This document shows positions 1 through 64,000 of a stretch of DNA of 64,000 bases, in pieces. Position 1 is the stretch's first letter; each line of letters opens with the position of its first letter. A program made the position numbers and the translations under genes. This DNA is from Trichoplax sp. H2 (lineage: Eukaryota), in NCBI GenBank assembly GCA_003344405.1, contig NOWV01000148.1, positions 1-64,000 of the forward strand, written 5' to 3'. The notes beneath the pieces were generated by a model, which saw only the letters and a list, made by a program, of their open reading frames with translations, made no database searches and was not told where the DNA came from.

Positions 1-13830: not shown

Positions 13831-15816
13831 ATGGTTATGGCTTATCAGCCATATCCTTGGCGGTGGTTCAGTGGGTATGCTCGCATACCATTTGCAAAGT
13901 TAGTTACATCTAGTTTCAACAGCTCCAATAGCAAAGGAACCAATGCTTGGTCTGCCGATAGCATCAACAAATCTCAGGACGACTCTACTCAAAAGTCACC
14001 ATGTCAAGATTCAATAAAGGAGGTAACACTCGACTTGATCGGTGTTTAGTGTTGTCTATTCTGGGAATGGATTAGTCCCTTTCTTAATTGTAATGTCATC
14101 CATTTCATCTCTGTAGTCTCTATTCTGTGATGTGCAGTACAGTAATCGAATACTGTTATTCTTAACAGAAGTATTTATTAGGGAGAATTGCTTCGATCTA
14201 CTATTTGTACGACATTGAAAGTATAGATTAATAGTTCAATAAATAATAAATAGGTTTAATATAGTTCTTTCCTGTGTCCATTCTTATTGCCCGACTGATA
14301 TACTTCGGACCCCGCGGTAACAGAGTTTCAAATTGGATAAACCTATAGACTCAAGTAAGTTCCATTATAACGTACATTTCAATTTTGACTTTGCATGCAT
14401 TTGAAGAGATCCATTTTCTATATTGCACATAAATACTACGCAAAGATATCAAGTCCACTCAGACCGCAAAGTAGTAGCTGGTAGCCTATACACAATATGG
14501 ACACTTTGTTATGTTCTAAAAAGTAATCGTCAGCCAGAACTCACAATGAGTGCAGTAGGACTCTCATCTTGGCTTATACCGTGTTTAGAAATATTCAATT
14601 ACTTAATGAATAAATATAATGATAATGTGATATAGACCAGCCTGTAGCCAACAGATGCATTTCTTTGAAGCGACATTTTACCATTTTAGCATGGTGGAGA
14701 CTGTCTTCCTACTCGATTAGAGTAGTTTAATTAGGAATCTGAACTTAACTGAGTCAATCGTACTAAGCAGCCTAACTTGACAGAGCTGTGTAAATTATAT
14801 TTAAAGTACAGGCAACTAAGTTATGTAGTACGCAATGTATAACGAACTGGCATTCCGCTAATGTTAATTAAACATGTTACTGTATATCCGTCTCTGCATT
14901 ATCCTTTCTATTATATTAGACTGCCTTGACGTTAAATACTCCAAAAGTGGAGGGCCAGGTGGACAGAATGTTAACAAAGGTATCAATTCCAAACAAGTTT
15001 TTAACCATTACAATATTGATTGAATCACTTGGAGTACTTGCAGTAAATAACACTGAACGTTTTACGCTACTGACCACTGTGCACCAGTATTAATACATGA
15101 ATATTATGCCGTTTTAGTAAATACTAAGGTAGATATACGCTTCCATGTCGATTCTATGGAATGGATACCAGAATGGGTGAAGCAGCGCTTGTGCCAGCTG
15201 GTATGTATTACTTTCTCCAAATACATGATACAAATCCGAAAGTGATTCGAATAGAACTATTTATTCAAACGTTTATCGTATTGGTACCAGGATTGAGCTA
15301 CTGCACTGTAAATGAGTAGAAGGCATTAGGCTATGCAATGCATAGTTGGATGACTGGTAACCTATTGAGGGCCTAATGAATACGTGTATATGATCTTAAA
15401 ATACGGCGGGTATTTTGTTGCATAGGAAAAAAAGAGGATTAATAAGGAAGGCCAGCTAGTAATCTCTTCTACCAAATTTCGATCACAGAAATTGAACTTA
15501 GATGACGCTATTCAAAAATTAGAAGATATCATTAACAAGGCTGGAGAGATACCAAAGCCAACTGCTCCAGAAAAAGTGGCTAAAATTAAAAAACTGTAAT
15601 AAATGAAATGAAATAACGATTGATCGATGGACTACATGCATACGCATATACTGTACATAGTTGCACTAACAACCGTATCGTTGACGTAATAATTTGTATT
15701 AATAAATTACTCTACATTTTGTGCATTTCCTTAGGAAACACGTCGCAAACGAAAAAAGATTAAAGCAAAAATACTTCCATTCTAAAAAGAAGCAAGATCG
15801 AAAGTCCATATTTTAA
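13831..15816 (+). CDS. MRPL58: Mitochondrial peptidyl-tRNA hydrolase ICT1/mL62 (GGQ class I release-factor family), about 6 exons
   Basis: Exons about 13831-14022, 14324-14354, 14920-14979, 15118-15200, 15426-15595 and 15735-15816. Translation includes [59 protein letters not shown] and a basic tail (NEKRLKQKYFHSKKKQDRK). The first exon and start are less certain. Confidence 0.9.
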
Positions 15817-16781
15817 TATCACAGGGTCGATAGAAGTACAGTAATCTTCAATTTGAGCAGGAAACCAGATGAAGACAACAAATCTTTAGTGTCTTCCATT
15901 TTGCAATGCCACTGTAGCAGTTTGTGATTATTACCACCTGGCCAATATACTGTACTGTACATTAAAGACATTCGCTGATAATATACGTGTATCAAAATAT
16001 ATGGGAACCCTATTTGTATTTCATATATTTCGAATGCGAAGGTAACACACTAACATGCAAGATTTTGCTGCTGCAATATTTGATACAATGCATTTATTAA
16101 CTGTTCCAGTTATACATTTCGCTGCTGTTCGTTACGCATGCTAAATTAAAGAACTGAAAGAAATTTTACACAAATAACTCTGTAATGGACGTATATCGAT
16201 TGTTATCCTGTATCAAAAACATCCGAGTATCCCTACTTTATAAGAGATTATTGAAAGTTAGATACATGATGCTAGTTCGTTAGCATTAACATAATTCAGT
16301 TTCTAAAATACACGTTGTGATACCTTAACATGGCATCTATCTCTCTATAAACACAAAAATATATCTTAATTTTATGTTAATTCTTAAAAATTATATTATA
16401 TTATTCTAAAAAGATATGAAAAGATTCAGTTGTGTTAGCCAGACAAGATGACTTTCATGACAGTAACTTTGATATAAGTTAGTTCAGCTCGCTTTAAATC
16501 AAGTTGGCGGTATAATTATACAAATACAAGCGAATAAACAATAAATTGCTCACGTATACCTCTAGACGTAGAGTATGGAACATTACACGTATAAACATCT
16601 AGAATGGTTGCAAAATTCGTTTCTACTATAGTATAACCATATGATAATGATATTTAGAGTAGCACTGGTAAACCATTTGAAGTAAATTTACCGTCGTTCA
16701 ACAACTGCTATAACAGTAAATACCTTCGAAATCTAAATCAAAAGATTTATGCTGTACATCACTTTAAATTGATATTTACTT

Positions 16782-19700
16782 TTATTCATCAATTTCTCCC
16801 CATATTTCTTCCGCGATCATGTAATATTTAGTTGCGAGGCGCCCTTTCATAGATGCCGTAGCATTTTCACCAGCTGAATTATATAATTCTGCAGCTTGCG
16901 TTAAATCCTGTTCTAAGTCATATCCACCTGCACGATACAACTCGGCTTGACGTACCATTAATGAATAGTTCGGATCTTCCATACAAGCGTCAAAGCAGCC
17001 TGCATCGTCATCATCAGCAGTATCCATAGCACACTGATACCAGTGAACTGCTTCATTCCAAGATCTTTCCAATATAGCGGAGCAATGTATTAGATAGAAC
17101 ATATCAATCTAAAACTGTAAAAATGACTATAAATCGGCTGCTAACCTTTCGTGTCCGACTATTTCTCCTGTATCATGAGCTTTTGCAATAATTACCATCG
17201 CCTTGCGATCTCCACCATTAGCGGCTTCTAGCATGAAATTATACCCTTTGATCCTATTCTCCTCTGTATCCTAGTGATGAATAGCAAAGTGTGTAAAAAG
17301 TAACAAATACCTGTTTAAAAATTAATGCTATAGAAAGACTAACTTCGACAGAAAAATCAATCAGAATATCATGGGGCGATTGGAGATAAATGTTGGCAGC
17401 ATTAATGACAGCATCAGTTAAGCCTAAATTAGCGGCTAATAACAAATGATAGAATCCAGACTCTAAATCTGGTTCTTTATCGGTAAATCGACCCATTTCA
17501 TTATATCTTGCAAGTTCAAAGTGTATCTGTGGAAAGCAGAAAGAAAAATTAAATAGCCAGATTAATCATATGCATTTTTTTCCGTAAAGACAGATATTGT
17601 TAGAGCAAAACATTAGATCTTCTACAGTAAGACGATTTATCCTTGATGACAATACCTTTCCTAGAATGGACGTATTCTTCATTTTACCGGTAAATTTCTT
17701 TAAGCTAAAAAGCTTAATTTCAGCAGCCACACTAGAGCCTCTATGTGATCGTCTGTGTTGCTGGAATAGTCTATCTTCTTCACCCTGTTAAGGACATAGT
17801 AAAGTTATTGTAGACTTTGTCTAATAACGATAACATAGGGCATTCAAAAAATCATCATTGTATCCTTGATTACCTTATCAAAAACATCGTCACCACTATC
17901 ATGTCTTTGTCGTGACGTTTTCCGAGCTCTTATGATAGGAAATTCCATTGGAAAATCATCGACTGGAGAATCTAACGGTGATCCTACAGGTGTCGTCTGA
18001 TTCGAGGAACTTTCGCTAGCTCTTTTTAAGAAGTAGTCTTCTAAACTTTCTTCAACGGGTGAAACTGGATTAACATGAGAATCGCTTCTTTGAAAGTCTT
18101 GTATTGATAAGGTGGAGGAAGATTGCTAAATGTATCAACAGATATTCAGTTGGCACATTTTGGTACATAATACGATAAACACTAAATAAATGCTCTAGTT
18201 TTAGATACATGAATTTTGCCTCACATTGCTAAATTGACTTGTCAGTAATCGTTGCTTTCCATTGCTACTTAAATCAAAGGTACCAAGACTCAATAATTCG
18301 CATAATGGATTGCAAGTATGGGAACTAAAGAAGAGTGCCATGCCTTTTGGTCCCAAATTTGCTTCTCCGTAGCTTTTAGCGTCGGCGGTATGAATTTGAG
18401 GATCAGTATATAAGTCGCCAACGCCTAGATAAAGTAATAGCGCCACAAAGGGCAAAAGAGTTATTACTAGCAATACCTTGACTACAATATATTATCTTCC
18501 CCATGAGGTAAATCGAAATGCGTAGGCATAGGTGATAATGAAAGTGACAGACCTTGGACATCCACGACAATCAGTTGATGGCCAGAACGCTCAAAGGTAA
18601 AATGGCTAAAGGCTTGGGGTGTTGCGCGTAATGTCTCGTCAACATAACCAGAGTTTGAATTATACTTGATGTAATCTCCTTCCACAAAATGCTCTATGTG
18701 ATATAGTGGCTTATCTGGTCTGTTGATAAGTTCTATTATAGAAACTTGAATGATGTCAACCTAACAAAAGAGAACAGTAATATCAGTAACTAACCATTTA
18801 AATTTCGCCGTCTTTTTATGTGGATGCTTAGACATACCTTCTTTGGCGGATTGTGCCTGTTGTATTCTTCACCCCATAACTTGGCATCCATTTGTAGTTT
18901 GCATTCTTCAAAGTAGATAAATCTTTCCACAGGATCGATATAGCGTTTTGCAACACAATTCAATGCTTGTTTCCATTCAAGACTAGTATCATAAATATCT
19001 TCCTCGCATCTGACTTTTTTCCAGTTGGACAATTTCTTCCTATGTGTTAAATCATTCGTTTGATAGTACATGTTAGCATACCAAATATTTCTAGCTAAGA
19101 AGGCATTCACTTTTGCCGGCAGTCAAGATGTTACAGCTTTAAAATTATGGCAAATGTGCTCAGTATATTTTATAATTGAGTAGGTCTAGTCAATCAATAT
19201 TATTACTACATAAAAGTGATATTACATTTGCAGTTGTACATATACAGCAGCTACCATAAAAGATAGCAAAGGTATGGATTGTATTGGAATCTATCCTGAT
19301 TTATTTGTAAACCAATTTAAGAAGAAGTTAACGCTACATGATAGACACTTACATTCTGTAACACTGCCGCATTGCTCCATGGGCAAACGACTAACCATGA
19401 GAGAAAGATTATAAAGTTAATAAAATTCAATTCGAAATTTACTAGTAAAATTAAGCATAACTATAATATTTTAACTGCAATATTAGAGCTGTAAATATCG
19501 ACGTCTGTTTCTGTTAAGTTCACCAGCCTTAACCAGAATCGAGTAAACTTAACTTAAATTAATGGTGCATGCGACTGAAACTGTTTGAAAGCGTTTCCTT
19601 AAGCATTAATACTATTTACTAATAGTAATCTTTGCCAAGATCATAGACTAATAAAAGGGTTTCTTCTGGTAGTTCATGCACTTAATTGAAACATCCATAC

Positions 19701-21265
19701 GAGCAGCACAGTTCGAGTTGGAGATCTGTACTATATCGCCTAGTCGTTGTAACTGCTTGGAAGCTAGTTCTCTCTGTCGTGTTGATGCATTACATAATTT
19801 TCTAAAAGCCGCATTACCTATTTTGCTATTTGTTAATAAGCTGTATATTGTTTATCGCCAAGTATTGCAAATGAAGTACTGTACACTGCATAATATGTGG
19901 TCGTATATGAACAAAGTCGACATATTGTTTATCATTCAGAGTCCCTTTAATTTAATGTCCAGTACATAGCAGTGTCATACATGTGTACACTACAGTACAG
20001 TATACGCGCAATACTGCATGTTGGTTTGTAAACAAACAGATACATAAATGTAAGAAAGAAATTCCTTTTAATCGATCTAGCGTATAATTATAATTGACTT
20101 GGAAGGAAAGCAATTTTCACTATAACGTATAATCACATCGGAAAGCTAGCTATGATATTTACGTAGTTACATCATTCCCATAGATGTTGACGCCCAGAGG
20201 AAAAGCAAATGAAGGCAGGTTAGTATGAGGAGAGGTTTCGTCGATAGTGATGGGTTTGATTGCATACTGGGCCCTATTAATATCACTACTTAAAGTATCA
20301 TTTAATGATACTTTAAGCGTTTCACGAATATTTCACAACTCCAGCGAATTGGAGTTGTAAAAGAAGAGTAAATTACATCATCATCATCACAACTGTGAGC
20401 CTTCCTGGTCGTCAATCAAAATCCGACACTAGTGAATGTTTACTATTCTAATGATAGAAAATGGTGTGGATCAAGTCGATTATACTGTCAATGTGGAGAC
20501 ATGAGATTAGGGAAATTAATCCAGGAAATTGTTTTGGCTATTTCATTTTGAACCTATAGTACTGTACAGAAGCGCTGCAGCTTTGAAAGGGCGATCGCTA
20601 CTGTATTGTATACATCGAAATTCTTTAAAATAGCTGCGTAACAGACCCGATCCTGCTGTGTTCTTGAGAGATACTGTAGCATGCAAGAATAACAATTACA
20701 AGATCATCACTATCGTCTGCATGATAACATGGCATCGATGCAATATTGAGTTCATGATATAGATTCTATCTATAATGCTATTCAGGGGGTCAAATCATTC
20801 TCCATCATGCTTTAGGTAGGCTTGGGAATGCACATTTCATTTCCATTCAACTCCCGTAGCATTACGATCCATTGAGTTAATCGGGCATGACCGATATTAT
20901 CTTCTACTGTAGCTCTACAACTACATTGATTGATGCCTGTAGACTAGTGAAATGCATTCATACTCAAGGGTGCAACAGTGACAATGCATGACTACCCAAA
21001 TTATCCTCTTTTAAAATAAGAAAGACGATTTGCTTTTACTACGTCTAAAAGTATCATTCGGTTTGCCTACCTCATCATCTATTTTGACCAAGACTCGATC
21101 TTCCACCCAAGTTTTGGTGGCTGCATTATAACGATGTCGTTTGGCTAATTCAGTCTGGCATCTGTTTTCGATATCATACTCTGCCCAAGGATCAGGTAAT
21201 TCTTTTGCTTTAATAAAAGCACTTTTCCACTGTTTGGTTAAAGTACTACCCCGTCCGTTTTCCAT
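16782..21265 (-). CDS. EEF2K: Eukaryotic elongation factor 2 kinase (alpha-kinase plus C-terminal SEL1-like repeats), about 10 exons
   Basis: Calmodulin-targeting WKSAFIKAKELPDPWAE (exon about 21265-21071), FAHGAMRQCYR (19390-19353), VAKRY..LQMDAKLWGEEYN, YIKYNSNSG, PQAFSHFTFERSGHQLIVVDVQGVGDLYTDPQIH, NLGPKGMALFFSSHTCNPLC, and C-terminal AAELYNSAGENATASMKGRLATKYY. The start codon is uncertain. Confidence 0.93.
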
Positions 21266-21879
21266 TTCTACTCCACGAAATGGGACTGTTCCACAATTTT
21301 CACTGAAGCGCAATAAAGTCAACACACCTTTTTTTTCAGCTTGTACAACAATATCAACTAGGCTGTTTACACCAAGCACCAATGATCAATTTTTGGCCTC
21401 AAAAGTGAGCTAAAAGCCAACTTGTACTCGGTATTTGATCACTCTTTTTGACTCGTTGAACTGGAAGAGAGAGTAATGGCGGACGTCTTGTCCTATCCAG
21501 AAGGAAGAATTGATGTTTTCCACTGACAGCAACGAGCTTATCGTGTGGTGTCAAGCGTCACGTTGATTCAATTGCAGTGGTGGGTGACTCGCTGCTGGTT
21601 GATCCAATGACAACCGATTGGAGTATTGTTATGCCGAAATTAATCTCAATTGATTGCCCAAAAGCAGTCACGTATCGTCACGTCATCATGTTGTGCCGTT
21701 TGACGCCCATGGTAGGTGACTGATTCATGTCATCTACTCACATACATCGACCTTCAACAGCGCATAGTAAACAACAACGGTGACCGAATCGTACCGAAGC
21801 AGTAAATGGTAATAAATAAATAAAAAAAAAAAGAAAATGATTAATTCATTACATTGATGCAAAATAATCCAGCTAAACA

Positions 21880-22350
21880 CTATACTGTACAGTGTACAGT
21901 ACAGTACTGAATGTGCAGTATCATTGCACGTTGCACGTACAATACTGGACTGTACAGTTATACAGTACTGTACGCTCAGTGGAGTGGAAAGTAATGGATT
22001 CGTCAATTATTCTGTTGACAAATAAAACTGTTTTTCTCTCACCGAAGGTGTGGAAATAGGTATGGTCCATTGGTCATGCATCATGTTGTACGCATGTTCA
22101 CGTTCGCGGCTTCAGTGCGCATGGACTATCGGCACTGCTCACGTTCGCGGCTTCAGAGCGCATGGACTATCGGCACTGTACTGTACAAAGTACTGTACAG
22201 TATAGTACTGTAGAGATCCTCTATTGTACAGTACTGGTCTGTACTGTACTGTACAGTATGGTACTGTTTACTGAGCCTAGCCTTGTATTGTACTGTACAC
22301 TGTACAATATGTTACAGACCGTCTGTACGACCGTCAGTCAGTACGGTACG
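21880..22350. promoter_or_regulatory. Divergent EEF2K/SVOP promoter with two low-complexity TACTGTACAG-type blocks
   Basis: Lies between head-to-head genes. Dense CTGTACAG/CAGTACTG palindromes at about 21880-21972 and 22175-22350. Confidence 0.55.
22098..22178. repeat. 41-bp tandem duplication (2 copies, 1 mismatch)
   Basis: TCACGTTCGCGGCTTCAG[T/A]GCGCATGGACTATCGGCACTG at 22098-22137 and 22139-22178. Confidence 0.95.
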
Positions 22351-22734
22351 GTCATGTCGCCCATTTTACTGGCTGGACAATTTCTAGCAGTAGTTATCTA
22401 CTATTTGGACAATGAAAATGGAAGGATCAAGAAGTCGACGTATACTATATTGTGTATTGTCCATCAGTTCCGTCGGCAATGCAATCAAGCAAGCACTAGG
22501 TAGTCCAGTTGAAACATCCATCACTTTTTTCTCCACTTGGTTTCAAATTGGAATAAAAAGAGTCTGTTGGCTAGAATCAAGTAGGCTTGCAGTAGTCGAC
22601 TGGAGGAGAGCGTCACATGTTTATACAGTCAAATCACTACTGTAGTGAGTGGTTTAAAAGTGGAATTCAACTCAGTCGTGTCATTACAGACAACTCAACT
22701 GCATCGCAGATCGCAAGCCGCCTCCTGCGAAACC

Positions 22735-25700
22735 ATGGCTACCGATGGTGACAGTGATGAAATAACTGCTCGGAGAAGGCTTTTAAACGACGATCATGGC
22801 AACATGGGTAAGGATGAAGATGATTTGTCTTGATATCAACTCATTCAGTTGTAATTGAACGACTTTATGATAGAAAATGGCTTGACATCGACACGGTCAA
22901 TACAACATATTGATTTATGATTGTTGTTCATTGTTGACAGTTAATTAGATAGTGATGCTGAAATGATTTACAGTTTACTTTATCATGCGCATGGAGATTA
23001 TTCCACTGCTGCACAAGTCTATCAATATACCAATTGCTAAGAAATGGGCTCGTAGTGAGTCCATCGTATCCAATATGTCGCTTTCCGCTTAAGACAATAG
23101 CCCGCTATGCTATACTTTGGCATCTGTTATCATATGCAATGGGACGCTGTTACCGCTACTTGACCAATGTTATTAAAAGGACATCATGTATTGTATTTTT
23201 TAGATGAGATGGACTTCACAGTTCTTCCCCAAACTTGTAGTCCTGATTTAACGCTTTTCACACGTCTAGATAAATCGAAAGAAATTACCGTCAATGAAGT
23301 CGTCGAAGCAATTGGTTTCGGAAAATTCCAACTCAAATGCCTTGGAATAATGGGATTTATATGGGTACGTCCGCCATCATTGGATTCATGCTGATGCTGG
23401 AATAGATAGATACATAAATTTAAACCATCTTTTAATTGTTATTCAAATAAAGTGAAATCCGTATAATAATCATATATCACAGTATTACTTTGAACGCATC
23501 CCACGATTATCATTCCATCTGTTTTGAAAATTAGTTATACTGCAGTCCATCAGGATTAAAATAAAAATAGAAATATCAACCATTTTGAATAATGGGATGG
23601 ATTCTTCTCATGATTTGATCAACGTGTTAGAATGCCATAATACTATAGGATTAATCAATACTGAACGATAACTCTACTGATATGATCAATACCATTCTGT
23701 AATCTAGTAAAGTGTAATTAAACTTTACGGATAATCCTACCTTGAATTCATAATCTCGACTACAGTGAAGAATCCAATAACAACATCAATTCATTATAGC
23801 CCCATAATTAACGTCGATGTACTATAAAATCATTCACTCCTTTTTCATTTCGTTTTACGGTAGATGATTGAATCCATGGAAATCACGATGCTGTCATTAC
23901 TAGGACCCCTCCTTGTTTGTGAATGGGGCATTTCCAGTATACAAGAAGCGCTCTTAACAAGTGTATGTATTAAACTGTAGCAAAATTGAAACATGGACTC
24001 GTCCAGATTATCATGGTGTGATAAGTTAACAATATGGTATAACGACTACCTTGTAGATTGTCTTTCTTGGCTACGCTATTGGTTCACCTTGCTTTGGTTG
24101 GGTGAGCGATCATTATGGCAGAAAAGTGGTATTTGAACTTGCATAGCTTCATCAAGGCCACGGTCTTATGACAGTTATCATCAGAATATTTACTGATCCC
24201 AATGACTCTGATTTAATATTTTGTTATAAAAGGGTCTTACTATAGCGGTTATATGCACGTCCTATTTTGGATTAATATCAGCTGCCGCTGGTGGCCTCGT
24301 TATGACACTACTATTAAGATCCCTTGCCGGTATTGGTGTTGGCGGAATCGCGCAATGGTATGCTCTAGTACTGTATATAGATATTAATGCTCGTTTTAAT
24401 TTTTGAGAATAAAATCAATCGTCATGGTACTAAAGCAACATAGCTTATCTTGTATTCTTGACATCGTAATAGAGACAGTAGTCATCTTACAGTATTTGTG
24501 TATTAATTACTATTGCTGCATAACATCGAAAAAGGTCTCTTCTAACTAAAGTGTCTTGCGTTGCAATGTAATTAATTTCACAGTGTTACAATGCTAACTG
24601 AGTTAGTGCCATCCAAGACTAGAGCTAAATCAATCATATCGCTGCAGGTAAGTACTTACTATATATGCTATACACAAGATTGACTGAATATTCAAATTGC
24701 TTCAACTCTATTTCCTTAGGTATTTGTATTTATTGGCATGTCTTTTGAAGGTTTATTAGCTTATCTACTTCTTGTCCCGCTGGGTTGGCGCATGCTTCTA
24801 GTGATTTCAACAGTCCCTTTGCTTGCTTTCTTACTACTTAGTCCGGTAAAAGCTAGTAGTTAGGGCTTGGCAGATATTGTTGTTAATGTTCATTTTGATA
24901 ATGAAACAAATTGACGTAACATTTTTTATTAATAGAGGCTTGTAGAGTCTCCTCGGTTTTTACTTTTAACTGGTAAACGAAAAGAAGCTACTGATATATT
25001 AGAAAAAGGTGCAAAGGCTAATAATAAGAGCATACCAGAGGGTATCTTAGTTGCCGATCTAGAGGTACCGAACGTACTAAATTACTCGATTAATCTTATA
25101 AATAGGCAATTGTCACATTTTGATACCTGTTATAGATTAATTAACAAGTGTATAGTTACTGTCACAGTTAATACTGTATGTCTTTGAATCATTTTTAGAC
25201 CGACCGAGGACGATTTAAGGATTTATTCAGTCCTTCTTATAGAACTCTTACTTTTATGCTATGGTGGATTTGGTATAAAATAGTACATTTCTTGGTCTTC
25301 CGTTATCTAAATGATTCTAAAGTTGCTGAATTCTATTACTAATTTCAACAGGATAGCAAGTGTTACGCTGTATTATAGCACGATCCTCATGACTCCAGCG
25401 TTAACCAAAGTTACTAGATGCGGTAAAACAAACATTATTTAGTAGGATTCACATTTTAAATTTTATGGATGTCTGCTTCTATGTAGTATAAGGCAGCAGA
25501 AGCATGCAACGTACTGTAGGCTTAGACGTGACTTGCACAATTCGTGTGCCAGAATTTCACATATTTAACCCGCCATAAATGTTTATAACGTTACTGTATG
25601 AACCTTTTGATCACCGATCAAGTACTTATTCCTTTGCTTCATTAGGCCACGGTGATGGAAATGAAATCGTTCACTGTCGTTGTAAGCAAGTTACTAACAG

Positions 25701-26765
25701 TGATATAGTAGCTATTATCATAGCAAGCATTGGAGAATTATTAGGTATTTTCGCTTTGAAACCTTTAAATTTGATATTTTTGATATAAACTTTGGAAGAA
25801 ATAACCAGTCGTTACCCAAAGTGCGATTTCGTTATATTTATGCTGTTATTCGAAATGACTTAAAGGCGGCTTAGTAGCGTTTCTTCTCATTGATCGACTT
25901 GGACGTAAAAGGACGCTTGCTTTTGGATTTATCCTTGCGATGTTGTCTTATCTTTTATTAATAATATGCGCAGACAGGTGCTTAATAAACGTTCATTTTT
26001 TTATAGCTTTTATCAGTATCGTATAGTAACTTCTTAGTATTAAAATATTTATTTGATGTACGCCATTGCTTACGTATTTTAACATTGAATGACATTTTTT
26101 TTAAAGAAATTATAATAAAGAAAATAATATTTTACAGAACTACAAAGTATGGACTAACACTGTTTTCGCGATCATGTGGTTCTGGCTTAAGTCTTCTTTG
26201 TTATGTTTATTCTCCTGAGGTTAGTTCATTGATAAAGTAGACATGTAGAAGGTACCGCAATGGACTGAATCAAATTTTTTATTTCAGGTTTATCCCACAA
26301 AGTTCAGAGCAGTTGGAATTGGCACCGCTAATGCTGTCGGACGAATAGGAGCAATTTTATCACCGTTTATAGCTCAGGTTGGATAAATCAATATTTATGG
26401 AAGGATTGCTTTTAAAGCTGATGCAATTTTACCATCGATTTACGGTTAAAGCTAGCTGTAGTAGTTTTCATGCGAGGAACCACGTTAATGCTGCACTTGA
26501 ATTTGTTTACTAAACGCCAAATTGTTGGGATTTTAAACGTCTAGGTACTATTTTCGGCATCTGATATTTTAGCTCTTGTAGTAGCTGCTGGTTTTGCATT
26601 GGTTGGTGCAATATGTAGCCTATTCCTGCCTTTAGAAACAAAAGGCCGTTTACTTCAGGTCAGCAATAATGTAAATTTTAATCTCTCAGAAATGAATATT
26701 ATTTTCCAAATCGAATGAAATATTCTGACTAACAACATAACATCACATGATAGGATACGAATTAG
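22735..26765 (+). CDS. SVOP: SV2-related MFS transporter (SVOP-like), about 16 exons
   Basis: Spliced exons give TVNEVVEAIGFGKFQLK, ESMEITMLSLLGP..CEW, SDHYGRKV, TMLTELVPSKTRA, LGWRMLL, ESPRFL, RGRFKDLF, IDRLGRKRT, YVYSPEVYPTKFRAVGIG..GRIGAILSPFIAQV and LPLETKGRLLQ. The last micro-exon 26754-26765 (DTN*) is tentative. Confidence 0.88.
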
Positions 26766-27629
26766 TTTTTTGACAAAGGTCTTTGATCTTGGCTCATCAC
26801 CAGTGGTGTCAAGAATGCCAGCTATATTTTATGATTCTCTGAACTGCCAATCAATCTACTTATTTATTAAAATGTTATATTACAAATTGTATAAATTTCT
26901 ACTATTACAACGGTTTTTAATACTGAATCAGAAACTGATCTTCGATAACGACTTCTGTTGTAATTTACTTTTAGCTGCAGACTGATTTATCTATTAAAAT
27001 ATTGGTAATTTTATTGTTTGTCAACGTTTTATAATATATTTTCTGTTATGTCATATTACAATAATATCTTGTATGGTGGTGTGACGTTTGCTCAAGTACA
27101 ATTTAGATTAGACTATGACCAACAGTACTATCTATGAAGTCAATAAAGTTTATTTATTCTGAATATTCTTCATATCATGCATATGTTTTGAACTGTGTAG
27201 TTTCTATCGATCCTTCCTGCTTATGGTATCGGAAATGGCGTCGCTGATCGCTATTGCCTCTTCTGGCTATCATACTATTTCAGTGTAGAATACGAACGAA
27301 GATATTATCAGTTAGCAATGATTATAATTATTAACGTTGTCCTTTATTTAAGTCTATATTAGTAATTACTACACAGCACTATTAAGCTATTCTAACGTTG
27401 GGGTAACAGTATAACAGTAATATCGATATAAAATATATTTAAATTTTAGATAGTTGTCTTTATTCAAAAATACACACAATTATTTAGATTAATGCTGAGG
27501 CAATCCTTCAACTATAATTATAACATGTAATACAGCATAACTTAAAAACGAACAATACTTGCTACCACCAATGAAGTTTACTGCGAAATTTATTTATTTT
27601 GATAATAACCAATGTTTTCGTAATTATGA

Positions 27630-30600
27630 TTAGCAATCATCAAGATAATTGCGACAATAAGATTTTGATATATTTCTAACGTATAGAAATAGCCTATTTA
27701 TTTGGATGATTTGGGTTAACAACAAGTAAGTATGATTAATTTCCACAGAAGTAGCCTCATTTTGCTTGCTATGATTATGATTAAGAATTCTCAAATTGTC
27801 ATTTGACTTGCTAATACGGAGATAATTTTGATTAAGAATTCTTAATTTTATTTTAATTGCCTTCAATTGCATAAAAATAGCCAGCTTATATTTACACTGA
27901 TAAGCATAGGCATTCCCTAGTTTGTTATGTAATGCAGCGACTTGTGGATAATCGTGACCAAAAATTGATAATTGAATTCTGAGTGACTGGTTGTACATAT
28001 AGATAGCCGCTTCGCTTTTACCCTGATCATAAAATACATTTCCCAGATTGTTATATAATGCAGCAACATCGGTATGATTGTGACTAAGTGCTGGCAATCG
28101 AATTTTGAGTGACTTCTCGTACATTGAAATAGCTTCTTCATACTTGCTTTGATTCGCATAAGCTAGACCAATGCTGTTATAAGACTTTGCGATGTCGAGA
28201 TGATTGTGATCGAGGACAGACAATCTAATTTTGAGTGATTTCTTGAACATAAAAACAGCTTCTTCATACTTGCCTTGATAATAATATACAGCACCCATTC
28301 TGTCATATGATATAGCTACTTCGAGAGAGTTGTGGTTAGTGAGAGATAATTGAATATTATGTGATTTTTCGTACATAGATATACCCTGCTCATGCTTTCC
28401 CGCCAAAGTATACACAACTCCCAGATTATTATACGAACTTGCAACATAGGGATGATTGTGATCAAGGACTGATAATCGAATTTTGAGTGATTTATCAAAC
28501 ATAGAAATTGCCTGTTTAAACTTTCCTCGATAAGCATAAACAGTGCCCAGGTTGCAATATGAATGAGCGATATCAGGATGATCGTGATCAAGGAGTAATA
28601 ATCGAATTTTGAGCGATTTCTCATGCATGGAAATAGCCTCATCTGACTTTCCCAGCATAAGATAATAATTTCCCAGATTGCTGTACGAATGGGCAACATC
28701 GGGATGATCATGACTAAGGACCAATAGTCGAATTTTGAGAGACTCTTTATGCATAAAAATAGCTTCTTCAAGCTTGTGTTGACGTCCATATAAATCTCCT
28801 AAAATGCTGTATGATCTGGCAACATCAGGATGATGGTAGCCAAGGGCTACCAATTGAATTTTAAGCGACTTATCGCTGATAGAAATAGCTTCTTCATATT
28901 TTCCCTGATTGTTATAGACAGAACAAATATTGCTATATGATTTAGCAACATCGGGATGATAGCGACCAAGGGCTGATAGTCGAATTTTAAGTGATTTCTC
29001 AAATATAGACAAAGCCTCTTCATACTTGCATAAACAACTATATGCAGCTCCCATGTTGTTATACACTATTGCGATATCTGGATGACTGGGACCAAGAACT
29101 AATGATTGAATTTCCAGTGATTTCTGAAACATGGCAATTGCCCTGGTATATTGGCCTTGTAGATGATGAGCAGTTCCGATATTGCCGTATGAATGAGCGA
29201 CATAAAGATGATTTACGCTAAAATTTGACAAATTGATTTTAAGCGACTTCTTAAACATAGAAATAGCCTCTTCATACTTGCCTTGGTCACAACACGCACC
29301 TCCTATGTTGTTGTATAATTTGGCAAGATCGGGATGATTGTGATCAAGGACTGTCAATAAAATTTTGAGTGATTTCTTATACATGGAAATAGCTTCATCA
29401 TGCTTGCCCTGATTACTGTATACCGCTCCCATGTTGTTATATGGTTCAGCAACAGCAAGGTAATTGTTACCACCAATTGACAATCGAATTTTGAGAGACT
29501 TTCTATACATAGTAATAGCTTCTTGATACTTTCCTACATGCACGTAAGCATGAGCAATACTGCTATATGTATTGGCCATAGTGGGATGATTGTGATCAAG
29601 GACCGACATTTGCATTTTGAGCGATTTCTCAAAGACAGAAATAGCTTCTTCGTACTTGCCTTGATCATTATACACATTTCCTAGATTAATATATATTGTG
29701 GCAATATCAGGATGATCATGGCCATGAGCTAATAACTGAATACTTAGTGACTTCTCGTACATAGAAATAGCCTCTTGATGTTTGTGCTGATAATAATACG
29801 TGATGCCTATGTTCATATATGTATCAGCAAGATCAAGATGATTATGACCAAAGACTGCTACTTTAATTTTAAGTGACTTCTCAAACATACGAATAGCCTC
29901 TTCGTGCTTGCCTTGACCACTGTAGGCAAGACCAATGTTGTTATATGAACTAGCAACATCAGGATGATTGTGACCGAGGACTGACAATTGAATTTCAAGC
30001 GATTTCTTAAACATAGTAACAGCCTCTTCACGTTTACCTTGACGATAATACGCTTTTCCTAAATTGTTATATAAAATAGCAATATCCGAATGATGATGGC
30101 CAAGAACTGATAGTTGATTTTCGAGTGTCTTCTTATACGTAGAAATAGCTTCTTCATAATTTCCCTGATCAATATAACTAAGACCAATGTTATTGTACGA
30201 TTGGGCAACATCTGGATGTTTATGATCAAGGATTGATAATCTAATTTTGAGTGACTTTTCTTGCATAGAGATAGCTTCATCATTCCTGCCCTGATATCTA
30301 TGGATAAGACTCATGTTGTTATATGATGTGGCTATGTCAGGATGATTGCATTGCAGGACTGAATTTCGAATTTTGAGGGAGTTCTCAAGCATAGAAGTAG
30401 CTTCCATTTGCTTCCCCTGCATAAAGTATAAAACTCCCAGGTTGTTATATGCCGAGGCTATGGATGGATGATTGTGATCAAAGATTGATAGTTTAATTTG
30501 CAGTGACTTCTCAATCATGGAAATAGCTTCTTCATTCTTGGCTTGATTACGGTACACCACTGCTATATTATTATATAATTTTGCAACTAGGCTATGCTTT

Positions 30601-32264
30601 TCACCAAAAATTAACAATCGAATCTTGAGAGATTTCTTAAACATATCTATAGACTCTTCTAGTTTACCTTGATCAAGGTACAAAGCTCCCATACTACAAT
30701 ATGATATTGAAACATCGGGATGATTACAGCCATAGATCGACAACTGAATTTTGAGTGATTTCTCATACATAGAAAGAGCCACTTCAAAATTGCCCTGATT
30801 TTGATAAACTATTCCGATGTTGTTGTATAATTTGGCAATTTGGGGATGATTATGCTGAAAGATTGACATTAAAATTTTGAGCGACTTTTCATACATAGAA
30901 ATAGCATCTTCATTCTTCATCATTTGATTATACGCATTTCCTATATTGCAATATGACTTCGCAACTTCGGAGTGCATGTCACCAAAGACAGATAATTGAA
31001 TTTCCAGCGACTTGTTAAACATAGAAATAGCCTCTTCATTTTTTTCTTGATCGACGAATACATTGCCTAGAGAGCTATAAGTTTTGGCTGTATCGGGATG
31101 TTTGTGACCAAGAGTCGATAATTGAATTTTGAGCGACTTCTCATACATAGAAATCGCCTCTTCATATTTATTCTGATCAGAAAAGATATTTCCAAGATGA
31201 AAATATGTTTTTGCAATATCGGGGTGATTATTCTCAAGAGCTGAGCATTGAATTTTGAGTGAATTTTCGTGCATGGCCATAGCTTCTTCGTACTTGTACT
31301 GATGGAAAAATACGTTTCCCATGTTATTATATAATTGGGCAACATAGAGATGATTGCGGCCAAGAATTGACACCTGAATTTTGAGTGACTTATGATACAT
31401 GGAAATTGCTTCCTTGTACTTAGCCTGTTCGTCAAGAACATTTCCTAGATAGTTATATGTTTTAGCAGTATCAGGATGATTGTGATTCAAAACTGATAGC
31501 TGAATCTTGAGCGATTTTTCATGCATAGTATAAGCTTCTTCGTATTTAGCCTGATGGTAATACGTATTTCCCATACTGTTATAGGATTGGGCAATCTCGA
31601 GATGATTTCCTCCAAGCACTGACAATTGAATTTTAATTGACTTTTCATACATTGAAACAGCCTCTTCATACTTGCATTGATCATCAAAAACATTTCCTAA
31701 ATAGTTATAGCTTTTTGCAACTTCGGAATAATTGTAATTTAGCACTGAAATTTGAGTTTTAAGCGATTTTTCATAGATAGAGTCAGCCAGTTTATATTTA
31801 CCAAGACAATAATCTACAACTTCCACCTCTTCGTACGAATTACTACCATATGAATTATCATTGCCCAAGTACCTTAACTTTTTGTCTAGTGATTTTATAA
31901 AATTATCTAATGCCCCTTTCCAATCTCTTTGCATTCGCTTAAATGTACCGTATCGGTCTAAACATCGAGCAATCACTATTTCGTTTTCCAGTTTTTGAGC
32001 TATATCTTGCGCTTGTTCAATCAATGGTTCAGCTTTCATCCATTCATTTTGCTGTAGATAGATGTCACTAGCACGTAAGCAAACATCGATTTGAAATCGA
32101 TGGAAATCGATGCTGCTTGTGGCCAAAGTTTGAACTTTATCCAAGACTAGCATATAGCAAGAAATCGCCTCATTAAGTTTGCCAAACTCATCATTTTCTT
32201 CGCCCGCCTTATAAAGTGAATTAATTTCTTCAGGGATACCAGCCATAGCAGATCGATTAGCCAT
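27630..32264 (-). CDS. Intronless 1544-aa TPR solenoid protein, about 32 tandem 42-aa repeats (KLC/NPHP3-type)
   Basis: Single ORF with consensus HPDVAKSYNNIGxVYxxQGKYEEAISMYEKSLKIQLSxLGHN and 126-bp DNA periodicity. It has a roughly 130-aa helical N-terminal cap and no recognisable enzymatic or NTPase domain. Confidence 0.92.
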   Translation of the reverse strand: MANRSAMAGIPEEINSLYKAGEENDEFGKLNEAISCYMLVLDKVQTLATSSIDFHRFQIDVCLRASDIYLQQNEWMKAEPLIEQAQDIAQKLENEIVIARCLDRYGTFKRMQRDWKGALDNFIKSLDKKLRYLGNDNSYGSNSYEEVEVVDYCLGKYKLADSIYEKSLKTQISVLNYNYSEVAKSYNYLGNVFDDQCKYEEAVSMYEKSIKIQLSVLGGNHLEIAQSYNSMGNTYYHQAKYEEAYTMHEKSLKIQLSVLNHNHPDTAKTYNYLGNVLDEQAKYKEAISMYHKSLKIQVSILGRNHLYVAQLYNNMGNVFFHQYKYEEAMAMHENSLKIQCSALENNHPDIAKTYFHLGNIFSDQNKYEEAISMYEKSLKIQLSTLGHKHPDTAKTYSSLGNVFVDQEKNEEAISMFNKSLEIQLSVFGDMHSEVAKSYCNIGNAYNQMMKNEDAISMYEKSLKILMSIFQHNHPQIAKLYNNIGIVYQNQGNFEVALSMYEKSLKIQLSIYGCNHPDVSISYCSMGALYLDQGKLEESIDMFKKSLKIRLLIFGEKHSLVAKLYNNIAVVYRNQAKNEEAISMIEKSLQIKLSIFDHNHPSIASAYNNLGVLYFMQGKQMEATSMLENSLKIRNSVLQCNHPDIATSYNNMSLIHRYQGRNDEAISMQEKSLKIRLSILDHKHPDVAQSYNNIGLSYIDQGNYEEAISTYKKTLENQLSVLGHHHSDIAILYNNLGKAYYRQGKREEAVTMFKKSLEIQLSVLGHNHPDVASSYNNIGLAYSGQGKHEEAIRMFEKSLKIKVAVFGHNHLDLADTYMNIGITYYYQHKHQEAISMYEKSLSIQLLAHGHDHPDIATIYINLGNVYNDQGKYEEAISVFEKSLKMQMSVLDHNHPTMANTYSSIAHAYVHVGKYQEAITMYRKSLKIRLSIGGNNYLAVAEPYNNMGAVYSNQGKHDEAISMYKKSLKILLTVLDHNHPDLAKLYNNIGGACCDQGKYEEAISMFKKSLKINLSNFSVNHLYVAHSYGNIGTAHHLQGQYTRAIAMFQKSLEIQSLVLGPSHPDIAIVYNNMGAAYSCLCKYEEALSIFEKSLKIRLSALGRYHPDVAKSYSNICSVYNNQGKYEEAISISDKSLKIQLVALGYHHPDVARSYSILGDLYGRQHKLEEAIFMHKESLKIRLLVLSHDHPDVAHSYSNLGNYYLMLGKSDEAISMHEKSLKIRLLLLDHDHPDIAHSYCNLGTVYAYRGKFKQAISMFDKSLKIRLSVLDHNHPYVASSYNNLGVVYTLAGKHEQGISMYEKSHNIQLSLTNHNSLEVAISYDRMGAVYYYQGKYEEAVFMFKKSLKIRLSVLDHNHLDIAKSYNSIGLAYANQSKYEEAISMYEKSLKIRLPALSHNHTDVAALYNNLGNVFYDQGKSEAAIYMYNQSLRIQLSIFGHDYPQVAALHNKLGNAYAYQCKYKLAIFMQLKAIKIKLRILNQNYLRISKSNDNLRILNHNHSKQNEATSVEINHTYLLLTQIIQINRLFLYVRNISKSYCRNYLDDC

Positions 32265-33598
32265 ACTTTAGAAATCTTATAAAAATAGATTAGTTCAATA
32301 TCAGACAATTCACACATGTAACTTCGAAAAGTGTATATGAAAATTGTTATAAATCCCTCATAATTCTATTAGTAGTGATTGGTGTTACAATATAAACAAT
32401 TTAAATGTTTTGGATGATGTAAGAGAACACTAGTGGCCAGGCATTGATCTAAACGCCAAAGGGTTACAGTAAGAAGTGAATAAGCAAGTACATACTTGAC
32501 GTATAAGGTCTATATCTCGTATAATGACATTGATATGTCTTAGATCCTAGCAAACTTATCTTAATAAATTAGAGTTAAAGTGTAACTGTAACGTACTAAT
32601 AAGGTGCGTAATAGTTTACATTTAAGTTTAAGCAAGTTTCAAATTGCTGTGATGCGTGTAGGAATTGTAAGCTAGTCTAAGAGATGTGAGTTTCTTTCAA
32701 AATGTCTAAATATTATTTGTATTTTCGTATTAATTTACGAGATTAAAGATACAGCTGAATTCAAAAAAAAATTTAGCAAATTACTTTAGATCTTTGAAGG
32801 CTTTTTATAGTATGAGAATATAATTTACTAGACATCAAATTATTATGCAGGTTTAACATTTGAAAGCGTTCCTTGTTGGAGCAATAATTGATTGAAGAGA
32901 TTTTGTAACGTGAGTCTGAAATTATTTATTTCCTCCTTAGTTTTATGAGAATTACTTCTGAATACTACTAATTTGGATAGGGAAATACTTGAATAAAAAA
33001 CAACAAAAATATAAAAAATATAAATATCTATACGGATGCAGCCTCAATTCAAAAAGCTTTACCACTAAGAATACAAGATTTTTTTCATATCTGTATAGCT
33101 TCTAATTCAACGTAAAATTTAACCCGTCAGTATCAATTTGACATATGCATATATATATTCAAGATTGACATGACTTACGATCTAAGATATAAATCAGATA
33201 GACAAATGAGGTAGATTTCTCTCCTTTTAGATCTACGAAAATGTTGTTCTTAACGTAATCTATAAAACTTGTTATCCAATGGTATTTCAAGTTTGTAATA
33301 ATTAACTGGTAAGCTCTGCAACACTATACAATATAGTACTAGCTACAACGCTCGTTTTACGAACAAATAATTCAATGCTTAAATTATGTAGCTCAATTTT
33401 ACAGTGATCAATGCTTAATATATTGCAATGTATATTTTATTTAATAGAGTTAATAGAGTTTTAGAAGAGTATTAGGATGAGTAAGAACGGGAGGAGTAGT
33501 CGGGTTTACTAATGTACACAGTAGACGGTGCACAATGTACTGAATATATGAACATATCATAATAGACCACAAGTTGTAACTTATATGGAAGGTAGTAG

Positions 33599-33636
33599 CA
33601 TGGACTACAAAGTTTCTAGAAGTTAAGTAGTCCATG
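33599..33636. repeat. 38-bp palindrome/hairpin upstream of the TPR gene
   Basis: CATGGACTAC-aaagttTCTAGAagttaa-GTAGTCCATG: perfect 10-bp arms around a TCTAGA centre. Confidence 0.8.
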
Positions 33637-36600
33637 ATAGTAAGTTCTTAATCAGCACTGTAGGGACACTGTACTACACTAATGATAGTGCTAAAAGTGG
33701 CATTGAATTCTAGTGGCTGCGCATGGAAGTATGATTGTGACTGAAATAGACAGTTAGGCCCGCAGCGGGTGATTTTATTTTCTAAATGATTTTCATTATT
33801 AAATTATAGAACTTTATTTTTAATTCTGTGTCCGGTAGAAATAAACTATTTAGCACTATATCAATAAGCAAATGTACTTAATATCAAGCCACATGCTTTG
33901 AAAATGATCCAATTTTAATATCATTGCATCATATCCTACCTTTAGGACAAGTTTTTAATTAAGCGGAAATTTTTCCACTTTCTGACCCTATTTTAGAGGG
34001 CTTGAACACGAAGAACAGCAATAATTCAAAACGTCTATTCCTGATTTATTAATTAGCTAGTCCGGAATTCTCGAGTGTTAACAGATAGTTATATTAATAT
34101 CTCAAATTAGCTGTTTTACAGCGTTTGCTTGTCAAATTCTCTTTTCTTATATTTTCTAAAAATTTTAACTACCACAAAATCGGGGCTATGGTTGAAAAAT
34201 TTAATTCAGTTATCTACGTTACGCTTTTAGTATCTGTCATTAGGCTGATGAGGGTATGAGTGAATTTTATCAGCTACTCTAGCTTATTATACAGCTATAA
34301 AACAATCAATATAGAATTTTTAATTATTTCGTTACCTTTATTCGATATATAAATCTTCAAATCTTAACCGCCTAACGTCAGGACTTCCAGCACTTCACAA
34401 CTTAGTTCTTCGCTATGATAAGATCAACTAATTCAGCTTTAGCATTTTACAATTTCGATATTACTACATCGCAGTTCTATATTATATGCTAAATCGAGAG
34501 TAGCAATCATTACGTTGCTGTTGTTATAGAAACTGCCTTCGCACAGCTTCTACAATTACCGTGAATGTCCGTTCAATATACCTTCCGTATATTATATACT
34601 AATGTTGTATTAGCAAGTTCCTTTAGCGATTGAGCGATGATCTGTTGAGCTAGACTAATTTATATCATTTAAATAAGACTAATGTATGCTATTTATATAT
34701 TGGACAACCAGGATTTATAGATATAAAGTATACGCTTTTATAAAGTACTGTGGTACTGCCAATGAGTAATAATTAATATCAGAATCACAACAATCTACGG
34801 TATAAGTATTTTAAACTGATCAAAACATAAAAGTTTTCGCTTATTTCTATGTTGATAAATTTTACGCGTACTACGCGTAAATATTTAGATTCTGTCTTCG
34901 AGGCGAATCTTTCACTACCGTAAAACGAACTGCTATCATTTACCATACGCTATTTTGTGAATTAAAGTCCTGTATTATATTGGAAGTTTCTCACTAAAAT
35001 TCTATTTAAATTTAATTCTCACAAGATAACTGTCTCCGGAAGATGAATTTTAAATATTGCCATTATTAATGCGGAGTTTAAGAGTATTAGAGCAATAATT
35101 AATTAGAACAAAAATCGAATCAAAAGCTTCCTGAGGTCGAAAGAAGTTAAAGTTCCCTGCATGTTTATCTATGCAGTTCTAAAACATATTTCATTTAATC
35201 TTTACCATCTATCAGACTTGGGTCACAGAATAGAATACATGTCCTCAATGTAATCAAGATACTTTACCATACGAACCAATCTGCTTTATTCAAGAATAAT
35301 ACTAGATGAAATTTGGACGGTTGGATTATTTCCATGCAGTAAGAATTTTCTAATATTTCAATCCTTCTTTTATCCGATATAGAACAGGATTCAAAGTTTA
35401 AGCTCTTTAATAATTAGAATTAAATAAAAATTTTTCACAACGGAGGCTGTCATTGAAAGAAGCAGCGCATAAGTAGATAAGGGTAAGGAAAAGTGGAACT
35501 CTGAAGGGTTATGGACCGACATCAAATTGTAATTAATGCCCAATCTTACGGTTTTATTCTTAACCGTAGATTACTATTTTATGTTTATCAACATAGGCAA
35601 TAACAAAGGTAACGTAACCTTCGTCTTGAAATTTTGCATGATTGCTATTGCAATCTTCATCTTGATCCTGGCTCAATAAATAAAGTTCAATGAAGTTCTT
35701 ATAAATACAGTACGCTGGCATCGAACATTCTTTTAAAGCCCTTCTGTCGAATATTACTCTGATAGTTTTAAACCATTTTAGAAATAAATATACTTCGATG
35801 GCTATAGGCTAACATCAAAAATGAACTATCAGGATGATCAAGGCTATTTGACGTTTCGCTGAGTAAACAAGTGCTATTTCGTTGCGCATGCTAGCAAATT
35901 CAAGGTTATTTATTCACCATTGGTGCTACTATATCGCTGCTGCAAGAATAATAATATCGCTCAGTCAATTACTACTAACATAAATAGCGTTCGATTTCAT
36001 CATCGGACTGGACATCATTAATAATAGCCGAAATCAAGATCAACAGACTTAGTCGTTGTCCATTTCTAAAGCAGAAATATTGCTTTAGCTACTTTATACA
36101 CTTGATTTAGAATATAAATTCACGATTAAACCTCTGTACTAGTCAACATCGTAATAAAATCGGAAAAAGTATAATTCGAACGATTCCAGTATTTATAAGG
36201 TACATAATGTCCAGCCACCTTAAGTTCATTCTTTATTACTTCATTTTTTTCCCTAACAATTCGAACCTGAGTATTTAATAGCTCTAGCCCATGTCTATAT
36301 GGCACTCTGACATTTTAATTCTACTGGCAGATTTGCGAACCTACCTGACTCGGTTAATACTATAGGTATTGATTAAAATGAACCATTGCTATTGCTACAA
36401 TTTAACTGTGAATAATAACAATGGTGCATTTCCTTGCAAGGTTGTTCATGTCATTATATGATTACTAATGATAGTTAAGTTCCTTTGAACGGGTATATAT
36501 TCTACACAAAGCAAGATATTGAAAGGAAATTCCCAGCCAGATTATTTCTTACTACTGTACGAATATATGCTTACACTTATGATGAAACTACTATACCTTA

Positions 36601-36805
36601 AACTAAAACTTGACTTATCCATATAAATAATGTGGTCGATAGGATAAATACAAATAGAAAAGAAAATACTTGTAAAATAATGATACCCATATCTGAAGCA
36701 GTCTTCCACTGTCCAACTGACCGCGATATCCAAAATTATTAATAGAAATGTTATTCTTCTTATTTTTTGGATCAAAAGTGGACAGGACTAGCGTAGATGT
36801 TTCAA

Positions 36806-37662
36806 ATGGATGATGATGAATTTCAAATCGTAGTCGCTTCCTCGGATTAAATGAAATAGATTATGAAGATGACAGAAAATGAAGGTTGAAATCCTGGATG
36901 TAAAGATGCAATGACTTTTTCAACTAGCTGATCCAATAGGTCAGTTTGTCGCCTTACTCAAACGGATGAGCTAAAGGTTGTCTTACAGTAATCAACTATG
37001 AAGATTTTGCATTCGATGAGCAATATATTTTGAAGAAGGAACACCGTGATAAATGCTATGGTATGAAGCTCTCTCAGCATGCACGGAAGTACTGGAAGAA
37101 ATTTGAAAATTATAGACTCGAAGCAGTGCCTCAACAAGTCGTAACTATCAAAAGTATTTGGACCTTCAAATTTATCATCGTACTATGCGATATGCTGGAG
37201 TAGTAAGTAAGCCATACACTCAGTGTAATGCTGTTATGGATGCTAAAAGTATCTCTTTCGACAAATCGTTACAATATGATCGAAGCCATTCGCCTAATCT
37301 TAGAAAGTATTTTCTAGTTGTGTGGATTAATCTAGCAACAGATCGTAGCTTAGTCTATTTAGACGATGATCAAGTTATCCAACAATTTGGTGCCATACGC
37401 AAAGGTATTGATAGCTATAAAAACGGTACTTTGTATGCAGAAAGTTTTCAAATGGCCGATAGCTTAATTCATACACTAGCAGGAACGTATGAAAATTGTA
37501 AAGTGGTCTTAGATGCACCAATACCTCAATAAGAATGCTATTAAACTTATTAAAACATTACAATTACAAGAAATATTAGAAATCATTAGAATGCATACTA
37601 ACTAATTCCTTACATACGATTTGAATACAGTTTAAGGTCTTATCTGTTTGGAACTTGGATAA
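36806..37662 (+). pseudogene. GNAT acetyltransferase pseudogene (tandem copy of 38912-39763)
   Basis: Colinear with the intact copy from MDDDEFQIVVASSD to CLELG*. Carries premature stops (TAA about 36848, TAG about 36857, TGA about 36887) and frameshifts. Confidence 0.93.
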
Positions 37663-38911
37663 AGTTTAAATAGATCCAATTTATAGCTTACTAGCAAATC
37701 GTCATGTTGGATAATTCTACAGTATACCTTGTAACTGAAAAATAAGGGTTAAATTTTCTAAATATATTGCCGTCGTTAGAGAACAGTGCTAAATGTTATA
37801 CCTACTTATTGAGATTATCAATCTGTAATGTCTATTAGGATAAGATCAATAAAGTACTAGCGCGTAACATCGTCTCTATTTTCAGCCTTCATCTTCTTGG
37901 AAATGATCTAGAATGACTCCTACTCTCTCTTTAGGGCTATCTTTCTTGGCTTGTCGAAGATAAGTATCTCTTTTCGTCTTCCATTGTAAAATCTACTGGC
38001 GCAGCGGCACTAAAGATCAAGAGATATTTAAAAGTAAAATAATTTACTCCATTTGATAATGACGGCTATACTCCAATATAAGTAGGATATCAAGATTACC
38101 TGTGCTAAATGTAATTGTCGTTTATTTTAAAATTATTTGGACAATATAAAATGCACTATTGTAATTATAATATGCTCTTTACTGAGCCATTGGCTAACAT
38201 TAGAGAATGGTCATTATATATATATTATGTTATGTAAATGTAAACTTTGTCCCTTATGTTTTCCTCTTGATAACCAATCATCTGCCTATGTATATCCGCA
38301 TATCATATGATATTAAAGTAAATTAGCCATTTGTTTAGCGCCTGACATTGTTACTACTCCTTGGTCACAGCATGATTATGATGGAAATGAGTCTTACCAG
38401 TAGGAGTACAGGATTCTTCTCAATCATTACTTTGTAGCTGCTCGATTCAAGGTCTTATTGTCACAGACTTTGCCGTCGTCCATTCCGAAACGAACGCAGA
38501 AAAATCCATCGTCGACTACAAATCGATTATTTATCGTCTTTATTCAGTGTGGAATACGAGACATACTCATTCACTGTAGATAAAAGTAATTCGTTACTTA
38601 AATCTGCTTTAATCGAAATTAAAATATTGTAGGTTAAATAAATTTTTTCAATCTGTTTTATATCAATGGTTAATACAGCATTTACCATACGATCAAAATG
38701 ATGTTGAGCAACAAAATGTACTGCATAAGCGAGCATTACCACTCTATCTTTAAAATTTTACAATGAAATAAAGTTCTTACCACAGTATATTCTACTGCTC
38801 AGCCCGTCCTACCATCAAAACGACTTGTTGTTCTTCAGTTTTATTAGGTTTCATCACAATAACCTAGCTTTTTTTAATTTAGGCTAAAACCTCCCCAAAT
38901 AAGAAAACAAG

Positions 38912-39763
38912 ATGGCTAGTAATGAATTTCAAATTGTAGTTGCTTCTTCGGACCAAGTGAAATGGATTATGAAGATGGTAGAAGATGAAGGCTGGAACCC
39001 TGGATGCAAAGATCCGATCACTTTTCAACTCTCTGATCCATTAGGCATCTTTGTTGGCTTACTCAACGGAGAAGTTATCGGCTGCGTAGCAGGAGTCCAG
39101 TATGAGGATTTTGGTCATGGTGGGTTATATATTATGATGAAAAAATATCGTGGTAAAGGCTATGGCATGAAGTTATTTCTGCATGCATTGAATCGTTTAC
39201 GAAAAAGTCCAAAATTTGGATTAGATGCAGTGCTTGAACAAGTCAGTAATTACCAAAATGCCGGTTTTCAAACTTTTCATCACACTATGCGATATATTGG
39301 AATAGTTAGTAAGCCAGATTTTCCGTGCAATCACATTGTAGATGCTAAAAGTGTCTCTTTCGACAAATTGCTACAATATGATCGATGTCATTCGCCTGGT
39401 CTTCGAAAGTATTTTCTAGCAGCATGGATTAATCTAGGAACAGATCGTAGCTTAGTGTACTTAGATGATAATCAAAATATTCAAGGGTTTGGTGCTATTC
39501 GTAAAGCTAATGATGGCTATAAAATCGGACCTTTGTACGCAGAAAGTTTCCAAATTGCCGAAAGTTTAATTCATGCGTTAGCAGGCACATTTGATAATTG
39601 CAAACTGGCCTTGGATGTACCCATACCTAATAAAAGTGCTGTAAAGCTTGCCGAGAAATTACAATTAAAGGGAGAATTTGAAACCGTTAGAATGTGTTAT
39701 ACTCAACCCTTTACATACGATTGGAACACGGTTTATGGTCTTACTTGCTTGGAACTTGGATGA
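38912..39763 (+). CDS. Two-domain GNAT N-acetyltransferase (YitH/Acetyltransf_18-like), intronless CDS, 283 aa
   Basis: EGWNPG, acetyl-CoA motif A YRGKGYG, LDAV..QVSNYQNAGF, GFGAIRKA..GYKIGPLYAES, LDVPIPN and C-terminal CLELG are the pattern of the bacterial YitH-like double-GNAT family. Confidence 0.88.
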   Translation: MASNEFQIVVASSDQVKWIMKMVEDEGWNPGCKDPITFQLSDPLGIFVGLLNGEVIGCVAGVQYEDFGHGGLYIMMKKYRGKGYGMKLFLHALNRLRKSPKFGLDAVLEQVSNYQNAGFQTFHHTMRYIGIVSKPDFPCNHIVDAKSVSFDKLLQYDRCHSPGLRKYFLAAWINLGTDRSLVYLDDNQNIQGFGAIRKANDGYKIGPLYAESFQIAESLIHALAGTFDNCKLALDVPIPNKSAVKLAEKLQLKGEFETVRMCYTQPFTYDWNTVYGLTCLELG

Positions 39764-41807
39764 GTTTAGATTAAGCTAAGGACACGAAGCTGTAACGTAA
39801 CTTAGTATTGTGATTGTAGACTGTTAGCCATGTTTAGTATAATGTACGGTAGCGTAACTTCTATATTTATCCTAAGAGATATTTGGTAACCATAACTATA
39901 GACTGTAGTGGCGTAGACTCTATGCTAGAGTACAGATGACTATATACATTAAGGTCTTGAGTTACTAATAAGGTTATAGGTAAAAATAGAACTGTAAATC
40001 ATATATTAGGATATGGTTACTTCATTGTATTTTGGCTGGTGTGACTAATGTCTACGTAAATACTATAGTCGTATCCATATCAATTAATGATGGTCCGCAG
40101 TAGAATTGTGTTACTAAGAATAATTTAAGTATGTGTAAAATAAGGTAACAGGTTGCCGTGCTGATTGTAGCTGCGAATGCTACGAAAAGTATAAAATCAT
40201 GCAACTTTAGATTATTCAGTTAGTTCGTTCTAGAAGTCTTTAGTAGTAGTATTCGGCTAGAGTAGAGCTGTGTAGTTACTCTTTGTATAAGATTCAATAA
40301 AGCCCTTATTTTTCTAAAATTTGGAATTTCGTGATCGGTATATATCACAGAAGCGCACGAAGCTTCAAGTACTTGACTGCTAATGTATAACTGTACTTGT
40401 GGGTAATAAACTGTTTTCATGTAGTAGACTCATAAAATAGCTCACAATATTAGCGTGATGATATACAATCGCATATTCCATACCAGTAATCCCAATTTCC
40501 TCTTAATAAACGATACCATCATCTTGAATTAGCTAATACATGCTGTCGTCATATAAAGATCACAACTTTCATGATGATTACGACAGTATGAATTACCGGA
40601 AAAATTGATAGTACCTCAGATCTGCAACAATTTATTAAGATGCGATTGAAAATCTTAATATGCATTTATTACACTTTCATGAAGTAATTCTAATAAGTTG
40701 CATATATAATATTACATGCTTAACAAAATCATAGAAATTAACAACTCTTCACATTTGCCTCATATTCTTAAACTATACTTATTTATTATTGATTTTGTCA
40801 GTAGATTATAACCACTTTTCATGTAACAAGGTTGTAGTACAGCCCCAAATATATCTAAGACTATAATTATTAGATTATACGAAAATTGATCAATTGTATG
40901 TGAGATTGTAAGATAATAAATTATAGTCTAATTCCAGATAGATAGTCTTTAGTAGTTGTTAGAACCTAACTTACGTAATAAAGTAAAATTATCAAGAATT
41001 TTAGAGCTCGCCTTAATTTTGAGAAGACCCTTTATAGCAAATGTAGCGTATACTGGTAAATATATTGATATCTATTTCGTCATTACTGCCGTAACTGACG
41101 AAATAGACTTCACCCAATTAAACAATTTAAGTATGTTTAACTTATTTAAATTCATTTTACCTACCTCAATCATTTTCCAAACCATACAATATGCATATAG
41201 TAGCTAATCGGCAGTATTTACTCAGACTTAACGAGTACATCAAAATCATTGACGAGAAACACATATTTCTGAAAATAGTTATGAAGTGACAAATTCTTAT
41301 AAACATCAAACATCTTATCTTGACCACGAGCACAATATTAGAGAATATCAAACATTAAGATGATCTGTTCTAATAATTTTATTATAGTATAACTACATTT
41401 TAAATATAGAGTAAAATCTGGAATAAATAATATTAACCATTTTAAATTACTGTGCAAAAGGAGCTGTATAATAACTCATTATTTATATTATATTATCGTA
41501 CAAGTCAAATTGGGTGATAAACAAGCTATTAGTCACTCTTATCTTTGCTAACTCGATAAATAACCTTAGCCTTCAATGTCTTTACAATGCTGTATACGCG
41601 CATTATCCATACCTTGACAAAATATGATCATGTTAAACATTTCTATCATTAAAGTACAAGCAGCATTTTTCATAAAATAGATCTACTGACTGTTACTGTA
41701 GGTATTATTAAAATTAGTTTGTGTACCCATACGATTATTTATCCATCAGGCTATCATCTATTAGGTAGATTGTTAGACAAATCAACTTTCGTATATTAGG
41801 AGGATCT

Positions 41808-42646
41808 TTAGTGGCATGTAAAGCTATAAATTTTCAATAAATCGACGATAGGAGCCTCGCCAGTGTATAAAGTTCCAAATTTAAATACTTAGACTAGCTT
41901 TAACTTTTCTACTAATGCCTTTCCATGATTATTCGTTTCTGGAAAGTCGAGAGTAATCCTACAATCACTTTTGTGTTGACAAAGAGACTTTAACAAAATT
42001 TCTGCAATTTCTGGTGTTTCAGCCTAAAGTGGGCCTATACGATAACCATTAACACTTTTTCTAATTGCTTCGAAGCCTTTCACTGTATCTTTATCCATAT
42101 AAGCTAAGTAATCTGTTGTTCCAGCATTGATCCTCCTGCTAAAAAGTGTTTTCTCTCATCTGCATAAAATCGTGCATCGTATTGCAGAATTTTATCGAAT
42201 GGTACACTACTAGCTGTATAAACGAAGGGGCAAGATATTGTACTATTATCCACAGCTCCTGTATATCGAACATTGACATGAGCCATTTTAAAACCAGAAT
42301 TCTGATATTTAGGTGCATGAATTAGTAGTCCATCGACTCGAACATTATATCCATTCAAGTAGTTCACTGAAAGTTGAAATATTCTCATGCCATGACCTTG
42401 ACCACGATGTTCTTTGACAACAACATAGTATCCAATAATAGCAATATGATTAAATTTTACTCCAGCTACACAACACACCGGCTTACCATTGATAAGGCCA
42501 ATAAAATATCCACTGGGATCAGCTTGTTCAAATGCGATTGCATCATTATCACCAGGATTCCATCCTTCTTTCCTAGCCATAGAAATGATCCATTCGACTT
42601 GATCGGACGAAGCTGATACTATCTCAAGATTGGAATTTTCTGCCAT
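41808..42646 (-). pseudogene. Divergent, inverted GNAT paralogue, pseudogenised in its C-terminal half
   Basis: The N-terminal 170 aa are open (EGWNPG, HRGQGHG). A 1-nt deletion near 42133 follows, then GYRIGPL*AETPEIAE (TAG 42024-42026), a TAA at 41889-41891 and another frameshift. Confidence 0.88.
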
Positions 42647-42923
42647 TTATAAATATCACATCAATCTAGTTATATAAATAGGAGAAATACTATCATAGTC
42701 CAAAGCTAGTTTGAACTTAACGTCTTCTTTGCTCCTTGTTTTATTTTGTTAGAAAATCAGTCTTTAGTAGTATAAATGTTATTCACTGCTTGCCAGCTAT
42801 CTTGCAATACTAGCAATTCTAATTTATATATTATTGGAGTGATTTCAATAGCGAGAGAACAATCCGTCAGATAAATCTCATTAATTTTGCCGCCCTTTCC
42901 AGCTGTGCTTTGGTCACTTGATC

Positions 42924-45380
42924 TTAACAACACGATTTAATGGCGTCAAAGTTAATGCAATCAATAGTCCGATAAGCTATGATTGATGCTTTAGAAAGAG
43001 ACGACGCTTTGGCGGTCGCTGTCAGAACTCCTCCTTTTTTAGTTAATACTTGGTGATCCATGTCATCTAAGCATTGATAAATAAAACCTTATAGCAATGC
43101 TGTGATCGCTAGCATAATAACTTCAAAATCTAGAATGTTTAGTAACATAAATTTAGTGGGAAATTGAAATTCCTTCAAATTTCGATGCTACAGTATGTGG
43201 CAAAATTGAATTATACGCGTAAATAAAAATTTTTGAACAGTAGTAACATAATCGTACATGGCAAGATTAAAGCTAGCTCTTAAAGTATTTCCGATGCGCA
43301 ATCATTTGTAGCAAGTTACCATAAATGATTCGAAGCTCACACGATCACGATAAGATCTGCTATTAGTCGTTTATGTCAACCATTATCTCGTTTTTAATCA
43401 GAATATTCAAGTCAGGAGATTGATTTATAGGTATTTAATACTACGATACTAGGATACTATGCAGATATTACGTAAATTTCAATTTTTACCTGTTAATGCA
43501 GTTTCAGCGTGGAATATTTGTATACCAGTAAATGTAGCAGCTTTATTAATACTATGAATTTCAACATCAGTCTGGTATGGTCTAGGGTAACCTCTACTCG
43601 CTAATACTACTCCTACAACATAATCCGGATGCCATTCAACGATACGATTCAAGTTTTGCTTGATGCAATCTTCCAGAATATTGAACAAGTCGCTTTTCAG
43701 TAAGGGTAGTAAAACCTAAAGCAACATGACAGCGCTCTTCACACTAACGCCTATTCTTAGTATTTCTAGTTTATGAAAGAATAGCTGAATACAATTTATT
43801 TGCTAATACTATTGAAATGAAACCCAAATGGTCCTACCAGGCAATCAATCAGCCATTAGGCATGTACTGCTATTTCTTGGAGTTTTACCTGCGCTTCAGG
43901 ATTACCCAATCTACAATTGAACTCTAATACTTTCGGACCATCATTTGTAAGCATTATGTCTACATACAAGATCCCGTCATATGGATGACCAAGGCTTTTC
44001 ATTTTTGAAATGATTTTGAATATAATTTCTTCCCCGATACATCTGTCATCGTCATCTGAAATCTAATATCGGCATGTTACAAAAATTAGAAGGCTTTATT
44101 AATGGCTTGCTTACAGGATAATGGGCTTATTCTGGTTGCATTTTAGCATAATTATAGAAATTCATGTTAATATTACAACTTTCAAGTGTAGAGCTATCTT
44201 TGCAAAATTCATCTATGAATACTAACCTTAGTATATGGAGCAAATACCCTCATTCCTCCTGTAATTGGACCTAAATCGCCATCGTATAGTCTCTTATAAT
44301 CGTGGATGTGTGGCATTATGCTGACATTAACCCCATCGCAGAAAGCTAGAACCTAATAAAAATCGTGCGCATATATTTAGCCTTTATTGCAATCTACGAT
44401 CGGATGAGCCGTAAATCCTTCAGAAAGGGAAAAGCACAGCATATTTCTTGATTAATGACTAGCCCGTTACCGAGATTCATCTCCATGCAAGCATTCTTCA
44501 ATAATCTTTTTCTCTCCAAATTTATTATTCTGTATGGAACAAGAATAGTCAAGACACTATTACTGTTGATTGTTTCGAGCTCGTTCAAGTAACTTGAAAG
44601 ATAAAATCTACCGCAAAATGATAGCTGTAATACGTACTATTAAAATATCGATGATAGCTGTTTCCGCTTCTTCTTGACTACAACAAATAGCAATACCTTT
44701 TCCAGCTGCAAGGCCATTTGCTTTAATAACGTAACGAGATTGTTGATGCTACGATTAAAAGAAAAAATAGCTTGGATCATTTTGTGTGCTGTACCGCTTG
44801 TGGTGTTGTAATTAATCACAATCTTCCTGAAGCGACAGAATTTAAAGTAAGTATGACTACTAGTGCGGCAATGGTCGTTTTTAAGTAAGTAATTTATGTG
44901 CATGAATAGTCTACTGTAAAGGTTAATTTAGTTAGAACTATCAACTGTGTATCTAATATTTCATCAGGTTCAGTTGATGAACATAATTAAATCCGTAATC
45001 CTATTAGTAAAAACCTAGGTACTGAATCTTAAATATCCAGTTAATTGCCTCATATAAAATGACACAAATATTTAGTATTAGCCTATAGATTTTGTAATTA
45101 ATTCAAACAAGAATTAACTATAATGGAAACTACATGGATGATCAAGAACATACGCGTAAATTATTTATTACTGGATAGTACATTACATAAATCGTGACAT
45201 AATCCTTTGAGACAGACTAATGAAAACGTGAGTAATTCCGCTGAATTTACGCTATGAACTGACAGTTCATGTAGAATATCTATTTATTGTATCTTCTTCG
45301 ATTAAGCTATTTCTAAGTGGTTATTCCTGTCATGGCTTAAATTGGTTTAATTTCTGCTGCCTTTCAGTCGGACTACTAGA
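42924..45380 (-). pseudogene. Spliced phosphoribosylamine-glycine ligase (GARS/PurD domain of GART) pseudogene
   Basis: Exons encode YVIKANGLAAGKGI (about 44750-44638), KIIEECLHGDE plus frameshift (about 44530-44471), AFCDG..DYKRLYDGDLGPITGGM (44352-44228), GILYVDIMLTNDGPKVLEFNCRLGNPEAQ (44062-43889), LLPLLKSDL..VVLASRGYP..IFHA (43715-43490) and VLTKKGGVLTATA..INFDAI (43066-42924). A frameshifted PT..AAEI remnant lies near 45350-45380. Confidence 0.85.
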
Positions 45381-46927
45381 CATTAGATAATTACCAATTC
45401 ATATATCTAAATTTGATCTCTTGCCCAGTTACTCTTCATTTTTGCAGATAATAATAGCAATGGAACTTATGATGCTTTCCTTGCTTTCTAAACTCAAAAT
45501 ATTATCACCTTTGTCGGTTTGGGATTGGATTCCTTTCTTTCAGATGGACGTACGATAATTATGGTCGAAAACTTGTACGTGTATTTAGTCAATCACAGTG
45601 TCCAAATAGTCTTTCAATCTTGGATTTTGATCACTTTTAACTACTCATTTTCTACCGTATGGAATTTTGATGGCAATTTTATGTAATTGTTCCTTAATGG
45701 CGTTCTCAACAGCCTCTAATGGCAAGGCTATAATGTTAATATTTCAATTTATGATCGGACTCATTGTAGATAGCATCGCTTATTGCAAACGATTAAATAG
45801 CTTCAAGGTTTGAGCATTACTAATTAGAATTTTTATTTTCAAACATTGTTTTTACTGATGATATTATGAAGTGCTACTATAAATATATCATATTTTCGAG
45901 CCGTTTAATTTTGGGAATTTGAGGAAGGAATATCTGAACCGCGATCTTATAGCAGAATAAGAGAGTGAAATAGCGATAAATATGGAGCTGACAGTTAAAA
46001 ATAAAAATGTAAATACTGAAATATCATTAATCGCTTGCTTATTTATAGGCTGAGATCTATAGAAAAATACAATCAGTAAATAGCATACTGAGAGCTATGA
46101 AGTCAACATAGAGATTTAATAATGATTAACCACTGATGATCATTTAATTCAGCGATTGCATTAATTATAGATATTATTCAAAATTTAAAATGGAACTTAA
46201 AATTTAAGTATCAATAATTCAAATCATAAATATCCATCTACGGGTAGGGTAAATTTTAATTGTTATTGCGAATAATTTTTAAACTGCTGCTAAATCAATC
46301 TCTACAATTACAAAGCAATCCTTTCTTATTGAGATTCGGGATAATAAGTCGCTACTATGTATAGTTAATCAGCCTGGAACTTATTTTTCTTAATTCCTTA
46401 CAATTATTATCGCGGTAATAATAAGCTAGAATATTTGCACATTTAAAATTAGAAATGAATGAAAATATCGTAAACAATGTACGGCAAAGTTACGATAGTA
46501 ACGATGTATATTTTTGCACTAATGTGGTGGCAGGCTGATATTTTATGGTATCGTTATTGCTTACTAGATAAGACTTGGTGAGCGCAATGCGTGGGGATAT
46601 ATAGAAACATTGAATTTTAATTGGTAGACAGATATTAATAGCATGCAAAATTTCACCATCCCAGTTTTAAATAATTGATTGATTTATCTTAAAAGATCAA
46701 GACAATAGGCCTGGCTTTTCATGGTAATAATTTATTTCATAACTTCCGTTTAAAGTACACACTATAAAGTAATTCTCATTATCACAAGGCTAACGATAAA
46801 TTTTAATTATATCTGCTTTGATTCATATTGTCATACTCCATTGCATTTGGGAAACAAAATTCCAGCGTTATCATTTCAAGCAACTCAATTGAAGTACACC
46901 CAAAATCCTATTAAGAAGTAAACGAAA

Positions 46928-48586
46928 TTACGATACTTCACTATAGAAACGATTGGACCTGAATGGATTTCTAGGCTTAATGTAGTTCCAAAATACGGAA
47001 GCAACGACTACAATAGCGAGACAAGTAATCAGAGTAATGCCCATAATCACTGCTGGTGACACAAAATTAATTCTTCCATAATTAGGAATTTTCCGACATG
47101 GTATGTGAGCGAAATTTGCCAATTGGTTTGGTATATCCAAATAGCTTAAATATGCAGGAGTGCATGTAGGATCTTGACAATGATTTTGGTAACCGCAGTC
47201 GCATTCCTCACCGTCATCGATTATTCCATTGCCACATACAGGGTAGTACTGATCCACAAAACAGCTTTGCTGACTTCTTGCTTTATTCAGTAAGGTGTGA
47301 TAAATTGATTGCCGACTACACGGGGAGAATAATAGATTATTTCTTTGCTTTCCGCTTGTAACCGTAGAATGCATTAAATAATCTCCATGACTTCCTCCAG
47401 AAGAGCATCGATGGCTAGCATTATCATGATTCGCACCAAATATGTGGCCCATTTCATGAGCCATGATTAACAGTCTTATTGGGTAGATTAAGGAGCTTCG
47501 ATAACGAGAGATAGACATTAGACCAACATTAGAGCTAGATCGGAGGTGATTGTATTGATAATGATATCGTGTGCATACACCCTGATCTGCTTCATAACCG
47601 CTACTGGCTATTCCAGTTACTTTTAGAGTAAACTGATGATCGATTAGTAGAAACGCCATACAGTACGAGCTGTAATTATAAAGAGCTGTCCAGTTGCCGA
47701 AGTAATATTTTGGATCATCTATATTATCTAAACGACTGAAATTTCTCTTAGCTGAAAAACTTTGTACAGCAAAGCCAATTCCATCCGCTTTGCCATCGCC
47801 GTTAAAATCTGTGCGTCGATAGATCAGGTTAACACCTTGCAATAACACAGAAGCACCAATCAAAGCATGAAATTGGTCCCCATATCGTTGGACAACACGA
47901 TGATCAATTTCAATACGAGCTAAACAGGTAGTTTTATTTGTATCTTTTTTAGTTTGTTCCGAAAATTTTTTCTTACGCAGAAGATGACTATGCAAATTTG
48001 AGGAAGAAAATGACTCTAATGGATCGAAAAGCCATGGTCCGCTTTCTGCTTCTCCACGTCCCTTCCTTGATCGATGTTGAATATCAACATCTCGGTAGAT
48101 AATAAACGAATTACGATCGATGAGATTCCTGATATAAAATAGACTATATTCAATGTAATATTTAATTTTGTTGTGGATAAATACACCTTGAAATTGACCG
48201 GATGGATAAATGTAACCGTAGGCCTCCGATGTTGGATAAGATTCGACAAATCCCTGTACAAGATGGTGGTGATCGAATAATTTAACAGAATTTGGATCTA
48301 AGTCAAGAATGAAATTATCATGATAAAGAAGTGGTTGACTACGTAGAACTAATGGGAAAGTTTTTTTATAGGCATGAACTTGAATTCGGAAGCGATATGC
48401 AAGATTAGTTTTAATATCGGAAGTATTGGTCGCCACTTTAGAATACCCAGAAAATTCTGCATATTCGTAATTTTTAAGATATAGTATAGATGATTGCCTT
48501 TGCTGCCATTGTAATGCAAGTGTAAACGATTGGATATCAAATACACAAATTAGTAACAAAGTGACAATAAATCTGGCTGATGGCAT
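46928..48586 (-). CDS. Intronless ADAM10/17-like membrane metalloprotease, 552 aa
   Basis: Signal peptide, prodomain, basic cleavage sites (RSRKGR, RKKK), zinc motif HEMGHIFGANHD, Met-turn GDYLM, NNLLFSPCS, disintegrin start CGNGIIDDGEECDCG, TM helix AVIMGITLITCLAIVVVASVFW and a short tail. Confidence 0.9.
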   Translation of the reverse strand: MPSARFIVTLLLICVFDIQSFTLALQWQQRQSSILYLKNYEYAEFSGYSKVATNTSDIKTNLAYRFRIQVHAYKKTFPLVLRSQPLLYHDNFILDLDPNSVKLFDHHHLVQGFVESYPTSEAYGYIYPSGQFQGVFIHNKIKYYIEYSLFYIRNLIDRNSFIIYRDVDIQHRSRKGRGEAESGPWLFDPLESFSSSNLHSHLLRKKKFSEQTKKDTNKTTCLARIEIDHRVVQRYGDQFHALIGASVLLQGVNLIYRRTDFNGDGKADGIGFAVQSFSAKRNFSRLDNIDDPKYYFGNWTALYNYSSYCMAFLLIDHQFTLKVTGIASSGYEADQGVCTRYHYQYNHLRSSSNVGLMSISRYRSSLIYPIRLLIMAHEMGHIFGANHDNASHRCSSGGSHGDYLMHSTVTSGKQRNNLLFSPCSRQSIYHTLLNKARSQQSCFVDQYYPVCGNGIIDDGEECDCGYQNHCQDPTCTPAYLSYLDIPNQLANFAHIPCRKIPNYGRINFVSPAVIMGITLITCLAIVVVASVFWNYIKPRNPFRSNRFYSEVS

Positions 48587-49599
48587 AATCAGGTTGGAAT
48601 ATCTTCTAGGAATATTTTACGCTAATTTTTTGACCACAATTCTATTTAAAACTGGCTAATTTTACTTGGGAAATCTCGTGCGACGACAGTAATCTATTCG
48701 AATTTCAAAAATGTTTAAATGAATTGGAAACTAGATGTCGATTGAGTGGGAATGGCTTATTCTTGAATGAATCCATTGATATCATATGAACTTTTCTTCA
48801 ATAACAATTATTGCATAATTAATACCAATGTAATATGACGAGATTGAGAGTCAATATGGATTCTTTTCATTGTCGTGAATTGAGAATTAGATAGAAAGTA
48901 ATAGAGGAACTGATAATTATGATCATTGTTTACAGTTTATAGCAGTCAGCATCATTGATTGCTATATAGTAGGCGGGTAAAACGAATAATTTAAGATGGA
49001 ACTAATTTCAAGGAAAAATAAGGCTTATGATATAGTAGGCTGGAAACAGAGTCTTCCTTGCTTCTTATGTACGATATCATATCAGTACCATATAAAAGTA
49101 ACCATAACATACATAAAATACTTCATTAATATAGCATTACTTAAGGTAAGTTATGTAAAAAGAAGATACAAGAAGAAATATGACTAAACAAACAAATCTA
49201 TTTACGCCTGCACAGTATTAGAAAATTATTTAGAATTTCCATTAAAGATGCAAGCATTAACCAATGAATTATTTATTTTAATATACTTCTTGTTATGATT
49301 TGAGAAATTTTGTTCTTTACACGCGTAGTTTGGTTCATTTCCATACTTAACAATTTTAATCTGGGTACACTTCCTCTTAATATTTAACTTTTATACAGTC
49401 TAGTACCTACACAGTTTACGACGTCAATCACAGCATACTTTCTCTTCATCGTTAATTATTGTGTGGCACTTCAGTATATTAAAATGCTGATATTATTCAT
49501 TCTCATGAAGATATAAATATATGAAAAGGATGTAAAATTAACAAAATATTAATTATGAGCACTAGGAATTTGTATGAAGGACTCATTGGATGCAAAATG

Positions 49600-52470
49600 T
49601 GTATTAAAGCTTTACACCAGATGCCATCTCATTCATCCTGTGAAAAATACCAAATGTTTTGTCGTTAATTATCATTATTTGTTAAGTTTAGGTCTCTTCA
49701 CTTTTCCACATAAGTAGCCAATCTTATGATTTATTGATTTGCGGAAACAATCTTGAGATAATTTATTTAGTTTCATGCCCTTCGTCAAGATTGCTTTGAG
49801 ATCTTGTGAAACTAGATAAAGTTAAAAATTTGCTATTCAAATCTTTCAAATAGAAACTTGAGATACCGGGAGCAATCGAAGTTATCAATAAGAGTAAAAA
49901 ATGATTTGGTACAATCTTTTTAAGTTGTTTGGATTGTAGCTAAATTTGTGTTGTCTAAATTAAGAACTTATGAGATATTCTAACGGTAAAATTCTACCTT
50001 ATGAAACTGCAGATTTATCATACTGTAAGTAGTATTAATTTCTATAACTTGATAGGGTACTGTGACTAATCATTCTTTAAAGTGTTAAAATTGTGCTACC
50101 GAAAGACCGGTTTCTGTTCAATAGTAATGGAAAATTGATCAAACAAAGAGGTGTGAATAAAAGTTTCGAGAAAATAACAATTGATTCCAATGCTGCTTCA
50201 GTTCTAATAAATGGAGAGTTTATAGAGCTAAGTAAATAAATAAATTTTCTCTGTCCCAATGCCATAATATGTTCATGTTTATAGAAAGCGTTTTTGAATT
50301 TTGGAGCTTTCGCACTTAGTCTTCATTATGTTGTTTATGTATGTACTCCATCTTCAGGGGTAATTTATTATAGAATAGCAAATAGCTAATTATAAATATA
50401 TACTTAGAACAAAAAACTGGAGTAGATTTTCATATTACTTAACAAAGGCATCATCTTTCTTTTTATACGTGTTAAAATACTTTTCGTTGTAAATTATGAA
50501 GGCATGAAAACATAGTTTAATTAAGAGTGCAGATTGTTTCTATCTCATATTTCATATTCAACTATAGGACGTTATTATGCTAGGTGATGCTTACATAGTT
50601 AGGAATAAATTTACTCGTTTCTCCTACTCCTATTACATTTCCTTGTTGTAATTTGGTATTATTTACAGTATATGTTGTATACTCTAACTTAGCACTGTTA
50701 CGAATACTCACGGATCTCAACCTGCTGCACAAGATTAGATAGAATAACTGTATTCGGTACTTGTTATCATAAGAGAACTATGTCTAGTCAGGTGATCTGA
50801 CTTATCTGTATCCAACCATTAGCCGAAAGACTACACATAAATGTGCACATCGTGCAATCAGTCATTCAAGGGTTCTAGTTTCTAAAAGTACGTCTAGGCT
50901 ACGAGTAGCGAAGTTCTTGGAATACCTATTTGAGTCTTTACTTGATTAATTCGACATCAAGTCATATATACATATATTCATCAAGAACTACAAATACAAC
51001 AATCCTAAACATCGAAATTTTATCAGGAGAAAAAATAATGAGACCATAAGTAGTAAATTGAACAACAGGATTATAGTCTATGGGTTCTTAATCAATACTT
51101 ACTTTATGAAGGCAAATAGTTCTACACTGCATCTTATCACTCTATTCCTAACAACTAAATACTGCAATTAGCTGAAACTTTGACAACAAGCTTACTGTAA
51201 GGTAAACCCTTCCCAACATCTACTCAGCCTACAACTCTTGGTACTGGCGATCTCTCCGTTATCAGGAAGTTATAGTAAACTGTAGTTCTACCTAGACAAG
51301 AGCTGAGCGCAAACTTTACTAAAAAATGGTTCGATATTTCGTGAATCTATAGGAATATTTACTCATTATAAACACATATGTATTATTATAAAACTATGCA
51401 GTCATCTATACAAGTATGTAAAAAATCAAATAATGGTGCTGCATTATAAATTATCTATCAAAATTAAGATGTATATTTGTTTACGAAAATCTCTTCGCGT
51501 CAATATTACAGTACAAACTGGTCTTTAGATAGCAATCTTAGTAACAAGTACGTCGTAGTCTGCCAAGTGGCACATGATCCTTGATGCTTAGATTATAGAA
51601 TGCGAATTTTTCAGTGATTGAGCGATTAGAAACTAATTATTGCTACAGCAAACTCGCCTTATTGTCAGCTTTATGGTAAATATTACTCCAATTGGTTAAA
51701 CAGCTTACCTTGCTACTTAGCATGTAGCGTTGGAACAAAAGCAAGTATTATGTCTATCTTTTGATGCTATTAATTATTATTGATCGCTATCTTGATATCG
51801 TTTATCTGCTTTCTGCATACAAACTCATCATTAAATAGGCTAATATTCTTGCTATCATTTTTTGGTCCGTTGCATGCTTATTTGGTATTCGCGATTCTAT
51901 CTTGATACCGGAATTTGTATGCCCAATAATTTTATTAATATGTATTATCGGATATGGCTACTGGCCTTTGCGATAGCTACGAGGTTTGCTGGCTTGTTAC
52001 GTTTGGCCTTTACATTAACATAGTAATAGCCACTCAAAAATTCAACCGCAAAATTCGTATATCAGTAATTATTAACAAAAACGTATGGCTATGCTCTTTT
52101 TCTATATTCTACTAAAAGATTTAATATCATGGCTGTCATTCTATTTCACAATTTATGCTGCTAAGGTAAAAAGTGCAAGCAATGCTTTCGAATATTAGTT
52201 TATCGTTATCATCGCATTACCGCTTAACTCTTCAATCAATCCCTTTCTTTATAATTTTACCAATACCGAAATGCTATACGCTATTATTGGATTTCTAGAA
52301 ATGCTGTCGCAACATTTTTTAGACAAATTACTACTACCACCAATACTGAATGCCTCGATTACACTTCACTTAAAATGCAGTCAAAAAAGAAGAAATTCTG
52401 ATTCACCTTCAGCAAAGCCAGGATGGACAATCCTTTCGGAGATTTTATTTATGCAACGACGATTCTTTTA
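49600..52470 (+). pseudogene. Heavily degraded LGR/RXFP/GRL101-type rhodopsin GPCR
   Basis: Remnants NSPYCQLYG (51651, ECL1/TM3 Cys), DTGICMPNN (51904, ECL2) and IVIIALPLNSSINPFLYNFT (52202-52261, TM7 NPxxY typical of LGRs), separated by many stops and frameshifts. The upstream LRR part is only weakly suggested, so the left boundary is uncertain. Confidence 0.7.
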
Positions 52471-53928
52471 AATATGAGGATTTTAACATGATCGCTAATA
52501 CCAATGAAAGCAATTACTAATAATTTCTTTAAAATTCTAACGGTTCTAATAAAATAATGCTAAATTAATTTAAATCTACAAATTAATAGCTTACATCGAA
52601 CTATTGAGCTTTGCTTTTATATGCAATTATGCTTCGATTATCCTACGTCTAATTAAATTACCAAAGCAAAATAAAAATGTAATTTTGAAATAACTTATCT
52701 TCAAAATGCGTAGACTCATTCAGTGTTATGTGCATTATTAACTAAGCGATATGATAATTCATCACTTTCGCCTAAATATTCCTTAGAATTTTCAAATCCA
52801 TAATACTTCTCATTTCGATAGGCGCAATTTGGTACCCCCTGTATCATCCACAGCTTATTACAAAACTTTAACTTTGTACAAGATTGATTTTTTATCTGGA
52901 GAAAATTTAGAACATCGTCTATGTTCGAACATTTTACCGATTGTTATGATCACTCGTACATAGTATTAAAATTCATCTATTTCAATGACCTTGTTTCAAT
53001 TGTGCAGCTTACAGATATGCCTATATATATATAAACTAAAATTCTAGAGGTAATCATGTTTTTTCATTTTTATAACTTAGAACAAAATCTATTTATATGA
53101 TGAATTCAAATTCTTACCGGTCTGTATTTGTAGGAATAATTAATTCTCCGTTCATGTGTGCATAATTTCCGATATACCTTAATATATAAGGTAGATTATA
53201 TTCTATGTGATCATTTTTTCTCATTATTATTGTGCATAGACTACAAAATTATTTATAGGATGCATATGAATTGGCACCAGTACCGATTGCACGAATAATC
53301 AATCAAGCGTTTAATTTATATCTTACCGATATGCTAACTACGTCAAGCTCAATAAACTAAATTATTCATTATAGTTAATCTGATAACAGAATAATAACCT
53401 TTTTATGAGCTCGTTAGTTAACGTCTTATACCATTTTCTGCTCTTTACTTACATCAAGACTATCTATCTCTGACCTACTACTAGTTGCAACTTATCTGCT
53501 TTACACTCTGTTAACACATAATTTATACTAATATTACATATGTATAATGTTTCTTTATTTTGAGGAATATTGATAACAATAAAATTGCATTTGAATAAGT
53601 GAATATAAAGGATGTTTATTAAAAGCGTGACTGATTCATGAAATCTGTCTTATGGAATTTAGCAGGAGCTGAACATCAGTATAGGAAAATTGAATATTGC
53701 ATTTGATAACTTTATGGCAAAGGTTTGTACTTGGAAACAAACAGATAGCTTTAAGACAAATATAGCTTCTTGACATATTTAAGATTAGATTAATTTTAAT
53801 CATAATTTATTGTAATTTAGTGCTACTTAACCACAGTACTACACGTGGAATCAGAGATGATTTCGCGAACTACATTAGATAAACATTAGAATCTTCGAGC
53901 TTGATGGTATCTAAATATGCCAACACAT

Positions 53929-56900
53929 TTAAAACATTTGCGTTTGTGATACAATGTTATTCAGAGCTACAGCTTCATTTTGAGGATCTTTTATTCTTGA
54001 AATAAAGAAGATAAAGCCTGGTAAAGTTAATCCTTGACAGGATATAGACACAATATATAAAATCCCAAAGAATCTTCTTGCACTTTCTGGATATCTTATG
54101 TTAGTCAATGCCAAAGTTAGCCATGTTAATGATAAAATGATCATCAGTATTATGATCATTTTCAAGAACCTAGGAATATCGTTGCTATGACCGATTTTGA
54201 ACAGTCTTCGAAGTCGGAATAAAAATAGTAATGCAATGATCAATATAAAGCCAATGAAACAGTACATTGGATAAGTAAAGAACCAACTGGCATGATAAGG
54301 ATTCATCCAACAACTAAAAATAATAAATGTAAAGTAATTTTAATGGTAAAATAATCAAAATTACTGAATAAAGCATGAAAGCTGACGCAATATGTCTCCA
54401 TTTAAATAAGAAGACATCACCAATATTAATTAAACACCTCATCAATTGATGTTAAGAATTACATAGAACAATTTCTTTTAAGATTTAATGAGTATAAATA
54501 GCCACAGAGCTAAATGAAAGTATATAATAAAACAAGAATTTTCTATGTAAGTGTTGCTTACAATCCTGCATAATTACGGCCATAAATTTGGGCTTTACTA
54601 GCTGCTACAGAAATTCCAGTTACCAAAGTAGGTACACCTTTAAAACAATCATTTAAATAATTTATGATATCCCGTTAAATATTTAGGATATGATGGAGTA
54701 GGTTAAGGCTGAATAAATAATTACCCTAAATTTAGTGTAATGTTGTAATGTAATGATTACTAAACGGCTTCAGTTTAACAATGTATCAACGCAATAATGT
54801 ATGCTTATATTGATGTTTAAGTATTAGCAGTATGACTAAAGAAATTTGTAAAAAATTTGAAACATCAGATGAACACATGTTAAGTTGGCTACCATTTAAA
54901 TTTGAATACCTAACAATTTGAAATATCCTCGTGAATTTTAAGATTATACTGTTTAATTTGCAAATTAGGTACGCAAGCTATTAAGATAACTGTTTTCATG
55001 GTCTTAGTAGAGTGTGACTTAATGCGTTTATCTCTCTCGTAGCACGAGAACTTATTACAATTTTCCTATAAGCTCATTTTGGCTATTAAGATTATGCAAA
55101 AGATCGAGTGCCAAAATGTTAAGTAGGATCTTCTCGTTAATATAATACTTTTAGTATCAAATTAATCTAAAAGATTTTATAATTCGAATGAAGATTTCAT
55201 TTTTTCTAAATAATTCAAATCAGTGACGATCAGTAACAAAATTTTAGGATTTTCTACAGTCAGTCATTTCATAAATCTTTTATTCTTGATTTCAGCTACT
55301 GCATAAATCAATTAGAAAATGCTTTCATAACATGATTATTTTCGTTTATTTAAGGCAATTAATATGATAGTTTAACATTCAAGGAACGAATAATTCTTAC
55401 GCTTGATACGGAAATTCATGAAATTTAAATCTATATTGCGAAAGAATGCAATGATTTCAGCTAATTGTAGTAGTACCGTAGGTGGCTAACAGTAACTAGA
55501 CGGCACACTTCTACTGTTTCTAGATTGAAAATGGGATTCTCCATTCAAGGCCATATCTGATAGCCAAAAACAATATTATGTAGACTGTCTTACATATAAG
55601 AGTTAAAGTATAATTATCTGGTTTATCTTAGTTAGGTGTATAATAGAGCTTTTACAGTCTTGAACAAGTATATCTACTATAGAGTGGAAGCATTTATTTG
55701 TGTAGCTTGTATAGAAGTGATTCGTACGCAAATTCATGTAAGTGGCATTGTCCGCTTTATCTAATTCGTTTTCAACTGTTCTTATAAGAAGCAAAAATTG
55801 GAATTCTTTTTCGACAGACACACGTAGCTATAAATGTTATTATTCAAGGCTATTTTTTCAGTGTTGACCTTTAAATTAGGGAATTACTGAATTTTGTTAA
55901 CTCAAACATTAGGTTACGTTAGCGAACTAACGGCAATAGCTGGAGATTATTACACGGTCATTACATAGAACAGAATTAAAATCAGTTCGATCTGTCTATA
56001 TGGAAATCAAATCTTGGTGATTTTATGACAACTTACCATAGGCAATGGTGACTGCAAGTAGCCGCCATTTTGTAATGTTTACGAATTTTATATCGGAAGA
56101 GGCTTTAAGAAGTTCAAAATAGGCGTAAACTGTAGTAGTAGCCATCCAAAGAATTTTTGAAAACATGAATAAATAGACGAGGATCGATATAATCTTGCAT
56201 AAGATTTCATTATTGGTGGCTCGTTGAACACCATATTGCAGCGAGCAGACAACAGCCATGGCAACATATAGATTAATAATCATGAATTTGCCCTCTCCAA
56301 TTTGTATTTTGCTACATAATAGACAAATGCTGCTAGTTATTAATGCATAAAATACAAAACTTAAAAAATCAATATCGCAGTGTTTACAATTTGAGCGTAG
56401 ATAATGAATAAGAAACTGATATTGAAAATTTGAAATTTTACAATTACTGTTGTTTTTAGTATTAGTAATTCAACTATTTTCAAAAATTAACGAGACCTAC
56501 AATAATAGCCCATTTAAATTTCAGTAATGGTATTTATGCACGAAATTATCGTAGCTTATACGTAAGTTTAGTAGCCTCTTCTATGTAATTTTGTCTCTAA
56601 TCATTTATTATGAGATCGTATTTCGACGTTTCGATATTTCAGCTACCGGCTTAGTATTAACTAAAATGGTGCAGCTATTTTATAGCAAGCGTTCAGTATC
56701 TGCTACTAAAAGTCTATGTTCTGAGTTTGTGACTGATAAGAGAAGATTTAGTACTCCAATAAATGCAGGAAATATATAATATGAACGAGAACCGATACGA
56801 AATCGGTCATTTTGCAAACTGCCAACGAGAACCGATTTTGCATCGGTTCTTGTTCATATATACTATGATAGTCCGAATGTAGCGAATGATTTAGCATTGC

Positions 56901-59900
56901 AGATAGTATTGTAGCTTATATATATAAGATTAACCGCCTCTTCCAATGTAGCTTTGTCCCGAATCGCTTTAATGTGCATTTTAAGTAGTCATTTACTGAT
57001 ATTCTGGAACTTCACCAACAGCTAAACAATAATCATAATAGTACAGCTATTATAGCAGACGTTCAGCATATGCAACAATAATTGCATGTTATAAGGTCAT
57101 GACTGTTACAAATTTTGCTCACCACTCGAACGAGGAAAATGTTGGTAATCCAACTATTAGAGAGAAGGATTAAAGATAGTACAACTTACTTAATCTATGT
57201 ATACTCAAATATTTATATTGTCTAATAATAACTACTATTTACTTATATACCCGTATTACGGTAGCTCTATTTTTAGAACTTTACTATAATATTATTCACT
57301 AATTGAAACTTAATAGAGTCTGGTCATCAAATTATTGTGGGCAGACGCCTGCAATACTAGTTGCAAGTTGCTATTTTTTACAAGAACAATCCAAGAATGC
57401 TCACGAGTTACTAACTTCATCCTTTATTTCTTGCTTAACAAGTTCTTTATATAATAGCCCATACTTAAGAACTGTCCCTAAGAGCAAACAAAGTCCATGC
57501 TTGATATGCTAAGCGAAGAATTTATGATACTGTACATTTCTTTACGATAATAGTGTAATAAAGTAGGTATGTCAATACTAGATAAGATGGTATCCGTACT
57601 TATTAATACGAGTACGTACCACAGTCGGCCAATAATTATAACATAATGATAACTATGCTTGCTCACGGAATCGTAATACAAGTAAAGGTTCCTTATAACT
57701 TTGTTAGGTCGTATAGTAATGATCTTGTAATTTAGCAATTAAAATCTAAAATCTACTTAAGAACAGGTCAAACGTAACTCAGGGTGCTTTTTGTGCAGTA
57801 AGAAATTTCATATGTAATGGATGATGAAGATTACTATTCTTAAACTTAAATACTACAATTACGACAGTGTTATATACTGTATTAGAGTAGAAACATCTAT
57901 GTTAGGATAATTATGTTAGCTTATCCTTATTTAGTTAACTTTTAATTTGGATATACTATGTTTCAATATAGCACTGACTTTTTATGACAGTGACGCTTTG
58001 TTACGGAGCCATGCTCCGAAATATTAATTGCTATGTTATTTAAAATATCTCATTTAAATTATTGTTTGTTCCAGTAGCTTATTAGATATTAATGTTTATT
58101 AATAAGCACTTGTTATAGCCAAGGTATCAGAAAGTTAAATATTGTTGACGTGTCAGAACTAACATACTTAGTCTGTCAACGTTAATTAATAACACCTTAA
58201 GTGTAAGATCAATTACTTTGTGGAGCCTTGAGGCTCTAGTTGCTATACTAGGATATGTATACTGTACAGTGTAAGCCGCTATTTCAAAAATATTCACAAG
58301 TGTACCATCGGCGAGACTATAAAAAGCGGAGCACTAGCTTAGCTTCTCAGTTTCAGTTAGTCATTTGCAGTATCTTTTGACTATTATTGCTAAGAATATT
58401 CTTACGTTTTTCTTTAGTACATTTTACGACTAAGGTTAACGAAAATAAAGTAAAGTATTTAAACCTATTACTCAATAGTAGCTTTTTTGTGTAGCTGAGA
58501 GTTAGTTCAACTACGATAGGTCCCTAAGTTAGTTAGGAACACAAGTACTAGTGAAGATAGTGTTTAAGACCCGGTTTCTTGTTACAAAGAAGATTTGTAA
58601 CACACTTATACACATACTGAAATTAATAGTTATAATGGGGAATGCAAATCATCTACTTACAGTTCCAATCGTTGTGATTGTAATTTATTTATGGTAGATT
58701 GTAAATTATCGTAGAAATGTTCCGTGATAGGACATATCGTGATCTGACTATTTCTGTATTAGTCACCAGATGTCTATGTTCGTAAATACTGTTGTCTGCA
58801 TTAAGGGAGCAGTAGCTAAAATTAATATCTAATTCAGTAAATGATTCCAAACTTAATCGTACTAACTATGACTCATAAGCTATTGAGGAATGGTATATAA
58901 ATGCAGTATATCGTGTAATAAAGTGGATTCTTAAACTTAGCGTTTAACGTAAAATATGAGGCGTATAAGTCTTTGTATAATCTGCTAGTAGAGCAAAAGT
59001 GTTTGTGATAGTGCAGATATCGTTCCTTGATACATGGTTCAAGGAATTGACTTATTGATCGTACATTACGTTTTCTTGTTGCAAAGCTGTTTTGTGACAA
59101 CAATTAGAAATTGTTCTAAAACAATATTGATGTATTTACATGATTAAGTTAATGCTACGACCCGAGATACTATTTAAGATAAGAGAGATTGTAACTAAAA
59201 GACCATGTATAAGAACTTTTTTGTATACCTACTGCTGCTATGAACTCTAAATCAGGAATAGTAATATCGAAAAATAACTTTCTGCACAAGATTTTTCTTC
59301 ATAAATAGGGTATTCTCATAAAGTAAAAGCAGTCGCAATTGTTGAGGAGGGTCATAGCTATGGCTTTTGACTTTGAATCTCAATTATATCCTATTCTTTC
59401 TTGTTATTACATTGGATTACTGTTATGATTCTGTATATTATATTTTATCGCGATCATATTTAGTACCAATATGTTTATGCATATCGCTATTTGGTGATCA
59501 ATAATGGTAGGATTTTTCGCTTCGAAGAAGGCGAAATGTTATTTTCTAATTGCAATAGTCGTAAGTGGTGCAATCTCAAATAAGCTCAAGACTAAGATAA
59601 TAGGACTGTACGTAAATAGATACAATGTATGCTATATCGTAAGATTGCATAAGTGTCTTACTTAACGAAATTGGAGTACAAATACAAACATAATGTGTTA
59701 AAATGACGTATCTATTCACTCTCAGTAACAGAAGCATAACAAAAGGAAATTTCTGTAATTAATCAATTAAGTCTTTATGGAATTAAAGATGCACAATTGA
59801 AACTAATCTAATCGGTTAAAATCACATTTACCATTTCGATCTCCAATAGATGAATGAAATAAGGATTGATGCTAACGACAAGCCACTGCAGATTTCTGTT

Positions 59901-59992
59901 ATAAGCCTTATTGCATAGTTGTAACCCGTGACGGACCGAACTTTTCGTAATTTTTCGTAGTGATTTATAGCAGGATGTTTTGGGTATGTCGA
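53929..59992 (-). CDS. Adhesion/secretin-class (family B) 7TM receptor, 7TM exons; N-terminal exons unresolved
   Basis: Phase-compatible exons: 59992-59832 (TM1 LITEICSGLSLASILISFIY), about 56312-56037 (IINLYVAM..CKIISILVYLFMFSKILWM..AYG), about 54638-54562 (VPTLVTGISV..YG) and about 54314-53929 (CWMNPY..WFFTYP..LSLTW..SCQG). These carry class-B hallmarks. No clean GPS/GAIN exon was found, so intactness is unknown. Confidence 0.72.
56779..56859. mobile_element. 81-bp MITE-like inverted repeat
   Basis: ATATGAACGAGAACCGATACGAAATCGGT (56779-56807) versus the reverse complement of 56831-56859, ATATGAACAAGAACCGATGCAAAATCGGT: 26/29 identical, with a 23-nt spacer and TA-rich flanks. Confidence 0.5.
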
Positions 59993-62900
59993 CTACAAAA
60001 TATTGGATAGTTTAAGTAGCTCTTAAATAAATTTCCATTACTATAAGTTATAAATAATCGAGTAAGAATATCCGATCTTGGTAGAAGTTTGATACCTTCA
60101 CCTTTACTATTAGTTTTGATTTATATATTCGCACTAAGTCAATGAGGCATATAAACAGATATAAATACTATTTATCATACATGTTTATTTGTCAAATTAG
60201 CAGTTCCATTTATTGGACTATGGCAATGTATAACTTTACGATATATGCTCTATTTAGTCTAACAGTTTCGTTTTCTGTGCTTATTTTGTTCTAAATCTAC
60301 CAATGCAGCCAACCATTAGTCCACATCTCAGTTACTATAGCTATCGTACTCGTTAGTACGATCTACTGATCCGCATAACATCTTAACTACTAGCATATCA
60401 ATTTATATTTAACAACCGCTATTTTCTTGCGAACCACACACTACAATAAACAGCCTATATTAAAGTGAGATGGTAAATTATAATCTCTGATGATCACTGC
60501 AAATGATTTTACTCATTGATCAAATCCTCAATACTTTATTGAAGCTATCATCGTTTCTATAAGAATTTGAATTAATGCCATTAAAGTTAATTAAGCCTTA
60601 AATAATCCAATCACCTGCGACAACTTGCAAAGTCTAGGGACCAGCTGTAACTGACCAATATGGCCTTTATTCATAGCTTGATTCCAAATACGCTTGAAAT
60701 TTATATGTCTTAAGCCAGTATTAACATAGTATTGAGTTTGAAGTATCGATATTATTTCCAAAACGCCACTGACAATTAAGTGATAATATATGGTAAAGAA
60801 GGAAATAGGTATAAATACTTATTTTAATGCATTTATTGCCCTCTTAGCCGTCAATAATTACACTATAGTTACTTTATCCTTATAATAAAGTGTCCCTAAT
60901 TACCAATAATTATACTTGAAGTGTAGAACAGATTTGAGTACTAAGCCTATAATCACGTTGTATAATAAATCGCAAAAGTCACAGTAATTATTTCAGCTAG
61001 TTACAGTAGCAATCTGAAGAAAGATTTGCTCTTGATGTAAATTAATTCGACGGGCTTTATGTAGTAATTCTATAATATTTGATATTATGAAACGATGCAC
61101 TTGTATCACGTTAGAAGTTTGACCAATTGTAACGTCTAAAATTTAGAGTCAGTGTATTGGGAATCTAAGAATTAAAATCTTTCTTTAAAGCTAACATTTT
61201 AATATATTATGAAATCTTAAATAATCCCGTGGCATTAAACTAAGATGAGAAGTTGGAAGATCTCTAAAGTATAATTAATTAAGCTACTCGTAATTTCTGG
61301 CTTCGATTAAATCGAATCTACATACGAAATACTTAATTAGAGCTAAATATCCCTACTATTGAAACACTTATCCTTCTTTTCAACAGCAGATGCTAAATTA
61401 AAGTTCATGAATTTAAAAGCAATGGCGATAACGTCTACGAAATTTTACTAAAATCACAATCCAAGACTAGATAAGGAGCGACCATACTAATCTCTAATTT
61501 CCATATTTTCTCTATTGTAAATTGATAAAGTACTGTGCACACAGGGTTGATTAAGATAATGTATAACTCCTAGTTATGTATGCGTGCATGCACATGTCAA
61601 TACCCTAGGGTTACCTGCAATTTCTTAGATTGGTTCTTGGTGATGAATTTTGGACTGAAGACGGTAATTCATCCAATGTTTGACAGTAAGGCAAGTTTCT
61701 ATCCAGCAGATGTAAAATAAAATAAGGAATTAAAGAAAGTAAAAGATAAATAATAATTAAAAAATAAGTAATAAATAATATAATGATGCTAAAAGATATT
61801 TCGAGATATTTCGCAAAAATGGATATCTCAAATTATTGCAAATAATGATATTATAAGTCTAATTAGTTCTTAAATTATATGTTCCCTTAGTTTTTTTCCA
61901 ATAGAAGTCTCTAAGGTACCTTATTTTTATTTAAGGCGCCATAGAACTACTATAATGTAACTATCTGGTATAGTTTGATGGGATAGACTTAATCGCTAGA
62001 TGCTTTAAAATCTTGTAAGATTGTACTGAGAGGTTAAGCATAACAATGTGAACTAATTTATTAAAAAAGGGCTGTTTGCAGTATCTAAAATTAATAAAAC
62101 AACGAACGTGTTACGAAATAGCGAATCTCAGGATCTTTCTGGTTAAGCTTTGCTTTTATTAAATATGTTTATTCTTTTAATCAGATCTGACAGATATTTA
62201 AAACTGGTTGTATCATACAAGTTGAGCTTAATTATTTGATTGAAATAGCAATAAATTGGCGTATTTCTCATTTCTTTTATTATTGAATGTGAATAATGCG
62301 CCTAATCTGTATATTTTATTACTAAACTACTTCATAATAGAATGCACGCAATAATCTGATTGAGTTGGCCATAAATTGCCATAGTTATTTATTCCTCTTC
62401 AATTTCCCAACTTAATTCAATGTAAGCAAATGCAATCAGTATGGTTTTATAGTATTCAAAAGTCATTATATTCGTAAGTAGAAGCTACACTGTCACAAAG
62501 GCCAAAAGACCCTATCTGTACTATAAATTGATTTTTAAGCAGTTAATTTACACATTCAAAGTCTTGAGCATACACAATTACTTCAGTGACTTTGAATAGA
62601 ATATAATAAAGCACTAATAATTTCATATAAATATCTAGAACAAAGTGAAGGCTGAGATAAATTCTACTGAGCATTCATAAACGTAATAGTCGAGTATGTT
62701 TCAAATTGTCTAGCCCGATTGTTGCATATGTTATGGTGTTATGAACAATGAAGGCATCACTAAATGCAATTTTATTTTCATATGCCAGACTTTATGATAG
62801 CATAAAACTAGTGAAATCTTACCTGGTACTTTCCAATTTTAAAACTGTGTGATTTGCACTGTCCCCAGAAAATAGCTTGACAATCTATTAAAGTGGTAAT

Positions 62901-64000
62901 TTTGCATTAAGTTGAAATATATTACTGATACGTTAAATATGTATAAATAAATTTTAAAGCTATAAATGGAGATCTTTTCCTTATTCGTAAGTAAATTTTT
63001 ATGACCCTAATTAAATGAAGTAACCTTATTATGAAGGAGACGTTAACTAAGTAAAGAGATCAGAAAGTATAGACTTCATAATTGCATCAATATACTCGTT
63101 TCTTGTGCGCATATAATATTAATCAAATATTATAGTACTCATAACAACTTTGAACTAGTGGCATAAGGATTTCTATTATAAATTTTTAAAATTAATTTTT
63201 TTCTCGCTGATTTATCTTGAAATCTATTGTTATCCTGACTTAGCAATCCTTCAAAAAACGAAGCATAAATCATATCTAGACTTTCTCAGACAAGGTACAT
63301 AACATCTTGATCATACGCACAAAAGTTGTAAGCCGTATGATCATGACAGTAAATGAATATGCAGCTACTAACACTAGCTTCGAATTATATTTACTCGATC
63401 ATAGCAATACGTGACAAATTATTGGGAAGTTTAATATCGATCTTGATATAACGTAATTTTAACAGATAATAAACAACTACTGATTTGACGTTTTTGGTAT
63501 TCAAGAACTAATATTTCATTTTCAACGGTATCTGTAGAAGCTAGCACTATACTTCAAGATAATATAAAGCCAATAAATATGATATCGATTCAATTAAATC
63601 ATATACTCGTAAGAAGAATTCCACTGACGCTATATTGTAATTGATATATTACATATTTAAGTAAAGTTATCAAAATATATTTAAAGCTTCCAGTTATGTA
63701 ATCACGACCAACTATATAAGTCTAGAATAAAAGGATTAAAAAATTCATGAAAATAAACTAAATGTTCTATAGCATACAGTTTTTTGGATGTCTTTCGTTA
63801 GCTGTGGAGAAATATCAAAGTTTCCTGTCTCCCTTAAGGAATTGAACTCCAGATTTTTGATAACCAAGCTGCAATTCCAGTAAAGTCGTTTTATAGGGCT
63901 ATTGGTTGCACCTTCAATAGGAAAATAATTCATACGATTTTACGAATGTAAAAATGTTGTGGTTATAACAAGACCCAAATTTATCTGTGTTATAAGATGC

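Follow-up and report, generated by a model that had tools for sequence, protein, structure and literature searches.

The intact acetyltransferase gene described here, which lies in a 64,000-nt stretch of contig NOWV01000148.1 of Trichoplax sp. H2 (the window), is read, with a probability of roughly 0.55, as domesticated and nuclear, and as belonging to an old placozoan family of tandem GNAT enzymes of prokaryote type, which would be small-molecule N-acyltransferases of feeding cells with the inferred mechanism and role given below. Three acetyltransferase homologues were found within 6 kb of the contig, one intact and two dead, and the dead copies matched the intact protein far beyond chance (tblastn E, 4e-59 and 2e-53). 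At the level of the locus this amounts to ordinary gene turnover; the family is annotated but uncharacterised. The features are as follows.

36806..37662, plus strand: pseudogene 1, long-dead tandem duplicate of the intact gene (77% nucleotide identity to the intact CDS)
38600..38628, plus strand: upstream untranslated exon, 3' end (29 letters, the short side of the X4 joint; 5' end undefined)
38629..38882, plus strand: 5' UTR spliceosomal intron, 254 nt, GT..AG ends (X4 joint 38628->38883)
38912..39763, plus strand: intact tandem GNAT N-acyltransferase (predicted), 283 aa (Pfam PF00583 + PF18014, 3DDD-like fold)
39791..40349, plus strand: multi-copy solo-LTR-like insertion, 559 bp (TG..CA ends, GAAGC target duplication)
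41808..42646, minus strand: pseudogene 3, recently dead copy of the lineage P0011 / TRIADDRAFT_61618 (258/279 aa identical to P0011)
43400..44750, minus strand: partial, decayed exons of GARS, purine synthesis (pieces of Pfam GARS_A and GARS_C)

Both domains of the intact protein exceeded the curated Pfam cut-offs (N-terminal Acetyltransf_1, PF00583: E 8.8e-11, 42.6 bits against a cut-off of 20.7; C-terminal Acetyltransf_18, PF18014: E 1.8e-26, 92.7 bits against 22.7), in agreement with the double-GNAT assignment of the first-pass annotation, and the motifs quoted there were all found in the sequence. The protein is 98% identical to T. adhaerens TRIADDRAFT_62132. The copies had been described as three intronless paralogues within 6 kb; the three copies stood, but only the coding region is free of introns, the intact gene having an intron in its 5' UTR. 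The boundaries of this intron were read from the sequence, and a polypyrimidine tract precedes its acceptor. The joint was carried by one contig in one of the four runs (X4, presumed to be RNA) and was absent from X18, X9 and X1, the runs without it including two that cover all 30 bins; the X4 contig extends from 38883 into the solo-LTR-like insertion, to 39819. GC3 of the intact gene was 0.29, against 0.32 and 0.29 in two neighbours. Thus, given the spliced GT-AG intron of its 5' UTR and a GC3 like that of the host, the intact gene is nuclear, as had been supposed, and does not derive from contamination; the same two features and the orthologues in four species indicate chromosomal integration and host-type expression of the family. 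Contigs of X18 also covered parts of the intact gene (contigs cannot rank expression).

Bacterial contamination or a chimeric join had to be weighed, as the best named non-placozoan matches of the intact protein are prokaryotes and no single contig of the four runs links the gene to a flanking animal gene. Against this reading stand the spliceosomal intron, an orthologue pair on a 449,862-bp scaffold of a second Trichoplax assembly, the even DNA depth of X1 (54-67 for the majority of bins between 32.5 and 39.3 kb), the orthologues in four species, and the pseudogenes and host repeat at the locus. By these data it is refuted, and we leave it virtually no chance.

Local birth and death of gene copies, which the first-pass annotation had proposed, was supported by the divergence and lesions of both pseudogenes. 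The order of the deaths, judged from the sequences, is the reverse of that proposed: the left copy, taken for a dead close duplicate, is long dead, and the inverted copy is recently dead. Pseudogene 1 has 10 gap runs and 7 internal stops relative to the intact CDS, its divergence by codon position is nearly flat (0.216/0.201/0.262), and blastn of its flanks gave no similarity beyond about 10 nt. The inverted copy, pseudogene 3, had been called older, which is correct for its paralogue lineage (43% aa identity to the intact gene) and not for its death, as shown by its identity to P0011, a live paralogue on another scaffold that represents the parent lineage (for this comparison, X was placed at the three lesions). 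Its lesions are one frameshift, near 42133, and two stops, at 42024-42026 and 41889-41891; since the same frameshifted 180-aa product is also on record in T. adhaerens (P0127), the lesion is not an error of the H2 assembly. Low-depth contigs of X4 lie over both pseudogenes; for pseudogene 3, their source may be its paralogue.

The solo-LTR-like insertion begins 27 nt past the stop codon of the intact gene, contains AATAAA at 40296, and had loose ends at both borders in 4/4 runs with very high summed depth. The motifs of the GARS exons are presumably altered relative to the canonical forms, and these exons were probably co-duplicated with pseudogene 3; the summed DNA depth over 40.4-45 kb was approximately twofold in X1 and X9. 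Apart from the decayed GARS exons, the nearest neighbours are single-ORF genes (a 1545-aa TPR gene 4.5 kb to the left of the cluster and an ADAM-like gene at 46.9-48.6 kb), and not the intron-rich housekeeping genes reported earlier; exon-split ankyrin and alpha-kinase genes lie 15-25 kb from the cluster. A possible two-exon frame was noted at 37.9-38.5 kb on the minus strand, with stops in all frames. No Rfam match was obtained across 33-47 kb.

The family was present in all four placozoans of the published atlas (PMC10580291 supplement), with 17 genes of four species in orthogroup OG_5559 and 5 genes of three species in OG_5558. The placozoan clade was supported at 100/100, and its paralogues are 36-70% identical; one paralogue lineage lacks the ELG end and terminates at TCH. 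Entry of the family into the lineage would predate the split of Trichoplax, Hoilungia and Cladtertia, and thus would have occurred on the placozoan stem or earlier. Lipophil or gland modules held 9 of the 18 module-assigned members, against a baseline of 15.5% of 29,593 rows (binomial p = 7e-4, although the rows are not independent), and the other nine were in other or unannotated modules, none of them a fibre-cell module. The T. adhaerens orthologue, TriadG62132, was assigned to a gland module (score, 0.546), and TrispH2_010074, the H2 counterpart inferred from the orthogroup, was in no module of the atlas table.

GNAT motif A (R/Q-x-x-G-x-G) binds acyl-CoA. In the intact protein it reads R80-G81-x-G83-x-G85, followed by the helix-4 tyrosine Y114 and the chain end E281-L282-G283. 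R80, G83, G85 and Y114 were each conserved in 363-384 of the 390 rows aligned (R80, 379; G85, 384; Y114, 375), G283 in 351, and E281 in 330, with D in another 13; the chain ends in ELG in 272/390. The structure model of the protein (pLDDT, 96) matched 3DDD best (Z, 30.1; rmsd, 2.3; 266 residues aligned), the next row being at Z 19.5. In the structural alignments, the last aligned residue of the model, 280/281, fell on residue 455 of yeast NMT (Z, 17.6) and residue 402 of Eis (Z, 13.1), where the ranges denote the first and last aligned residues and not atomic distances. These two residues are the catalytic bases of the respective enzymes (PMC4964394, PMC8556138); on this alignment, the conserved E-L-G end of the model would lie at the position of the catalytic carboxylate of NMT and Eis. 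Under the proposed mechanism, motif A of the N-terminal domain would hold acetyl-CoA or a short acyl-CoA, and the acceptor amine would be placed in the cleft between the two domains. The C-terminal tail would fold back and bring its acid (281-283) to the amine to remove a proton, the part played by the C-terminal carboxylate of NMT and Eis; Y114 would protonate the leaving CoA, and the second domain would be structural. In gland and lipophil cells, the enzyme may acylate small amines, food-derived or microbial, that are met in external biofilm digestion, with the paralogues spread over cell types.

Service to an intracellular symbiont, or acetylation of host proteins in place of dietary small molecules, is rather unlikely in our estimation. 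Symbiont maintenance was proposed by Driscoll et al. for other bacterial-like GNATs (PMC3641634), and the protein-acylating NMT was among the top fold matches; Protein substrates are possible, since NMT and Eis-like tandem GNATs accept proteins as well. The symbiont is placed in fibre cells (PMC3641634), and their modules held 0/18 members, against a symbiont role; furthermore, a small molecule is the substrate of HlmA and HolE, the only characterised sequence relatives named, and for HlmA it is a small amine (PMC3826145). Of the role in handling metabolites of food or symbionts that had been suggested, a link to feeding cells was supported, and a role for the symbiont was not. At 28% identity, HolE is more distant than many prokaryotic members that are uncharacterised (41%), which weighs against a small-molecule role. 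Also against it, bacterial gene neighbours (81 scanned) showed no conserved pathway, the commonest match being the allantoinase PuuE (4).

The origin of the family was approached with trees that held 44 named prokaryotes and no nematode, cnidarian or choanoflagellate member; the bootstraps did not converge, and one AU round used 5,000 RELL replicates, below the advised number. Eukaryotic relatives are known from sponges (Geodia), a nematode-rich cluster, Tritrichomonas and Paraphysomonas. Horizontal acquisition by placozoans, as first proposed, was not demonstrated: no prokaryotic donor was recovered, prokaryote-only placements were rejected in 27 of 29 cases on the PMSF backbone, with none supported there, and in 45 of 46 on the LG backbone, and a position as sister to sponges was not rejected (p-AU, 0.33-0.85). 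The annotation had named membership of an ancient clade with conserved introns as the result that would speak against transfer; this result was not obtained either, the placozoan segment lengths being of the prokaryote type, unlike those of the sponge clade. Capture from a bacterium on the placozoan stem, independently of sponges, nematodes and protists, is possible, if somewhat short of an even chance. Each of the ten placozoan rows had its higher score with named prokaryotes (171-229 bits) and its lower one with the sponge clade (140-185 bits), the R197-P207 segment is 11 residues long in 10/10 placozoan and 44/44 prokaryote rows (12-17 in 13/13 sponge-clade rows), and R127-D157 is 31 residues long (34-44 in the sponge clade). 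The free PMSF tree kept placozoans apart from sponges, the atlas rows for the 283-aa protein were prokaryote-dominated clusters, the CDS has no introns, and a branch beside Streptomyces and Reyranella was not rejected (p-AU, 0.20-0.52). In addition to the missing donor and the rejected placements, it counts against bacterial capture that best BLAST scores favour slow-evolving rows and that the sponge insertions may be novelties of sponges. A cyanobacterial donor, hinted at by the best BLAST match and the first FastTree tree, was rejected by regrafting (p-AU, 0.034, 0.038 and 0.003). Placement beside HolE was not rejected (p-AU, 0.22-0.37) and was never best or supported.

Presence of the gene in a sponge-placozoan or wider eukaryote ancestor, with retention in microbe-feeding lineages and loss elsewhere, is likewise a tentative reading that we would not call probable. 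The LG tree joined placozoans, the sponge clade, Tritrichomonas and two further rows (84.5/76), one of these two rows being on a contig with exon-split WD40 and Ion_trans genes; under PMSF, no position on the LG backbone did better than sister-to-sponges (p-AU, 0.85; 0.33 on the PMSF backbone); one split (99/75, LG; 91.6/80, PMSF) had all named eukaryotes on the same side as the placozoans; and a cluster of 444 members (95% eukaryote, mostly nematode) has the same two domains. However, placozoans and sponges alone received 10% UFBoot and were not grouped in the free PMSF tree, and the placozoan side of the split also contains Streptomyces, Reyranella and HolE, so that the eukaryotes are not one clade. 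Long branches may also attract, no insertion is common to placozoans and sponges, and the nematodes and cnidarians are absent from the tree. Transfer into the placozoan stem from eukaryotic prey or a neighbour (protist) we regard as unlikely: the best placements on the PMSF backbone adjoin a group with a Paraphysomonas protein (p-AU, 0.74-0.82) and a placement beside the Tritrichomonas group was not rejected either, but the support is 71.5/62 with an unconverged bootstrap, and all branches concerned are long.

In GTDB, a scan with the 283-aa protein gave no match and one with a cyanobacterial alignment gave 80 loci. No relative was obtained in IMG/VR or among 50,697 phage records; plasmid records gave 54 matches, mostly to large non-mobilizable replicons. 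NCBIfam had no family for 5/5 proteins, and a profile search for longer forms, aimed at named animal sequences, yielded no such sequence from its 7,529 candidates.

The placozoan family is a candidate chemical-handling enzyme family of feeding cells, and the C-terminal acid as base would be a specific catalytic proposal for enzymes found across bacteria, archaea, sponges, nematodes and protists. A further-reaching scenario, which we consider doubtful, is that placozoans, at their stem, captured from bacteria a natural-product acyltransferase like HlmA/HolE, which gained the 5' UTR intron, expanded, and was divided among gland, lipophil and epithelial cells to disarm amine-bearing compounds of the biofilm eaten, with separate captures in sponges, nematodes and protists and an NMT/Eis-like C-terminal acid base in all. 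If eukaryotes that feed on microbes were shown to have captured the family repeatedly, this would be a good example of diet-tied convergent acquisition. Note that a bacterial best match together with an intron-free CDS did not amount to demonstrable transfer here.

Among known systems, the tandem GNATs of bacteria and archaea with PF00583 + PF18014 are similar to the intact protein in segment lengths and in sequence (up to 41% identity over the full length), and 3DDD of Pyrococcus horikoshii shares the tandem GNAT fold of its model; the Trichoplax gene differs in being nuclear, with a 5' UTR intron and multiple copies including pseudogenes. The kinship to holothin acyltransferase that had been proposed was confirmed as full-length homology to HolE, the GNAT of the Pseudoalteromonas pTML1 hol cluster (28% over 279 columns; E, 4e-33), with the ELG end common to both. 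HolE is on a long branch and is not a supported sister of the placozoan family, and no NRPS (dithiolopyrrolone) cluster genes were found among the ORFs of the window or in the Pfam scan of the neighbours. HlmA of Streptomyces clavuligerus, a holothin N-acyltransferase, is likened to the family through the HolE sequence only. The 'Uncharacterized protein F36G3.2'-like proteins of sponges and nematodes, a name also given to members in Trichoplax H2 and Geodia barretti, have the same two domains; those of the sponge clade are about 300 aa with three longer segments (13/13 rows), whereas the segments of the placozoan rows are shorter and of the prokaryote type. NMT and Eis share the tandem GNAT fold, with their C-terminal residues aligned in the structural match, and differ in identity (8-11%) and size, and nothing points to a common substrate. 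GNAT_1 and GNAT_2 of Trichoplax (XP_002109557.1 and XP_002108249.1), proposed as transfers by Driscoll et al. (2013, PMC3641634), are also intron-free bacterial-like GNAT genes on Trichoplax scaffolds, but each encodes a protein with a single domain (143 and 148 aa), and neither belongs to the tandem GNAT family.

The intact gene of the window is a real, expressed and long-domesticated member of a known, uncharacterised family that undergoes ordinary birth and death. The features concerned, with others nearby, are as follows.

Features in the window
21734-22503: repeat-rich region (ACAGT/ACTGT) containing a 41-nt tandem pair, upstream of an alpha-kinase gene
27630-32267: TPR gene, single ORF of 1545 aa with a regular 126-nt repeat
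36806-37662: pseudogene 1, 77% DNA identity to the intact gene, 10 gap runs, 7 internal stops
38628 to 38883 (joint): 5' UTR intron of the intact gene, 254 nt, GT..AG, in a contig of sequencing run X4
38912-39763, plus strand: intact ORF, 283 aa; Pfam Acetyltransf_1 and Acetyltransf_18 both exceed the cut-offs
39791-40349: solo-LTR-like element of 559 bp, TG..CA ends, 5-bp duplication GAAGC, 27 nt past the stop codon of the intact gene
42646-41808, inverted: pseudogene 3, one frameshift and two stops
43400-44750: decayed, partial GARS exons
46928-48616, minus strand: ADAM-like metalloprotease, single ORF with Reprolysin, a shortened Disintegrin and a predicted membrane segment

The intact protein was 98% identical to TRIADDRAFT_62132 of T. 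adhaerens, the next named matches were Trichoplax paralogues, and the named matches outside Trichoplax were prokaryotes at no more than 41% identity (best 120 of 553). The intron joint was present in one of the four runs (X4, whose RNA nature is a guess backed by the joint itself and by 11 empty bins of 30), GC3 was 0.29 against 0.32 and 0.29 in two single-ORF neighbour genes, and the 559-bp element was multi-copy, with many other flanks across the runs (up to 17 such contigs at one border in run X1); the gene belongs to the host. No contig joining it to a flanking animal gene was found among the contigs of the four runs. An X4 contig extended from the gene into the element, which displaced the next downstream AATAAA (40405), and the poly(A) site may come from the element (AATAAA at 40296). 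Long inverted ends were absent from the element. The surveys, as excerpted, describe few classified transposons, few LTR elements and many unclassified repeats in Trichoplax (PMC2871265, PMC6057997), and an abundant ACAGT motif (PMC2871265).

Seven of 283 residues differed between the intact protein and its T. adhaerens orthologue (0-4 in other live paralogues; these are small counts). Four of them (H69F, Y73F, S99C and F102I) were located in the first domain, at or close to its strands 4 and 5; at residue 69, H was rare in the family and F occurred in 358 of 390 rows. Divergent alleles were common to both lineages. In the interval separating the intact gene from pseudogene 1, the minus strand of 37880-38520 had a splice-like donor and acceptor, higher GC and stops in all frames; it may overlap the 5' exon of the intact gene.

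In the excerpted supplement of Najle et al. 2023 (PMC10580291), orthogroup OG_5559 comprised 17 genes (T. adhaerens 4, H2 4, Hoilungia 5, Cladtertia 4) and OG_5558 five, and the module table added three further genes of T. adhaerens having the same domain pair; with members in all four, the tandem GNAT family is old in placozoans. The T. adhaerens orthologue (TriadG62132) was in a gland module (score 0.546), and its H2 counterpart was in no module of the table as excerpted. The 18 Acetyltransf_18 rows were distributed among lipophil (6), gland (3), epithelial (4), peptidergic (1) and fibre (0) modules, with one of unknown cell type and three unannotated; lipophil and gland together held 9/18, against 15.5% of 29,593 rows (p 7e-4, the orthologues being non-independent). 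According to the same source, lipophil cells have a role in algal digestion, and gland cells produce mucus and have a chymotrypsin marker.

The local birth and death proposed by the first-pass annotation was borne out as ordinary turnover, with one broken homologue on each side of the intact gene; its order of deaths, with the left copy as a close duplicate and the inverted one as older, has to be reversed. Pseudogene 1 differed from the intact gene nearly evenly over the codon positions (0.216, 0.201 and 0.262), so most of the divergence accrued after death. Pseudogene 3, with 43% identity to its intact neighbour, matched the live paralogue P0011 at 258 of 279 residues, and a 180-aa protein of T. 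adhaerens (P0127) was the same truncated product (7/180 residues different). The TPR family likewise shows local turnover; decayed pieces of its 126-nt repeat were found at 53-827, at the start of the window. The ADAM-like gene is possibly a retrocopy.

Over about 40.4-45 kb, summed DNA depth, which differs from copy number, was approximately double the flanking value in the two runs of whole coverage (X1, 76-130 versus 57-62; X9, 101-319 versus 82-108). The GARS exons lie inside this stretch, and their motifs were altered relative to what we take to be the canonical ones. From the doubled depth and these altered exons beside pseudogene 3, the stretch appears to be a segmental copy of another locus, its putative source. 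RNA contigs over the GARS remnants differed at many positions and showed one GT..AG joint (43428 to 43569); they probably derive from a live copy elsewhere.

A deeper homologue search gave 2,709 matches, of which 150 were listed. In the first tree, two 300-aa proteins adjoined the placozoans, and a search with these gave a clade of 86 rows including Geodia barretti 'F36G3.2'; judged from this one named member, the whole clade is presumably sponge. The 300-aa form was greatly expanded there (P0282-P0393), with up to seven rows on equal-sized contigs. Other neighbours of the placozoan copies were Tritrichomonas and Paraphysomonas, and a further neighbour gene shared its contig with WD40 and Ion_trans genes split into exons. 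The same two domains were present in a 444-protein atlas cluster that was 95% eukaryote and mostly nematode, and a nematode table, as excerpted, contains genes named F36G3.2 (PMC9025465).

Likelihood trees were made with 84 rows (placozoan clade 10, sponge clade 13, others 17, named prokaryotes 44) chosen from about 390 proteins and 83 loci. Under LG+F+G4, the placozoan clade was supported at 100/100, its grouping with sponges, Tritrichomonas and two further rows at 84.5/76, and that of placozoans with sponges alone at 10%; the free PMSF search placed the placozoans beside the Paraphysomonas group and HolE (71.5/62, bootstrap unconverged). The placozoan clade was then regrafted with the backbone held fixed, and the places retained numbered 25 of 83 on the LG backbone under PMSF and 22 of 64 on the PMSF backbone. 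No donor and no supported animal clade were recovered. Three segments had prokaryote-type lengths in the placozoan rows and were longer in all 13 sponge-clade rows, and the placozoan rows scored higher against prokaryotes than against sponge-clade rows. Both speak against sponge kinship and for a gain by independent bacterial transfer, to which we give a probability of about 0.4; against it, 45 of 46 all-prokaryote places on the LG backbone and 27 of 29 prokaryote-only places on the PMSF backbone were rejected, the HolE and the Streptomyces + Reyranella places being kept. An ancestry shared with the other eukaryote members, entertained just as tentatively, has the same lengths and scores against it and in its favour the place sister to sponges, which was the best on the LG backbone and had p 0.33 on the PMSF backbone. 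The horizontal acquisition proposed in the first-pass annotation is no more than possible.

The structure predicted from 150 aligned sequences had pLDDT 96 and matched 3DDD with Z 30.1. Motif A (R80, G83, G85) and Y114 were in the first domain, kept in 363-384 of 390 rows, and no motif of this type was found in the second domain. The chain end was also conserved (E281 in 330, G283 in 351 and the ELG terminus in 272 of 390 rows). Each of the two fold searches gave aligned ranges whose last model residue (280 or 281) fell on residue 455 in yeast NMT and on 402 in Eis, C-terminal carboxylates that serve as bases according to the excerpted sources (PMC4964394, PMC7048800, PMC8556138); on these range ends, the conserved C-terminal acid is a putative catalytic base. 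Since the P0011 lineage terminates at the position of residue 280, its terminal carboxylate would fall near the same place. Among prokaryotic gene neighbours (81 of 96 scanned, from 53 loci) no common pathway was found, and the commonest matches were PuuE (4), nagA (2) and panB (2). The allantoinase PuuE-like gene adjoined the family gene at L036, L049, L055 and L067 (one alphaproteobacterium, two chlamydiae and one Pseudomonadota).

No paper on the tandem GNAT family in placozoans was found in the literature searched, which covered few subscription papers, and searches by term in PMC6784892, PMC6067683 and the PMC11452194 supplement turned up nothing relevant to it. By analogy with HlmA, for which holothin's amine is the acceptor and acetyl-CoA a better donor than longer acyl-CoAs (PMC3826145, as excerpted), a small amine would be the likeliest acceptor. 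HolE, as which the GNAT of the pTML1 cluster was taken from gene order, shares 28% identity with the intact protein, and the two Trichoplax GNATs reported as transfers by Driscoll et al. 2013 (PMC3641634, as excerpted), of 143 and 148 aa, differ from this protein of 283 aa.
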